A DNA stretch of 64,000 nt from an uncultured Mycoplasmatota bacterium. GTDB taxonomy: Bacteria > Bacillota_I > Bacilli_A > RF39 > UBA660. This document shows, piece after piece, positions 1-64,000 of the stretch (positions are counted from its first letter, which is position 1; every line of letters starts with the position of its first letter). Below the pieces are notes generated by a model that was not told the origin of the DNA, made no database searches, and saw nothing but the letters and a program-made list of their open reading frames with translations. The position numbers were made by a program, and so were the translations under genes. The stretch is taken from positions 1,592 through 65,591 of the forward strand of contig CASEIJ010000047.1 of assembly GCA_949288035.1 (NCBI GenBank), given 5' to 3'.

Positions 1-685
1 GGGAATCACTTTTAAAATAAGAAGCAATTGTTTTAGGAATATCTGTGATAATTCCTAAACAGTGATGATTTAATTCATTTATAATATGTAGTAATTCACT
101 TCTTTTGGTAATCGTCCATACATAATAAGGATACTTTATCTTAGAATCAATTGCTTTATCATAAATAGATAAAAACTTTAAATAAGATGGTATCATTTTT
201 TCTTTTACAAAAGTAATTTTTCCTAATGGGAAGTTAGGGTATTGTTTTTGAAACAGTTGCAAAAGGGAATCAGAAAAACTACAAATTTTAATATTTAGAT
301 GTGGGTATTTTTGTAATAAATCACCTACTTGATTAATATATATTTGGTTATTTTCTATACCATTTTTTAATTCAATTAAAATTTCTTTCTCTGTATCAAT
401 GACATCCAGAAAGTTTTTCAAAGTTGCAATCTTACTAGGATGTTTTTTTGTTCCAAAATTATATTGATATAATTCTGAAAGGGTCATCGTAGATAAAATT
501 CCCTTTCCATCACTTGTATGATCAATCGTTGCATTATGATGAATTACTAAAACTTGATCTTTTGTCATGCGAACATCTAATTCCACACCTTGAACAAATG
601 GTTGTTTTAAAGCATGCATGAGAGCCTCTATAGAATTTTCCGCAAATGGCATTTTCTCATATTTTCCTCGATGGGCAATGATCAT
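1..685 (-). CDS. glycerophosphodiester phosphodiesterase (GDPD family); C-terminus runs off the left edge
   Basis: Absent from the ORF track because there is no stop inside the window. Hand translation of the minus strand from ATG 685-683 stays open to nt 2: MIIAHRGKYEKMPFAENSIEALMHALKQPFVQGVELDVRMTKDQVLVIHHN...YVWTI...GIITDIP. The HRG, ENS, ELDV, TKD and ITD.P motifs are typical of GDPD enzymes. Confidence 0.75.
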   Translation of the reverse strand, partial: MIIAHRGKYEKMPFAENSIEALMHALKQPFVQGVELDVRMTKDQVLVIHHNATIDHTSDGKGILSTMTLSELYQYNFGTKKHPSKIATLKNFLDVIDTEKEILIELKNGIENNQIYINQVGDLLQKYPHLNIKICSFSDSLLQLFQKQYPNFPLGKITFVKEKMIPSYLKFLSIYDKAIDSKIKYPYYVWTITKRSELLHIINELNHHCLGIITDIPKTIASYFKSDS

Positions 686-769
686 AAAATCACCTATCTT
701 ATTCTATGTAAAGATTGACAAAGTTTTCTAACTTTTTTATAATAATTTCAAGATGTGAGGTGGTATTTT

Positions 770-1657
770 ATGGAAATTGTATATCATAATCAAGATGATT
801 TTTCAAAATTCTCATACACCTCTTTTTCTCACAAAGTATTAGAAGATAAACAAAATTATTATCATATTCTAGATCAAGAAGATAAAAATTTCTTTTATTT
901 AAAAGAAACAGAACCAACGAAATTACAAGTTTTAAATGAAATGAAAGACTTTCAACAATTTCTAAAAATAAAAGAATTAATTTTTGATAAAAAACAAAAT
1001 AATGAATATTTAGGCTATTCAGAAAGCAAATATAAAAAGAAATCTTTTGCCAATCAATTAAGAGAAATCCCAGAATGCGATAAGTTAACAACGATTTCTA
1101 TCTATTTTCAAGAATTAGATCGTATCATTCAAAAAGGACATCAATTAAATATTGTCTTTCCTAATTTATTCTCTGATTATTCTATTGCTTATGATATCAA
1201 AGAAGAAAGCTTATATCTATCTGGTGTAGATACATTACAAGTTGAGAATTATCAATCAATTCATGTCAATCCCTTTTTAAATGATTACAGAATATTAGAA
1301 CGTATCTACGGTTCTATTAAATATTTTGACGATCAAAAAAATTTATATCATCCAAATTTCGATCAATTAAATTTAATCAATCAATTCTTTATTTATACAT
1401 TAGGATTAAATCTATCCCATGAAATTATTGAACAAGAAGAATTAGGAATCTCATGTGAACATACATTAAAAACAATTTTAAAACAACACGGTTTAAGTAA
1501 TGAGAATGATTTATATCAATATTTAAAACATATTTATTTGTATGAAGAAAATCAAAAATATATAGCTGATGCTTATCCTTATATTGAAAAATTAGAAAGT
1601 GAATATCAATTACAGCAAGGAACACAATTCGTCAAAAGAAAAAGATGCATCATATAA
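770..1657 (+). CDS. hypothetical protein (tandem paralog A)
   Basis: ORF 755..1657. ATG at 770 is preceded by GAGGTGG (757-763). Shares blocks with the next ORF (YLGY; GHQLNIVFPNLF.D / AHQLHITIPALFWD; LYHPNFD / LFHPNAD). No motif I can name. Confidence 0.6.
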   Translation: MEIVYHNQDDFSKFSYTSFSHKVLEDKQNYYHILDQEDKNFFYLKETEPTKLQVLNEMKDFQQFLKIKELIFDKKQNNEYLGYSESKYKKKSFANQLREIPECDKLTTISIYFQELDRIIQKGHQLNIVFPNLFSDYSIAYDIKEESLYLSGVDTLQVENYQSIHVNPFLNDYRILERIYGSIKYFDDQKNLYHPNFDQLNLINQFFIYTLGLNLSHEIIEQEELGISCEHTLKTILKQHGLSNENDLYQYLKHIYLYEENQKYIADAYPYIEKLESEYQLQQGTQFVKRKRCII

Positions 1658-1672
1658 AGAGGAGATTTATGT

Positions 1673-2551
1673 ATGGATAAAAAATATATTAATAAAAATG
1701 ATTTGAAACATATGAAGATAAAACATCAAGATCAAATCAAAATCATCTATCAATTTTCAAATTCTCTTTTAGAAATATATCAAGAACATTTTTTAAAACA
1801 TGCATCTCAATCTATATTTCTAGATTTTGAGAAACTAAAATATTTACAAGACCTAAATAATCATCATTTTATTCTACCCTCTGCTCTTTTATTTGATTCT
1901 CATACAAAACAGTACCTCGGATATGAAACAGAAATAAAATCTTATAAAGAATGGAAAATATTTCTAAAAACGCATCACAATCATTTAGATTCTTTAACTG
2001 ACTATTATTTACAAATTCATCAAATGATAAAAGATGCACATCAATTACATATTACCATTCCTGCTTTATTTTGGGATACAAATTTATTGATTGATCCAGA
2101 TAACTATGAAATTTATTGTACTAATTTAGTTCATGCCCAAGTAAAAGAACTTCCTGCTATGATTGTCGATCCTAAGTTATATTTACTCCATCAAAAACAT
2201 TTACCAAACGTATATCAGAGTCAATTTTTATTTCACCCCAATGCAGATTTTATCGCTTTATTATCTTATTATTTCTATGACTGTACGAACTTAGACCTTT
2301 TAGCTAGTTTCTGTTATCAAAGTAATCATCCAGAAATTATCTATCGTTTTTTTCAATCATTTGGTTTGCAAGAAGAAACTGATTTCCGAAATCTTTATTA
2401 TCAATTGTTTTCTAAAACAGAAGTCCAAAATCCTGAATTTTCACAATATTTATTACATTTATTAGACAATTATGAAACCACTCCTGTATCAAATATTCCA
2501 AAGTTAAAAAAATTTGTTAAAGTAAAAAATAAAACACTTAGTCGTAACTAA
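1673..2551 (+). CDS. hypothetical protein (tandem paralog B)
   Basis: ORF with AGAGGAG RBS upstream. Paralogous to 770..1657. Confidence 0.6.
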   Translation: MDKKYINKNDLKHMKIKHQDQIKIIYQFSNSLLEIYQEHFLKHASQSIFLDFEKLKYLQDLNNHHFILPSALLFDSHTKQYLGYETEIKSYKEWKIFLKTHHNHLDSLTDYYLQIHQMIKDAHQLHITIPALFWDTNLLIDPDNYEIYCTNLVHAQVKELPAMIVDPKLYLLHQKHLPNVYQSQFLFHPNADFIALLSYYFYDCTNLDLLASFCYQSNHPEIIYRFFQSFGLQEETDFRNLYYQLFSKTEVQNPEFSQYLLHLLDNYETTPVSNIPKLKKFVKVKNKTLSRN

Positions 2552-2556
2552 GTGTT

Positions 2557-3231
2557 TTATTTATGTTCTAAAACAGCTTGTAATACTTCTTCTCCAATCT
2601 GTTCAATTGATTTCAATTGATTGTCTTTTACACATTCAATCGTTTTCCATTTATATACACTAGCAAGTTCTAAATAGGCATTCTCTGCTTTTTGTAAATA
2701 AGCTTCATCACTTTCTAACTGATCGGGAATCTCATTACGATTTTGTTTTAATTGACTTGTAAATTTAGAAGGCATGTGTAAAAACAACGCAATATCTGGT
2801 TTTGGCAATTCTAATAATTTAAATTCCAAAATATCTAACCATGCATACATATTCATACGTTCATTGGTATCTTCTATTTTTCCTGCTTGATGAGCCATAT
2901 TAGAATACACATAACGATCTAAGATTAATGAAATCCCTTGATTTAATTTTTCTTCAATTTTCGGTAAATTATATCTTCGATCTGCTGCATAATAAAGTGC
3001 CGCAACTTTAGGTTCTACAGATACTGCCCCTTCTGGAAACCACCCATCACCAATCGTAGCTTTTCCCAAAAATGGACCACCTATAATTCTTCCTGTTGGT
3101 GAATCATAATTAGGAAAACTAAACACTTCTACTTTCATTCCTTGCTCTTTTAAATGTTTAATTAATAATTTAGCCTGTGTCTCTTTTCCAGAACAATCTG
3201 TTCCTTCAATTACAATTAACTTCCCTCTCAT
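2557..3231 (-). CDS. tmk: thymidylate (dTMP) kinase
   Basis: N-terminal P-loop LIVIEGTDCSGKETQ, DRY motif (LDRYVYS), about 220 aa. Confidence 0.9.
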   Translation of the reverse strand: MRGKLIVIEGTDCSGKETQAKLLIKHLKEQGMKVEVFSFPNYDSPTGRIIGGPFLGKATIGDGWFPEGAVSVEPKVAALYYAADRRYNLPKIEEKLNQGISLILDRYVYSNMAHQAGKIEDTNERMNMYAWLDILEFKLLELPKPDIALFLHMPSKFTSQLKQNRNEIPDQLESDEAYLQKAENAYLELASVYKWKTIECVKDNQLKSIEQIGEEVLQAVLEHK

Positions 3232-3288
3232 ATTATTTTCCTCACATCTTTCAATCTAGTTTTATTATATAGGAAACATTTGTTCGTG

Positions 3289-3873
3289 TCAACCGACAAT
3301 TTCATTTTTTTCAAATGGTACTTCTAAAAACTTTTTACTTGCTAAAAAGTCACACATATGAACAAATCTCTGATACTTATTCGATGGTGCCTTTAACACT
3401 TCATTTCCTTGATAATCCTTTGTCCAAGGTCCCATATGTGTAGAAATCATATTCGTAAGTGCCTTTATTTCATGTTCTGTTAAGCTTAAATCATTTTGAT
3501 GACTTTCAATCATTTCACATACTAATAATGGATGATCAAACCTTGTATATCGTTCCTTTTCTCTCCCACATTTTAATCCATCATGTAATAACAATGCCAT
3601 TAAAATTATATCTTTCTCTTCTGGTTTAAACTGATAACCAATACTTTCATCTTGTAACAATTCATATGCAATTCTAACTGCTACTTTCGTATGACGAACT
3701 AAACCTCCTTCACCTAATGCATAACGAGGATGATACTTACCTGTAGAACTTGCTGGAATCTCAAAAAAATAATCAGGTAAATAAGAAATCAATTTCTTAA
3801 TATTCTCACGATACCTTTCCTCTTTTATATAATTTATTTCTCTTGTAAATATATTTATCTTTTTCTCATTCAT
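3289..3873 (-). CDS. HD-domain phosphohydrolase
   Basis: H...HD pattern (VRHTKVA ... LLLHDGLK) in a 194-aa ORF. Confidence 0.7.
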   Translation of the reverse strand: MNEKKINIFTREINYIKEERYRENIKKLISYLPDYFFEIPASSTGKYHPRYALGEGGLVRHTKVAVRIAYELLQDESIGYQFKPEEKDIILMALLLHDGLKCGREKERYTRFDHPLLVCEMIESHQNDLSLTEHEIKALTNMISTHMGPWTKDYQGNEVLKAPSNKYQRFVHMCDFLASKKFLEVPFEKNEIVG

Positions 3874-3982
3874 AAACTAACTACCTTTCTAACCATTAGT
3901 TTATCATATTTTCAATTTTTTCCAAAACAAAAGTAGTATCTAATTGATACTACAAATTATAATTAATTGATTACAAATGGGT

Positions 3983-4117
3983 CTAATTTCGTCTCTGTCC
4001 TGTAAATTCTAGATTTTGTGATAGAAGTGCATATCCTAAACCTAACATAAGAAATACACAAATCACAATCAATCCTATTAATAAATACTGTTTTCTTTTT
4101 TTCATAGCTCCTCTCAT
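3983..4117 (-). pseudogene. 44-aa N-terminal fragment paralogous to the signal-anchor region of ORF 26030..27511
   Basis: Hand translation gives MRGAMKKRKQYLLIGLIVICVFLMLGLGYALLSQNLEFTGQRRN*. Compare ...KKYFLVGSLCIAIFLMLGIGYAVLSQQLDINGTAQ in the 493-aa protein. It stops right after the anchor. Confidence 0.45.
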
Positions 4118-4181
4118 CTCCATTCATCTTCCTTTCTAGTTGTAAATACTTGCATAGGAGGATCTAGGAAATAACCACGAG

Positions 4182-4285
4182 AAAAAAGTTGTTTCCACTA
4201 CGAAAACAACTTTTTTTATTTTAAAAGGTTTAATAATGCATTTTTATTACCTAAATACCCCTCTCATAGTAGTTTATAGTTAACT
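4182..4285. repeat. repeat module R1, copy 1 (hairpin AAAAAAGTTGTTTCCACTACGAAAACAACTTTTTT plus TTATTACCTAAATACCC)
   Basis: Near-identical blocks recur at 27618..27745. Confidence 0.8.
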
Positions 4286-4621
4286 TGAATCTTGTTCATT
4301 TACTACACCTCTCGATTCTTCTACTATATCTGCATACAGTTTAAAACATTTTCATTCTCATGAAAAGAAATTTGCTATCTCTTTACAATTTGTTTGTAAA
4401 GCTTCTTGTCATATTTCTACTCTTTTCCAATTTTTGTATATTTACTTTATAATTATAGTACGTTTTTATTTTGTAACAACACATTTATATTAATTGTAAT
4501 TTAATTTATAAAGTGTACTTTGTTTGCTCTTCTATTTACTATATTGACCATTATTTTATTATTTGTTACAATCAAAATAACATTTATGTTTTTACGTTTA
4601 TATACAAGGTAGGAGGCACTT

Positions 4622-5224
4622 ATGGCAGTTGCTTATTATATGAATATGGAAACTATATCATTAGAAAACGCAAGAGATCACGCTGAAAAAATGACAAATA
4701 GTAATCATGTTGATGATAATAAAAATTTTTGCGACATTGATAAATTACAAAACAACCTTAAAAACGGTTGGATAGTCGCAGTATCCATGTGTAATTATCT
4801 TGAAAGTTTTTTAAATACAATTTTAAGAGATTGTATTCAATATGATAAAGAAATCTTCATGAAATTAAGTATTGAGACAAAAGTTGAAATTATCTATTTT
4901 TATTATAAGAAAGATTTTTCAAAAACAAAATCAAAAGATTGTTGGGAACAATTTAAAAAGTTAAATACATTACGTAATAATTTGGTACATTATAAAATCA
5001 ATCTTTTAGGATATAGCACTACTGTACCATTCGAATGGGAAAACAAATTGATTGGAATTGACATATTTACTAAAAAAAGAATGATAAAATTTATAAATAA
5101 AACCTGCGAGTTAACAAAAGAAATAGCACAAGATTTAAACTTGATAATAAATGATACAGTAAGTATTATTTGCGGTGCTGGAAAGGACCTTAATGTCAGT
5201 TATGTAACTACTCATAACGATTAA
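4622..5224 (+). CDS. stand-alone HEPN-domain protein (putative RNase/toxin-like)
   Basis: 200-aa helical ORF with FKKLNTLRNNLVHY, the Rx4H HEPN signature in its usual l..lRN.l.H context. RBS AGGAGG at 4610-4615. Candidate promoter TTGACC-17-TACAAT about 60 nt upstream. Confidence 0.55.
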   Translation: MAVAYYMNMETISLENARDHAEKMTNSNHVDDNKNFCDIDKLQNNLKNGWIVAVSMCNYLESFLNTILRDCIQYDKEIFMKLSIETKVEIIYFYYKKDFSKTKSKDCWEQFKKLNTLRNNLVHYKINLLGYSTTVPFEWENKLIGIDIFTKKRMIKFINKTCELTKEIAQDLNLIINDTVSIICGAGKDLNVSYVTTHND

Positions 5225-5265
5225 GTTTTTACAATCTTAAAAAAAGCTGTACTTTTTCACTGTAT

Positions 5266-5326
5266 GAAAAAACACCTAGCATAAGCCAAGTGACTTCCAT
5301 TTAAATGGACACTTAGTAAGTATCCC
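5266..5326 (-). ncRNA. candidate small transcript, copy 1 (conserved promoter plus intrinsic terminator)
   Basis: Minus-strand TTACAA (5360-5355), 16 nt, TATAAT (5338-5333). About 60 nt later comes hairpin CACTTGGC-TTAT-GCTAGGTG followed by a T-run. A 40-nt block is identical to copy 2 (28031-28070). Confidence 0.4.
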
Positions 5327-5368
5327 TCTTTCATTATATGATAATTATATGTAATTGTAAATAAATTG

Positions 5369-6463
5369 TTATGATAAAAATTCTATTAATATTTCATTTG
5401 ATATATATATTTTATCTTTTGGTATAAAAAGAAACCCATTGCTTTCTTCTAATAACTGTTTTTCTTTTAAAATTTGAACAGGAAATACTTCTTCTATTTC
5501 TTGATGAAATTTTTCTTTAAATATATCTTTTGAAATACCTTTTATTTTTCTTAATCCTAAAATACATTCATTTTCCATATCTTCTCTTTTAGATACCATA
5601 TGTTGTTCTAAAACAGTATTACCTTGTTCATAAGCTTGAATACTTCTTGTATTCTCATAACGAATATGATTGACATATCCACTTGCTCCTACTCCAAATC
5701 CATAATATGGTTCATTATTCCAATATACTAGATTATGTCTTGATTCGTAATTAGGTTTTGCAAAGTTACTTACTTCATAATGTTGATAACCTAGTTTTGA
5801 TAATTGCTTTTGAATGGTTTGATACATCCATAGTTCTAATTCTTCATCGATAGGTGTTAATTTTTTATTTCCTAATATGGTATGTTCTTCTAAAATAAGA
5901 GAATATGTAGATATATGAGGGACTTCTAAAGATGTGAAAAATTGTAAATCATTTAAAAACATTTCTTTTGTCTGCCATGGAAAGGCATACATAAAATCTA
6001 CATTGATATTAGAAAAGCCTACTTCTTTTACTAATTTTATTGTATCTAATACTTGTTCTTTCGTATGATGGCGATTTAATTTTTGAATACTTTTTTCGTC
6101 TACTGTTTGTATTCCAATACTAATACGATTAATCCCTGCTTGTAAAAATAATTCTAACTTTTCTCTTGTAATTGATTCAATATTACATTCAATTGTATAT
6201 TCTAGGTTTTCATCTTTTTTTAAAAGTTTTAAAATAGAAAACAATTGCTTTAATTCTTCTAAGGATAAAGAACTAGGAGTACCTCCTCCAATATAAATTG
6301 TTTTTAATACTTCTCCTTGATACTGATTACATATTTCTTTTTCTAATGCATTTAAATATTTGGTTACATTTCCACTTTTTTTATATATTTTACAAAAATC
6401 ACAATAAGAACATATATCATCACAAAAAGGAATATGAATATAACAACTAGTCGTCATGTTCAC
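5369..6463 (-). CDS. hemW: radical SAM heme chaperone HemW / oxygen-independent coproporphyrinogen oxidase-like
   Basis: CxxxCxxC radical-SAM cluster (FCDDICSYCDFC), GGGTPS motif, about 364 aa. Confidence 0.85.
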   Translation of the reverse strand: MNMTTSCYIHIPFCDDICSYCDFCKIYKKSGNVTKYLNALEKEICNQYQGEVLKTIYIGGGTPSSLSLEELKQLFSILKLLKKDENLEYTIECNIESITREKLELFLQAGINRISIGIQTVDEKSIQKLNRHHTKEQVLDTIKLVKEVGFSNINVDFMYAFPWQTKEMFLNDLQFFTSLEVPHISTYSLILEEHTILGNKKLTPIDEELELWMYQTIQKQLSKLGYQHYEVSNFAKPNYESRHNLVYWNNEPYYGFGVGASGYVNHIRYENTRSIQAYEQGNTVLEQHMVSKREDMENECILGLRKIKGISKDIFKEKFHQEIEEVFPVQILKEKQLLEESNGFLFIPKDKIYISNEILIEFLS

Positions 6464-6722
6464 TTAATAATTTCTTTACTTCTTCTTTAGAAACACCTAT
6501 TTTTTGATAATACATGAGTACTTCTTTCATCATATCTTCTGGAGTTAATGTTTCTAATGGTTTAGAAAAAGTAAATGCTCCTTGATCTTCTACTTTACTT
6601 AATAATTTTTGAAAACGTCCATGATAAAATCTAGCAAATTCTTTTGCACTTTCTTCATCTTCTAATGAAAATAATTCTTTTAAGGTCATGTGAAACCATT
6701 TTTGCTTCATACTACTCACCAT
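6447..6722 (-). CDS. hypothetical small protein
   Basis: ORF overlapping the hemW start by 17 nt. The start may be the internal MKQKWF. Confidence 0.45.
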   Translation of the reverse strand: MVSSMKQKWFHMTLKELFSLEDEESAKEFARFYHGRFQKLLSKVEDQGAFTFSKPLETLTPEDMMKEVLMYYQKIGVSKEEVKKLLSEHDD

Positions 6723-6745
6723 CTTTATTATACTATATTTTGTTC

Positions 6746-7795
6746 TTATCTGGTTAGATTTTTTATTTTTTTGAATTTCTTTTTAGATGTTTTTCCATCT
6801 TTTATATATTGTCTTAAAAAGTATAATTTATCTAAATTATTATCAAATATTAAATCACTAAATTCTAATGCTTGTTCTAAATTAATTTTCTCATATTCTT
6901 CTATATTTTCAAATTCCATTGGGAAAGAATTCTTTTTTTGTGTGTTTTTTAACACAATAGATTTTAATTGATGATTTTTTTCGATTCTAGCATCTAATAG
7001 TTCTTGATTGACAAAACCATTTTGAATATAAAGCATCATTTTCGTAAATACATTAATATTATTTTGCCATATAATTGGGTTTAATGTTCCATTCGGAAAA
7101 CGAAATTCTGTTGTATTATTGAGTTGTTGTTGTGTATAATCCCCAAAAAATGATTTTAAGTTTACACTTTGTTCTGTACGTAAGGCAACACGTGTTGCAA
7201 GTTCCCACATGTCTTTACTTCTATTTGTATCATAAAGAAATGATTCCCAATCTTCTCGCATTGGTTGTGCATACCATAATCTGTTTTTAGCGCCATAATA
7301 TTCTCCATATCCAAAACGATATAACATATTTTCATAAGCTGTTAATAGTTTTACAAATAAATAACATTGTTCTTGATTTTGTAATAAATGGGTTCCTACA
7401 TGGACATGAGCTCCAGATAAGGCAGTTTCATTTCCATATTTAGAAATCAGTTCACAGACTTGTTTTAATTGTTTCCAATCTTTTAATTGGTCACTTAAAA
7501 TATCGGACGTTACTTCCAAACCATAGTTACTTACTTCTTCTTCTAATCGCCATGTACTTGCTATTTGGTTTAAGCCTTCTTGTATGTTTCGATATGCTTG
7601 TGATATTTCTGATAGTGGACACCCAAATTCTATTTCAACCCCAAACGTTACTTCTTGTGGTAGTGATAATTGTGGTCTAAACTCTAATTGATAATTCTTT
7701 AGCAAATGAAATAATTGCTTTTTTTCTTTTAAAGATAATTGTAATAAATGCGTATTTTGGTTTGGATTCATATATTGAAATAAATCCTCTTTCAT
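6746..7795 (-). CDS. amidoligase-like protein (GS-like 'Amidoligase_2' pattern)
   Basis: FGVEIEF near the N-terminus, SGAHVHVG, TEFRFPNGTL. Start moved to MKEDLFQY (ATG 7795, RBS GGGGGAA), because the longer ORF would overlap ileS. Confidence 0.55.
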   Translation of the reverse strand: MKEDLFQYMNPNQNTHLLQLSLKEKKQLFHLLKNYQLEFRPQLSLPQEVTFGVEIEFGCPLSEISQAYRNIQEGLNQIASTWRLEEEVSNYGLEVTSDILSDQLKDWKQLKQVCELISKYGNETALSGAHVHVGTHLLQNQEQCYLFVKLLTAYENMLYRFGYGEYYGAKNRLWYAQPMREDWESFLYDTNRSKDMWELATRVALRTEQSVNLKSFFGDYTQQQLNNTTEFRFPNGTLNPIIWQNNINVFTKMMLYIQNGFVNQELLDARIEKNHQLKSIVLKNTQKKNSFPMEFENIEEYEKINLEQALEFSDLIFDNNLDKLYFLRQYIKDGKTSKKKFKKIKNLTR

Positions 7796-7880
7796 ATTAA
7801 ATTCCCCCTTTTTCAGGGAATTATCATACCACAAAATCAAGTATTTACCAAATTTAAAAAAAACAGGACAAAATCCTGTT

Positions 7881-10607
7881 TTAATCATTTAATACATGGT
7901 AACAACGATCACAGATATCTCCATGCATTTCACTTTCTTCATAATAATTCCAACATCTTTCACATTTTACTCCATTAAATTTCTCAATCTTAACACCACA
8001 TACATTGTATTTTGGTAATTCTTCTTCTACAAGTTCTACCATAGATACGATCAATAATTGTTTTAAATATGGTTTTAATGTTTCTAATGCTTCTTTGGTT
8101 TTACCTTGTGCATGAATCATTACTTTTGCTTCTAATCCTTTACCGATCACTTTTTCATCTCTTGCTTCTTCTAATGCTTTAAAAACATCATCTTTGACAG
8201 CAAAGAATTTTTCAAAGAGACTAGAAATTTCTTTCTCGTCTTCATATTCAATTTCTTTTGGATTGTTCTCTAAATGAACACTCTCTTCTTTTTTACCTGG
8301 TAAGAATTGATATACTTCTTCACTGGTATAAGGTAAAATTGGAGCAAGTAAACGAACCATCGCATAAGTAATCTCATATAGTACTGTTTGTACACTACGA
8401 CGTTTTACATCTTCTTCTTTTTCAATATATAAAATATCTTTTGTAAAATCTAAATAATAGTTAGATAAAGTAAATGTGACAAAATGATTGACTCTTTTAT
8501 ATACTTCAGAATAGTTATAATGATTAAATGAATCTCTTACATCTTTGATAAAGTCATTTAAAGCATGCATCATATATTTATCATAAATCATCATATCTTG
8601 ATAATCTACTTTGTCTTTTTCAGGATCAAATCCATTTAAGTTTCCTAACATAAAACGATAGGTATTACGAATCTTACGATAACTTTCTTTTACTTGTTTC
8701 ATTAAGTTATCTCCAATACGGACATCTTCTGTATAATCTACACTGGCAACCCATAGTCTTAATACATCTGCTCCATGTAGTTTTACCATCTTTAATGGAT
8801 CTACCGTATTACCAAGACTCTTACTCATCTTATTTCCTTTTTCATCTAGTGTAAATCCATGAGAAATCACTGCTTTATATGGAGCTTTTCCATGTACTGC
8901 TACTCCACAAATCAAAGAAGAATTAAACCAACCACGATATTGGTCACAACCTTCTAAATATACATCTGCAGGATATCCTAATCCTCTTGCTTCCATCACA
9001 CTAGTATGCGTAGAACCAGAATCAAACCATACATCCATAATATCTTCTTCTTTACGGAAATTACCATTTGGACTATGTGGATTGGTATATCCTTCTGGAA
9101 GTAAATCTTTGGCTTCTCTTTCAAACCATACATTACTTCCATACTCACGGAATAAATCAGCAACATGCATCATAATATCATAATCCATAATCTCTGTTCC
9201 ATCTTCATTATAGAAAATAGGAATTGGTACACCCCATACTCTTTGTCTAGAGATACACCAATCATTACGATCTTTAATCATATTATGTAAACGAATCTTA
9301 CCCCATTCTGGAATCCATGTAATCTCATCATTAATTTCATGTAATAACTGTTCACGAATTGGTTCAATACTACAGAACCATTGATCTGTTGCTCTAAAAA
9401 TAACTGGTTTTTTCGTTCTCCAATCATGTGGATAAGAGTGTGTAATGAATTTTAATTTTAATAAGATTCCCATCTCATCTAATTGTTTTACCACTTCTTT
9501 ATTGGCATCTTCAAAATAAAGACCAGCAAATGCTCCACTTTCTTCTGTAAGAACTCCTTTATCATCTACACCATTTACCATATCAAGATGATATTCTTGC
9601 CCAATATTAAAGTCATCTGCACCATAACTTGGAGCAATATGAACAAGTCCAGTACCAGCCTCTAATGTAACATGATATCCAAGTACCACTGGGAATTCTT
9701 TATGATTAAATACATGTTCATAAGTTAAACCAGCAAGTTCTGTACCAGGGAATACATCTAATACTTGATAATCTTCCCATCCGAAAAGAGATGCTAAATC
9801 TTTTAATAGATCATTAGATAGTACATAATGTTTTCCATTTACTTCTACTTTCGCATATTCAAAATTCTCTCCTACTGCAATGGCTGTATTACCAGGTAAT
9901 GTCCAAGGAGTTGTTGTCCAAATAACTAAATATTCTCCACTTTTCACAACATTGTTTCCTTTTTTTACTTGGAAAGCAACAAAGATAGATGGATCTTTAC
10001 GATCTTTATATTCAATCTCTGCTTCAGCAAGAGCAGATTCACTAGATGGAGACCAATAAACAGGTTTTAACCCTTTATAAATTAATCCCTTCTGTGCCAT
10101 TTTCGCAAACACTTCAATTTGAATTGCTTCTACTTCTTTTTGATAAGTAATATATGGATGTTCCCAATCTCCAATGACATTTAATGCTTGAAAGCCTTCC
10201 ATTTGTGTCTGTACTTGTTTTTTCGCATACTCATAACACTTTTCACGGAACGCTGCTTTACTCATTGATTTACGATCCACACCACTATTCGTAACTGCTG
10301 TCTCAATTGGAAGTCCATGGGTATCCCATCCTGGAATATATGGAACATAATACCCTTCCATCATCTTATAACGATTCACAAAATCTTTTAAAATCTTATT
10401 CATGGCATGACCAATATGAATACTTCCATTGGCATATGGAGGACCATCATGCAATACAAATGGTGTATGATCCTTATTCTTTTCTAAGATCTTTCCATAT
10501 AAATCCATATCCTCCCAAGCTTTTCTTCTAATCTTTTCATTCTCAGGTAAATTTCCTCTCATTTGAAACTCTGTCTTTGGCATTTTCAATGTCTCTTTAT
10601 AATCCAT
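7881..10607 (-). CDS. ileS: isoleucine--tRNA ligase
   Basis: HIGH (PYANGSIHIGH) and KMSKS motifs, C-terminal Zn-finger CERCW...CDRC. Start at MDYKETLKMPKT (ATG 10607) with a GGAGGA RBS. Confidence 0.97.
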   Translation of the reverse strand: MDYKETLKMPKTEFQMRGNLPENEKIRRKAWEDMDLYGKILEKNKDHTPFVLHDGPPYANGSIHIGHAMNKILKDFVNRYKMMEGYYVPYIPGWDTHGLPIETAVTNSGVDRKSMSKAAFREKCYEYAKKQVQTQMEGFQALNVIGDWEHPYITYQKEVEAIQIEVFAKMAQKGLIYKGLKPVYWSPSSESALAEAEIEYKDRKDPSIFVAFQVKKGNNVVKSGEYLVIWTTTPWTLPGNTAIAVGENFEYAKVEVNGKHYVLSNDLLKDLASLFGWEDYQVLDVFPGTELAGLTYEHVFNHKEFPVVLGYHVTLEAGTGLVHIAPSYGADDFNIGQEYHLDMVNGVDDKGVLTEESGAFAGLYFEDANKEVVKQLDEMGILLKLKFITHSYPHDWRTKKPVIFRATDQWFCSIEPIREQLLHEINDEITWIPEWGKIRLHNMIKDRNDWCISRQRVWGVPIPIFYNEDGTEIMDYDIMMHVADLFREYGSNVWFEREAKDLLPEGYTNPHSPNGNFRKEEDIMDVWFDSGSTHTSVMEARGLGYPADVYLEGCDQYRGWFNSSLICGVAVHGKAPYKAVISHGFTLDEKGNKMSKSLGNTVDPLKMVKLHGADVLRLWVASVDYTEDVRIGDNLMKQVKESYRKIRNTYRFMLGNLNGFDPEKDKVDYQDMMIYDKYMMHALNDFIKDVRDSFNHYNYSEVYKRVNHFVTFTLSNYYLDFTKDILYIEKEEDVKRRSVQTVLYEITYAMVRLLAPILPYTSEEVYQFLPGKKEESVHLENNPKEIEYEDEKEISSLFEKFFAVKDDVFKALEEARDEKVIGKGLEAKVMIHAQGKTKEALETLKPYLKQLLIVSMVELVEEELPKYNVCGVKIEKFNGVKCERCWNYYEESEMHGDICDRCYHVLND

Positions 10608-10625
10608 GTTCATTCCTCCTCTAAT

Positions 10626-10806
10626 AAAAAAGCCCTTAAGCAAATGCTTAAGGACGAATAATTCGCGGTACCACCTTAATTTATAGATACACTATACACT
10701 TAAAACTATAACGCGTTACCGTTCTTACTTTGCATAAGAAGCATAGAAAAGTGATCTTAGTAATATCTATTTATCTATTTCCACCAGCCATAGACTCTCT
10801 TTCAAA
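10626..10806 (-). promoter_or_regulatory. T-box riboswitch leader, Ile specifier (AUC)
   Basis: Minus strand shows AGAGA (about 10800), specifier AAG-AUC-A (AUC at 10755-10753) and the T-box AATTAAGGTGGTACCGCG (10682-10664). Terminator CCTTAAGC-ATTT-GCTTAAGG plus T-run lies at 10653-10626. Confidence 0.9.
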
Positions 10807-10885
10807 TAAAATATCACTACGTCTTTTCATCAACTGCTTTTTTATATGTTATTAATATACCATATTTTATTTTTTGTGACAAGTA

Positions 10886-11809
10886 TTATTCATATGATTT
10901 ACTTTTATATGTATATATTTTCATAAACTCTTTTTTACTTTCTTCTTCCGTAAAAATTGTATCACAAAATTCTTTTGCTTTTTCTAATTGTAATTTCAAA
11001 TAATGTTCAATTGGAATATGATACTGATTTTTTTCTAATACATCTTTTTGCTTCATCAATGATTCAAAGTAACAATCTCTTATCTCTTTGGACATATGTT
11101 TCGCATAATCAATCATTTGCAATAAACATTCTAAATAACTATAAATGAGTGTATATTGATAAGTACTAGCGAAAATACGAAACTCTACCGTCTTTTTCTC
11201 ATATGTATTATCTAATTCATTTTGATACATAATAGATTGATAATATGGTAATAAACTAATGGCATTTCTTTTAGAAACATTACTGATCATCTGAGTTAAG
11301 AAAACAGGTAATATCTGCGACTTATGAAGAGACATGACTTGTCTATAACTTAATGACTGATTCAGTGGTTTCGCATAATCTAAAATACTCTTTCGAAACA
11401 TACGATACTCTCCGGTTGCATAACGAAATAAAATATCTTCATAATGACACCATAATAAAATTAAATTTTGTAAATAAGTGACATTCTCTTCAAATATTTG
11501 TTTCCCAATATGAAAATGGATCGCACATTGATGATTTATTTCAGTCTCTTTCTGTAACATTTCTAATACAATTTTTAATTCTTGTAACCATTTTATTCTA
11601 TCATCCATGATCGGTGAATTTACTTCTAAACCAATCTTACGATCATTTGTAATATCACATGTTTTTTCTCTTTTTATCACCCAATCAAAATCTATTTTAT
11701 TTTCATTTTTTAAATGACTGAAATTTTCTTCCAACTTTATTTGATTTAAAGTGACAAACTCTATTTCTATACCATAGGTATCTGTTGTTTGTAATTTTAA
11801 CTTTCTCAT
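10886..11809 (-). CDS. amidoligase-like protein (paralog of 6746..7795)
   Basis: YGIEIEF, CAIHFHIG and TVEFRIF blocks in the same order as the other paralog. Confidence 0.5.
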   Translation of the reverse strand: MRKLKLQTTDTYGIEIEFVTLNQIKLEENFSHLKNENKIDFDWVIKREKTCDITNDRKIGLEVNSPIMDDRIKWLQELKIVLEMLQKETEINHQCAIHFHIGKQIFEENVTYLQNLILLWCHYEDILFRYATGEYRMFRKSILDYAKPLNQSLSYRQVMSLHKSQILPVFLTQMISNVSKRNAISLLPYYQSIMYQNELDNTYEKKTVEFRIFASTYQYTLIYSYLECLLQMIDYAKHMSKEIRDCYFESLMKQKDVLEKNQYHIPIEHYLKLQLEKAKEFCDTIFTEEESKKEFMKIYTYKSKSYE

Positions 11810-12291
11810 CTTTTTTTCACTTTCTGTTTCTCATATATTTCATTTTCTAGATTCGCAAACATCATCATCATTTGATATTCATTCTTCGTTAATTCTTTTT
11901 TCTCTTGATACCATTTTTTATATTTTGTTTGCTCACTCCAAAACCAACGACGCATTAAAACACCATCTGTAAAACGACTATCATCTGTTAACATTTCTTT
12001 TTGTTCTAGAAACTCTTCTACTCTTCTTTCATAAACATTTAATTTTTCAAAATGATCATATAAAAAATTATCTAATTCAGCAATTAACATCACATTCTCC
12101 ATCTGTTTGAAAGATAATTGCTTATTCTCTTTACGCCAGTGATATATCTTATATAATTGATTGGAATACCATCTACCCGCTTGTTTTCCATCTTCAAATA
12201 CATATGAATCATCTTGCGTAATCTTTCTTTTATATTTCATACATAACTTCATATAACTATCGCGATATACTTTTAAATTCTCATATTTCAT
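11806..12291 (-). CDS. hypothetical protein with two helicase-associated (HA)-like repeats
   Basis: Two repeats of DG...RW(Y/F)..Q...Y..W......L. Stop overlaps the next gene start (ATGA). Start at MKYENL (RBS AGGGGTG). Confidence 0.4.
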   Translation of the reverse strand: MKYENLKVYRDSYMKLCMKYKRKITQDDSYVFEDGKQAGRWYSNQLYKIYHWRKENKQLSFKQMENVMLIAELDNFLYDHFEKLNVYERRVEEFLEQKEMLTDDSRFTDGVLMRRWFWSEQTKYKKWYQEKKELTKNEYQMMMMFANLENEIYEKQKVKKR

Positions 12292-12351
12292 ACCAACACC
12301 CCTGTTTGATTTGGTATTATAACACAAAGAAAAAACAAGCGCAAACTTGTT

Positions 12352-13080
12352 TTATAATTCCTTTAAAAGCCAATCAATGATTTCTTGATCAAAACCATAT
12401 AACTCATGTTTTCCACTTTCTATTGTCGTAAGTAGAGATGCATGTTTTTGACAAAATACTTGAATCACTTGATAATCAACCGTTGTATCCATTTTACCAT
12501 GTATTATATGAATATTTTGATAGAAAGATGCCATTACTTTTGCTTCCGCTTCTTTTAATGTGTGATAAATTTCTTTTGTTAATTTCATATGTTTATATAA
12601 AAAAATAGAATCATGTGTTTCGTAAAACTGTTCTGATACTCCTGTTTTCTTTTCGACAATACTACAAAAATTTACTGCTGGACACATCAAGTAAGTACTT
12701 TCTACCTGAGAATGTTTTAATAATTCATTTAAAACCACAAAGCCACCAAAACTGCACCCAAACAAAGATACTTTCGCATATTGTTTCGCATAATCAATCA
12801 CTTTTTCTAAATCACTTAGACACTGTTCAAACGGAAAATCAGAAAATATTCTCTCATCTTCTCCATGACCTGGAAAATCAAAAGCAATGATTCCAATTTG
12901 ATTTTGATACAATGGTTCATAAAACCTAGCCATCCAATTTTTATTTGCCCCTAAACCATGACAATAAACAATAACTTTTTTTACATTCTCTGGAATTACT
13001 TTTAGAGCATGAATATTTCCTATCAAAATAGATTTCACACGATCATCACAAAGCATTTGTTCTACTAATTTCTCATTCAT
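12352..13080 (-). CDS. alpha/beta hydrolase
   Basis: Nucleophile elbow GCSFGG, HG oxyanion motif (YCHGLG). Confidence 0.7.
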   Translation of the reverse strand: MNEKLVEQMLCDDRVKSILIGNIHALKVIPENVKKVIVYCHGLGANKNWMARFYEPLYQNQIGIIAFDFPGHGEDERIFSDFPFEQCLSDLEKVIDYAKQYAKVSLFGCSFGGFVVLNELLKHSQVESTYLMCPAVNFCSIVEKKTGVSEQFYETHDSIFLYKHMKLTKEIYHTLKEAEAKVMASFYQNIHIIHGKMDTTVDYQVIQVFCQKHASLLTTIESGKHELYGFDQEIIDWLLKEL

Positions 13081-13082
13081 GT

Positions 13083-13703
13083 TTAACTTTCCTTTTTATT
13101 CGTTTTCTTTTTATAAAACCAAATCACAAATCCAACAAAAATAATGACTAATAAAATAAGTACAACATGTGAAACATTATCGATAATTCCTAAAATCTCA
13201 TCTTTCTTATCTCCCGCAAAAGCACCTACACAAACCAGTAGTGTATTCCATATCGCACTACCAATCATTGTATATAAGAAAAACTTAGGAAGGGGCATAT
13301 CACTCATACCGGCAGGAATAGAAATCAAACTACGAACAATTGGCACACAACGACAAAACAATACTGTAATCGAACCTTTAGTATCAAACCATTTATCAGC
13401 AGCTTCAATATCTTTTGGTTTTACACGTAATAATTTTCCATACTTACTTGAGACAATTTTAATTAAATGTTCTTTATTTAATAACTTACCAATTCCATAT
13501 AATATAAACGCACCTAATAAAGAACCAATCGTAGCAGCTATAATTACCCCTACGACAGACATATTACTACTATGTGTCATGAATCCTCCAAAGGTTAAAA
13601 TTAACTCACTTGGAATCGGAGGAAATACATTCTCAATCATAATTAAAAAGAAAATTCCGAAATAGCCAAAACTATTCATAATATCTATCATTATTTGTTC
13701 CAT
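13083..13703 (-). CDS. DedA family membrane protein
   Basis: ENVFPPIPSE motif, multi-TM, about 200 aa. Confidence 0.8.
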   Translation of the reverse strand: MEQIMIDIMNSFGYFGIFFLIMIENVFPPIPSELILTFGGFMTHSSNMSVVGVIIAATIGSLLGAFILYGIGKLLNKEHLIKIVSSKYGKLLRVKPKDIEAADKWFDTKGSITVLFCRCVPIVRSLISIPAGMSDMPLPKFFLYTMIGSAIWNTLLVCVGAFAGDKKDEILGIIDNVSHVVLILLVIIFVGFVIWFYKKKTNKKES

Positions 13704-13782
13704 ATCTAACTCCTTTATTTTTATGTACTGATATCAGTCTAACATAAAAAAGAACAAAAATAAATCTATTTCCGTTCTTTTT

Positions 13783-14991
13783 TTAATCAAACTTTCTTTT
13801 TATTTTATTTTCTGCTAATGAAGCTTTTCCAATCACTTGTTCTCCAAATTTCTTTTTTATTTCATCCACAACAAAATCCAGTTTCTCATTTTCTTTTTTT
13901 TCTTCAAAATCTTCAAACAAAGATGCTTGATAAGATACATGATCTGTTAATTGATCTAAGCGAATCCCAATCAAACGAATTGGATCTCTTTTCCAGCCTT
14001 CTAAAAATAATTCTTTACTCACTTCAAAGATTTCAGAAGTAGAACAAGTAGGATTATCTAACTTTCTCTGATGAGTATAACTTTTAAAGAATTTATCTTT
14101 AAATATCACCGCAACAACACTTGCATATTTATGTTTCTTTCTTAAAGAAAGAGAAACATTTTCACTAATCGCATGTAAGATTGGAAATATCTCATCTGTA
14201 TGACTCATATCTCTTGGTAATGTCGTGGTATTACTAATTCCTTTTCGTTCTGTTTGTTCTGATATCACTTCTGAATCATCAATTCCATTTGCCCACTCCA
14301 CCATCTTAACAGCACTATTTTTAAAATATTTATACAAATAAGCTGTATCAGCGTGCGCTAAATCAGAAATCGTATGTATGTTTAATTGGTGCAATTTCGC
14401 ACTGGTCTGTTTTCCAATTCCAAATAAATCATCAATGGGAAGAGGAAACATTTTCTCTTTTATTTCATGTTTATATAACGTATGTATTTTATATGGTTTA
14501 GAAAAATCAGAAGCCATTTTCGCACATAACTTAGAATTCGCAATTCCAATATTGACAGTAAAACCTAAAGTATCTAGAATTTCTTTTTGAATCTTTTTCG
14601 CAAATTCATAAGGATCACCATATAACTTCTGTACTTTTCCATAATCTAAATAACATTCATCAATACTTGCTACTTCAATATCCGGTGAATACTTACTAAG
14701 AAGTTGAAATAACGCATTAGAATTTTGTTGATACCATTTATAATTTGGAGGATAAAAACGAATAGCAGGACACTTCTTACGAGCCATATAAAGTGTCTCA
14801 CCCGTTACAACCCCACACTTCTTCGCCTTAGGAGACTTTGCTAACACAATTCCTCGACGTGACTTCTCATCTCCTCCAATCGCAGCATAAGAATCTCTAA
14901 TATCATATTTATAACCCTGATTCAATAAATCTAAAGCAGTCCAAGATAGAAAGGCATTATTCACATCAATATGAAATATAATTCTTTCCAT
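13783..14991 (-). CDS. dinB: DNA polymerase IV (Y-family)
   Basis: IFHIDVNNAF and SIDECYLD catalytic motifs. Start at MERII (RBS AGGTGA). Confidence 0.9.
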   Translation of the reverse strand: MERIIFHIDVNNAFLSWTALDLLNQGYKYDIRDSYAAIGGDEKSRRGIVLAKSPKAKKCGVVTGETLYMARKKCPAIRFYPPNYKWYQQNSNALFQLLSKYSPDIEVASIDECYLDYGKVQKLYGDPYEFAKKIQKEILDTLGFTVNIGIANSKLCAKMASDFSKPYKIHTLYKHEIKEKMFPLPIDDLFGIGKQTSAKLHQLNIHTISDLAHADTAYLYKYFKNSAVKMVEWANGIDDSEVISEQTERKGISNTTTLPRDMSHTDEIFPILHAISENVSLSLRKKHKYASVVAVIFKDKFFKSYTHQRKLDNPTCSTSEIFEVSKELFLEGWKRDPIRLIGIRLDQLTDHVSYQASLFEDFEEKKENEKLDFVVDEIKKKFGEQVIGKASLAENKIKRKFD

Positions 14992-15226
14992 AGACATCAC
15001 CTAGATTTATTATAACATGAACATTTGTTTGTTGAAAGATAAATGAACTTATTTTCTATTTTCACATATTGTATATTAGGTGATACTTATGCATAATGGT
15101 AATTTTTTCTGTGGTAGAGGTAAATGGTGGATTTGTTGTTTCTGTACATTTACTCTCCTCATCTATCAAGTATTTTTAACGTTCTTTTTAATTACAAGAT
15201 TTAACTTATTTATGTTATTTCTATTT

Positions 15227-16129
15227 TTAGCGTTGTTCCTGTTCTCTATTTTCCGAATTATATGGTGAAATAAACTGTTCTGTCTTATACATCATATCAA
15301 TCATATTACTCACTTTTTGACACATGACATATTCATGATCATCCCACTCTATCTTATCGGGAAGTGCTAATAAAATAAATAACAATAATCTCTCTTCTTC
15401 TAAAAGCGGATAAGCTCTTTCATAACGTTTTAATAACTCATCAAATTCAAATTCTAAGCCATGTTTTTTATAAAACTTATAGAAATCAAAAATAGGAATC
15501 CCAAACTTGGCTTTATCCCAACTTGTTAAATAGGCATTTTGATTACGAATAAAATGTGATAATTCGATATGATTATGAAGTACTACCATTCTCTGTTTTC
15601 TTTTATCCTTAATCATTTCATACCACTTTTCTAAAGCATTTTTAGAAAACTCTAAAGCTGCATATACTAATGTAATATTACGAGCCAATAAATACTCACT
15701 GGGGCTCATAATCGTATGACTTTCTATTACACTCATCATATCATCATAATAAGTTTTTAAATAAAAGATATTATTACTAATATCTTCATATAATTCTTTA
15801 TAATCACTAATATCTACTTCTTTATAATGTGTTGTTTTATGATGTAATAGTGCCATTAAATCGATTAAATCTTCTGCTTTTTGTTCTCTAGGCATAGAGA
15901 TATCTATTTCTTTTTTTGTCACTAAGATATGATCTTCATATCTTATAATCTCTGGATAATATAAAAAGTTTCTACTACGTAAATAATTCCATATTTCCTC
16001 TTGATCATGTTCCATTTCTTTCATCGCAAACTGTCCACGATCGGTATCAACGAACGTTACTTTTCCCTTCACTTGATACCGAGTAGGATGCAGTTCATAT
16101 TTATCTAATATATGTCTTATATTATGCAT
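15227..16129 (-). CDS. CotS/YsxE-like spore coat kinase-fold protein
   Basis: Phosphotransferase-like VVLHNHIELSHF. Immediately downstream of, and overlapping, the SpoVID-like gene, as in the B. subtilis spoVID-ysxE pair. Confidence 0.55.
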   Translation of the reverse strand: MHNIRHILDKYELHPTRYQVKGKVTFVDTDRGQFAMKEMEHDQEEIWNYLRSRNFLYYPEIIRYEDHILVTKKEIDISMPREQKAEDLIDLMALLHHKTTHYKEVDISDYKELYEDISNNIFYLKTYYDDMMSVIESHTIMSPSEYLLARNITLVYAALEFSKNALEKWYEMIKDKRKQRMVVLHNHIELSHFIRNQNAYLTSWDKAKFGIPIFDFYKFYKKHGLEFEFDELLKRYERAYPLLEEERLLLFILLALPDKIEWDDHEYVMCQKVSNMIDMMYKTEQFISPYNSENREQEQR

Positions 16130-16973
16130 TTTGTGATGGAATCATGATTTTATCACCAATTTTTAATTCTTTTAAATCATTATACATACTAAGTATATCT
16201 TTTGTTGTATCATATTTTTCTAAGATCGTTTCTAATGAGTCATTTTCTCTTACAATATAAACTTTATAAGTCGCATATGTCTCTTTGGTATCCATTTGTT
16301 CTAATATCTCATCAATTTTATCTGTCTTTTCTTTTTCCGTAATTTGTTCACTCTGAACGGGTACTGTTTCTTTCTCACTCATAACAGGCATATTTATTTC
16401 TTTCTCTTGTGATACTACTTCGGTTGGTGCTTCTTCCATTGTGTCCTCCTTTTCTTTCATTGTTTCTAAAACTGGCTCTGTCCCGGCTTCAGTTACAATC
16501 TCTTTATCAAATAAATCTTGAATTTCTCTTTCAATATGCTCTAACTCTTCTGTCCCCTTTTCTTCCATTTGTTCTCTTACCATTGCCTCTATTTTCTCTT
16601 CTTCCATCTTTTTCATATTCTCTTCTTTCGCATCTATTTTTACAATAATTGGATCTTCAATAATATTTTGTACACATAATTCAATATGTACCGTTAAAAT
16701 ACTAGAATTCATAATCTCATAATAAAAATCATGAATATCTACTACTGCTTTATCTAAATTACAATTCGGAAATTCATTTTCAAATGGCAACTCATAAGAG
16801 AATGATTCTACACAATTACTATGATCAGAAATCTTATACTCTCCACTCACAATAAAATCGCCAACTATTTTATCTTTCTCTGGATGTATGGTATGTTCTA
16901 GGGAAATACTAGTAATCTCCTCTAAATTTGTCTTAAATGGAATCTCTTTATGAAATGGTATTATTTTCTTCAT
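16122..16973 (-). CDS. SpoVID-like sporulation protein (acidic middle region, C-terminal LysM)
   Basis: C-terminal LysM (YKVYIVRENDSLETILEKYDTT...GDKIMIP) and an E-rich centre. Start at MKKIIPF (RBS GGTGGGA). Confidence 0.6.
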   Translation of the reverse strand: MKKIIPFHKEIPFKTNLEEITSISLEHTIHPEKDKIVGDFIVSGEYKISDHSNCVESFSYELPFENEFPNCNLDKAVVDIHDFYYEIMNSSILTVHIELCVQNIIEDPIIVKIDAKEENMKKMEEEKIEAMVREQMEEKGTEELEHIEREIQDLFDKEIVTEAGTEPVLETMKEKEDTMEEAPTEVVSQEKEINMPVMSEKETVPVQSEQITEKEKTDKIDEILEQMDTKETYATYKVYIVRENDSLETILEKYDTTKDILSMYNDLKELKIGDKIMIPSQNA

Positions 16974-17044
16974 ACTTTCCCACCTTTCACTTAAATCTAT
17001 GCCTGTAATGAAAATATAGAACAAAAAAATCGCATCTGCGATTT

Positions 17045-19393
17045 TTATACTTGTAAATCCATTTTCATTTGTTTTTGATTTGTCATTTTTACAATTTCAA
17101 ATACTTCCCTATAATCTTTCACTGGATAAAATTTAATCTGTTTTCTAACTTCCATTGGAATTTCATCTAAATCTCCAAGATTATCTTTTGGAATAATAAT
17201 TTTCGTAATCCCATTACGAGCAGCACCAACTGCTTTTTCTTTTAAACCTCCAATAGGAAGTACCTCACCCCTTAGGGTAATTTCTCCTGTCATAGCTAAT
17301 TTCTCACTCACAGGTTGTCCCGTAAAAGAACTCACAAGGGCCGTTGTAAGAGCAATACCAGCACTTGGTCCCTCTTTTTTTACCGCTCCTTCAGGGACAT
17401 GAATATGAATATCATTTTCTTCTAAGATATGTTCATCAATCCCAAATACATCTGCTTGTGATTTAATATAAGATAAAGCAATACGAGCACTTTCTTTCAT
17501 AACATCCCCTAAAGAACCAGTTAATACCAAATTCCCTGTTCCTTTAAAATAAGTTACTTCAATTGGCAGTGTATCTCCTCCATAATTTGTATACGCTAGA
17601 CCATTCACTACCCCAACCTGTTTCTTTTCCACTTTAGAAAATAAATATTTTTCTCTTCCCAAATATTCATAAATCATTTGATTATCAACAATATATACAT
17701 CTTCTACTGTTCTTGTAGTAATCATTTTCGTAACAATCTTACGAACAATCGTCGATAGTTGACGCTCTAGTTCACGAACACCTGCTTCTTTGGTAAATCC
17801 TCTGATAATTTTTAAAATCATTGCATCACTTATCTTAATTTTATTTCTATGAATTCCATGTTTCTTACAAATATTTTTTAATAAATATTTTTTCGCAATA
17901 TCGACTTTCTCATATTCTGTATAACCCGATAACTCTACAATTTCCAAACGATCTCTTAATGCTTCTGGAATATTTTCAAGATAATTAGCTGTTAAAATAA
18001 ACATAACATGTGATAAATCATATGCTTCTTCTAAATAATTATCAACAAATGTCTTATTTTGTTCTGGATCCAATACTTCTAACAAACTACTCGCTGGATC
18101 TCCTCTATAATTACTATTTAACTTATCAATCTCATCAATTAAAAATAATGGATTACAACTTTTTGCCTTCTTCATAGAAGTAATAATACGCCCTGGTGAA
18201 GCCCCAACATAAGTTCTTCTATGTCCAATAATTTCAGCCTCATCACTGACTCCACCAACAGATATTTTCACAAAATTCTTATGAATTGCTTTTGCAATCG
18301 AAATCGCAAGTGTTGTCTTCCCTACTCCTGGAGGACCTACCAAACAAATAATCGGGCCATTCAAAGAATTCGTCATTTGATTGACTGCTAAATATTCAAG
18401 AATACGTTCTTTGACCTTCACCAAACCAGCATGAGAAGCATCTAACCTCTTACGCACTTCCTTCAAATCCGTTTCATCCTTCGTATACACATTCCACGGA
18501 AGTGACAAGAACCACTCGATATACGTTTTAATCACCCCTAATTCAGGGCTCATTGGAGGTAATTGCTCATAACGTTTCATCTCTAAACGAAGCTTTTCTT
18601 TCACTGTATCTGGTGCTTCTAAAGCTTCAATCTCAGTTTTTAACTTTTCATTTTCTTCTTCTACTTGATCATCTTCACCAAGCTCTTGTTTTAATATTTT
18701 TATCTTCTCTTTTAACATAAATTCTTTCTGATTATGATCTATTTCATTTTTTACTTTATTATCTATTTCTTTTTCTAATTCATATGCTTGTTCTCCACGG
18801 TAAATATCTTCCAAAATCATCTGTGTACGTAACTTAGGATTACATTCATATAAAAACTCTTTGCGACGATCAAATGTTAGTGGTAAATGAGCAGCAATTA
18901 AATCTGTCACAACACTTAAATTATCAGAAGTACGAATCTTTTCTACAACACTATTCGAAACATAAGGAATTAATTCTAAATAATGATCTAATTCTCTATT
19001 TAATTTAGCCGTTAAAATCGCTGTTTCAGCATCTTCTACTGGTGGTTCTATATTTACTTCTATCACAGCTTCGATTTCACTCATATGGTTCATATGAAGA
19101 TATTCATGAATAAGAGCCCTTTGTTCTCCTCTCATCACAACCCTGACTTTATCATTTGGTAACTCTACTTTATTTAATATTTTGGCTACTACCCCTATCT
19201 TCGGTAATTCATCTAAAGTAGGAGTCTCTTCAAAACGGTCATTTCCACTTACTACCAATACTTGATTATCGTGAAATAACTCCGCTACATCAATCATATT
19301 TTTCGCATCTTTTTGTTCAAATTCAAATCTTACTTCTGAATTTGGAAGTAAGATCAAACCTCTTAATAAAATTACGGGTAAATTTAACTTCAT
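17045..19393 (-). CDS. lon: ATP-dependent Lon protease
   Basis: LON N-domain, Walker A GPPGVGKT, protease site PKDGPSAG-type (KKEGPSAGIA). Start at MKLNLPVILLRG (ATG 19393). Confidence 0.95.
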   Translation of the reverse strand: MKLNLPVILLRGLILLPNSEVRFEFEQKDAKNMIDVAELFHDNQVLVVSGNDRFEETPTLDELPKIGVVAKILNKVELPNDKVRVVMRGEQRALIHEYLHMNHMSEIEAVIEVNIEPPVEDAETAILTAKLNRELDHYLELIPYVSNSVVEKIRTSDNLSVVTDLIAAHLPLTFDRRKEFLYECNPKLRTQMILEDIYRGEQAYELEKEIDNKVKNEIDHNQKEFMLKEKIKILKQELGEDDQVEEENEKLKTEIEALEAPDTVKEKLRLEMKRYEQLPPMSPELGVIKTYIEWFLSLPWNVYTKDETDLKEVRKRLDASHAGLVKVKERILEYLAVNQMTNSLNGPIICLVGPPGVGKTTLAISIAKAIHKNFVKISVGGVSDEAEIIGHRRTYVGASPGRIITSMKKAKSCNPLFLIDEIDKLNSNYRGDPASSLLEVLDPEQNKTFVDNYLEEAYDLSHVMFILTANYLENIPEALRDRLEIVELSGYTEYEKVDIAKKYLLKNICKKHGIHRNKIKISDAMILKIIRGFTKEAGVRELERQLSTIVRKIVTKMITTRTVEDVYIVDNQMIYEYLGREKYLFSKVEKKQVGVVNGLAYTNYGGDTLPIEVTYFKGTGNLVLTGSLGDVMKESARIALSYIKSQADVFGIDEHILEENDIHIHVPEGAVKKEGPSAGIALTTALVSSFTGQPVSEKLAMTGEITLRGEVLPIGGLKEKAVGAARNGITKIIIPKDNLGDLDEIPMEVRKQIKFYPVKDYREVFEIVKMTNQKQMKMDLQV

Positions 19394-19535
19394 ATCATCA
19401 CCACACAAATTGTTATTTATTATAGTATAAATTATAAAAAATGTATAGTGATTTTTATTTCTTTTTTTGAAAAACATGTCAAATTATGTCACAAAAAAAC
19501 ACTCACATATTTGTGAGTATTTCTGGTCCTATAAT

Positions 19536-21008
19536 AAATAGTGTTGGTGAGTAATTACTGACATTATTTTTAATTAATAAAAAAGAGTCATATCAGAATC
19601 CTATGATACAATGTAATTGGAAAATCAAACATTGAAAGGATCTGATTAAATGACTCATACTGATTATACTAAAAAAATACTAAATATTAAAGATGAAAAT
19701 ATATATTTTTACGATAATTGTTTAGAAATTAAAAAAATCAATGGTGTTGATACAAAAATATTTCATGGTTACCTTACTTATACTCCTGATTTTTGTCCCC
19801 ATTGTGGATGCATGAATGATGGCTTTCATGATATTATTAAATGGAATTTTAAAAGAAACTGTAAAATTAAAATTACGAAAGTTGCCAATTATAATACCAT
19901 TCTACTTTTAGATAAACAAAGATTCTTTTGTAAACATTGTAATAAAACCTTTACTGCTTCTACGAATGTAGTTGACTTTCACAAACAAATTTCTAATGAT
20001 ACAAAATTATCTGTTATTCTAGATTTAATGCACAAAGGTTCTGAAAAAGATATCTCTATTAGAAATAATATTTCTACTAATTCTGTTAATAGGATTTTAG
20101 ATGAAATTTCTAATGATACCATTGTTAAAAACAATGGATTATTACCTGAAGTATTAGATATTGATGAATTTAGTGCTACAAAAGATACTATATCTAAATT
20201 AGCCTTTATTATTGTAGATCAAACAAATAGAAATATTTTTGATATAAATCATAGTAGAAAGTCTTTAGATATTAATAAATACTTTAGAAATTATTCTAAA
20301 AAAGAACGAGATAAAGTTAAATTCATTACTTTAGATTTATATCAACCATATTATAAATTAATGCATTCTTTATTTAGAAATGCCATTTTAATTCCTGATA
20401 GATTTCATATTGTAATTCAAGCTAGAAATGCATTAGATAAAACAAGAAGCAACTTATGTAAAAAATCCAATCCCAATTATAAAAAATTCAAAAAATACTG
20501 GAAATTACTTTTAAAAGATAAGCGTGACCTAGATAAAAAGAAGAAGAAATATCAAATATGTTTTAAAAAAGAAATGTCGCAATATGATATTGTTTCTTAC
20601 TTATTAAATACAAATGAGGAATTATATGAAACTTACCAAATATATCAATCCCTTTTATATTCGATTGATACTAGAAATAAAGAAATATTCTTAAGTATTA
20701 TTCGTTGTAAAAATAAAAAAATATCTAAGTATATGAGAAAAGCTCTTAAAACATTTAAGAACATGAGAAAATATATTTTAAATGCATTTGATTATGAATA
20801 TTCTAATGGAATTGTAGAAGGAACTAATAATTTAATTAAACAAATCAAACATACTGCTTATGGTTATAGAAAATTTAAACATTTAAAAGCTAGAGTTATG
20901 TTAATTAAAGGATTATATAATCCTATTAAAGCATAAGAAAAGAGAACTAAATTTAGTCCTCTTAACCAGTTCATTTATCATTCGTTTTTGGTTCCACCAA
21001 CACTATTT
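19536..21008 (+). mobile_element. ISL3-family insertion sequence
   Basis: 14-bp terminal inverted repeats AAATAGTGTTGGTG (19536-19549) and CACCAACACTATTT (20995-21008) bracket the transposase ORF. No target-site duplication found. Confidence 0.75.
19650..20936 (+). CDS. ISL3 family transposase
   Basis: N-terminal Zn-finger CPHCG...CKHC, DEF...(DL)...GIVEGTNNLIK...AYGYRKF C-terminal signature. Confidence 0.9.
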   Translation: MTHTDYTKKILNIKDENIYFYDNCLEIKKINGVDTKIFHGYLTYTPDFCPHCGCMNDGFHDIIKWNFKRNCKIKITKVANYNTILLLDKQRFFCKHCNKTFTASTNVVDFHKQISNDTKLSVILDLMHKGSEKDISIRNNISTNSVNRILDEISNDTIVKNNGLLPEVLDIDEFSATKDTISKLAFIIVDQTNRNIFDINHSRKSLDINKYFRNYSKKERDKVKFITLDLYQPYYKLMHSLFRNAILIPDRFHIVIQARNALDKTRSNLCKKSNPNYKKFKKYWKLLLKDKRDLDKKKKKYQICFKKEMSQYDIVSYLLNTNEELYETYQIYQSLLYSIDTRNKEIFLSIIRCKNKKISKYMRKALKTFKNMRKYILNAFDYEYSNGIVEGTNNLIKQIKHTAYGYRKFKHLKARVMLIKGLYNPIKA

Positions 21009-23174
21009 GACATTGAACCGTACTTCTTCTATCTTATCTTCACGAATGCTAATGTGTTTCCTATTTGGTACTTGATTCAAAAAGTTTGTATAAAAATAAA
21101 TCTCTGTATAATTATCTTTTTGAACAATCGGGAAATATTGATGATTTCTTTTTAAATAGCCTTTTTTTAAGTGATATTGCTGAAGTAAAGGATATTTTAA
21201 AGTCATGACAATTGGTATTGTTTTAACTACTACTTCGATACTTGGAATATCTTGATATCTACTGAAATATGCATCATATAATTCTTCTATTTGTTCTTTA
21301 GAACATTCCAAGGAAACTGTCACTCTCTTTACACCTAGACTTTCTAAAAAACGTACTGCATAAGAATTCACTACATTAAATGTATAATCTGTAATCATAT
21401 CATGATAATGCATCAAACTTCCATATTCTGATACTAAGACAGACTTATTTATCTTTGGGTATTCTTTCATAATATTAGGTAATTTTAATACCACTTTCTC
21501 ATCTTGTTTTAATTTCTCATATAATTCTTTTTCTGCATATATGACTTGAATCTTGTTAGGTAATAGTTGATATTGATCTTCTTTTTGAATCAATGCAGTA
21601 TAACATGAATTCGTTGATTCTTTTTTGATGATTCTTTGATATGTTTGAGGAATATAATCTGCTCTTTTTAAGCGTAATCGATTTAGTTTTATCACCATTG
21701 TTCTTCTTAATTCGTTTAACGTAGAAAGAGGAATAAATCCTTCTTCTCCATGAATGGTTAATTTTTCAAACTCATAAACTGTATCATTTAATTTCATTAA
21801 TTTCTCTTTTATTTCATCTTTTGTCACAGGATGTTTTTGAGCAGGTTCTAATATTTTCTCAGTGTGTACAACTAGAGTATGAGATTGATCTGTTACCTTT
21901 AACTCTAATGGTTTTCCAATCTGACAAACCACTTCTCCTTGAATCGGAACTACTCTTTTTGCTTCTTTTAATATTTTACGAATCTTACAGATCTGTTCAT
22001 CATCCGTTGTTTTCACCACTTGACAACCTGGCGTTACAGTATCATGAATCGTAAGTGAAATGATATCTCCTTTGGTTGCTTTTTTAACTCTTTGGTTATG
22101 ACATGTAAATTCATTTAATACAACCCCTACATCTTTTTTATCTAATATACGGAATCCATCATGAATAGAAACAGAATCAGTTAATTGAATTTGAATCTTT
22201 TTATTTTGAACAGATGTCACTGTTCCTACTGGGATTCCCATATGATTGGGACGATAAGAATTTATAAATTGTTTCATATTTTCATGGAACAAAAAACCTT
22301 TCGTAAATCCACGATTAAATAGTTTTTTTAATTGTTTTATTTCTTCATCTGTAATTTCTATTTTTTTATGCTGATAATAAGCATCTACCGCTTTGCGATA
22401 TAGATGTGTTACATAATACACATACTCTGGTCGTTTCATTCTACCTTCTATTTTAATACTATCAACACCAGCTTCGATCAATTCTTTTACATAATCTAAC
22501 GTATTTAAATCTTTGGTACTTAGTAAATAACCATGATCTAATGGTTCTTTATTCTCGTTGCAAATTGTATAATCTAATCTACAACATTGTGTACAAGTTC
22601 CTCTATTTCCACTTCGACCACCTATTAAACTAGACATCAAACACTGTCCAGAATAACTAATACAAAGAGCTCCATGACAAAATACTTCAATTGGTAAATC
22701 AACTTGTTCTCTTATTTTTTTTATTTCTTCAATTGGAGTTTCTCTAGCAATGACCGCTCGTTTTAACCCTATTTTTTTGGCAAATTCAACTCCTGATTGA
22801 TTGTGCAAATGCATTTGAGTAGAAGCATGTAACTCTAATTTCGGATATCTTTGATGAATCAAATCAAACATTCCAATATCTTCAATAATGAGAGCATCAG
22901 GATGATATGTAACAAGTTCATCTATATAATGAATCAAATTTTCTACTTCTCGTTCATAGATCATCGTATTTACAGTCACATATACTTTTACTTGATACAA
23001 ATGAGCAATTTCAATGGCTTCTTTTAATTCCTCCATTGAAAAATTTCCTGCATAACTACGTGCTCCAAATTGATATCCAGATAAATAAACCGCATCACAG
23101 CCACCTAAGAGTGCGGCATAAAAGCTTTCCATCGTACCTGCTGGAGATAATATTTCAATTCGCTTCATGTTCAA
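21003..23174 (-). CDS. peptidase U32 family protein (long form)
   Basis: U32 signature region (E.FCHGALCISYSGQC), 723 aa. The last codon and the stop lie inside the IS right inverted repeat. Confidence 0.85.
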   Translation of the reverse strand: MNMKRIEILSPAGTMESFYAALLGGCDAVYLSGYQFGARSYAGNFSMEELKEAIEIAHLYQVKVYVTVNTMIYEREVENLIHYIDELVTYHPDALIIEDIGMFDLIHQRYPKLELHASTQMHLHNQSGVEFAKKIGLKRAVIARETPIEEIKKIREQVDLPIEVFCHGALCISYSGQCLMSSLIGGRSGNRGTCTQCCRLDYTICNENKEPLDHGYLLSTKDLNTLDYVKELIEAGVDSIKIEGRMKRPEYVYYVTHLYRKAVDAYYQHKKIEITDEEIKQLKKLFNRGFTKGFLFHENMKQFINSYRPNHMGIPVGTVTSVQNKKIQIQLTDSVSIHDGFRILDKKDVGVVLNEFTCHNQRVKKATKGDIISLTIHDTVTPGCQVVKTTDDEQICKIRKILKEAKRVVPIQGEVVCQIGKPLELKVTDQSHTLVVHTEKILEPAQKHPVTKDEIKEKLMKLNDTVYEFEKLTIHGEEGFIPLSTLNELRRTMVIKLNRLRLKRADYIPQTYQRIIKKESTNSCYTALIQKEDQYQLLPNKIQVIYAEKELYEKLKQDEKVVLKLPNIMKEYPKINKSVLVSEYGSLMHYHDMITDYTFNVVNSYAVRFLESLGVKRVTVSLECSKEQIEELYDAYFSRYQDIPSIEVVVKTIPIVMTLKYPLLQQYHLKKGYLKRNHQYFPIVQKDNYTEIYFYTNFLNQVPNRKHISIREDKIEEVRFNVK

Positions 23175-23207
23175 TCACCAAGCCTATTATAACACGTATC
23201 ATAGAAT

Positions 23208-24053
23208 TTATTCATCTAATAACTCTTCTAAATTAACTATCTTATATCCTTTTTGTTTTAAATAAGTTATCATCATTGGCAATTCTTTTTTTACTCTAGC
23301 ATCCATGTTCATTAAAATGATACTCCCATTTTTTATTTGTTCTATTAATTCTGAATAAGGATTTTCTTTAATCATGATATTTGGATAAATCGTATAATCT
23401 TTTTGTAATTTACAATTTTTTAGTGCTTTTTTATTTTCTTTTTCTACTAGACAATAACTTTGTTTTTGTCCTCCTACTCTTTTAATAATTGTATCAATCC
23501 ATACAAATGATTCATGCGTATAATCTCCACGATTACTATAATTTCCTACTGTAAATTTCTCCTCTATTAAAGAAGTTAACTGATTCTGATTGTTTTCAAG
23601 CCAACTACCATCTATAAAAAAAGTACCAGTTACTTTTTTTTCTTTTAATATTTCAATAAAAGGACTCGGATCTCCTTTTCCATCTACAATAAAAATGAAA
23701 CTAACCTGTCTTTTTTTCGGATTCCCAGTCTGAATATATTTGTCATATCTATCTTTTATACTAATTTCTGGAGATACTTTATCATATACCAGTAAATTGG
23801 GATGAAACTTACCATAGTGTTTCATTTCTTCATAACTTTTTTGTAAGTTCACTATTTTTCCAGAGATTCCAGGTATCATAAACATTCCATCAATTTTCGC
23901 ATTCTCTGCTTTTTCTTGATATTTAGGTGCTTGTTCTTTTAAAGTGATCATAATATCATCTACTTCTTTTACGACATCAATTGTTTTTTCTGTATAAAAA
24001 AAACTAAAACAAATGAGACTTAAAAAACCTAGAATTTCAAAGAATCGTTTCAT
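23208..24053 (-). CDS. polysaccharide deacetylase-like protein, membrane anchored
   Basis: Signal anchor, then a NodB-like region (FFIDGSWLE). Start at MKRFFEILG (RBS GGAGG). Confidence 0.5.
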   Translation of the reverse strand: MKRFFEILGFLSLICFSFFYTEKTIDVVKEVDDIMITLKEQAPKYQEKAENAKIDGMFMIPGISGKIVNLQKSYEEMKHYGKFHPNLLVYDKVSPEISIKDRYDKYIQTGNPKKRQVSFIFIVDGKGDPSPFIEILKEKKVTGTFFIDGSWLENNQNQLTSLIEEKFTVGNYSNRGDYTHESFVWIDTIIKRVGGQKQSYCLVEKENKKALKNCKLQKDYTIYPNIMIKENPYSELIEQIKNGSIILMNMDARVKKELPMMITYLKQKGYKIVNLEELLDE

Positions 24054-24132
24054 AACAACCTCCCAATTTAATGTATGCATAAAAAATTGTTTTAGAATTT
24101 CTAAACCAACAAAAAAAGTATCACTTGATACT

Positions 24133-25233
24133 TTATTCATAATTTAATGGTTTTAATTCATCTAATAAAAATTTACCATCTTTTCTAATTAAAACATCAT
24201 CAAAGTAGATTTCTCCCCCACCATACTCTGGTCTTTGAATCAAAACCATATCCCAGTGAATAGAGCTTTTATTACCATTAAAGGCATCTTGATAAGCACT
24301 TCCTGGTGTAAAATGGATACTTCCAATAATTTTCTCATCGTACAAAATATCTCCCATTGGTTCTTTAATTTCAGGATTTAAACCAAATGAGAATTCTCCT
24401 ACATAACGAGCTCCTTCATCAGTATTAAATATCTCATTCAATCGTTCATTATCTTCATCACAAGTTGCTTTCACTATTTTTCCATTTTCAAATGTTAATG
24501 ATACATTGTGATAAATATTACCTTGGTATGGACATGGTGTATTATAAGTAATTGTACCGTTTACACTATCTCTCACAGGTGCGGTATAACATTCTCCATC
24601 TGGAATATTTGCTGTTCCACAACATGGAATCGCTGGAATTCCCTTAATAGAAAATGATATATCTGTATTTGGACCAACAATACGAACTTTATCTGTTTTT
24701 TCCATTAACTCTTTCAAAGGTTTTATGATATGTGCCATTTTCTCATAATCAATGGTCATAACATCCATCGCATACTTTTTAAAATCTTCACTCGTCATCT
24801 GTGCTTTAAAAGCATCTAAATCAGATGGATAATTTAATAAAGTCCATCTTCTTTCATTAATACGAATGCTATGAATTTCTTTGGTAGCATCTCCTAATGC
24901 TTTTCTAAATTCTGCTTTTGTCTTTTTCGCATTGTACTCATTATCTAAATAACGAACACGGATAAAACAATCAAAGTGATCAATATCATACTGTGCTTGT
25001 GCTTTCATTTCTGGAATTCGTGAAAAGGTTGCTAATTCATTTTGTAACCCTTCCATCATACTATCTGTTAATCTTACAAAGGGAATTCCCCCTACTTTAG
25101 AAATATCTTTAATTAACTGTACTAATAAAGGCTTTGCTTCATATGCACTTTCAATTAAAACACGATCATTTTCTTTCACTTTTAAAGAATAAGTTACAAT
25201 TGTATTACTTAGTATTTCTATTTTTTCTTTCAT
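24133..25233 (-). CDS. aminopeptidase, M29 (AmpS/PepS) family
   Basis: Length and conserved blocks (GECYTAPV, VGEF.FG.NP, HFTPG, WDMV). Confidence 0.85.
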   Translation of the reverse strand: MKEKIEILSNTIVTYSLKVKENDRVLIESAYEAKPLLVQLIKDISKVGGIPFVRLTDSMMEGLQNELATFSRIPEMKAQAQYDIDHFDCFIRVRYLDNEYNAKKTKAEFRKALGDATKEIHSIRINERRWTLLNYPSDLDAFKAQMTSEDFKKYAMDVMTIDYEKMAHIIKPLKELMEKTDKVRIVGPNTDISFSIKGIPAIPCCGTANIPDGECYTAPVRDSVNGTITYNTPCPYQGNIYHNVSLTFENGKIVKATCDEDNERLNEIFNTDEGARYVGEFSFGLNPEIKEPMGDILYDEKIIGSIHFTPGSAYQDAFNGNKSSIHWDMVLIQRPEYGGGEIYFDDVLIRKDGKFLLDELKPLNYE

Positions 25234-25282
25234 GTGTCATCACTCTTTTCTTTTCATATAATATCTTTGAAGGGGGAATTTT

Positions 25283-25510
25283 ATGAATTATCAGCCTTAT
25301 CAAATTTATACCAATATGGGTAATCAAAGATTTGCAAATACAATGAATGGATATCGACCACCAAGACCAAACGATGATCGTTTTGGTTTCTTAGGACCAT
25401 TTATTTTAGGAGGCATTACAGGAGGATTACTTGCCCCTGTATTTCAACCTCGTCCATATTATTATAATAATTATTACTACCCACCATATTACTATTATAG
25501 ACCATATTAA
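25283..25510 (+). CDS. small Tyr/Pro-rich protein with one hydrophobic segment
   Basis: RBS AAGGGGG. 75 aa ending RPYYYNNYYYPPYYYYRPY. Confidence 0.5.
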   Translation: MNYQPYQIYTNMGNQRFANTMNGYRPPRPNDDRFGFLGPFILGGITGGLLAPVFQPRPYYYNNYYYPPYYYYRPY

Positions 25511-25551
25511 ATAAGATATACAAAAAACCTATTTCTTTTGGAAGTAGGTTT

Positions 25552-25935
25552 TTAATTACATTCTTTTGTCTCTACCTTTAAATTCTCAGAATTACCAGTT
25601 GCACAATATTGCTGATATTGAATTTTTACAGTCGCTTCATCTTTTTCATCCATTGTGATGGTACCACTTCCTAAAATAGAACCATCCACATCTATCACAT
25701 CACTTCCATGCTTTAATTGACTTCCATTTACTGTATATGTACCACCATCAAATATTTCATTTTCTGTTTGATAATATCGAATCGCATTTACCATTCCCTT
25801 AATAGAATCACGAAGTGTCTCTTTTTTTGACTTTTCAATTTGGTTCATGACTAATGGTGTTGAAATCAAAGCAATCACACCTATAATTAAAATAACTGCT
25901 AATAACTCAATTAATGTAAATCCATTCTTTTTCAT
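25552..25935 (-). CDS. prepilin-type N-terminal cleavage/methylation domain protein (type IV pilin/pseudopilin-like)
   Basis: MKKNGFTLIELLAVILIIGVIA class III signal. Confidence 0.85.
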   Translation of the reverse strand: MKKNGFTLIELLAVILIIGVIALISTPLVMNQIEKSKKETLRDSIKGMVNAIRYYQTENEIFDGGTYTVNGSQLKHGSDVIDVDGSILGSGTITMDEKDEATVKIQYQQYCATGNSENLKVETKECN

Positions 25936-26029
25936 ATCTTCACCTACATATCTTATAACAATTATAGCAAATGATACCTATTTCAGCAATGTATTTTCTC
26001 TAAAGCATAAGAAAAATCGCTTAAGCGAT

Positions 26030-27511
26030 TCATCCGATAATATATGGATTTGATTTGGTTCCATCTCCTCCAGTAATTTGGATAGAGGATTTTAGGAAGA
26101 GAACTGGACGAGCGCCATGAGGATTATCATAATTGTTTGCACTACCAGCCATCATACCAGAATAAAGGTCAGGTATGAACATAACATCCCAAGAATTGTG
26201 CAAATAGTCATCAGATTCTGCAGAAAACGCATTCATTGTCCAGTATATGATTACCCCTCCTACTTCTTCATTTATGGTATCAAAGTATGTTAAATAACTT
26301 CCACAAGTTTCTTCCATGTTTGCATTAAATTCATCTGTTGCCGAGGTACATGCGGTATTCGTACTTGCTTTTAATAAATCACTGACATTGATCAGTCCTA
26401 CGTTTCCTGTCCATTTGTACATCTTTTCTCCCGCTATATTCTTTTCTAGGCTATCATTTCCACTTTTATCTAACCACTGGACACTTCCTATATTAAAGGA
26501 ATGGCTTTGTACTTGGGTTTTCGCAATTCCTGTTAATGTTGGATAGTACGTATTATTTAAATACTCTTTGATACTTGAATCTTCTGTCACTGTTCCACTA
26601 TACTTTCCATCTGGTGTTTGAAATATTCCACTGACTGCTGCATAGACTCCACATCCCAAATCTGGATTTGTACAGTATGTATTATTTTCGGTTGAACGAT
26701 GATATGACTCATCATATGCCATAATTGTATAATTTTCATTTTGTGGTAGTAATTCATCTCTGATTATCTTATAAGTTCCATCAGTTTCTTTTGCTACAAT
26801 TCTCCATAGTTCATTATTAAACTGAATATAGTTATTTGGATTACTTCCACGATAGATATATCTTACTGTTTCATATTGGTCTTCATAAAGTCCATCTCCT
26901 GATGTGACTAACTCTACATTTTGGCCTCCCATATCCACATCATCGCTTGGAATAGGTCCTACTGGTACTCCATCATCACTTTGTTCATAAGTTAATGTGA
27001 TTTCAATTTCTTTTTGCATGTTTGTTTCACTGAAATCAACATTCTCATCCCAATACACTTTTACTTGGAATGTTTTCTTATCTCCGGCAAGTAATGCATC
27101 TCCTACTTTGATATTGGACACATTTACTTTGATTGCTTTTGGATCTTTGTTATTATTTTCATTTACTCCATTAATATTTGATAATACTGCATCCAAATCT
27201 CCCTGATTTTCTACAACTACATCATAGGTTGCACTTGCTCCTGGTTGTTCTAATTGAACATCTAATGTTAATGTTGTTAAGTCTGATATTTCTTTTCTTG
27301 TTGTAGTTGCGTTATTCATTTCTTTTTCTTCGGCACTTGTAAATAATATTTTCCAATTAGATGTAATCTGGGCTGTTCCATTGATATCTAATTGTTGACT
27401 TAGTACTGCATATCCAATTCCCAACATAAGAAAGATTGCGATACACAAACTACCTACTAGAAAGTATTTCTTATGTTCTCTGCTCATTCTTTTTCTTTCT
27501 ACTTTTCTCAT
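26030..27511 (-). CDS. large secreted/surface protein with N-terminal signal anchor
   Basis: 493-aa ORF with a TM anchor, then Asn/Thr-rich extracellular sequence. No catalytic motif recognised. Confidence 0.6.
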   Translation of the reverse strand: MRKVERKRMSREHKKYFLVGSLCIAIFLMLGIGYAVLSQQLDINGTAQITSNWKILFTSAEEKEMNNATTTRKEISDLTTLTLDVQLEQPGASATYDVVVENQGDLDAVLSNINGVNENNNKDPKAIKVNVSNIKVGDALLAGDKKTFQVKVYWDENVDFSETNMQKEIEITLTYEQSDDGVPVGPIPSDDVDMGGQNVELVTSGDGLYEDQYETVRYIYRGSNPNNYIQFNNELWRIVAKETDGTYKIIRDELLPQNENYTIMAYDESYHRSTENNTYCTNPDLGCGVYAAVSGIFQTPDGKYSGTVTEDSSIKEYLNNTYYPTLTGIAKTQVQSHSFNIGSVQWLDKSGNDSLEKNIAGEKMYKWTGNVGLINVSDLLKASTNTACTSATDEFNANMEETCGSYLTYFDTINEEVGGVIIYWTMNAFSAESDDYLHNSWDVMFIPDLYSGMMAGSANNYDNPHGARPVLFLKSSIQITGGDGTKSNPYIIG

Positions 27512-27617
27512 CTTTACTACTCCTTACCTTTCTTTCATATTATCACAATTTTATATGGTTTTATATAGGTTTTCTAGGTGTTTTACACTACATTTTTTTA
27601 CTTTATTTGCTAAGCGC

Positions 27618-27745
27618 AAAAAAGTTGCTTCCACTATGAAAACAACTTTTTCAATATTTTAATATCAATTAAATTGTAAGATGAGTATGGGAAATATAGG
27701 GTATTATTACCTAAATACCCCCCCCCATGGTAACTGATAGCTAAC
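27618..27745. repeat. repeat module R1, copy 2, including a C9 homopolymer (27718-27726)
   Basis: Same hairpin and TTATTACCTAAATACCC block as 4182..4285. Confidence 0.8.
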
Positions 27746-27987
27746 ATGCTTGTTATTTCTCATATTTCATCACCTAGTCTCCTACTGTTTACATTTTATC
27801 ACATTTTTTTATAAATGAAAAAGGAATTTATTATTCCTTTACAGTATGTTATTAGTAGAGGGATCAGTTAGGTGTTCACTTCCGATATAGATAAGGAGGT
27901 GACGGTTATGAGATATGAGAAATAACTGATTAAACAATTAATACAACTTTTGAAGCTTCTCATCATCCTTCTACTGTCTATTACATT

Positions 27988-28046
27988 TAAAAACACCTAG
28001 CATACGCTAAGTGTACCAACATACAGGAACACTTAGTAAGTATCCC
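27988..28046 (-). ncRNA. candidate small transcript, copy 2
   Basis: TTACAA (28080-28075), 16 nt, TATAAT (28058-28053). Terminator CACTTAGC-GTAT-GCTAGGTG plus T-run. The 5' CTAAGTG can pair with the terminator's 5' arm. Confidence 0.4.
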
Positions 28047-28152
28047 TCTTTCATTATATGATAATTATTAAATATTGTAAATATAAAACCTGACTGTTCT
28101 TCTTTAAAATATTTACTTACAATAACCAGTTTTATTTTCATAAAATTGTGAC

Positions 28153-28368
28153 TCATTCAGTTTCATATAACCCCCACGGAATCTTGCCATAGCAATTCAT
28201 ATGAAATTCTTTTGAAAAAGATTTGGAATAAATAATGGTGTCTCCAATTCTTTCTTTAAAATCGAAAAATAATTTTTTCAAAATTTCTACATAAGAATCA
28301 ATCAATGTTTCATTGTTATGTCCATTTTTTCGAACTAAAACAAACTCTAATTTCTGCATGTCTCTCAC
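28153..28368 (-). CDS. hypothetical 71-aa protein (intact member of a locally repeated small-ORF family)
   Basis: ORF preceded by RBS AGGTGAG and by a leader repeated at 27771-27802, 27961-27990 and 4306-4347. Confidence 0.45.
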   Translation of the reverse strand: MRDMQKLEFVLVRKNGHNNETLIDSYVEILKKLFFDFKERIGDTIIYSKSFSKEFHMNCYGKIPWGLYETE

Positions 28369-28417
28369 CTAGTCTTTTACTGTTTACAGTTTAACACACT
28401 ACAAAAAAAGAAGCAAA

Positions 28418-29971
28418 TTATTTTGCCTCTTCTGTTGCTCTTACTTCACGTATCACCGTTACTTTAATTGTACCAGGATATTGCATTTCTTCTTCGATTT
28501 TATTTTTAATATCACGCGCTACTTTATAACTTTCTAGATCACTAATTTCTTCTGGTTTTACAAGGACACGTAATTCTCTACCTGCTTGTACAGCATATGT
28601 TTTTTCAACACCTGGAATATCATTTGCGATATTTTCTAAATCTGATAAACGTTTCATATAGTTTTCTAATGAATCATTTCTAGCTCCTGGACGAGATGCA
28701 GATAATGTATCAGCGATAGCAACTAATCCAGCAATGACGCTTGTTGCTTCTGTGTCGCCATGATGAGATTCAATGGCATTGATAACAACATCTGATTCAT
28801 GATATTTACGGGCAATATCAGCACCAATTTGAACATGGCTACCTTCTACTTCATGATCAATCGATTTCCCGATATCATGTAATAAACCTGCTCTTTTCGC
28901 AAGTAATACATTTTCTCCAATTTCACTTGCCATCAGTCCTGCTAGATTGGCAACTTCTATAGAATGTTGTAAAGCGTTTTGACCAAAACTTGTACGGAAA
29001 TGTAATTTTCCAATCAATTCAACAAGTTCAGGTTCTACTTTTGTAATTCCTAATTCAAATAAAGCATTGTTTCCATACTCTAATATTTTCGCATGCATGT
29101 CTTCACTGACTTTATCATATAATTCTTCAATACGAGCTGGATGAATTCTTCCATCTTTTATTAAAGTTTCAATTGTAATTCTAGCAATTTCACGACGTAA
29201 TGGATCAAAACTAGATAATACAATTGCTTCTGGTGTATCATCGATAATAAGATCTACACCTGTGACAGCTTCAATCGTACGAATATTACGACCTTCACGA
29301 CCAATGATACGACCTTTCATATCATCATTAGGTAATGTTACAACTGTCACTGTTTGTTCATTTGCTACATCAGAAGCATATCTTTGCATGGCTGATAAAA
29401 TAATTGCTTTTGACTTTTTATCCGCTTCTAATTTTGCTTCTGTTTCTTTGTCTTTAATGATGGCTGCAATTTCTAAGCTCATCATATCTTCTACTTTTTT
29501 TAATACCATATCTCTTGCTTGATTTTTAGAAAAACCTGCAATTTGGTTTAATAATTCAATTTGTTCTTTTTTTACATCTTCCACTTTACTCATTTCATCT
29601 TGGATTTGTTTTTGTTTATTAAGAAGATTCTCCTCTTTTTCTTCTAACATTTTCTCACGGTTTTGAAGGGTTTGATCTCTTCTGTCCATAGAGTTTTCAC
29701 GAAGAAGTAAACGTTCTTCTGATTCTTTTACTTCAGCTTTTTTCTCTTTTACTTCTTTTTCAGTATCTATCTTTAATTTATGAGCTTCTTCTTTGGCATC
29801 CAAGATGTAATCGCGTTTTATTTTTTCAGCATCTTTTTTGGCTTGTTCTAATAGTGTTTCTATTTTCTTACTAGCACGAGTTGCTCTTAAGTTATTCAAC
29901 ACGATTACGATAAAAACTCCTATAAATAATCCAAGTAAAACAAGTAATATGGAAGCAATCATTTGACTCAT
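28418..29971 (-). CDS. rny: ribonuclease Y
   Basis: N-terminal TM, coiled coil, KH ([12 protein letters not shown]) and HD (LLHDIGK) domains. Confidence 0.95.
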
Positions 29972-30152
29972 ATAATTCCTCCATTTATCTATTTTATCTT
30001 AGGGTAAATATTCATTCACTCTAATTTTATTGTAATGTATTTTCTTAGTTTAGTCAATAGGCAGAAATGGGATGAAATAATCGGCTAATTCATAAAATTT
30101 ATATAAAAATGGGAAAGAAATGGGAAAAATTAAAGTTTTTTAAAAAAATCTA

Positions 30153-30181
30153 TTGCCAAAGGAAAAAAAATAAGGTATACT
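30153..30181 (+). promoter_or_regulatory. sigma-70-type promoter for the tRNA cluster
   Basis: TTGCCA, 17 nt, TATACT, ending about 24 nt before the first tRNA. Confidence 0.55.
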
Positions 30182-30204
30182 GAAATAGTCATTGACGGAT
30201 AAAT

Positions 30205-30281
<77 letters not shown>

Positions 30282-30286
30282 TTTAT

Positions 30287-30363
30287 GCCTCAATAGCTCA
30301 GTTGGTTAGAGCACCTGACTGTTAATCAGGGGGTCGTAGGTTCGAGTCCTACTTGAGGCGCCA
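30287..30363 (+). tRNA. tRNA-Asn (GUU)
   Basis: GCCTCAATAGCTCAGTTGG...GGTTCGAGTCC...GGCGCCA. Anticodon loop CT-GTT-AA. Confidence 0.92.
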
Positions 30364-30364
30364 T

Positions 30365-30441
30365 GGCCTGTTGGTGAAGCGGCTTAACACACTGCCCTTT
30401 CACGGCAGCATTCACGAGTTCGAATCTCGTACAGGTCACCA
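30365..30441 (+). tRNA. tRNA-Glu (UUC)
   Basis: GGCCTGTTGGTGAAGCGG...AGTTCGAATCT...GGTCACCA. Anticodon loop CT-TTC-AC. Confidence 0.9.
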
Positions 30442-30450
30442 TAAAAAAAT

Positions 30451-30476
30451 TACAAGTATTCGTACTTGTTTTTTTG
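30451..30476. terminator. bidirectional intrinsic terminator (tRNA cluster / P-type ATPase gene)
   Basis: ACAAGTA-TTCG-TACTTGT flanked by an A-run (30443-30449) and a T-run (30470-30476). Confidence 0.8.
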
Positions 30477-30491
30477 TATTACAAAAGGATT

Positions 30492-32846
30492 TCATGAGAA
30501 TATGAAATCCTTTATTTTTTGAAATCGTTTGGTCTGATATATTTTTAAAAACAATTTTAGATTGATACGATATAATTCATAAGCAAGTAATAAAAAGATA
30601 GCTAAAAAGATGAATCGATCAAATGGTAAAAATGATAAAGAGAACAATTCTCTTAATCCGATAGCTCCTATTAAGAAAATAATTAGCATACTACCAAACA
30701 AGGTTCCACGTAACAAATTAAATGGATAGCATAAGCGGAATAATAAAATAAATGAAATAAATCCCATCGTTAAGACACAAACTGTTGATAGTTGACCTTT
30801 CGTAAAATGGAATATACTACCACATAATAATACCATTAAAATACTTTCAACAATTGTAACTGCTGTTGGAATAGACTTACTAATGATATTGAAGAAGAAA
30901 TATTTTTTCACTCGTTTTTCATTTGGTTCTAACGCTAATATAAAAGATGGAATACCAATCGTTGTAACACTAATTAATGTTAATTGAATTGGAACAAATG
31001 GATATGGTAGTGAAATAAATAAGAAACAGATTGCTAATAAGGTTGCATAGATTGTCTTTACTAAGAATAACGTCGCTGAACGTTCAATGTTATTGATGAT
31101 TTGTCTTCCCTCTTTTAAAATCTTAGGGAGACGATCAAAATTAGAATCTAATAATACCATTTCTGATACATTTCTAGCTGCATCACTACCACTTGCGACA
31201 GCGATACTACAATCCGCTTCTTTTAAAGCTAATACATCGTTGACTCCATCTCCAGTCATGGCAACAACATGTCCATTTTCTTTTAACGCTTTTACCATAT
31301 CTTTCTTTTGTTCTGGTGTGACACGACCGAAAATTTGATATGCTTCGACTGCTTTTTTAATACTTTCATAATCCTTTAAAGTTGATGCATCAATTGCTTT
31401 TAAATCAGTAATTCCTACTTTAGAAGCAACACTGGTAACTGTTTTTACATGATCTCCAGATATAATCTTTATATCAACACCTTCTTGTCTAAAAAAGGTA
31501 AGTGTTTGTTTTGCTTCTTTTCGAATATGATCTTGTATTTGAATAAAACCAATGACTTCTATTTGTTGTGGTAACTTTCTATCTTCTAATGATTGACGGG
31601 AGGTTGCTAGAACAACGACTCTACTATCTTGTGATAAAGTATTTACAATCTCTTTCATATCATTTGGAATATCTTTGATTAAAAATTCTAATGCTCCTAG
31701 TAAAATAGATTGATCTTGAAAAGTAACTCCAGACCACTTTTGTTTAGAAGTAAATGGTACTTGATATAAAACTTCTTTTTCTATATGTTTTGAATACGTT
31801 TTTTTAATTGCTGCCATGGTTGCATTACTATCTTCAAAATTAGTAGCTAATAAAGTAAGTAATGTTTCCATCTCTTTTTGCTTATGAGATTGATAAGGAA
31901 CTAAATTAGTAATAATCATATCTCCTTCTGTTAATGTTCCCGTTTTATCAAGACAAATTGTATCTACTCGTGCTAATGTTTCTAATCCATATAATTGTTC
32001 TACTAATATTTTATAACGAGTTAATTTTGCTACCCCTACTGCTAGTACAGTACTAGTCAAAAGAACTAACCCTTCTGGTATCATACCAATGACAGCAGCT
32101 ACTGTATTTAAAATAGCTTGATTTAATGAATGATGTAAACTATATTGTTTTAAAAATAGCAAGATACCAAGAGGTAAAATAATCATTGATACTACTTTAA
32201 TCACTTTATTTAATGTTTGCATAATTTCTGAACGTACTTTTTTCACATACTTTGTACCACTTGCGATTTTAGAAGTATAATTATCTATTCCTATATGTTC
32301 TACTTGTGCATAACATGTTCCTGAACTAATAAAACTACCTGATAAAATCATATCGTTTTCTTCTTTATATACAGGTTCTACTTCCCCTGTAATAATGGAT
32401 TCATTCACTTCTACTTCGCCTTTTTTAATCGTTGAATCCACTACAACTTGATCTCCACGATCTAAACGGATTATATCATCTAATACTAAATCATAAATAC
32501 TTACTTTTTGGATTTTACCATCCCGAACCACAAGTGCTTTTGAAGTTGCTAAAAGAGATAATTTATCAATCTGTTTTTTCGCATGGATCTCTTGAATGGT
32601 ACTAATGAGTGTATTACAAATGACAACTCCCATAAATAATAAATTTTTAAAAGAACCACTTAATATAACAGCGAGTGCTAAACATGTATTTAAAATATTA
32701 AATGGTGTAATAATATTACGAAGAATAATTTCAGGGATTGTCTTTGTACGTGGCGTTTTATCTGTATATACAAAATTTTCTTGTTTCCTTAACTGAACTT
32801 GTTCTTCGGTTAAACCTTTATGAATATCTGGGTGAAAACGTTCCAT
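30492..32846 (-). CDS. cation-translocating P-type ATPase
   Basis: DKTGTLT, ISGDH and GDGVNDVLALKEAD motifs, with 8-10 TM segments. Confidence 0.9.
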   Translation of the reverse strand: MERFHPDIHKGLTEEQVQLRKQENFVYTDKTPRTKTIPEIILRNIITPFNILNTCLALAVILSGSFKNLLFMGVVICNTLISTIQEIHAKKQIDKLSLLATSKALVVRDGKIQKVSIYDLVLDDIIRLDRGDQVVVDSTIKKGEVEVNESIITGEVEPVYKEENDMILSGSFISSGTCYAQVEHIGIDNYTSKIASGTKYVKKVRSEIMQTLNKVIKVVSMIILPLGILLFLKQYSLHHSLNQAILNTVAAVIGMIPEGLVLLTSTVLAVGVAKLTRYKILVEQLYGLETLARVDTICLDKTGTLTEGDMIITNLVPYQSHKQKEMETLLTLLATNFEDSNATMAAIKKTYSKHIEKEVLYQVPFTSKQKWSGVTFQDQSILLGALEFLIKDIPNDMKEIVNTLSQDSRVVVLATSRQSLEDRKLPQQIEVIGFIQIQDHIRKEAKQTLTFFRQEGVDIKIISGDHVKTVTSVASKVGITDLKAIDASTLKDYESIKKAVEAYQIFGRVTPEQKKDMVKALKENGHVVAMTGDGVNDVLALKEADCSIAVASGSDAARNVSEMVLLDSNFDRLPKILKEGRQIINNIERSATLFLVKTIYATLLAICFLFISLPYPFVPIQLTLISVTTIGIPSFILALEPNEKRVKKYFFFNIISKSIPTAVTIVESILMVLLCGSIFHFTKGQLSTVCVLTMGFISFILLFRLCYPFNLLRGTLFGSMLIIFLIGAIGLRELFSLSFLPFDRFIFLAIFLLLAYELYRINLKLFLKIYQTKRFQKIKDFIFS

Positions 32847-32946
32847 ACAATCCCTCCTTTATCAAACATTATACTATATTTTTTAAAAGCTGTAATGACT
32901 AAATCGTCACTTCTCTGATATAAAAGAAGTTTGTATCATCAAACTT

Positions 32947-33696
32947 CTATAAAGTAAAAATTTTATATTTTATTTCTGATTGTGTTGGTACTTGCACTGG
33001 TAAAATAATATGTAATTGTTTTTCTAAATCCAAATAGTATTGTAAAGTATGATTTGCAACTAACTCTTGATAAGTAGACATAGCATTTTGTACAAATTGA
33101 TTTTTTTCTTCGAATGAAAGTTTAGAATCATGATCAATCCATCGATATAATGCATCTTCTACTTTTAAATCAATATTAAAATCATAAATCGATGCGATCT
33201 TATAAACCTCTTCATAAGGAACAGTATTCCCGCTACTTAAATAGAAATGATATGTCATATAAGAATATGTAACTTCCTCTTGGTTTCGATATTGTATATA
33301 AATGAAGAGGGATAAAACATCTTTTTGAATCGTATATTGATACTGGCTGATAATATTTTGACCTGTTTGAGTTAATTTTTTCTTTTCTTGATATATCTTC
33401 TGGTACATTTCTTGAATTTCTTGATTTGCTAACGTGGCATCTCTACTATTTAAATTAATCATTGGCAAATGAAGTTGTTTATCTTTGGTATAAGGTACTT
33501 GAAATACAAATGCTTTATCTGAAAAAATTTTGTTTTGTTCAATCTCTTTTTTAGCAGTAGATTCTACAATTTGTGGTGTATTATTACGACTTGGACGAAT
33601 CAATTCAATATAAATAAGATAACTAACCCATATCACAATTGCACTTAAAATTAAAAATAGAAAGATATAAATGATATGTTTCGTTCTATACTTCAT
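32947..33696 (-). CDS. hypothetical membrane-anchored protein
   Basis: ORF with a single N-terminal TM. Start at MKYRTKH. Confidence 0.5.
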   Translation of the reverse strand: MKYRTKHIIYIFLFLILSAIVIWVSYLIYIELIRPSRNNTPQIVESTAKKEIEQNKIFSDKAFVFQVPYTKDKQLHLPMINLNSRDATLANQEIQEMYQKIYQEKKKLTQTGQNIISQYQYTIQKDVLSLFIYIQYRNQEEVTYSYMTYHFYLSSGNTVPYEEVYKIASIYDFNIDLKVEDALYRWIDHDSKLSFEEKNQFVQNAMSTYQELVANHTLQYYLDLEKQLHIILPVQVPTQSEIKYKIFTL

Positions 33697-33797
33697 AGAT
33701 ACCACATCCTTGTCTTTAGTATAACACAAGTCTGATTTATTCGTTGCTATAAGTTATGAAAATCATAAGTTACTTTACAAAAAAAGATTTGAATACA

Positions 33798-34580
33798 TCA
33801 AACCTTTTTATTACGAATTATTTGATATTCACTATTTGATATCTTTTTTAAAAGCAATTGATATTTTGCTTGAACATCACTTTCTTCATATTCAAAATAA
33901 TCATCTTTTTTTAAATCATCTATTTTGTCTTTTTTCTCATCATCTTCTAATACACCACTAATATCATCATAGGTGATTTCTATTTCTCCTGTTTCTTGAT
34001 GATCGATAATTTTCGTTACTTTATATAGTACATCTTTTATATTCTTATCATACTGACAAGTAATTTTATCCTCTTTTAAAATTGTTTCATCTAATTGTTC
34101 TTTTTTTATTTCTACTCCAAATAATGTTTTCGCAAATGGATTCAGTTTAGAAAATTGAATTGTTTTCTTCTCATCGCTATTATCTTCTTTTTCAAACATA
34201 CTATGATCCTCTTGTTCTTTTAAATAATAACAAGTAGCATTTGTCATTTCTAAATCAGTAAAGTTAGAATCATCATAGGTTGTTCTTGTATGATTTAAAT
34301 ACATAAAAACTGGTTTTAATTTCTGATTTAATAATTGATTATATTCTTTTTTCGTTTCATCAGATGTAATATCAACTGATTCTTTTTTTGTTTCTTCTTT
34401 TTGTTTCTTTTCTAAATTTTTAATTTCATCTTCTTTTTCATTGATCTCTCGTTTTAAGCGATTACTTTCATTAGTATAATTCATAGATAAAACATAATAC
34501 GTTCCTAAACTACCTAATAAAATTCCAATTAATAAACATAAAACAAAACCAAAGGATCTTGACTCTCTTCTTCTTTCCAT
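33798..34580 (-). CDS. hypothetical membrane-anchored protein with coiled-coil segment
   Basis: ORF with an N-terminal TM and a Lys/Glu-rich helix. Confidence 0.5.
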   Translation of the reverse strand: MERRRESRSFGFVLCLLIGILLGSLGTYYVLSMNYTNESNRLKREINEKEDEIKNLEKKQKEETKKESVDITSDETKKEYNQLLNQKLKPVFMYLNHTRTTYDDSNFTDLEMTNATCYYLKEQEDHSMFEKEDNSDEKKTIQFSKLNPFAKTLFGVEIKKEQLDETILKEDKITCQYDKNIKDVLYKVTKIIDHQETGEIEITYDDISGVLEDDEKKDKIDDLKKDDYFEYEESDVQAKYQLLLKKISNSEYQIIRNKKV

Positions 34581-34632
34581 AGTGACCTCCTATCTCTATT
34601 ATTTCCATATTTTGTATGTATATACAAAAAAA

Positions 34633-35268
34633 TTACGATTCTATTCGTAATTTTTTACAAGTCGTACAATCATAAAAAAGACACATAATCATACGAATGG
34701 TTTCCTGTATCATTTGTTCATAATTAAAGTTTTGATGTTGATGATAGCTTAATTCCTGACATAACATATCAATCATATGCATCAAAAAGTGAACTCTTTC
34801 TTTTTTATTTTGAATTTCAAAACCATGCTGGTTTAAAATTGCTTCTATTTTTTCTGTTGTTTCCATTTCTTTTTGTTTAAAGATTTGAAATACTTCTTCA
34901 TCACTGTTTTGTAAAGATTTTAATTGACGATATGCCTTTTCAGAAATTGTATGGGCCTCTTTTGTTTTTTGTATCATTTCTCTAAGAGTTATCTCAAAGT
35001 TATTTTTTAAATCTGCTTCATTTTTTAACACTTCCAACATTGGAAACATAATATCATCTGAATAACGTTTGACACCTTCGATTAAAATATCATGTTTATC
35101 ACGAAAATACTGGTAAATAATGCCTGTAGAAACGTGTGAAGCATTGGCGATATCGATGGTACTTACATGATGATATCCTTTTTCACACATTAATTGAAAA
35201 CCATGTTTAATAATTTTTTCTTTCGTTGCGATTGATTTCTGATGAATTGGTTGTCTTACTTTTCCCAT
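34633..35268 (-). CDS. TetR/AcrR family transcriptional regulator
   Basis: N-terminal HTH (GYHHVSTIDIANASHVSTGIIYQYFRDKHDIL). Confidence 0.85.
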   Translation of the reverse strand: MGKVRQPIHQKSIATKEKIIKHGFQLMCEKGYHHVSTIDIANASHVSTGIIYQYFRDKHDILIEGVKRYSDDIMFPMLEVLKNEADLKNNFEITLREMIQKTKEAHTISEKAYRQLKSLQNSDEEVFQIFKQKEMETTEKIEAILNQHGFEIQNKKERVHFLMHMIDMLCQELSYHQHQNFNYEQMIQETIRMIMCLFYDCTTCKKLRIES

Positions 35269-35271
35269 AAT

Positions 35272-36189
35272 TTATTTTAAAAATCCTTGGATAATGGCTT
35301 CCTCGGCTTCTGTTTTGGTTAAACCTAATGACATTAGTTTCATAAGTTGTTCTCCAGCTATTTTACCAATCGCTGCTTCATGTATTAAATTCGCTTCCAC
35401 ATCTTTCGCGTAAATTTCCGGAATGGCTTTTACTCTACCATGATCTTTTAAAATTGCATCACATTCTACATGCGCATAACATTTTGTTTTTCCAATGATA
35501 TTAGAAGAAAATTCTTGGTAAGAATCTTCTGTTGCAACAGATCGAGATGTTACATGTGTACTCGCATTTTTTCCCTTTAATTTTACTTTAAAATCTGTAA
35601 TTGCCTTTTGTTTACCATGCGTCATTACTTTTTCTGTAATAACTAATGTACTATTCTCTTCCAATTTCGCATATGTTTTTCTTTTTGCTGAGTCTACTCC
35701 TTTTATTTGTACAGTATCAATCGTCATATGAGATGAAGGTTTCATATAAATTTCCGTGACTGGATTTAAAATTCTCTTTCCAGTTCCTTCCCCTTCTCCA
35801 TAGTGTTTTTCTACATATTTTACTTTTGCATTTTCTTCTATATAAAAACGATGAATTCCATCATGGGTAGAATTTTTATTATGGTCATTGTGAACACCAC
35901 AACCTGATATAATTACTATATTTGAATTTTTACCAATGTGAAAATCATTGTATACAACATCTGTTAAGCCACTTTCTGTAATAATAACGGGAATATGGAC
36001 AATCCCAAATAAAGTATTCTCTTTGACATATACATCAATTCCTTTACCATCTTCTTTACTTATAATATCGATATAAGGATTACTTTTTCTACCAATACAT
36101 TGTCCATTCTTACGAATATTGTATACTTCCGTTTTTTCTACATCATCATCGACAATTTCGTGTAATAATTTTTTATCTACTTCATTCAT
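35272..36189 (-). CDS. SufB/SufD-family protein
   Basis: C-terminal HEAAIGKIAGEQLMKLMSLGLTKTEAEEAIIQGF signature. Start at MNEVDKK (RBS GGAGGA). Confidence 0.8.
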   Translation of the reverse strand: MNEVDKKLLHEIVDDDVEKTEVYNIRKNGQCIGRKSNPYIDIISKEDGKGIDVYVKENTLFGIVHIPVIITESGLTDVVYNDFHIGKNSNIVIISGCGVHNDHNKNSTHDGIHRFYIEENAKVKYVEKHYGEGEGTGKRILNPVTEIYMKPSSHMTIDTVQIKGVDSAKRKTYAKLEENSTLVITEKVMTHGKQKAITDFKVKLKGKNASTHVTSRSVATEDSYQEFSSNIIGKTKCYAHVECDAILKDHGRVKAIPEIYAKDVEANLIHEAAIGKIAGEQLMKLMSLGLTKTEAEEAIIQGFLK

Positions 36190-36193
36190 ATTT

Positions 36194-36892
36194 TCATTCC
36201 TCCACATTGTTTGAATCCTTAAAAATAATATTTATCATTTCTTTTTGATTCCCAATTTGTTTTATTTTTCCTTTTTCTAATAAAATAATTTGATCAGCAA
36301 TATTTAAAATACGTTCTTGATGAGATATCACAAGTGTAATTCCATTCGAAGTAGATTCTATTTCACGAAATACTTCTGTTAAACTTTGAAAACTCCATAA
36401 ATCAATCCCCGCTTCTGGTTCATCAAAAATAGTTACATATGGATTACGCGCTAATACAGTTGCAATTTCTATTCTTTTTAACTCTCCTCCGGACAAAGAA
36501 CGATTTACTTCACGTTTTAAATAATCTTTCGTACGAATACCTACTTTTTTTAAAAGATTTAACGCCTCTTCTTCGTGAATATCCTTTCCAACTGCTATCT
36601 TTAACAGATCAAATACTGTAATTCCCTTAAAAAGAACTGGTTGTTGAAAGGCAAAACCAAATCCTAATTGAGCACGCTCATCAACAGATAAGTGTGTAAT
36701 ATCTTTCCCATCAAATATAATTTGACCAGAATCTGGCTTTTCAATTCCCATCATGATTTTTACAAGAGTTGATTTTCCACTTCCATTTGGACCGGTAATA
36801 ACATAAAATTTATTCTTTTCTAAAACAAGATTTATATGATCTAAAATTTTCTTGTTGTCTCTTTCAAAACAAATATCTTTTAGTTCTAACAT
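36194..36892 (-). CDS. SufC-like ABC ATPase
   Basis: Walker A GPNGSGKST, signature LSGGELKR, Walker B IFDEPEAG. Confidence 0.85.
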   Translation of the reverse strand: MLELKDICFERDNKKILDHINLVLEKNKFYVITGPNGSGKSTLVKIMMGIEKPDSGQIIFDGKDITHLSVDERAQLGFGFAFQQPVLFKGITVFDLLKIAVGKDIHEEEALNLLKKVGIRTKDYLKREVNRSLSGGELKRIEIATVLARNPYVTIFDEPEAGIDLWSFQSLTEVFREIESTSNGITLVISHQERILNIADQIILLEKGKIKQIGNQKEMINIIFKDSNNVEE

Positions 36893-36910
36893 AAATATAT
36901 CCTTTCTAAT

Positions 36911-36967
36911 AATGTGAAATAAATTTCACATTTATTTTATTATAGCGATTATTCTTTTCTTCTGCAA
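36911..36967 (-). promoter_or_regulatory. promoter TTGCAG-17-TATAAT followed by a 10+10 bp perfect palindrome (candidate TetR operator)
   Basis: Minus-strand -35 at 36967-36962 and -10 at 36944-36939. Palindrome AATGTGAAAT-AA-ATTTCACATT at 36911-36932, just upstream of the sufC-like RBS. Confidence 0.55.
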
Positions 36968-37017
36968 CTATATTTTTATGATTTATATGAAAAAAAATTC
37001 TAATCATCGATTAGAAT

Positions 37018-38043
37018 TTAAAGTTTTGGATCAACAAGTATTTTCACTGCTGCATCTTTTCCACTACTCAATCTTTCATAAGCATTTTGTACTTGATCAA
37101 ATGAAACAATATCATCTACAAATTTCATAACTTCTATTTGTTTATTTGCAATTATCTCAATACAAGTTTCAAATTCATCTTTTGTATAAGCAATGGCTCC
37201 TTGTACGGTTAATTCATTCATAACTGCTAAGACCGTTGGAACTGGAATTGCAGTTGTAGCAACTCCTACTAAAACAACACAGCCACCTGGTCTTACCATC
37301 ATAAAAGCACTGGTAACGGCATTGGAATTTCCACAGCATTCAATCACTGTATCAAATCCTTCTTTGGTATCTTTCAACACTTCTTGCATGAAATTTTGGT
37401 TGGTAGCATCATAGTATTTATCCGCAACCCCTAGCGTGATTGCTTTATTACCACGATGAGGATTCGCTTCACTCACTGCCACAAAACTTGCCCCTTCTTT
37501 TTTCGCTAACATAGCACATAACAATCCAATGATTCCACCACCAACAACAAGTACTTTTTCACCTAATTTAATATTAGCTAGATGAACAGCATGTAAGGCA
37601 ACTGCTGTTGGTTCTACCATTGCCATTTCTTCTGGCGTTGTCTCCTTTGGTACTTTTATTACCATATCTGGACGAACAGATATTTTTTTCGTAAGAGCAC
37701 CTGGTCTTGTCAGCGAAAGACCTACAGCATCACTCCAAGTTTGTTTACAATATTGTGGATTTCCACCTTCACAAGCTTCACAATGACCACATGGTGTAAT
37801 TGGAAGAGCTGTCACCATATCTCCAACTTTTAAATCATCACGACTTCCTGGATCTACAACAGTTCCACAAAATTCATGTCCCATCACTAATCCTTTCGGA
37901 TTTCCCGTTTCAAAATTATGCAAATCAGAACCACATATTCCTGATTTTAAAATTTCAATGATTACTTCCCCATTTTTAGAGATTGGTTCTTCTATTTCAT
38001 TTATTTCTAACTTTCTCTTATCTACTAACGTAACTGCACGCAT
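37018..38043 (-). CDS. Zn-dependent alcohol/polyol dehydrogenase (MDR family)
   Basis: GHEFCGTV Zn ligand region, structural-Zn CGHCEAC, Rossmann VVGGGIIG. Confidence 0.85.
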   Translation of the reverse strand: MRAVTLVDKRKLEINEIEEPISKNGEVIIEILKSGICGSDLHNFETGNPKGLVMGHEFCGTVVDPGSRDDLKVGDMVTALPITPCGHCEACEGGNPQYCKQTWSDAVGLSLTRPGALTKKISVRPDMVIKVPKETTPEEMAMVEPTAVALHAVHLANIKLGEKVLVVGGGIIGLLCAMLAKKEGASFVAVSEANPHRGNKAITLGVADKYYDATNQNFMQEVLKDTKEGFDTVIECCGNSNAVTSAFMMVRPGGCVVLVGVATTAIPVPTVLAVMNELTVQGAIAYTKDEFETCIEIIANKQIEVMKFVDDIVSFDQVQNAYERLSSGKDAAVKILVDPKL

Positions 38044-38204
38044 TTTTTATCACCTCATATCTTCATTTTAACACATTTTTTTCCTATTGAACGTTTCAAT
38101 CACTCTACTTTACATATCATTGATAACGATAGATTTTGAAATTAATGAATTTTCTCTTCCCTTTTTATTTTATTTATGATATACTAATGAAGTAATTTAC
38201 AGAT

Positions 38205-38280
38205 GGGCTGTTAGCTCAGTTGGTAGAGCAACTGACTCTTAATCAGTGGGTCTAGGGTTCGAATCCCTAACAGCCCACCA
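38205..38280 (+). tRNA. tRNA-Lys (CUU)
   Basis: GGGCTGTTAGCTCAGTTGG...GGTTCGAATCC...CCCACCA. Anticodon loop CT-CTT-AA. Confidence 0.92.
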
Positions 38281-38359
38281 CTTGAAATACAAAAGAATTG
38301 TACAACACAATTCTTTTTTTCACATATAAAACATGTTATAATACGTTTGAGGTGAAAAT

Positions 38360-39115
38360 ATGAAATTCATATCATGGAATGTCGCTGGACTTAGAGCTTG
38401 TTATAAAAAAGGATTGATGGAGTTTATTGAAAAAGAAAATGCTGATATCATTTGCTTGCAAGAAACAAAAGTATTAGAAGAACAACTTCCCTTTCATTTG
38501 GATCAGTATCATATGTATTTAAATCCAGCAGAAAGAAAAGGATATTCAGGAACAATGATTTTAAGTAAAGAAAAACCAATCAGTGTTTTTTATGGAATGG
38601 ATATTGAAAAACACGATCATGAAGGTCGTGTGATTACTTTAGAATATCCTGAATTTTATTTAGTAACCGTATATACACCCAATGCCAAAGCAGGTTTAGA
38701 ACGATTAGATTATCGTATGGAATGGGAAGATGATTTTAGAAACTATTTAAAAAGTTTAGAAACAACAAAACCAGTCATTTGTTGTGGAGACTTTAATGTT
38801 GCGCATGAAGAAATCGATATCAAAAACGCCAAGGCAAATATAGGAAATGCTGGATTTACTTATGAAGAGCGTGAAAAATTTACGGAATTACTCAATGCCG
38901 GTTTTATCGATACCTATCGCTATTTATATCCTAATAAAGAAGGAATGTATTCTTGGTGGAGTTATATGAGAAATGCGAGAGCGAATAATGCTGGTTGGAG
39001 AATTGATTACTTTATTATGTCTAAAGATTATATCTCCCATTTAGAAGATGCTATGATTTATACGAATGTTTACGGAAGTGATCATTGCCCTATTGGAATT
39101 TTATTAAAAAAATAA
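38360..39115 (+). CDS. xth: exodeoxyribonuclease III
   Basis: SWNV.G, LQETK, GDFNVAH and SDHCP motifs. Confidence 0.93.
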   Translation: MKFISWNVAGLRACYKKGLMEFIEKENADIICLQETKVLEEQLPFHLDQYHMYLNPAERKGYSGTMILSKEKPISVFYGMDIEKHDHEGRVITLEYPEFYLVTVYTPNAKAGLERLDYRMEWEDDFRNYLKSLETTKPVICCGDFNVAHEEIDIKNAKANIGNAGFTYEEREKFTELLNAGFIDTYRYLYPNKEGMYSWWSYMRNARANNAGWRIDYFIMSKDYISHLEDAMIYTNVYGSDHCPIGILLKK

Positions 39116-39126
39116 TATCTGTGATA

Positions 39127-40650
39127 TTATTTTTTTTGCCATAAAGTATAACGATAACGATGTTCTTCATATTTCTGATTTTTCTCTAATACTTTTTGAT
39201 AATTTTGTTTTAATTCTGGAATATAGTGATAGTTCATTCCTTTGTCCAAAGGAGTTCTAGTGATTACGAAATCAACTTTTTTCTTAATAATTGCCTCTTC
39301 TTGTTGTTGAATATTTTCTGGAAAAATGGCATTTGCGATGTTCTGTTTTTGAAAATATCGAATATTAGGAACAATACCAGTTGTCGTATAAAATCCACCA
39401 TCTAAAAAGCCGTAATTTAAAAGGGTTGGATTTTTTGTTTGTGTAATTATTTCTGCAAATTGATATTGAACCAGTTCTTGTTGGCTTTGGTTAATACGGA
39501 ACTTGGCTGTATTCAAAGAGCCATAATAACTAAGAGCAACAAGTAAAGTAACATAGATTATATAATGAGCGAATCTAGATTCTTTCCACTGAATATGATA
39601 AAGGCGTTCTATCCACGATGCAATTGCAATGACTCCAAAGACTAGAAAAGGAGATAATATCAAGTAATAATATCGGAAAGAAACTCCCCCACAAAAAACA
39701 CCAAAGCATAAAAAACAATAAAGAGCAAACACAATCCATTTCAATGATTTCTTTTTAAAAAAGAAGGAATCAAATAATAAAATACAAATGCCAATCATAA
39801 AAGGAATTCCGAAACCTAAATTTTGTGCCATAAAGAATAATGGCTTCGTAACAATATCAAATAATTTCATAATCCAAGTATCTGTTGTAGGATAATATTT
39901 AATATTAAAAATAATATATGATTCAATCCATGTTCCAATTGCATGATGAATTCCAAAGTAAATTAACCATGGAATGATTGGAATTCCCATTCCCAATAAG
40001 AAAATCATACAATCTAAAATACTTTCTTTCCACTCTTTTTTAGATACTAGATAAAAGAAAATAGAAGCCATCCACGCGAACCAAAAACCTAGTAAAGTAA
40101 ATTTCATAGTGGCAATCAGACCAGCCATGATTCCATTTACAAAGATCATACTTCGCTTTGGTTTCGTATTGCCACTTTTTAAAAACTTTACCATGGAGTA
40201 TAAACTATACGTTAACATTGGAAGAGAAAACTCTTCGACACTTCCTCCATGAGTAAAAGCAGGTAATGTGACGATCAAGAAACTAATCACAGGAAGTACT
40301 AATAAACTCATTTCTTTTTTTAAATATAACCGACATAACTGATATGCATAGTATAGAAAAACAGAAAAAGATATCACTTCGATCAAAAAAACACCTAAAA
40401 AAGTCTTATATGAAATCAAACTAGCAATTCCATAGTATAAGAATAGCAAAGGCCCTTTCTGATCAAATAAATCGACGTATAATACTTTTCCTTGAAACAT
40501 ACTTTTTCCCATTGTAAAAAAGCAATTTCCATCCACCCAATCATTCATTGGATATAGAAAAGAAGACTCGGAACAAATCATTAAAAATAAAAAAGAAAGT
40601 GCAATACAATATACGATTACCTTCCCTTTTGATAACCACTCTTTTCGCAT
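39127..40650 (-). CDS. polytopic membrane protein, GT-C (ArnT/PMT-like) glycosyltransferase candidate
   Basis: About 12 TM segments, with an acidic motif in the first loop (NDWVDG). Confidence 0.4.
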   Translation of the reverse strand: MRKEWLSKGKVIVYCIALSFLFLMICSESSFLYPMNDWVDGNCFFTMGKSMFQGKVLYVDLFDQKGPLLFLYYGIASLISYKTFLGVFLIEVISFSVFLYYAYQLCRLYLKKEMSLLVLPVISFLIVTLPAFTHGGSVEEFSLPMLTYSLYSMVKFLKSGNTKPKRSMIFVNGIMAGLIATMKFTLLGFWFAWMASIFFYLVSKKEWKESILDCMIFLLGMGIPIIPWLIYFGIHHAIGTWIESYIIFNIKYYPTTDTWIMKLFDIVTKPLFFMAQNLGFGIPFMIGICILLFDSFFFKKKSLKWIVFALYCFLCFGVFCGGVSFRYYYLILSPFLVFGVIAIASWIERLYHIQWKESRFAHYIIYVTLLVALSYYGSLNTAKFRINQSQQELVQYQFAEIITQTKNPTLLNYGFLDGGFYTTTGIVPNIRYFQKQNIANAIFPENIQQQEEAIIKKKVDFVITRTPLDKGMNYHYIPELKQNYQKVLEKNQKYEEHRYRYTLWQKK

Positions 40651-40701
40651 AATTTCCCAACTTTCTATCGGTATTATAACATATTATGCGTAGAATAAAA
40701 C

Positions 40702-41451
40702 TTACAATTTTGTCACGTCCTCCCCCTCTTCTTTTTTTCCAAAAACAATCGTTGGACGTGATTGTAATGCTTCTTTTTCTTGCTCTATCATTGTCTTTAA
40801 TTGTGATAGAGAAGCATAATATTTTTCGTGATAAACACCACCATCTAATATTTGATTATCATTTGTATAAATCAATAATTGATAGCCTCTCCCTGTCTCT
40901 TTTAATACCATATCACGAATCGTATCAATTTTTATTCTCTGATTAATACATTTATTTTTAGAAACATGATATTGATAAGAAAAAATATGCAAATAAGAAA
41001 TACTATCTAAATAAATAAATTGATAACTCTTTTTTAAAGTATTTACAAAATCGAATTGAATTTTAGAATTTTTACTTTGCTCACGCATGTTCTTAATATT
41101 GGCTTTGACATGATATCGTTTTAAATAATGATTATCTACCCCATGTTCTATGATTGCAAAAACAAGAATAATAGCCCATACAATGAAAAAGATAAACATT
41201 AATTGTTGATCTGTTAATGTAATTTCTTGACCAGTCATAGTTTCATAAATCTTTATAAATGGTTGAGCTAACGATTGTGATACATAGGAAATATCTGTTG
41301 GTTTATATATTTGATGAAATAAACGACTCCATAAATTAAAAAAATAAGCATCCGTAAAAAAGAGCAAAAAAAGAGTTGCATATCTTTTACTAACCAAATC
41401 AACTAAGATAAAAAAAACAAGAAATTGAATTATCATTTGTACTATTTCCAT
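40702..41451 (-). CDS. hypothetical membrane protein
   Basis: ORF with 3-4 N-terminal TM segments. Confidence 0.45.
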   Translation of the reverse strand: MEIVQMIIQFLVFFILVDLVSKRYATLFLLFFTDAYFFNLWSRLFHQIYKPTDISYVSQSLAQPFIKIYETMTGQEITLTDQQLMFIFFIVWAIILVFAIIEHGVDNHYLKRYHVKANIKNMREQSKNSKIQFDFVNTLKKSYQFIYLDSISYLHIFSYQYHVSKNKCINQRIKIDTIRDMVLKETGRGYQLLIYTNDNQILDGGVYHEKYYASLSQLKTMIEQEKEALQSRPTIVFGKKEEGEDVTKL

Positions 41452-41562
41452 AGGATCACCTTACCAATTTTATTATAACAATATTTTATGCATTTTTCTA
41501 CCTAAATGATCTGAAAAGACATTATTTTACAGGATAAAAAAAGTATTTCATGATAGAAATAC

Positions 41563-42771
41563 TTATTTTAATTTCGCCTTCATTCCTTTTAATCCTTTCA
41601 CACCTTTTACACCATCAAAGTGCGTTAAAATATTTGTATCAAAAGATGTTACTTTTTTCTTCTTTTTACGGTAATCTTTAATTGCTAATGTAATCATATC
41701 ATCTAATAATTCTGTATATGATTTACCTGTTGGTTCCCATAAATAGAATGATAGACTTCCTGGAATGGTATTTGGTTCATTTACGTATACTTTTTCATTT
41801 TTCTTATCAATTAAGAAATCAATACGACATAGACCACTTAAATTTAAAGCACGGAATGTTTCAATAGAGATTCTTTTTACTTCTTCTTGTAATTTCTCAC
41901 TAATACGAGCTGGAATAATACGATCGGCACTTGCCATACCTTTACTTCCACCACTGACTTTCTTTGTACCTTTACCATTTCCTAAATACTTGTCTTTATA
42001 AGTAAGGAACTCATCTGTACTCATTACTTCTTCAATGGCACTTAATGATTGATATTCATAATCACCAAGCACACTTTCATTTACTTCTACTAAATTTTCA
42101 ACTGCTTTTTCAACAACAATTTTCGTATCATATTCCATTGCTTCACGAATTGCCTCATCTAATTTTGATTCATCTTTGACAAAGACAATTCCTACACTAC
42201 TTCCTAAGGTTGCTGGTTTTACAATAACAGGAAATCCTAATTTTTCAATATTTTTAGTAATACGTTCTTTATTCTCTTGGTATTCTGTATCATAAAACCA
42301 AGTATAATCTACAATTGGTAAATCTGCCGCATCTAATACTTGTTTCATAACGACTTTATCTTGTCCCATAGCAGCTCCTAATACATGACTTCCTACATAT
42401 GGAATTCCTACTGTATCTAAATAACCAGCTAACGTACCATCTTCCGCATTATTTCCATGCACAATCGGAAAGGCAATATCTAATTCAGCAATATTTCTTT
42501 TAAAGAACCCTAAAGATTGTAGATAAAACTTTCCTTTTTTATTATATAAAACAACAGGTTTCGCATAACGTTTTAAATCTTCAAAATCTTGATATAAAGA
42601 AATATCAGTTAGTAATTTACCTGTATACCATTGTCTATCTTTATCAATGTAGATAGGAATTACCTCATATTTATCACGATTCATATTTTCAATTGCTTGA
42701 ATGGCAGAGATAATACTTACCTCATGTTCTACAGTAGCTCCTCCAAAAATGACTCCAACTTTAATTTTCAT
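41563..42771 (-). CDS. ddl: D-alanine--D-alanine ligase (long form with Lys-rich C-terminal tail)
   Basis: MKIKVGVIFGG.TVEHEVS, ATP-grasp (PVIVKPA.LGSSVGI), NEPNTIPG. Confidence 0.9.
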   Translation of the reverse strand: MKIKVGVIFGGATVEHEVSIISAIQAIENMNRDKYEVIPIYIDKDRQWYTGKLLTDISLYQDFEDLKRYAKPVVLYNKKGKFYLQSLGFFKRNIAELDIAFPIVHGNNAEDGTLAGYLDTVGIPYVGSHVLGAAMGQDKVVMKQVLDAADLPIVDYTWFYDTEYQENKERITKNIEKLGFPVIVKPATLGSSVGIVFVKDESKLDEAIREAMEYDTKIVVEKAVENLVEVNESVLGDYEYQSLSAIEEVMSTDEFLTYKDKYLGNGKGTKKVSGGSKGMASADRIIPARISEKLQEEVKRISIETFRALNLSGLCRIDFLIDKKNEKVYVNEPNTIPGSLSFYLWEPTGKSYTELLDDMITLAIKDYRKKKKKVTSFDTNILTHFDGVKGVKGLKGMKAKLK

Positions 42772-42785
42772 TTTAACACTTCTTT

Positions 42786-44384
42786 CTATTTCTCATTATA
42801 TTGATCTGGTAAATCATTTTCAAACAATGCATAAAGATCTTTTCCAGATTCTTTCATTTGCTGTAATAATTGATATGCGATTACAACATTATTAATAATA
42901 TGAATTTTTTTCTCAGGATAATCTTCTAATTGTAATCCTTCTTGAATTGGTTTGGTCTGATGTTCCCCTACTAAAATAACTTCATCACATACCTTTGCAA
43001 TTTGACGTCCTAATTCTAAATTTAACTCATATTCACGACTTCCTAATTCAATCATACCTGGTGTTACAATCACTCTTTTTCCTGGCATTAATTTTAACAT
43101 ATCAAGAGCCGCCTTAGCCCCAACTGGATTCGAATTATAATCATCACGAATTAAATTTATATTTCCCATCTTTTTTAATTCTAGACGATGGGCAATTGGT
43201 TTTACTTTTTTAACACCAACAATTAATTTTTCTTTTGAAATTCCAAACGCTTCACCAAGTGCTAACGCACCTAAAATATTATACACGTTATTCTTACCAA
43301 GTAAACAAGTTTCAAAGTGATATGTATTTTTATCTCCCTTAAAATGACAATCAAAACTTGTACCACGGTAATCAAACTTTAAATTGGTTGCCCGAACATC
43401 CGCATCTTCAGCATCAATTCCAATCCAAATAACACGACATTTATTTTTTAAATGGTAAGAAACTTGTAATTCATCATCACGATTTAAAACAGCAATTCCA
43501 TCACTTGGAAGTGACTCAATTAATTCAAACTTTCCTTTTTGAATATTTTCTTGACTACCAAAAGATTCTAAATGTGCAGTTCCAATTTTCGTTAAAATAC
43601 CATATTGTGGCTTCACAAAATCACAGATTTTCTTAATATCGCCACGTTGAAAAGCCCCCATCTCAGCAATAAATATATCATTAAATTTATCTAAATAATT
43701 ATTGACCGTTAAAATCATTCCATAAGTCGTATTATAATTTTTCGGGGTCGTACTAGAAATAAATTCAACATTTAAAATATCATTTAAAATATTTTTACAA
43801 CTTGTTTTTCCATAACTACCAGTAATTCCAATCTTTTTAAGATTTGGCATTTCCTTTAATTTCTTTTTTGCTTTTCTTTTATAATATAAGAATACTTGAT
43901 GTTCAACCGGTATATTTATAATATTGGCTACCATTACTACAAAGTAGTTAATATAAACTAAAGCTCCCATCATGAAATAATAAATTCCTAAATACTCTTC
44001 CATATAACCTAGATAAAAACCAATAAATGGAATAAAGTAAATGATGGTAATTGTTACTAATAAACGTTTGACACGAGAAGTAATGGCTAGTTTAATCTTT
44101 ACTTGTTCTTTTTTTGTAGCACGATAATTTTGATATAACACAACAAGATAGAAAAGTGCAAATAAAGCCATACAAATTTTAGCAGGCATTCCTACAAATA
44201 CAGCAAATATTATGAAAAACATATCTACTGTTAAAAATACTTTAGTAGGATTCTTCATCAACCATTTTAGATATCTATGATTTTCATCATAAAAATTTAA
44301 TTGTAACATATGAATACTTTTTAATGATACAAAATACATATACATAAAAAATGGAATAAACGATAATAAAAATAATACATTCAT
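42786..44384 (-). CDS. murF: MurF-like Mur ligase with N-terminal multi-TM domain
   Basis: GITGSYGKTS P-loop at about aa 185, DDYNSNP, and GMIELG (DMLELG-like). The first ~150 aa are 4-5 hydrophobic helices. Confidence 0.7.
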   Translation of the reverse strand: MNVLFLLSFIPFFMYMYFVSLKSIHMLQLNFYDENHRYLKWLMKNPTKVFLTVDMFFIIFAVFVGMPAKICMALFALFYLVVLYQNYRATKKEQVKIKLAITSRVKRLLVTITIIYFIPFIGFYLGYMEEYLGIYYFMMGALVYINYFVVMVANIINIPVEHQVFLYYKRKAKKKLKEMPNLKKIGITGSYGKTSCKNILNDILNVEFISSTTPKNYNTTYGMILTVNNYLDKFNDIFIAEMGAFQRGDIKKICDFVKPQYGILTKIGTAHLESFGSQENIQKGKFELIESLPSDGIAVLNRDDELQVSYHLKNKCRVIWIGIDAEDADVRATNLKFDYRGTSFDCHFKGDKNTYHFETCLLGKNNVYNILGALALGEAFGISKEKLIVGVKKVKPIAHRLELKKMGNINLIRDDYNSNPVGAKAALDMLKLMPGKRVIVTPGMIELGSREYELNLELGRQIAKVCDEVILVGEHQTKPIQEGLQLEDYPEKKIHIINNVVIAYQLLQQMKESGKDLYALFENDLPDQYNEK

Positions 44385-44389
44385 AATGA

Positions 44390-45139
44390 TTACTCACTTC
44401 CTAAAAAATTCTTAATAATGCGTACGGTTCTTCCTAAATCTTCTAGATAGGCATAATGCGTACATCCTTCATATTCTATTACTGCCGCATCTGGTAATAA
44501 AGATTCTAATACATATGCATCTTCTAAAGGCACTTCAGCATCATTGGTACCCCAAATAATAATTGTTGGACATTGAATCTTTTTTATATCCTCTGTAATA
44601 TCACAATTCACATGATTCACTAACACTTGTCTCATAATCGGACTCGCATTACGATAATCTCGACTACCAATATGTTTTTTCGCATATTCTTCAAACTGAT
44701 TTAAAACTGGTACCTTTTTCAACGATTTTAACAATTTCATTTTAGCCGTTTCCTTTTTTACCTTTTTTTGAAATGGACTACCAAATAAAATTAATTTAGA
44801 AACCGGATAACGACTTGCATATAACAAACTTAGTTTCCCTCCAAAAGAGTGACCAATTAGAATTGGTTTTTTTATTTTTAATTCATCTAATAACTGTTTC
44901 AACATTTCAACAAAATCATCTAACTGCCATGCGGTGTGTGGTTCCTCAGACATACCATGTCCTGGTAAATCGATGATCGTCACCAAATAATCTTTTTGCA
45001 AAGCATCTCCAATTGGTTTCATCATTTCAATATTCTGTCCCCATCCATGCAGTAAAACAACATCTTGACCCTGTGGATTTCCATATGTAATACTGTGAAT
45101 GTGAACACCTTTTATTTTGTTCATACTATTATTCACCAC
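44390..45139 (-). CDS. alpha/beta hydrolase
   Basis: HGWG oxyanion motif, GHSFGG nucleophile elbow. Confidence 0.75.
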   Translation of the reverse strand: MVNNSMNKIKGVHIHSITYGNPQGQDVVLLHGWGQNIEMMKPIGDALQKDYLVTIIDLPGHGMSEEPHTAWQLDDFVEMLKQLLDELKIKKPILIGHSFGGKLSLLYASRYPVSKLILFGSPFQKKVKKETAKMKLLKSLKKVPVLNQFEEYAKKHIGSRDYRNASPIMRQVLVNHVNCDITEDIKKIQCPTIIIWGTNDAEVPLEDAYVLESLLPDAAVIEYEGCTHYAYLEDLGRTVRIIKNFLGSE

Positions 45140-45220
45140 ATTAATTATACCATGATTTATAAAAGACGAAAAGAATTACACGCAATTATTCCATAAAAAA
45201 AGTGATTTCAAATAAGAAAA

Positions 45221-46003
45221 TCACTTTTCTTTTACTTTCCACTTCTGTAAATGATATAGTACAACAAAACAAACTAAGGAAACAATAAATAAAATATCTA
45301 ACATGATTGTTTGATATCTTACAATCAATGGTATTAAAAGGATTGATGTAAGGTTTAAAAATATGTGAAATAACATCGGTGCTGCTAAAGACTTTTCTTT
45401 TTCCAAGGCATCTAATACAAGGAAACTTGTAACAATGGCTGTTAAAAAACTATATACTGTTACATGACACAATGTAAAAAGAACCGTAATAAATAAAATA
45501 GCACGCATCGGTTTCATCCATTTTTTTGCTTCTTGATATAAAAAGCCACGAAATAATAACTCTTCTAAAATTGGCCCAAATAAAGCTGTACTAATAACTC
45601 TACCTACATAATACCAATCATAAGATACTTCTACTTGATGCAATGTAGATGGAATAGGAATCATTCGTTCCAGCTTTAAAAAGAAAACATTAATAACAAG
45701 TGAAGTCACAATACCAAATAATATATAATATAATATTTTATTTTTTCTCAATTGAAATGCATGTATTTTCTCATTCTTATATTTTTTTAAAAATAATGGT
45801 AAAAAAAGAACAAATGAACAAAGTGTAGCTGGAAATAAAATCGTTTTCATACGATCTTGTAACTCAAAATCAGTAAATGAAATCGGTTTAATCCATCCAA
45901 CAACAAAAAACAAAACACCAGTGATAAGAAGCTGACCGATTCCAAATAAAATTGGCCATCCAATGATTTTAAAAATCGCTTTTATCTTATTTGTTTTTTC
46001 CAT
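45221..46003 (-). CDS. CPBP family intramembrane glutamic endopeptidase
   Basis: EELLFRG motif plus downstream His motifs in a multi-TM protein. Confidence 0.8.
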   Translation of the reverse strand: MEKTNKIKAIFKIIGWPILFGIGQLLITGVLFFVVGWIKPISFTDFELQDRMKTILFPATLCSFVLFLPLFLKKYKNEKIHAFQLRKNKILYYILFGIVTSLVINVFFLKLERMIPIPSTLHQVEVSYDWYYVGRVISTALFGPILEELLFRGFLYQEAKKWMKPMRAILFITVLFTLCHVTVYSFLTAIVTSFLVLDALEKEKSLAAPMLFHIFLNLTSILLIPLIVRYQTIMLDILFIVSLVCFVVLYHLQKWKVKEK

Positions 46004-46883
46004 GACTATCTAACATCTCCTGAATCGTAGTACCAAGGGTTGCTACATTTTGTAAATCAGATGGTACAATAATTTTTGTAGACTGTCCATCTGCCATCTT
46101 TTCTAATGACTCTAAGCTTTTTAGTGTTAAAACAGATTGATCTGCTTTCGCATTTTTCAAAAGTTCAATTCCTTTTGCTTCTGCTTCTTTTATTTTTAGT
46201 AAAGCCTCTGCCTCCCCTTCGGCAATACGAATTTGACTCTCTTTTTTAGCTTCTGCCCTTAAAATTGCACTTTCTTTTTCTCCTTCAGCAATTAAAATAC
46301 TTGATTTCTTCTCCCCTTCTGCTTGTAATATTTTCTCACGACGCTCACGTTCTGCACGCATCTGCTTTTCCATTGCTTCTTGAATATCACGTGGGGGAAT
46401 AATATTTTTTACTTCAACACGATTTACTTTAATTCCCCAAGGATCCGTTGCTTCGTCTAATATAGAACGCATTTTAGAATTGATCAAATCACGACTTGTC
46501 AGTGTCTGATCTAACTCTAAATCTCCAATTAGATTACGCAATGTCGTAGCAGTTAATGTTTCAATTGCAGCAATTGGATTTTCAACACCATATGTATATA
46601 ATTTCGCATCCGTAATTTGAAAATATACCACTGTATCAATTTGCATTGTAACATTATCTTTGGTAATTACTGGTTGAGGAGCAAAATCTTTTACAATTTC
46701 CTTTAATGAGACACGGTTTGCAACGCGATCAATAAATGGTAATTTAAAATGCAATCCATTGGTCCATGTTACATAATAAGAACCAATACGTTCTATAACA
46801 TAAGTACTAGCCTGTGGTACCACTTTAATACACGAGAAAATCATTACCACTAATAAAATAAGTATAATAATTAAAATATTCAT
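45987..46883 (-). CDS. SPFH/band-7 (stomatin-like) protein
   Basis: N-terminal TM, SPFH core, C-terminal AE-rich coiled coil. Confidence 0.85.
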   Translation of the reverse strand: MNILIIILILLVVMIFSCIKVVPQASTYVIERIGSYYVTWTNGLHFKLPFIDRVANRVSLKEIVKDFAPQPVITKDNVTMQIDTVVYFQITDAKLYTYGVENPIAAIETLTATTLRNLIGDLELDQTLTSRDLINSKMRSILDEATDPWGIKVNRVEVKNIIPPRDIQEAMEKQMRAERERREKILQAEGEKKSSILIAEGEKESAILRAEAKKESQIRIAEGEAEALLKIKEAEAKGIELLKNAKADQSVLTLKSLESLEKMADGQSTKIIVPSDLQNVATLGTTIQEMLDSHGKNK

Positions 46884-46894
46884 ATCTTTCCTCC

Positions 46895-47317
46895 TTACTT
46901 ATTTATCATCGGTTCAACAACAAGCTTGACACCTTTTATCTTTTTTATTATAACCGGGCTATCTTTTTCAATCTTTGTTTGACTGATTGCCGTCCACTCT
47001 TTGCCATCTACTTTTACAGCACCTGCGCGATCCGTAAGAATTGTTTCTGTCACATAGCCCCTCATTCCAATAATTCTATCTAAATTTGTTTTCTCGTGTT
47101 TTGGACCAAACCATTTTACAAAAATAGGTTTCGTAAAGATCAATAAGACAAGACCTAGAAGAACAAAGACAGCAAATTGTATAAGAATACTATCAATCAT
47201 AAAAGAGATAATTAATGAAACAAGACCACTGATTACAAACCAAATTGTAGTTAAATTTATGGTGATTGCTTCAATGATAGCAAGAACAATCACAACAGCT
47301 AACCAAACATAAAACAT
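46895..47317 (-). CDS. NfeD family membrane protein
   Basis: TM helices plus a C-terminal OB-like segment (G.V.V.G..W.A). Canonical partner upstream of the SPFH gene. Confidence 0.8.
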   Translation of the reverse strand: MFYVWLAVVIVLAIIEAITINLTTIWFVISGLVSLIISFMIDSILIQFAVFVLLGLVLLIFTKPIFVKWFGPKHEKTNLDRIIGMRGYVTETILTDRAGAVKVDGKEWTAISQTKIEKDSPVIIKKIKGVKLVVEPMINK

Positions 47318-47387
47318 AAAGTATCACCCTACTTACATTATACTACAAAAGTTCATCCATACAACAAAAAGCAAGAAAATTCTTGCT

Positions 47388-47804
47388 TTAAGTGTATTCA
47401 ATCCATGCATATTGTTTCATCAATCTCTTGATATTTTCTTCTTCTGTTACCACTATGACATAATTTAATTTAATAGAGTGTAACTCCTTATTCCAAGCTT
47501 CTGTTTCCATCCCTTTCTTTCGATATATATCAATCACTTGTTGTCTTAAAGACGTTCTATCAAAAACAGGATACCAAAATAAACCATCAGATATTTCTAA
47601 AACTTGAAACCGATTTACTGGAAAATAAATATCTAAATCTTTTAAAGTCCAATTACCACGTGTTAAATCGATTTGATAACTACGTTCAGAATGATCATTC
47701 GAAAGCGTTTTTACTACTGTTTCTGTCGCATTGGTTTCTTTTATACTAACATAGAATAACATACAAAGACATAACAAAAAAAATAATGAAGGAGCATGTT
47801 TCAT
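47388..47804 (-). CDS. hypothetical secreted protein
   Basis: ORF with a signal peptide. Confidence 0.45.
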   Translation of the reverse strand: MKHAPSLFFLLCLCMLFYVSIKETNATETVVKTLSNDHSERSYQIDLTRGNWTLKDLDIYFPVNRFQVLEISDGLFWYPVFDRTSLRQQVIDIYRKKGMETEAWNKELHSIKLNYVIVVTEEENIKRLMKQYAWIEYT

Positions 47805-47863
47805 ATGATCACCTCATTATTTTTAAGTTGTGCAATTTATTACTTTTTATACAATAGATTGAA

Positions 47864-50443
47864 CTAAAGACTTTTTCCTTTTTCGTTTTCTTCCATGGAT
47901 GCAAATAAATCATCAATATTTACTCTCGCATTTTCTAATGCTTGTTTTTGTTCATCCCTCTTTTGTTGTTCGAATGATTTTAAATCGTTTCCAAAATCAT
48001 CAATTTTTTGTTGTCTTTCTTCTTCGGCTTTTTTCTTAATTTCATCAACATCTGATACCATTGTTTGATAATTTGTACTGAATTTTGTAATTTGATCATC
48101 TAAATTCTGTAATTTACTAGCAACTTCACCTAATTCTTTTTCTTTTTGTTCAATTTGCTCTTTGTTTTTCTTTTCCGCATATCCTTCTGCTAATTGATGA
48201 AGACGCTCTATCTTTTCTTTCTTATCAGTAATCTTACTTAGTTCATTTTGAACCATTGGCATATTTTCAATTTCATCTAAATAAGAAATTCCACTTTTTA
48301 AAGAATTAATCTCCCATTCTAAATGAGTCTTCTGCGTTCCTAACTCACGAGCTTCCTTTTTGATATCAGCAATCGTTGACATCATATTATTTTCAGCTTC
48401 TTTTTTCTGAGTTTGAAGTGTTTCTTGTGCCTTTACTTCTGCTAATTGTTTTTGTAGATTTGCAATAATTTCATTTTGTTCTTGAATCTTTTCATTTTGT
48501 TCTTGAATCTTTTGTGCTTGATCATCAATTTGTTGCTTCTGACGAGCAAAGACAGTTTTTACTTGCTTATCTAACAAAAATTCTGGAGTCGGATTTGTTT
48601 TTTCCACTTTTTGAACCATTTCTGGTTGTGTTTGTTCCATTCCTGTTTGAACAACTTCTTTTTCTGGCTCTACTGTAATTATATTTGGACTTTCAACTTT
48701 TGTTTCCTCAGATTGTTTTACTTCTGTCTTTCCCTCTTTTTTCTCAGGTTGAATATTCATCATTTTATTTTTTTCTTCTTCAAAGAAAGTAATTAAATCA
48801 TTCTTATTATATTTCACAGCATCTGCAAAGGATTCATTTTTTAATTGACCTAAAATTGAATCTATTTTATTTAAAGCCATTTCTGGATTAAGACGAACAA
48901 GTCCATTTGTTCTTTCAAATAATTCCTTATATTTTAAATAAATTGCTTTATTATTTAACTCTGCTTCTGCTTTTTTAATACTGTTGCTCATTTGTTCTTT
49001 TTGTTGATCATCCATAGTCATAGAACATGATGGATATAATTTTTGAACTAGCTCTAACATACTTTGTTCTTTTTTAATATCATGTTCTTGATCATCACCA
49101 ATACTTGCATGAAGTTTATTTAATTCTGTCTCAACAACAGCTACATTTCCTTGAATATACTTAACATATTTTTCTTTCATATCTTGATATTTAGCGGTTA
49201 CGTGTTCAATACGATCTCCAATTAAAGCTTTTACATCAGGACTACATTCATTAATAGATTGAATTAGTTCAGTTGCATCATCATAATACTTTTGCATTTC
49301 TTCTAAAGTTGTATGTTGAATGGCAATTCCCATATGTGTAATTTTTAAACAATATCTACTAACTGTATTAATTTTATTAATTACTTCTTGTTTTTCTTGT
49401 TCAATCTGAGATAACTTAGCAGTTGCATTTTCTATCTTAGTAGGATCTTGTTGTTCTAATTCTACATTTTGTCCCGTTAATTTATACCAAATATTTCTCA
49501 ATTGTCTTCTAGGCCAATTTAAAAGATTTAATTTAATTGCCTTTAAACCTAATTTGTTTTCATTTCTTAACTCAACACGACCCTTTTTATAACTACCATC
49601 TGGTTGTTTTCCAAACTCTCTTATTTCCACAGCTTCCATTAAATCTTTGTTTTTATCGATTCCTCGTTTTATTTTTTCTAGAGTTATTTTATATGTTTCT
49701 CTTTGAGACGGTTTCATTCCTTCTACATATTTTTCTAACTTAGCTAATTGTTTTTCCCAATCTGCTTGTACTGATTTACTCTTCTTAAGTTGTGAACTAT
49801 CCGTCCAAATATTTCTTTTATTCACTCTTTTATTTGAAAATGATACTGTTCTTAATAATAATTCTGCTTCATCTAACTTCGTTTGTGAACCATGTGCTGT
49901 CAAACGAATTTTATTTTCTTCAGATATTCCTACCTTTTTCTTATTTTTATCTTCATCTTTTACAACGACTGGCTTTTCTTCTTTTGCTACTTCTTTTTCA
50001 GGCTCTTCAACGGTAAATGTAGGATTAATCATCTGGTATTCTTCCATGATACTTTTAATCTGCTCCTCTGTAAAACCTGCACGACGCAAAGCATTCTCAT
50101 AGCGACTCAGATGTTCCTCATTAGATAATCCTCTTGTCTGATCACGATCATTTAATAATACTTTTGTAACTTCTGATTCATCTTTAGATGCAGCTGCTTC
50201 TAAATTACGAATTAAATCATATTGCTCATTTAATTCTGCTTCGTAATTTGTAAATCCTAAAGCATGCGCTAAATTACTCGCTTCACGAAAAATATCTTCA
50301 TTGTTATGACGATCCACTACACTTCTTAAAGTATCTTCATGAATATCACTTTCATTGCCATTTACCATATCAAGCGCTTCTTGATATAGTCTTCTTTCTG
50401 TTTCATTTTCAAAATTACGGCCGTTAATTGTTGTTTCTGGCAT
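47864..50443 (-). CDS. 859-aa Glu/Lys/Gln-rich coiled-coil protein
   Basis: Long ORF with heptad-like low-complexity sequence. No enzymatic motif. Confidence 0.6.
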   Translation of the reverse strand: MPETTINGRNFENETERRLYQEALDMVNGNESDIHEDTLRSVVDRHNNEDIFREASNLAHALGFTNYEAELNEQYDLIRNLEAAASKDESEVTKVLLNDRDQTRGLSNEEHLSRYENALRRAGFTEEQIKSIMEEYQMINPTFTVEEPEKEVAKEEKPVVVKDEDKNKKKVGISEENKIRLTAHGSQTKLDEAELLLRTVSFSNKRVNKRNIWTDSSQLKKSKSVQADWEKQLAKLEKYVEGMKPSQRETYKITLEKIKRGIDKNKDLMEAVEIREFGKQPDGSYKKGRVELRNENKLGLKAIKLNLLNWPRRQLRNIWYKLTGQNVELEQQDPTKIENATAKLSQIEQEKQEVINKINTVSRYCLKITHMGIAIQHTTLEEMQKYYDDATELIQSINECSPDVKALIGDRIEHVTAKYQDMKEKYVKYIQGNVAVVETELNKLHASIGDDQEHDIKKEQSMLELVQKLYPSCSMTMDDQQKEQMSNSIKKAEAELNNKAIYLKYKELFERTNGLVRLNPEMALNKIDSILGQLKNESFADAVKYNKNDLITFFEEEKNKMMNIQPEKKEGKTEVKQSEETKVESPNIITVEPEKEVVQTGMEQTQPEMVQKVEKTNPTPEFLLDKQVKTVFARQKQQIDDQAQKIQEQNEKIQEQNEIIANLQKQLAEVKAQETLQTQKKEAENNMMSTIADIKKEARELGTQKTHLEWEINSLKSGISYLDEIENMPMVQNELSKITDKKEKIERLHQLAEGYAEKKNKEQIEQKEKELGEVASKLQNLDDQITKFSTNYQTMVSDVDEIKKKAEEERQQKIDDFGNDLKSFEQQKRDEQKQALENARVNIDDLFASMEENEKGKSL
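48471..48512. repeat. perfect 21-bp tandem duplication inside the coiled-coil gene
   Basis: TCATTTTGTTCTTGAATCTTT occurs twice, encoding the KIQEQNE repeat. Confidence 0.9.
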
Positions 50444-50448
50444 TTATA

Positions 50449-50760
50449 TCACTCCCCATTTGCTTTAATTACTTTACGCATTATATCTTTAATCTTAGCC
50501 CATTCTTCTTCAGTATCAAGACCAGTAATACGAATATCATCTGGGTTATTTGGATCACTTTCAACTCGAGATGAATATACTACCACCATACCATTTTTAT
50601 CTTTCTCATTAAAAGTATAAATGATATAATCTTTTCCATTTTCTTTTAACGTAAAATATAAAAGAACATCTGCAAGCTTCTCACTTCCATCTTCTCCCTT
50701 AATCATTATTTTTTCGTTTTCTTCTGTTTCAGTTACTGTTTGATTTAATTCTTTATCCAT
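50449..50760 (-). CDS. DUF1292-like small acidic protein
   Basis: Pattern ...DGSEKLADVLLYFTL..NGKDYIIYT......VVVYSSRV......I.TEEEWAKI, typical of that family. Confidence 0.55.
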   Translation of the reverse strand: MDKELNQTVTETEENEKIMIKGEDGSEKLADVLLYFTLKENGKDYIIYTFNEKDKNGMVVVYSSRVESDPNNPDDIRITGLDTEEEWAKIKDIMRKVIKANGE

Positions 50761-50928
50761 AAATACCCTCCTATTTACTCTTATTATTTAATTATAGCAT
50801 AACTTTTTTTATAAAACAATCTATAAAACATTTGTTTTACACAAAAAAACGACTAGTATTCTTACAATTACCATTTCACTTGATTGTCATTTTCTAATCA
50901 ATTTGAATAATGGGTACATTTGCATAAC

Positions 50929-50962
50929 AAAAAAGTGGAGCCATAAGGCTCCATCAAAGGGT
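50929..50962. repeat. att-like direct repeat, copy A (most diverged)
   Basis: AAAAAAGTGGAGCC-ATAA-GGCTCCATCAAAGGGT. Confidence 0.75.
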
Positions 50963-51148
50963 CAAATAAAATCAATCACGCGATTTTATGAATATTATAT
51001 AACCCCTTTAAATAAACATCATAATGCAAATATATTATTGTGATTTAAAGTGTAAAAAAATTAGAAACATACCTGCAAAGATATTAATTTTAAAAATAAA
51101 ATTTTATCTATTAACAAATAGCTAATCAAAGTAATACTGTTAATTTTT

Positions 51149-52643
51149 TTATTTTTTAACAGTAATGTATTTTTGATTTCTTGCATTAATACTTCTCTTG
51201 TTTGTATATTCAAGCATACCCGCTTTTAATAATGGTTTAATAATACTATCGGCAACATATGTTTTAGATGATAATCCGACATATTCCCTTATTTCTTTTG
51301 ATGACTTTGGTATCTTACAATAATTTAAGACTTTTGCTTTTAATTCATCTATTGTAATATGTTCCATGTTTTGTGCACCTGTTTGTGAATTTTCAGTAAT
51401 TGGAGTATTTCTAAATATAACTTTAAAGCTATCTCTTTCTTCGTAAAATTCAGGTTCCGGTAATCCATATTTTTTCATTTCTCTTTTCATTGTTGGTATT
51501 CCAGAGTGCCTATTTTCAATTACAGATCCTTTTTCTTCTAAAATCCTTACAATTGTAGGATTTCTAGATTCCATAGTAGTAGCTGTTCCTAATTTTTCTA
51601 ATTTATTTGTACCATATAGATTACCGGGATTAATAATTTCTATTCTATCGTTATACATATTGACTGATACATATGCATTTTCTGTTTGAGTACTATAATC
51701 TCTATGAATTAATGAATTTGCTACGGCCTCTCTTAACGCTTCCATTGGGTATTCAGTTCTATTAATTCTTTCACCATTAGAATTAATGATTACACTTATT
51801 TTCATATTTCTTCTTAAAAAATTCATAGTCCCTTCAAGCATTTCTTCTATTGTTCCTTCAACTCGTTTATTATCAATAAATCTTTCACCAAATTCTCCTG
51901 TATCTCCAAGTTCATTTCCAGGAACCACAACGCATGCAACAAACAGCTGTGGATAAAAACTTTGTGGAAATTCACCAAATATCATTGTACCGGCTAAAGT
52001 TGGATACGCTTGATTATCGCTTGTGTCAATAATACCACATAATTTTAAACTTTTTTCAAAATCATTTTTGGCAAAATGAGGTTTTTCTATCTTTATTTTA
52101 TCAATATAACTATTTAACGATTCATTATTTAAGTCATTTATTGTTGCACCTCTGGTAGGCCTTTTATCTTCAAATATATGATCATTATAACTTTGAAGAG
52201 AATATATTTCATAATCAGTCATCGGTTCATCTCTATCGCCTATTCTTATATAAGATCTTTTTTGTAATCCTTTGGGTTTATAGTAACAAGGTTTTTTATT
52301 TTGAGCTATTTCATCTATTTTTACAGCCAATAATTTTTTCCTTCATAATCGAATGGTAATATATCAGGTCTAACTGCTGGTTCCATAGAATCACTGCAAA
52401 TAGATGATACTTTCTTTTGCAAATCATTTAAGTCATAAACACCATCTATACTAAATTTATTTTCTTCATTTACACCAAATATAATAATTTCACCATATTA
52501 TTGGAAAAACTTGAAATAGTATCATAACATTTCTTAGGAAAACCATCCAAGGCTTTTTTGGCTTCAATTTTATTAGTTTCTGTTTAATACCTTTTTAATT
52601 ATTCAATAGTGTTTATTGTTTCAACTTTTTCCAAACGAATCAT
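51149..52643 (-). pseudogene. disrupted AlbA_2 (Schlafen-like) + HATPase_c_4-type ATP-binding/DNA-binding protein
   Basis: The 393-aa ORF lacks its N-terminus. Upstream frames read MIRLEKVETINTIE*, ...IEAKKALDGFPKKCYDTISSFSNN and GEIIIFGVNEENKFSIDGVYDLNDLQKKVSS...DYEGK. Two stops and two frameshifts separate them, one at an A6 run (52332-52337). Confidence 0.65.
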
Positions 52644-52962
52644 CTCCTTTTAAGTATTATACTATATTTTTTTTATTTAATTGTCGAATGAAATTAAATT
52701 CATTACAATTAATCAAAAACTTTCTTCATAAATTTCTCCGTCTTTTATATTGCAAATTTGAACTCTACTAAGTTCTAATATATTTACTAATTTACATTGA
52801 GTAATATTTTTTGATAAAAAATCATTATATATTCTACCACTTATATGCTCATTATATTACAATCGTTTCAACTAAAAACATATACTTAAAATTTAATTAT
52901 AAAAATATATTTTATTCAATAAAAAAACTTATCAATAAGAAACTAGTTCTTCTGATATAAAC

Positions 52963-52997
52963 AAAAAAAGTGGAGCCATATGGCTCCTTCAGGGGGT
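52963..52997. repeat. att-like direct repeat, copy B
   Basis: AAAAAAAGTGGAGCC-ATAT-GGCTCCTTCAGGGGGT. Confidence 0.8.
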
Positions 52998-53103
52998 CAA
53001 ATAAAATTAGTCATGCAAGTTTATAATTATTGTATAATCCCTTATAAAATAAGTATTTTATTCATGTTCACTTTTAACTATATAATGACTATTTTTAATA
53101 CTT

Positions 53104-53126
53104 TTGGTACCTAGCTGGGTACCTAA
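53104..53126. repeat. arm repeat TTGGTACCTAGCTGGGTACCTAA (left arm of island 2)
   Basis: Tandem GGTACCTA half-sites. Near-identical copy at 61031..61054, and a degenerate third half-site at about 53145-53155. Confidence 0.8.
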
Positions 53127-53245
53127 TTCTTTGTGAGAACTTTTGGGTTCCTAAAAATAACACTATATTAAATTAAAAAAATTAAACATCATATTACTAC
53201 TAAATAATAATAAAGTTTAAATTTATACTATTAATCTTTAATATC

Positions 53246-54526
53246 TTACTGCTTGTCATCAATATTTAAAAATTGTGCTACTTCTGTAATTAATGGATTA
53301 TCTTGTTTAAGAAATTCATCAACATGTGATGCCAATATTCTTTTAACAGAATCTTCATTCCTTTCTTCTTCTATAACAGTTTGATCAAAAAAGTCCTTTT
53401 TATTATTTGGTACCTTTGTTAAATTAACATTTAATATTCTATTTAGATCACTTAATGGAACATATAGCTCAATACAATCTTTTTGTATAGAACATTCATC
53501 ATTTGTATCACCATCTTTTATTATAATACACTTTTTTCCATGTGCTTCTAAAGCTTTTTTTAAGGATTCTGCATTACTTTCTCCACCTGCTGGTAATAGA
53601 ATATAATTTGATAATACTCCTAACAAACTAAGACTTTTTTTATACCAAGGCAAATCGAATTTACCTTCTACTAGTAAGTATATTTTAGAATCTGTACTAT
53701 CAAGTGCATCTAATAATTTTGATATATTGTCATATTTGTCTGTATATAAAGGGATTGTATTAGAATCATTTGATACTTCTAAAACAGTTACAGAATGAGT
53801 ACTTATTAGTGTTTGCCCTATTTTTGATTGTAATTCTTTAATCATGTTATTGCAATTATTTATTGAGAATGAATTTTCAATCTCATCAATACCTAAAATA
53901 ACATTATCGTAACTATTACCAACCAACAGTGCATACATTAAATTTTTTTGGAATCCACTTCCCCTCGCTTCCACTGGTATGCCATCACTTGTAATTGAAT
54001 ATTTTATAGCAGCATCATATTTAAAAGCTTCTTTGCCAACTATGTCTGTTTTTTCATCGTTTATAATTAATAATTCAGAATCAATGCTTTCAATCACATC
54101 GTCAACTGATTTTTGGACGATTTCTTTCAATTTATCAATCAATTCTGATGGTGTAGTAGATAACGCTTTAGAAATTGCTAATTGATTTAATATATTTTTA
54201 GGATCATATACCGATACAGGAATATAAATATATCTAAAATAATCTAAGTTTGATATATTTTCTGGTTGCGAGCTCAATTTATATGATGCACCACTATAAA
54301 TCTTTTTATAAAAATTATTATTAAACAATATCCCAATTTCTACTGGAAGACTAGTATCTCTAACAAATACCTTATCAATTTTTTCTTGATTAAAAAATAT
54401 ATCAAGTGCTTGTAAAATAGTAGACTTACCAGCATCATTCTCTCCTATTATGATATTATGTTTTTCAATTGGTATCGTTTCTTTTTCAAATGCTTTAAAA
54501 TTTTTTATATAAATTTGTTCTATCAT
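53246..54526 (-). CDS. ABC-type ATPase fused to a TOPRIM domain (OLD-family / PARIS AriA-AriB-like)
   Basis: Walker A GENDAGKST, signature-like RGSGFQK, Walker B ILGIDEIE, H-loop THS. C-terminal TOPRIM-like LLVEGKFD ... PAGGESN ... IIIKDGD. Start at MIEQIYIKNF with a strong RBS GGAGGAG. Confidence 0.7.
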   Translation of the reverse strand: MIEQIYIKNFKAFEKETIPIEKHNIIIGENDAGKSTILQALDIFFNQEKIDKVFVRDTSLPVEIGILFNNNFYKKIYSGASYKLSSQPENISNLDYFRYIYIPVSVYDPKNILNQLAISKALSTTPSELIDKLKEIVQKSVDDVIESIDSELLIINDEKTDIVGKEAFKYDAAIKYSITSDGIPVEARGSGFQKNLMYALLVGNSYDNVILGIDEIENSFSINNCNNMIKELQSKIGQTLISTHSVTVLEVSNDSNTIPLYTDKYDNISKLLDALDSTDSKIYLLVEGKFDLPWYKKSLSLLGVLSNYILLPAGGESNAESLKKALEAHGKKCIIIKDGDTNDECSIQKDCIELYVPLSDLNRILNVNLTKVPNNKKDFFDQTVIEEERNEDSVKRILASHVDEFLKQDNPLITEVAQFLNIDDKQ

Positions 54527-54657
54527 TTTAACTCCTCCTAACAAAAAAGTGCAAATAAATACTTCTGTAAAGCCTTTACTAGCACTTTGTTTATGTAATA
54601 TATTAACATTTTTTCCATTTTTTTCAATAAATTTGTACATAATATAATCTGATACGT

Positions 54658-56250
54658 TTAAACCTTACTATCTTCCTTTTCTATTATAGGTTTAATTTCT
54701 ATTGAATACTTCCCTTTGCTACGACCAGATCCGGTAGTTATAGAAAAATCAGTCAAACGATTAATTGTAATTTTTTTATTTAGGTAAATAAAATGTGCTA
54801 CATAAGGTTCATCAAACCAATCTGAACCTGTAAATAAAGATTCATAAATTGAAATATTATTTTTTATAGAATCTTTTAGCTCTTGTTGGGCCCATTTTCT
54901 AATTTTTGATAAATCTGTAACATTATTTAAATCTAACATCTCCCCAATTTCATCAATATAATAAGAAGTAACTTTATCTTTATCAATAGTTAGCATCTCT
55001 ATCATATCATCATTTTTAAATTTTTCTTTTTCATTACTATAAAGAAGTAACGCTAAAAAAATATAATCAGGTTCTTCCAATATATCAGAAAATGCTTTTA
55101 TAAAGGAATCATGTGTTAATTTTTGAATTGTGTATCCGGTTGATCCTTCTATTTTAACAGAAACCCCAGTATTATCTATAATGTCAAATTTCTTTCCTAC
55201 TAAATCATTTTCATCTAAAGAATATTCTTTTTCTAATAAATACTCTTGTGAAAAATTTGATCGTACTAAATATGCATCTGCTTTTGGATAAACTTTTTTG
55301 TTACTTAAATGGGATAAAACTCTGTTTGATACTTTAATCATATATATATTGTCTAAGTTCTCTAATCCATTTGTTATTTCATGCCATATAGGTGACTTCT
55401 TATTTTTATTAAACCTTCTTGAAATATCAAATTCTTCCTTATCTCCTAAAAAAGTATTAACATTAGATATATTCCTTTTCATAAGTGAAAAGAAGTCTGA
55501 CTCCATTTTTGAATATTTAACTTGTAATTGGCCACGTTTATGTTCAGTATTTCCTTTCTTTGATATATTCCATGCTTGTAATGATAATTTACCAACATGT
55601 AATCCTTTGCCATTACTTTCTTTAATATTAAAATTAATAATTTCTTTAGCAGAAACCCAAAAACCATTATCTACACTACCATGGTAAATATAATCTACTC
55701 TACTATTATGTCTTCCTATAAAAAGGAAGCGTTTTATTAATTGTACTTGATTATTATTTAAAAATTTTTGTAAATTATCAAATTTTGCTGGATATTTTTC
55801 ACGAAATTCTTTTGAAGTGAATCTAGACATGATATTTCCATCAGAATCTTTTTCTTTGGAACCAGAACCATCTAATGTACCATCAGCCCATAAGAAAAAT
55901 CGAAAATCATTACATACTTCATCCGGCGCCAAAAGATTATTTTTTATATATGCTACAAAATCTTCGCATTTTTCTTGATGTACACTATTTCCACTTCCTA
56001 TTTTTAAACTAATGGCATATTCATTTTCATTTATATACAAATAGAAGTCTTGCTTTAATTTAGTATTAGGTTCATACATTGCATTGATTTCGGTAGTATT
56101 ATTAATATTTATATTGTTATCTTTAGCAATATATTTAATAAACTCCTTTAGGTTATTATTTAAATCTGAAACTTTTTTATCCTTTAGTGCCTGTACAATG
56201 TTCAACTCATTTTTATTGCCATGTTTATTGCTTCCAATTAGTCTATTCAT
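54658..56250 (-). CDS. probable restriction endonuclease (uncharacterised, 530 aa)
   Basis: Sits 8 nt downstream of two m5C MTase genes. Two PD-(D/E)xK-like stretches (KQD-x13-ISLKIG, and KADAYLV ... GVSVKIEG). No family recognised by eye. Confidence 0.45.
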   Translation of the reverse strand: MNRLIGSNKHGNKNELNIVQALKDKKVSDLNNNLKEFIKYIAKDNNININNTTEINAMYEPNTKLKQDFYLYINENEYAISLKIGSGNSVHQEKCEDFVAYIKNNLLAPDEVCNDFRFFLWADGTLDGSGSKEKDSDGNIMSRFTSKEFREKYPAKFDNLQKFLNNNQVQLIKRFLFIGRHNSRVDYIYHGSVDNGFWVSAKEIINFNIKESNGKGLHVGKLSLQAWNISKKGNTEHKRGQLQVKYSKMESDFFSLMKRNISNVNTFLGDKEEFDISRRFNKNKKSPIWHEITNGLENLDNIYMIKVSNRVLSHLSNKKVYPKADAYLVRSNFSQEYLLEKEYSLDENDLVGKKFDIIDNTGVSVKIEGSTGYTIQKLTHDSFIKAFSDILEEPDYIFLALLLYSNEKEKFKNDDMIEMLTIDKDKVTSYYIDEIGEMLDLNNVTDLSKIRKWAQQELKDSIKNNISIYESLFTGSDWFDEPYVAHFIYLNKKITINRLTDFSITTGSGRSKGKYSIEIKPIIEKEDSKV

Positions 56251-56258
56251 TTTATCAC

Positions 56259-57206
56259 CTACAAATATTCCATAAAATTCTTTCCTATTTCAGTTATTAA
56301 GGGAACTACAACACTATTACCTATTTGTTTATAAGACTGCATATTATTTTTTTTAATCTTATATGTTTCTGGAAAGCCCATTATTTTTAAACACTCTTTT
56401 TCAGTTAATTTCCTACTATATTTTACAACAACCGGTATATTATTTCCACCTGTTCCCATTTTTGCTGTTAAACACGGAGATATACCATCACTTCTAAAGT
56501 TGCATTTTGAAGCTCTTATTTCATTAGCAATTATATATTTTCCTTTCATATATCTATTACTTTTTTTATAATTATTAAGAAATTTATTTATATTAGTAAT
56601 GGCAATAGGGGATGATTGATATTCTTTTATCTTTTTAGGTTCTATAATATCTTCTAAAGTGTATTTCAATTCACATTTCTCCGGGAACTTAAATGGTTTA
56701 TTATATGTATCTTTTCTTATTGCTACACAATACCAGCGATTTCTATTTTGTGGAATCCCATAATCCTTAGCATTCATTACTTTTGTATTAACCACATAGC
56801 CTAATTCTTCTAATGTATTTATTATTACTGTAATAGTTCTTCCGGAATCATGGCTGACTATACCTGCTACATTTTCTAAAAATACAATTTTAGGTTTAGT
56901 ATATTTTATTATTCTGGCAACTTCAAAAAACATTGTTCCCCTTGAATCATTAAATCCCATTCTTTTACCTGCTATACTAAAAGGTTGACATGGAAAGCCG
57001 GCACAAAGAACATCATATTTAGGTATTTTTTTTTCGTCTACTATTGTGATATCTCCATAAGATTTTTCATTAAAATTCTTTTCATATACTTTACAAACAT
57101 CAAGATTATTATCACAAGAGAACACACATTTTCCACCGTTTTTCTCCATTGCTATTCTAAATCCACCTAGACCACAAAATAAATCTATAAATTTAAACTT
57201 TTTCAT
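56259..57206 (-). CDS. DNA (cytosine-5)-methyltransferase
   Basis: Motif I FCGLGGF, IV GFPCQPFS, VI ENV, VIII QNRNR, X GNSVVVP. Confidence 0.93.
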   Translation of the reverse strand: MKKFKFIDLFCGLGGFRIAMEKNGGKCVFSCDNNLDVCKVYEKNFNEKSYGDITIVDEKKIPKYDVLCAGFPCQPFSIAGKRMGFNDSRGTMFFEVARIIKYTKPKIVFLENVAGIVSHDSGRTITVIINTLEELGYVVNTKVMNAKDYGIPQNRNRWYCVAIRKDTYNKPFKFPEKCELKYTLEDIIEPKKIKEYQSSPIAITNINKFLNNYKKSNRYMKGKYIIANEIRASKCNFRSDGISPCLTAKMGTGGNNIPVVVKYSRKLTEKECLKIMGFPETYKIKKNNMQSYKQIGNSVVVPLITEIGKNFMEYL

Positions 57207-58281
57207 AGAATTCCTCCATCATACTATTTATTATTTGAGTAATTACTGGTGGGCTAACTGCATTTCCTGCCTGCTTATATAATTGAGTATCACTCATACC
57301 ATTTTTCTTTACATTGTTTACAAATTTTTTATCGAATCCTTGAATTCTTAAAGCTTCATATGGAGTTAATTTTCTTATTCTAAATTCATTCATATCAGTA
57401 ATTATTATTTTAGGGCTATCAGATCTAGCTAATAGTGTCGGAGATATCCCATTTATTGAATATACTCTTCTTTGTCTGTCTAAATCATTATGGATTTCTT
57501 TTGGTAAATCAAATTGTTTAATTATTTTTCTTTGCTTTTTAGACATAAGTTCTTTTTTATTAATTCCTTTTAAATATTTATTCACTTTAAATGTATTTAA
57601 ATAGTATTTACTATCAACTTTTTCATCTAAGATATCACTAATATATTTTGTCTTTACATTAAATGAGACATTATTAAAAAAATTCATTGTCATTAATTTA
57701 TTTTCATTAGCCCATTTCTTAATTTCATTAATTTTTTGATTTCTTTTATCTGTTTCAAACTTTTCTGTTTTATGATTATATACCCCAACAATATATGTCC
57801 GTTCTCTACTTTGTGGAACGCCAGCCTCATTAGAATTTATAACAGTAATATCAAATGTATAATTACATTTTGATATATTTCTCAAAATTGTTTTTATAGT
57901 ATTACCATTATTATGACTTATAAGATTTTTTACATTTTCTAATAATATATATTTAGGTTTTTTTTCTTTTATTATTCTTATTATATCAAAAAAAAGTGTT
58001 CCTCTTATATCATTAAATCCTTTTCTTTTTCCTGCTACTGAAAAAGATTGACATGGGAAACCAGCACATAGCAAATCATGATCTGGAATATCTTTTTCAT
58101 TGATTTGTTTTATATCTCCATGCATATTTTTTAAAGAAAAATTATATCCATAAGTCTTTATGGCAAAGCTATCAATTTCTGAAGCAAAAACAATTTCATA
58201 ATTTAAATTAGATTTTTCTAATCCCTTTTCAAAGCCACCGATTCCAGAAAATAGTGAAACAACTTTAATTTTACTTCCCAT
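57193..58281 (-). CDS. DNA (cytosine-5)-methyltransferase
   Basis: Motif I FSGIGGF, IV GFPCQSFS, VI ENV, VIII QSRER, X GNAVSPP. Start at MGSKIKV (RBS GGAGGAG). Overlaps the next MTase by 14 nt. Confidence 0.93.
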   Translation of the reverse strand: MGSKIKVVSLFSGIGGFEKGLEKSNLNYEIVFASEIDSFAIKTYGYNFSLKNMHGDIKQINEKDIPDHDLLCAGFPCQSFSVAGKRKGFNDIRGTLFFDIIRIIKEKKPKYILLENVKNLISHNNGNTIKTILRNISKCNYTFDITVINSNEAGVPQSRERTYIVGVYNHKTEKFETDKRNQKINEIKKWANENKLMTMNFFNNVSFNVKTKYISDILDEKVDSKYYLNTFKVNKYLKGINKKELMSKKQRKIIKQFDLPKEIHNDLDRQRRVYSINGISPTLLARSDSPKIIITDMNEFRIRKLTPYEALRIQGFDKKFVNNVKKNGMSDTQLYKQAGNAVSPPVITQIINSMMEEFYEKV

Positions 58282-58737
58282 GTTACTCCTCCTGTACAAG
58301 ATTTTTCATACATTTAACATTATACCATCAATGATTATTTTTTCATAGAACACTAATACAATTATTTTTTATTCTACTTTAATAACAATACTTATAACAT
58401 CACTAAACGGGTATGGACCTCCATCATAGGAAATTATAGCAAATCCCCAAGTACTATACATTTCCATTGCTTGCTAATAACTTAAATTTATAAAAATAAG
58501 CGATAACTTCTTCCCCATTGGGGAAAAAATAGGTAATTTTTTGAAAATAAAAATATAAAATTTGGAAAGTTTCTTGAATGTTTTTTGGTATATAAAACGA
58601 GATAATTTGGGGTATTGATTTACTAACTTGCTATGTTAAAATATAGTAGAATAGCAAAAATTATAAAATTTAATGAAACAAATTAAATTTTGAGAAGTTT
58701 ATGACTTCTCTTTTTTGTTTTATAGGAAGGAGCGTTT

Positions 58738-59007
58738 ATGGATAACTTTGTGATGGTTCCAACACATTTAATTAATTCTAAAATACCTAGAAGTGCAATG
58801 TTACTTCTAGGTATTTTAAATTCTAATGCTAGACAATTAGGTTATGCTTATGGAACAAATAAGTATTATGCTAAGCAATTGGGTTGTTCAACAAGAACTA
58901 TTACTAACCTACTAAAATATTTAGCTGATAACAATTATATAACTATTATTAATGGTAATAGCTTTAAACGAAGAATCTATATTAGAAATAAAGTTCTAAT
59001 TACTTAG
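58738..59007 (+). CDS. small helix-turn-helix protein (island regulatory/replication-type)
   Basis: YYAKQLGCSTRTITNLLKYLADNNYI HTH. Candidate promoter TTGATT-16-TAAAAT about 100 nt upstream. Confidence 0.55.
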   Translation: MDNFVMVPTHLINSKIPRSAMLLLGILNSNARQLGYAYGTNKYYAKQLGCSTRTITNLLKYLADNNYITIINGNSFKRRIYIRNKVLIT

Positions 59008-59120
59008 AAAATAATTTCTATATATGTAGAACTATATTTCTTACATAATAAATAAGTTAAATATATAAATTAACAATATAATTACAAGATCTTGCAAGAT
59101 GAGGTCTTGGGGAGGTTTTA

Positions 59121-59570
59121 ATGAAAATAAATAATTATATTTTAGTTCATGGTAAAATAATTAATATCAAGAATAATGTTGATGAAAAATATATTTGGTT
59201 TGATATATCGAAAGATGAATATTTTAAAGATAAGGATGGAAAGTTAAAAAATTATCCATCCTTTTTTAGTGCTAGAATATCTAAAACAATTGCCAATAAA
59301 TATATTCTTGATACCAATTTTGAAATTGTTGTAAAAGGTATTCCTAAAGGTTATTTAGATAAAAATGGATATAGACAAAACTATATACATGCTACGGAAA
59401 TTAATGGTGTAGAAACTAAAGAAGATATACTAAATCAAGTTATTAGTTATGATATCGATGGAATTATGTTATGGAACGGAAAAAGATGTGAATCGATTCC
59501 TACTACTAAAGAAGAACAATTAGAACTTCAGAAAATGATAAACGAAATATGCGGAAAGGATGATGAATAA
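59121..59570 (+). CDS. hypothetical protein (possible OB-fold)
   Basis: ORF with RBS GGGGAGG. The N-terminus is loosely SSB-like (NNYILVHGKII...). No firm motif. Confidence 0.45.
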   Translation: MKINNYILVHGKIINIKNNVDEKYIWFDISKDEYFKDKDGKLKNYPSFFSARISKTIANKYILDTNFEIVVKGIPKGYLDKNGYRQNYIHATEINGVETKEDILNQVISYDIDGIMLWNGKRCESIPTTKEEQLELQKMINEICGKDDE

Positions 59571-59800
59571 TGAATGCTAAAGAAACATTAGAATTAATTT
59601 CTAAACAATGGTGTAATTTGGATGATTTAATGAAATTATCTAATCTTGGAATTAATAATGCTTTCAAGTTGAAGAAAGAAATAAAAACACTTTGTGAAGA
59701 AAAAGGCTACCTACTTCCAAAAGGTTTATTACCTATGTGTGAAGTGGTAGCTTATTTAAAAATTAATATTGATTACTTAAAAGAGATGAGTAACAACTAA
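59570..59800 (+). CDS. DUF3173-like small protein (candidate excisionase/recombination directionality factor)
   Basis: 76 aa, directly upstream of the integrase. Pattern ..DLMKLS.LG...AFKLKKEIK....EKGY.LPKG.LP...V, resembling DUF3173 proteins that precede integrases in streptococcal integrative elements. Confidence 0.45.
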   Translation: MNAKETLELISKQWCNLDDLMKLSNLGINNAFKLKKEIKTLCEEKGYLLPKGLLPMCEVVAYLKINIDYLKEMSNN

Positions 59801-59884
59801 TCGTAAACTAGTAAGACATTTTATTTTGTTATACAATTGGCTCGCATGATTGATTTATTTGTGTGGCCAGTAAAGGAGGATTAT

Positions 59885-60997
59885 ATGGCTGTTAAACAAG
59901 TAAGTAAAGAAGAAGCAACTAAAGATGGTCGCAGGTGGATATTTTATAATTCTTTATATTTAAGTGGTGGAACTAGAAAAAAATATAAATCTAAAAAGTT
60001 TGCGACTAGAAATGAAGCTGTTAAAGCCGAACAAAATTTTATGTCTAAAGTTGAGAAAAAAGAAATTAATGTTACAGACATGACTTTTAAAGATTTATAT
60101 GAAGAATTTTACGCTTATAAATCAGATAAAGGCAAATCTACAACCATGAGAACATATCGTGAAAGAATTACTTCTTTAAAGATGCTAGAAAAAGTAAAAG
60201 TAAGAGATTTTAATATTACTCATTATTTAAAATGGCGTACTATGATTTCCAATAAACCAGTTGCTGTTAAAACTAAAAATCATTATCATAAATTTTTAAA
60301 AGAAATATTGAACTATGGTACGAAATGGCATGACTTTAATTTCACTTCTGTGTATAACAGAATGGAAAAGTTTACTGATCCTAACGCTGTACCAAAGGAA
60401 ATGGATTATTACACTTATGAAGAATTTAAAAAGTTTATTGCTTGTGAAGATGATTTAAAGTTTATTTGTGTATTTGAAATATTATATTATTGTGGTCTTC
60501 GTAGAGGAGAACTTAGAGGTCTTACTTGGGATAACATTGATTTTGAAGATAAGACTTTATCTATCGTTAAAAATGTTGTAAATGAAAATGGCGATGGTGG
60601 TTATTGGAAGATTACTACTCCTAAAACTCGTACCTCTACTAGAACAATACCAATGCCAGATATTTTAGTAGATCATTTAAAAGAATATAAAAAACAAGTT
60701 TCTAAATATTATAACTTTAATCAAAAATGGTTTGTCGTTGGTGATGTTTCTCCACTACACCCAGATGTTCTTAGAAAAAGAAAAAATAAAAATGCAATGA
60801 ATGCTGGTTTAAAACAAATTAGAATTCATGATTTTAGACATTCTTGTGCATCTTTACTCATTAATAATGGTGCTAATATTATGATTGTTGCTAAATACTT
60901 AGGGCACGCTAAAATTGATGAAACATTAAATACTTATTCTCACCTATTTAAAAATAAAATGGATGATATTGTTAATATGATGAATCATTTAAAATAG
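59885..60997 (+). CDS. tyrosine recombinase / phage-type integrase
   Basis: CGLRRGELRGL (Arg I), HDFRHSCAS (His-x-x-Arg), LGHAKIDETLNTYSHL (His/Tyr nucleophile). Start at MAVKQV (RBS AAGGAGGA). Confidence 0.92.
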   Translation: MAVKQVSKEEATKDGRRWIFYNSLYLSGGTRKKYKSKKFATRNEAVKAEQNFMSKVEKKEINVTDMTFKDLYEEFYAYKSDKGKSTTMRTYRERITSLKMLEKVKVRDFNITHYLKWRTMISNKPVAVKTKNHYHKFLKEILNYGTKWHDFNFTSVYNRMEKFTDPNAVPKEMDYYTYEEFKKFIACEDDLKFICVFEILYYCGLRRGELRGLTWDNIDFEDKTLSIVKNVVNENGDGGYWKITTPKTRTSTRTIPMPDILVDHLKEYKKQVSKYYNFNQKWFVVGDVSPLHPDVLRKRKNKNAMNAGLKQIRIHDFRHSCASLLINNGANIMIVAKYLGHAKIDETLNTYSHLFKNKMDDIVNMMNHLK

Positions 60998-61030
60998 TTA
61001 TTTGTAATAAAAAAAGACTTTTTCAAGTCT

Positions 61031-61054
61031 TTGGGTACCTAGTTGGGTACCTAA
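61031..61054. repeat. arm repeat TTGGGTACCTAGTTGGGTACCTAA (right arm of island 2)
   Basis: Direct-orientation copy of 53104..53126, lying between the int stop and att copy C. Confidence 0.8.
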
Positions 61055-61091
61055 AATATATTTTAAAGGCTACAAACCCTTTGATATCAAC

Positions 61092-61124
61092 AAAAAGTGG
61101 AGCCTTTCGGCTCCTTCAGGGGGT
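61092..61124. repeat. att-like direct repeat, copy C (chromosomal junction; terminator hairpin of the transcript downstream of recG)
   Basis: AAAAAGTGGAGCC-TTTC-GGCTCCTTCAGGGGGT. Confidence 0.8.
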
Positions 61125-61186
61125 TTTGGTTGAGACCACTCACATTCGTCGGTAAGAGTCTCAAGCGCGTGACTACTATCACGCTA
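61092..61186 (-). ncRNA. candidate ~95-nt small RNA (or structured recG 3' UTR) whose terminator is the island att site
   Basis: Minus-strand TTGACT (61220-61215, overlapping the recG stop), 17 nt, TAAACT (61197-61192). Hairpins GCGTGA/TCACGC and TTGAGAC/GTCTCAA. Terminator GGAGCC-GAAA-GGCTCC plus T5. Confidence 0.4.
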
Positions 61187-61216
61187 GACTAAGTTTACTA
61201 AATTTTCAATAAAAAG

Positions 61217-63208
61217 TCAATCTAAATGAACAATGCTTTTTTCAAATTCTGTAAAGCGTTTTTCTTCCTCAAAATCAAAATATATTTTATTTTGTCTAAA
61301 TAATTCTGCATCTTCTTTGGCATGTTTGACAATTGAAAAATCTTTATAAATATCTGCTAATTGAAAACTCATGTCACCACTTTGTCTTACTCCAAAAAAA
61401 TCTCCACTTCCACGTAAACGAAAATCTTCTTCACTAATCTGAAACCCATCTGATACTTTTGTTAAAATTTGTAATCGTTCTTTATCATAGTTTGAAACAA
61501 GTAAACAATAGCTTTGTAATTCATTACGACCAACTCTTCCTCGTAATTGATGTAATTGCGATAAACCAAAACGTTCGGCATTAAAAATTACGATCATGGT
61601 CGCATTGGTTACATCAACTCCTACTTCAATGACGGTTGTACTAATTAGAATTTGAATTTTATTCTCTTGAAATTCACTCATGATTTTTTCTTTTGTATTG
61701 CCATCTTGTTTCCCATGTAACATATCAATTGTATAACGTTTTCCAAAAGCTTTTTTCATATTCTCATACATCGTATCCACTGCTTTGGTATCACTTTCTT
61801 CATTTTCTTCAATTAATGGTGCCACGACATAAATTTGATGTCCTTTTTGTAATTCAACATACATTTTTGTTAATACTTCTTTTAATTGTTTTTCAGAAAA
61901 CAATTGTGTTTCAATTTCTTTTCTTCCCGTTGGTCTTGTTTTAATATTGCTTACTTCCATATCTCCATAAATTGTTAAAGCATATGTTCTAGGAATTGGG
62001 GTTGCACTCATATATAATATATCTGGTGTTAAGCCTTTATTTTTTAATTCTCTTCTTTGTTGTACTCCAAATCGATGTTGTTCGTCTGTAATTACTAACC
62101 CTAAATTATGATAAGTTACTTTTTCACTAATCAAAGCATGTGTTCCAATTACAAGATCTATCTTTCCTTCAAAAATATCCTTTTGGATTTGTTTTTTTTC
62201 ACTGGCTTTTAACTTGCCTGTTAATAAAGCTACTGTCATATGATATGGTTCTAATAGTTCTTTTGCTTTTTGATAGTGTTGAATCGCTAAAATCTCTGTT
62301 GGAGCCATAAACGCTGTCTGATATCCACTTAAAAAATTCATATAACTAGCGATGAACGCTAAAATTGTTTTTCCACTTCCAACATCACCTTGAATTAAAC
62401 GATTCATACGAGATGAGCTTTCTAGATCATGGAATATATCTTGTACTGCTTGTCCTTGATCTACCGTTAATGAAAAAGGTAACTGTTGAATCATATTCTG
62501 TACTTTTTGATATGAGATTTTTCTTTGTAATCCTGTTTCTTTTTTTCTAACTTCTTTTAATAAAGTCATTTTATAAAAAAACATAAATAGCTCTTCATAC
62601 TTTAATCTTGTTCGAGCTTTTTTTAATGTTATGGTCGAAGTAGGATGATGAATTTCTAACACACTTTCTTCTTTAGATGGAAAATGATATTTTTCTTCTA
62701 TCGTTTTTGGAATAAAACTAGGTCTTGGTTTCGCAAGTTTCAATGCTTCATCAATCCACTGTATCATTTTCTTATTAGTTATTTTAGAAGTTAAATGGTA
62801 AATACTTTCTACGTATTCTTTTTCTAGTTTACCAAATTGAAGTTGTGAAGCTACGATTTGATTTTTCTTTGGCTTCCATTTTCCAAATACTGTAACTTCT
62901 GTTCCTGGTTTTAAATTCTTTTTTAAATATGCACGATTAAATATCACAATATCAATCCAAGCATCACGCGTCTGTATACGAAAGTTCATTCGTTCCATAT
63001 GTTTTTTAAAGTAAACAACACGAGGAATATTTGTTACTGTTCCATCGATAATGACTGAATCATCTTCTTTTGCTTCTTTCATATTGGTTCTTCTAATTAG
63101 TTCATAGCGATATGGATAATATTCTATAAAATCTTCTAATGTATCAATTCCTAAATGAGATAGTGCCTGTTTTGTTTTAGGTCCTATTCCTGTTAATGTT
63201 TCTAACAT
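61217..63208 (-). CDS. recG: ATP-dependent DNA helicase RecG
   Basis: Wedge/OB N-terminus, motif I GDVGSGKT, DEQHRFGV, SATPIPRT, QLHQLRGRVGR. Start probably MLETLTG (ATG 63208). Confidence 0.95.
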   Translation of the reverse strand: MLETLTGIGPKTKQALSHLGIDTLEDFIEYYPYRYELIRRTNMKEAKEDDSVIIDGTVTNIPRVVYFKKHMERMNFRIQTRDAWIDIVIFNRAYLKKNLKPGTEVTVFGKWKPKKNQIVASQLQFGKLEKEYVESIYHLTSKITNKKMIQWIDEALKLAKPRPSFIPKTIEEKYHFPSKEESVLEIHHPTSTITLKKARTRLKYEELFMFFYKMTLLKEVRKKETGLQRKISYQKVQNMIQQLPFSLTVDQGQAVQDIFHDLESSSRMNRLIQGDVGSGKTILAFIASYMNFLSGYQTAFMAPTEILAIQHYQKAKELLEPYHMTVALLTGKLKASEKKQIQKDIFEGKIDLVIGTHALISEKVTYHNLGLVITDEQHRFGVQQRRELKNKGLTPDILYMSATPIPRTYALTIYGDMEVSNIKTRPTGRKEIETQLFSEKQLKEVLTKMYVELQKGHQIYVVAPLIEENEESDTKAVDTMYENMKKAFGKRYTIDMLHGKQDGNTKEKIMSEFQENKIQILISTTVIEVGVDVTNATMIVIFNAERFGLSQLHQLRGRVGRNELQSYCLLVSNYDKERLQILTKVSDGFQISEEDFRLRGSGDFFGVRQSGDMSFQLADIYKDFSIVKHAKEDAELFRQNKIYFDFEEEKRFTEFEKSIVHLD

Positions 63209-63338
63209 ATCATTCACCAATCACATTATATCAAACAAAGGTTCGTTTTTCTATTTATTTCTACTTTTTTTCTCATTTTTTCACATTTTTCTTTCTAAAA
63301 TACTTGACTTTTTTCTTCTTTCAGATTATTATAAAAGC

Positions 63339-63438
63339 ACCAATTCGGAAATGTTCGAATTGGAGCTAGTATCACACTAGCCAACCCCTTTTTATTCTTT
63401 TAAGGGAGTGGTCTTCAGGGGGCCACTCCTATTTTTTT
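63339..63438 (+). ncRNA. candidate ~100-nt orphan small RNA divergent from recG
   Basis: TTGACT (63304-63309), 17 nt, TATTAT (63327-63332). Hairpins CCAATTCG/CGAATTGG and GCTAGT/ACTAGC. Terminator GGAGTGGTC...GGCCACTCC plus T-run (63405-63438). No + strand ORF follows. Confidence 0.45.
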
Positions 63439-63464
63439 GTATAAAAAAAGTGATAAAATCACTT

Positions 63465-64000
63465 TTAATCAAATACATTTGAAAATCTTGTTTTATAAAT
63501 TTTAGATGCATATCTTTTTTCATATTTACCTGGAGATATTTCTTCTTGATATTCATATTTTACATAAATTGTTACACATTGTAGCCAAATCCCTTGGGCA
63601 GTAAAATTTAATTCATGCTCTGTATAATCCATTTGCTCTCCATAATTTGGATCATTTTCAAAATCAGATATATCATCGTAAGTATATTTCTTTTTATATC
63701 TCGCATCGATAATTTTTACATTATCTTTTGTTGTAATATTGAGTGTTCTAGAATATTGTCCCCAACTGGATGTTAAATCACCAAAACTACCTGAGACGAA
63801 AATATCTTCAAAATCACCAGAAAGAACAATTAAACCTTCAATCACAATACTTTGGATAGATGTTAATCCCTTTTCATCTTTGGCATATACTGTATAATAT
63901 CCATTTTTATTAAGACCTTCTACACTATATAAATTCCCTTCTTTTGTCATAGAAATTCCACTGCTTGCAATGGTTGATTCATCTACTTTTCCTACCATAT
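63465..64000 (-). CDS. hypothetical protein, N-terminus beyond the right edge
   Basis: Open frame to the window end. Beta-rich sequence with no motif. Terminator AAAGTGAT-TTTA-TCACTTT lies just downstream. Confidence 0.5.
   Translation of the reverse strand, partial: MVGKVDESTIASSGISMTKEGNLYSVEGLNKNGYYTVYAKDEKGLTSIQSIVIEGLIVLSGDFEDIFVSGSFGDLTSSWGQYSRTLNITTKDNVKIIDARYKKKYTYDDISDFENDPNYGEQMDYTEHELNFTAQGIWLQCVTIYVKYEYQEEISPGKYEKRYASKIYKTRFSNVFD

What the first reader, a model, noticed from the sequence alone, without database searches (positions are those of the whole stretch)
53246..54526. Compact ABC-ATPase/TOPRIM (OLD / fused-PARIS-like) gene appended to a restriction-modification cluster
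This 426-aa protein has a complete ABC/SMC-type ATPase head: GENDAGKST, RGSGFQK, ILGIDEIE and THS. Its C-terminal ~130 aa carry TOPRIM hallmarks (LLVEGKFD, PAGGESN, IIIKDGD) resembling OLD nucleases and DUF4435/AriB. It is markedly shorter than the classical OLD proteins I know of. It has no UvrD/GajB-like, retron or separate AriB partner. It sits co-directionally 131 nt after the nuclease-like gene of an RM cluster, with its own strong RBS and a possible internal promoter (TTGAAA-16-TAATAT). An ATPase-TOPRIM effector tied to a two-methylase RM module on an integrase island may be a composite or two-layer defence arrangement. I cannot tell from sequence alone whether this variant has been described.
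Basis: partly seen in the sequence, partly recalled or inferred. Interest (0 to 1): 0.72.

Follow-up and report, generated by a model that had tools for sequence, protein, structure and literature searches.

The report
Compact OLD nuclease behind AciI-like RM
The gene is a real, intact but unusually short member of the OLD family of ATP-driven defence nucleases; it shares a small mobile island with a restriction-modification system rather than being built into it, and its closest relatives are instead paired with a reverse transcriptase.

Summary
A 426-aa ORF on the minus strand (54526..53246) has a complete ABC-ATPase head and a C-terminal TOPRIM with invariant Glu and DxD. It starts 131 nt after a restriction endonuclease gene.

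It belongs to a small, metagenome-only subfamily of compact OLD-family proteins (about 420-435 aa). This subfamily aligns end to end with canonical 540-630-aa OLD-like proteins (hhalign probability 100%, E 4.6e-48). It lacks about 130 aa of the insert inside the ATPase.

The "fused PARIS" and "RM-tied composite" readings are not supported:
- No DUF4435/AriB signal was found.
- Nine other homologue lineages lack an adjacent RM system.
- Two close relatives of the AciI-like M-M-R module (70-78% REase identity) occur without any OLD.

In the window, integrase, HTH, M1, M2, R and OLD form an 8.1-kb island. It is bounded by copies of a 28-nt terminator/att-like repeat next to the putative recG, a hotspot where other defence cargo stacks in tandem.

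Unexpectedly, the window protein nests inside a clade whose members sit exactly 4 nt downstream of a 530-aa UG7/DRT8-type reverse transcriptase. My literature searches found no description of this RT-OLD pairing.

Best reading: an autonomous second-layer OLD nuclease, probably derived from an RT-coupled effector. It is a new variant of a known kind and of moderate interest.

The parts
53246..54526 (-). Compact OLD-family gene (426 aa). ABC ATPase is about res 1-255 (54526-53762); TOPRIM plus C-terminal helical region is about res 262-426 (53743-53249).
54527..54657 (-). 131-nt spacer between the REase stop and the OLD start. AGGAGG RBS at 54539-54534; promoter-like TTGAAA-16-TAATAT at 54627-54600 (not above chance); no terminator.
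54658..56250 (-). AciI-family Type II restriction endonuclease (530 aa)
   Evidence: PADLOC REase_II PDLC03402, full length, 3.6e-144; 46% identity to a protein that UniRef names AciI, from an Arthrobacter citreus plasmid
56259..57206 (-). C5-cytosine DNA methyltransferase M2 (315 aa)
   Evidence: Pfam DNA_methylase 6.9e-96; matches the C-terminal half (382-699) of the fused 703-position MTase model PDLC03217
57193..58299 (-). C5-cytosine DNA methyltransferase M1 (362-368 aa; overlaps M2 by 14 nt)
   Evidence: Pfam DNA_methylase 2.5e-88; matches the N-terminal half (22-372) of PDLC03217
58319..58346 (-). Best promoter-like site upstream of M1 (ATGAAA-16-TATAAT with TG). Candidate operon promoter, consensus match only.
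52970..52997 (-). 28-nt att-like repeat, which is also the intrinsic-terminator hairpin about 250 nt after the OLD stop. It marks the island boundary and the point where homology to other islands breaks.
61097..61124 (-). Second copy of the att-like repeat, between the putative recG 3' end and the integrase. The other island boundary.
50935..50962 (-). Third copy of the repeat, closing a separate 2-kb cassette that carries the HATPase_c_4 gene
59837..60997 (+). Tyrosine integrase of the island
   Evidence: Pfam Phage_integrase 3.5e-28
58738..59800 (+). Island accessory genes: HTH_36 protein (58738-59007) and two small ORFs (59121-59570, 59570-59800)

Best explanation
The gene encodes a compact OLD-family nuclease. 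An N-terminal ABC/SMC-type ATPase head carries a much reduced inserted (dimerisation) region. It is joined to a TOPRIM two-metal nuclease domain and a short C-terminal helical region with an invariant lysine.

It is the last gene of a probably single transcription unit, M1-M2-R-OLD. This unit sits on an 8.1-kb integrase island inserted at the putative recG terminator. The RM genes form a self-sufficient AciI-like Type II system, with two C5 methylases for an asymmetric site.

The OLD is most likely a separate, autonomous second layer of defence. By analogy with characterised OLD proteins, ATP binding and hydrolysis by a dimerised head would license the TOPRIM site to nick or cleave nucleic acid (DNA or tRNA) when infection is sensed. 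That would stop phage replication or kill the cell.

The adjacency to RM is cargo stacking on a mobile island, not a dedicated RM-OLD machine. Phylogenetically this copy derives from a clade whose members are coupled to a UG7/DRT8-type reverse transcriptase. It has lost that partner and gained its own strong RBS.

Shown here: domain identity, conserved catalytic residues, island anatomy, non-conservation of RM linkage, and the RT linkage of relatives. Inferred: nuclease activity, substrate, trigger, autonomy and co-transcription.
For: Identity:
- AAA_15 scores 3.8e-24, above its cut-off.
- 27 of 42 family members hit Pfam OLD-like_TOPRIM, best 1.2e-8.
- The AF2 model has pLDDT 87. Its best PDB folds are GajA (1.5e-14), the retron-Eco8 OLD effector (1.9e-13) and TsOLD 6p74 (7.9e-13), aligned over about 470-530 columns.
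- hhalign against canonical-length ATPase-TOPRIM proteins gives probability 100%, E 4.6e-48, with 432 columns end to end. It pairs VEGxxD, DxD, IE(N/L)Y and the C-terminal Lys.
- Walker A/B, the RGSG signature, the H-loop and TOPRIM E287/D338/D340/E353/K395 are invariant or nearly so.

Independence from RM:
- Homologues P0012, P0019, P0046, P0052, P0057 and P0094 have no RM or RT gene adjacent.
- REase relatives at 78% and 70% identity have M-M-R with no OLD.

Island anatomy:
- A 28-nt repeat occurs at 61097, 52970 and 50935, with 0 matches expected by chance.
- The same repeat also occurs in islands of other metagenome contigs; in L006 a pair brackets the integrase-to-OLD block.
- Homology to those islands stops in the repeat core, at window 52983 or 52963.
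- The only minus-strand terminator-like site between 58800 and 52300 is this hairpin.

RT ancestry:
- P0002, P0003 and P0040 each lie 4 nt after a roughly 530-aa RT.
- The RT tested (L014) matches PADLOC Drt8 at 1e-117.
- The window protein is sister to P0002 inside that clade.
- Homology starts at or within a few nt of the OLD ATG, with no detectable homology upstream.

Precedent for single-gene OLD defence: Vc OLD is a DNA nickase (PMC12392090), and P2 Old is an ATP-activated tRNA anticodon-stem nuclease (PMC12445682).
Against: - There is no functional data of any kind.
- The window protein's own PF20469 score (17.6 bits) is below Pfam's cut-off of 23.2.
- The isolated C-terminal domain has OLD, AriB and GajA TOPRIM folds among its best PDB hits, but at non-significant E-values of 0.08-0.9.
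- Because the copy nests within an RT-coupled clade, the effector may normally need the RT for activation or restraint. An RT-less copy could then be inert.
- The gene is physically co-operonic with the RM. The M-M-R-OLD block is 98.5-99.8% identical across islands whose integrases are only about 91% identical, and per-gene differences from the window are 0-3 nt in L005 and L010. The four genes therefore do travel together in this lineage.
- Only 10 homologue lineages could be examined for context.
Confidence: 0.62

Rival explanations
1. RM-coupled guard. The OLD is functionally wired to the AciI-like RM. It might fire when a phage anti-restriction protein or a RecBCD/AddAB inhibitor neutralises restriction, much as PARIS senses Ocr and P2 Old responds to lambda. 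The four genes would then be one two-layer system.
For: It is co-directional with the RM, and no terminator lies between R and OLD. The four genes are nearly identical as a block across islands with diverged integrases. The best PADLOC hit of the N-terminus is AriA. In relatives, the slot after the AciI-like R gene also holds another defence candidate, PDC-S06.
Against: The linkage was seen in only one near-clonal lineage. Nine other OLD lineages lack an adjacent RM and two RM relatives lack an OLD. The AriA hit covers only the generic P-loop N-terminus, res 1-68. No DUF4435/AriB-type domain was found.
Confidence: 0.12
2. Orphaned effector. The protein is the nuclease effector of a UG7/DRT8-type RT system that lost its RT on recombination behind the RM. 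Without the RT it is inactive or unregulated, and it is carried passively by the island.
For: The window OLD is sister to RT-coupled P0002 and nests within the RT-coupled clade. The RT and OLD genes keep a fixed 4-nt spacing while diverging: the RTs are 66-74% identical to one another and the three RT-linked OLDs 52-71%. No RT homologue was found anywhere in the 64-kb window.
Against: All invariant catalytic residues are intact. The copy has acquired a canonical AGGAGG RBS. RT-free homologues occur in at least six other lineages, so RT-independence recurs in this family. The protein is identical in 18 contigs from several samples.
Confidence: 0.15
3. Not a defence nuclease. It would be an ATPase-driven protein with a different role, such as island maintenance or addiction, DNA repair, or a case where the TOPRIM is dispensable as reported for E. 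coli YbjD.
For: Some OLD-family proteins have non-defence or TOPRIM-independent roles: Cran1 in archaea (PMC12796447) and YbjD (PMC13261556). The TOPRIM domain is minimal, and the domain-only fold match is not significant.
Against: Neighbourhoods are consistently defence islands or mobile elements: Hachiman, MmeI-like, Abi_2, AbiE and Shedu-type (SduA_C) genes, recombinases. The TOPRIM acidic residues are invariant across the family.
Confidence: 0.08

Closest known systems
Class 1 OLD nucleases (P2 Old, Thermus scotoductus OLD 6p74, Vibrio cholerae Vc OLD)
   Same: [quoted passage not shown] No helicase, retron or AriB partner in this locus. TsOLD is among the best fold matches (7.9e-13). Single-gene defence is documented for this class (PMC12392090, PMC12445682).
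   Different: 426 aa, against the 500-600 aa length range used to delimit Class 1 (PMC12392090 methods). About 130 aa of the ATPase insert is missing. Sequence similarity to PDB OLDs is confined to the P-loop N-terminus. It is embedded in an RM operon or defence island, whereas Class 1 genes are described as not proximal to defence genes (PMC10568477). Sister lineages have an RT partner.
Class 2 OLD / Gabija GajA
   Same: Best overall fold match (8u7i_A at 1.5e-14 and 8x5i_D at 2.6e-14). Same ATPase-TOPRIM order.
   Different: No GajB/UvrD-like helicase in this locus or in any homologue neighbourhood examined. It is shorter rather than longer than Class 1, so the Class 2 TOPRIM helical insert (PMC10568477) is not expected.
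Class 3 OLD / retron Eco8 effector (type I-B retrons)
   Same: An ATPase-TOPRIM effector encoded next to a reverse transcriptase, in the relatives. The Eco8 effector is a top fold hit (1.9e-13).
   Different: The window copy has no RT. The relatives' RT is UG7/DRT8-type (PADLOC Drt8 1e-117), with no retron RT model among the 25 best PADLOC hits shown. The NCBIfam retron_eff_Eco8 model scores 29 bits against a cut-off of 250. The Eco8 effector is about 680 aa.
Class 4 OLD / PARIS (AriA + AriB, or fused)
   Same: The N-terminal AAA_15 ATPase gives the best PADLOC hit to an AriA model (9.2e-26). AriB appears among weak TOPRIM fold hits.
   Different: The AriA hit covers only res 1-68. No DUF4435 was found in any of 42 members. 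The C-terminal domain hits PADLOC Old and GajA more often than AriB.
DRT8 (UG7 reverse transcriptase systems)
   Same: Relatives P0002, P0003 and P0040 sit 4 nt downstream of an RT. The RT tested (L014) matches Drt8 over its full length, and all three RTs keep an FVDD motif. UG7 RTs are known to pair with nuclease effectors (PMC9226505).
   Different: The described UG7 partners are a PD-(D/E)XK nuclease or none (PMC9226505), plus Cap17 (PMC10952713). No OLD-type partner turned up in my searches. The window locus has no RT at all.
AciI-type Type II restriction-modification (the neighbouring genes)
   Same: The REase is 46% identical to the protein named AciI and matches PADLOC REase_II over its full length. 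The two C5 methylases match the two halves of a fused 703-position methylase model.
   Different: The methylase is split into two overlapping genes. Recognition specificity has not been tested.

Membership tests
OLD family (ABC ATPase + TOPRIM nucleases) | N-terminal ABC/SMC-type ATPase with Walker A, signature, Walker B and H-loop | tested here: met
   AAA_15 scores 86.4 bits against a cut-off of 32.1. G28/G33/K34, RGSG (G189), D214-E215-x-E217 and H244-S245 are invariant or at least 90% conserved.
OLD family (ABC ATPase + TOPRIM nucleases) | C-terminal TOPRIM domain with a conserved Glu and a DxD metal-binding motif | tested here: met
   E287 and D338-G-D340 are invariant. PF20469 is hit by 27 of 42 members, best 1.2e-8, though the window protein itself scores 17.6 against a cut-off of 23.2. 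hhalign aligns the TOPRIM motifs with canonical-length proteins at probability 100%. The domain-only Foldseek search ranks OLD C-terminal regions first, but with E of 0.08 or more.
OLD family (ABC ATPase + TOPRIM nucleases) | Dimerisation domain inserted in the ATPase | tested here: inconclusive
   About 130 residues present in canonical proteins are absent between window res 71 and 130. The model keeps only a two-helix hairpin, H109-124 and H127-146. Oligomeric state is unknown.
OLD family (ABC ATPase + TOPRIM nucleases) | ATPase and metal-dependent nuclease activity | not testable with these tools
   Requires biochemistry.
Class 1 OLD | Single gene without a conserved partner (no helicase, RT/ncRNA or AriB) | tested here: inconclusive
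   Met for the window locus and for six homologue lineages. However, three lineages, including the two closest, have an RT partner.
Class 1 OLD | Length of about 500-600 aa, as used to delimit the class (PMC12392090) | tested here: not met
   426 aa; family range about 420-435 aa.
Class 2 OLD / Gabija | Adjacent UvrD/PcrA-like helicase GajB | tested here: not met
   The gene is flanked by the REase and by the att/terminator. No helicase is adjacent in any locus examined.
Class 3 OLD / retron I-B | Adjacent retron RT and msr/msd ncRNA | tested here: not met
   No RT in the window. No Rfam family reaches gathering score near the gene. The retron_eff_Eco8 model scores 29 bits against a cut-off of 250.
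Class 4 OLD / PARIS (including fused AriAB) | AriB-type DUF4435 TOPRIM, separate or fused | tested here: not met
   No DUF4435 hit in 42 members. A PADLOC AriB model is hit by 1 of 25 C-terminal domains at 2e-3.
DRT8 (UG7) | UG7-class reverse transcriptase in the locus | tested here: not met
   tblastn of the relatives' RTs against the window gave no hit better than E = 0.004 over about 90 aa at 24-27% identity. The feature is met in relatives L014, L041-L046.
MADS (methylation-associated defence system) | MAD3 ATPase equivalog | tested here: not met
   NF047739 scores 33 bits against a cut-off of 420, N-terminus only.
AciI-like Type II RM (neighbouring genes) | REase homologous to AciI, plus C5 methylation capacity for both strands | tested here: met
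   Both methylases keep the GFPCQ and ENV motifs. Specificity is not testable here.

The most novel reading that the evidence does not exclude
The compact OLD proteins are the exchangeable nuclease effector of an undescribed two-gene defence system, a UG7/DRT8-type reverse transcriptase plus a compact OLD. This would amount to a further genomic-context class of OLD proteins, distinct from retron-linked Class 3. On this reading the window copy is a natural RT-less derivative that has been re-housed behind an AciI-like RM. Either the effector is self-sufficient, or it has been re-wired to a new upstream sensor, the RM system or the cellular consequences of restriction failure.
Probability: 0.3. 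Interest if true: 0.7.

Novelty: new variant of a known kind. Interest (0 to 1): 0.45.

Why it matters
OLD nucleases are a major and still poorly understood defence family, whose classes are defined by genomic context. This subfamily falls outside the 500-600 aa length filter used to collect Class 1 OLDs. No full-length match was seen in the PADLOC models checked, and the family was found almost only in metagenomes, so it has probably been overlooked.

Its near-minimal ATPase insert makes it a candidate 'minimal OLD' for structure-function work. One clade occurs with a UG7/DRT8 RT, with an RM system, or with neither. That gives a natural experiment on whether an OLD effector needs a partner to sense infection.

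The RM adjacency itself is ordinary defence-island stacking.

Tried and rejected
- tblastn against the plasmid and phage collections gave no match. Four viral-contig scans, with the window OLD, P0040, P0094 and the L014 RT, found no relatives.
- phmmer and hmmsearch against PDB sequences detect only the P-loop N-terminus. The C-terminal profile alone gives only a non-significant hit to the small protein 1t6t, with the VEGK..D and D.D motifs aligned (E = 0.13).
- The 'internal promoter' idea cannot be evaluated. Promoter-like sites are at chance density in this 29% GC sequence.
- No RT remnant exists upstream of the OLD. blastx of the spacer against the RTs gives nothing, and blastn homology to the RT loci begins at the ATG.
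- MADS, Gabija, retron and PARIS memberships were considered and rejected (see the membership table).
- Composition does not single out the OLD from the RM genes: 26.5% GC against 24.7-27.5%.
- My per-gene comparison with L006 was mis-registered by an indel and is disregarded.
Full report
**1. Observation**

The window carries a 426-codon ORF on the minus strand, from the ATG at 54526 to the stop at 53246.

The upstream co-directional gene ends at 54658, which leaves a 131-nt spacer. AGGAGG lies 7 nt before the ATG. A longer 464-aa reading from 54640 is what gene callers report (P0001). However, the homologues listed are mostly 420-435 aa and in the alignment begin at MI..IYIKNF, so 54526 is the better start.

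The proposed internal promoter exists as a consensus match (54627-54600). Such matches are at chance density here, with 53 found against 53.4 expected.

**2. What the protein is**

- Pfam gives AAA_15 above threshold (86 bits against 32). OLD-like_TOPRIM (PF20469) scores only 17.6 bits, below its cut-off of 23.2.
- PADLOC and NCBIfam hits (AriA, GajA, AbiLi, Old, MAD3, Eco8 effector) mostly cover the N-terminal P-loop region or generic ATPase regions. The NCBIfam hits are far below their curated cut-offs.
- A search of 5.8 billion proteins found about 117 clusters of mostly full-length relatives (31-76% identity, typically 420-435 aa). Similarity then drops abruptly to classical OLD-sized proteins at E of about 1e-11.
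- A profile search of 1.84 billion representatives found only 48 hits at E ≤ 1e-30, many of them fragments. After that comes the broad OLD superfamily of mostly about 520-630 aa.
- In a 42-sequence alignment, the Walker A residues G28, G33 and K34, Walker B D214 and E217, Q238 and S245 are invariant. So are the TOPRIM residues E287, G288 and D291, D338-G339-D340, E353, Y355 and K395. G189 of the RGSG signature, E215 and H244 are at least 90% conserved.
- 27 of the 42 members hit PF20469, best 1.2e-8.
- The AlphaFold model (pLDDT 87, pTM 0.75) finds GajA, the retron-Eco8 OLD effector and T. scotoductus OLD as its best PDB matches. E-values are 1e-14 to 1e-12 over about 470-530 aligned columns.
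- A profile-profile comparison with 14 canonical-length relatives gives probability 100%, E 4.6e-48 and 432 columns from end to end. Five of the 14 were checked against Pfam: all five have full-length AAA_15, two score PF20469 above its cut-off and one just below it. The comparison pairs VEGxxD, GG, DxD, IE(N/L)Y and the C-terminal Lys.
- The size difference is concentrated between window residues 71 and 130, where canonical proteins carry about 130 extra residues. This is the insert inside the ATPase, which in TsOLD and GajA is the dimerisation domain (PMC10568477). The model keeps only a two-helix hairpin there.

The isolated C-terminal domain folds confidently (pLDDT 90). Its best PDB matches are the X. 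campestris OLD C-terminal region, TsOLD and AriB, but at non-significant E-values of 0.08-0.35. Against PADLOC it hits Old in 6 of 25 members, GajA models in up to 3, and AriB in 1. No member hits DUF4435.

The protein is therefore a divergent, compact member of the OLD family. It is not a fused PARIS.

**3. The neighbours**

The upstream gene (54658-56250) matches PADLOC REase_II PDLC03402 over its full length (3.6e-144). It is 46% identical to a protein that UniRef names AciI, from an Arthrobacter citreus plasmid.

The two C5 methylases (56259-57206 and 57193-58299) each match one half of a fused 703-position methylase model. That is the expected arrangement for an asymmetric site. Both keep the GFPCQ and ENV motifs. 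This is a complete AciI-like Type II system.

**4. Island anatomy**

A 28-nt sequence, GTGGAGCCnnnnGGCTCCnTCAnnGGGT, occurs three times with none expected by chance:
- at 61097-61124, between the 667-aa ORF 61217-63220 (recG by synteny with L005-L007) and the integrase;
- at 52970-52997, about 250 nt after the OLD stop;
- at 50935-50962.

It is a GC-rich hairpin followed by a T-run. It is also the only minus-strand terminator-like site between 58800 and 52300.

Other metagenome contigs carry the identical OLD protein. In L006, copies of the repeat bracket the integrase-to-OLD block. Their homology to the window stops in the repeat core, at window 52983 or 52963.

The unit int-HTH-two small ORFs-M1-M2-R-OLD is therefore an 8.1-kb integrative island at the putative recG terminator. 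Beyond it, different contigs carry different cargo:
- AAA_21+RloB, SduA_C (Shedu-type) and HEPN genes;
- AbiEi/AbiEii;
- HipA/HIRAN;
- in the window, a 2-kb cassette with a frameshifted AlbA_2/HATPase_c_4 gene.

The RM-OLD block is 98.5-99.8% identical between islands whose integrases are about 91% identical. Gene by gene it differs from the window by 0-3 nt in L005 and L010. The four genes therefore move together in this lineage and are probably one transcript.

**5. Is the RM linkage conserved?**

No.
- Only the window lineage has an adjacent RM.
- P0012 sits with no RM or RT gene at the same recG hotspot.
- P0019 is flanked by oppositely oriented genes, near a Hachiman-like pair.
- P0052 and P0046 sit beside serine recombinases and HTH genes.
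- P0057 follows the PPDK gene.
- P0094 lies near an Abi_2 gene.

Conversely, REase relatives at 78% and 70% identity have M-M-R with no OLD. One of them is followed instead by a 730-aa PDC-S06 candidate.

**6. The unexpected finding**

Three lineages each lie exactly 4 nt downstream of a roughly 530-aa reverse transcriptase: P0002 (76% identity to the window protein), P0003 (71%) and P0040 (56%).
- The L014 RT matches PADLOC Drt8 over its full length (1e-117). The next-best model scores 4e-36.
- All three RTs keep an FVDD motif.
- They are 66-74% identical to one another. The corresponding OLDs are 52-71% identical, so the pair has co-diverged.
- In a neighbour-joining tree, the window protein is sister to P0002 inside this RT-linked clade.
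- DNA homology between the window and the RT loci starts at or within a few nt of the OLD ATG, with no detectable homology upstream.
- The window contains no RT.

The published description of UG7/DRT8 lists a PD-(D/E)XK nuclease partner or no partner (PMC9226505). Cap17 has also been tabulated with DRT8 (PMC10952713). Searches for DRT8, UG7 and Toprim found no report of an OLD partner. Absence from the searchable library is not proof of novelty.

**7. Mechanism**

- **Established for relatives.** Class 1 Vc OLD is a DNA nickase whose defence needs both ATPase and nuclease residues (PMC12392090). P2 Old is an ATP-hydrolysis-activated nuclease that severs tRNA anticodon stems (PMC12445682). GajA nicks DNA, and higher ATP concentrations strongly inhibit that cleavage (PMC10568477).
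- **Inferred here.** A dimerising ABC head gates a two-metal TOPRIM site (E287, D338, D340 and E353, with K395 as the candidate catalytic Lys). Activation on infection damages phage or host nucleic acid. The protein acts as a second layer behind an AciI-like RM on the same mobile island, without physical coupling.
- I put about 0.93 on 'OLD-family ATPase-nuclease' and about 0.62 on the whole statement, including autonomy.

Rivals:
- an RM-coupled guard (0.12);
- an orphaned RT-dependent effector (0.15);
- a non-nuclease or non-defence role (0.08).

**8. Novelty and score**

The gene is a new variant of a known kind, a compact OLD subfamily.
- It lies outside the 500-600 aa window used to collect Class 1 OLDs (PMC12392090).
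- The C-terminal half of the window protein matched no PADLOC model, and the listed full-protein hits are mostly N-terminal.
- No match was found in the plasmid, phage or viral-contig collections searched.

The RM adjacency is ordinary defence-island stacking. What raises the interest is the RT-OLD pairing in sister lineages, together with the natural with-RT, with-RM and solitary series. Interest 0.45.

Noticed in passing
L014:5401-8275; L041:4404-7275; L044:1777-4642 (also L015, L042, L043, L045, L046): A conserved two-gene unit: a roughly 530-aa UG7/DRT8-type reverse transcriptase (FVDD motif) followed 4 nt later by a compact OLD. I found no description of this pairing in the literature I could search.
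   Followed up: partly
window 61097-61124, 52970-52997, 50935-50962: Three copies of a 28-nt hairpin/terminator sequence that behave as att sites. They delimit an 8.1-kb int-RM-OLD island and an adjacent 2-kb cassette at the 3' end of the putative recG. Copies of the same repeat occur in islands of other metagenome contigs (L005, L006, L008).
   Followed up: yes
window 51149-52640 (- strand): The HATPase_c_4 gene (393 aa from a TTG start) appears to be 5'-degraded. AlbA_2-like N-terminal segments (e.g. GEIIIFGVNEENKFSIDG) lie upstream in two other reading frames, suggesting a frameshifted pseudogene. An independent assembly (L008) has the same sequence.
   Followed up: partly
L037:5761-7953 (also L038-L040): In relatives of the AciI-like RM module, the slot right after the REase gene (36-nt gap) holds a 730-aa protein matching the PADLOC candidate PDC-S06 (7.7e-35) instead of an OLD.
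   Followed up: no
L005:11941-17501; L006:11841-13157; L007:12037-17106: Downstream of the identical RM-OLD block, different contigs carry different cargo. L005 has AAA_21+RloB, T1RH-like_C, SduA_C and HEPN. L006 has AbiEi/AbiEii. L007 has HipA_C, HIRAN and a second 572-aa AAA_15 protein. This makes it a variable defence hotspot next to recG.
   Followed up: no
L016:7001-8278: A 63%-identical OLD homologue (P0012) occupies the same recG-proximal hotspot without an RM, next to an 89-aa integrase fragment, a MazG-like gene and an SLFN-g3 helicase.
   Followed up: no
window 53246-54640 (- strand): Automatic gene calls extend the OLD ORF 38 codons upstream (464 aa) into the spacer. Homologue alignment and the AGGAGG RBS support the 426-aa start.
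   Followed up: yes
window 47864-50760 (- strand): An 859-aa, highly charged, repeat-rich ORF with no family match on record follows a DUF1292-like 103-aa ORF, just outside the third att-like repeat. Function unknown.
   Followed up: no
L014:4382-5374: A 330-aa RNase_T (DnaQ-like exonuclease) + BRCT protein ends 27 nt before the RT of one RT-OLD pair. It is absent from the other RT-OLD loci, so it is probably not part of the system.
   Followed up: no
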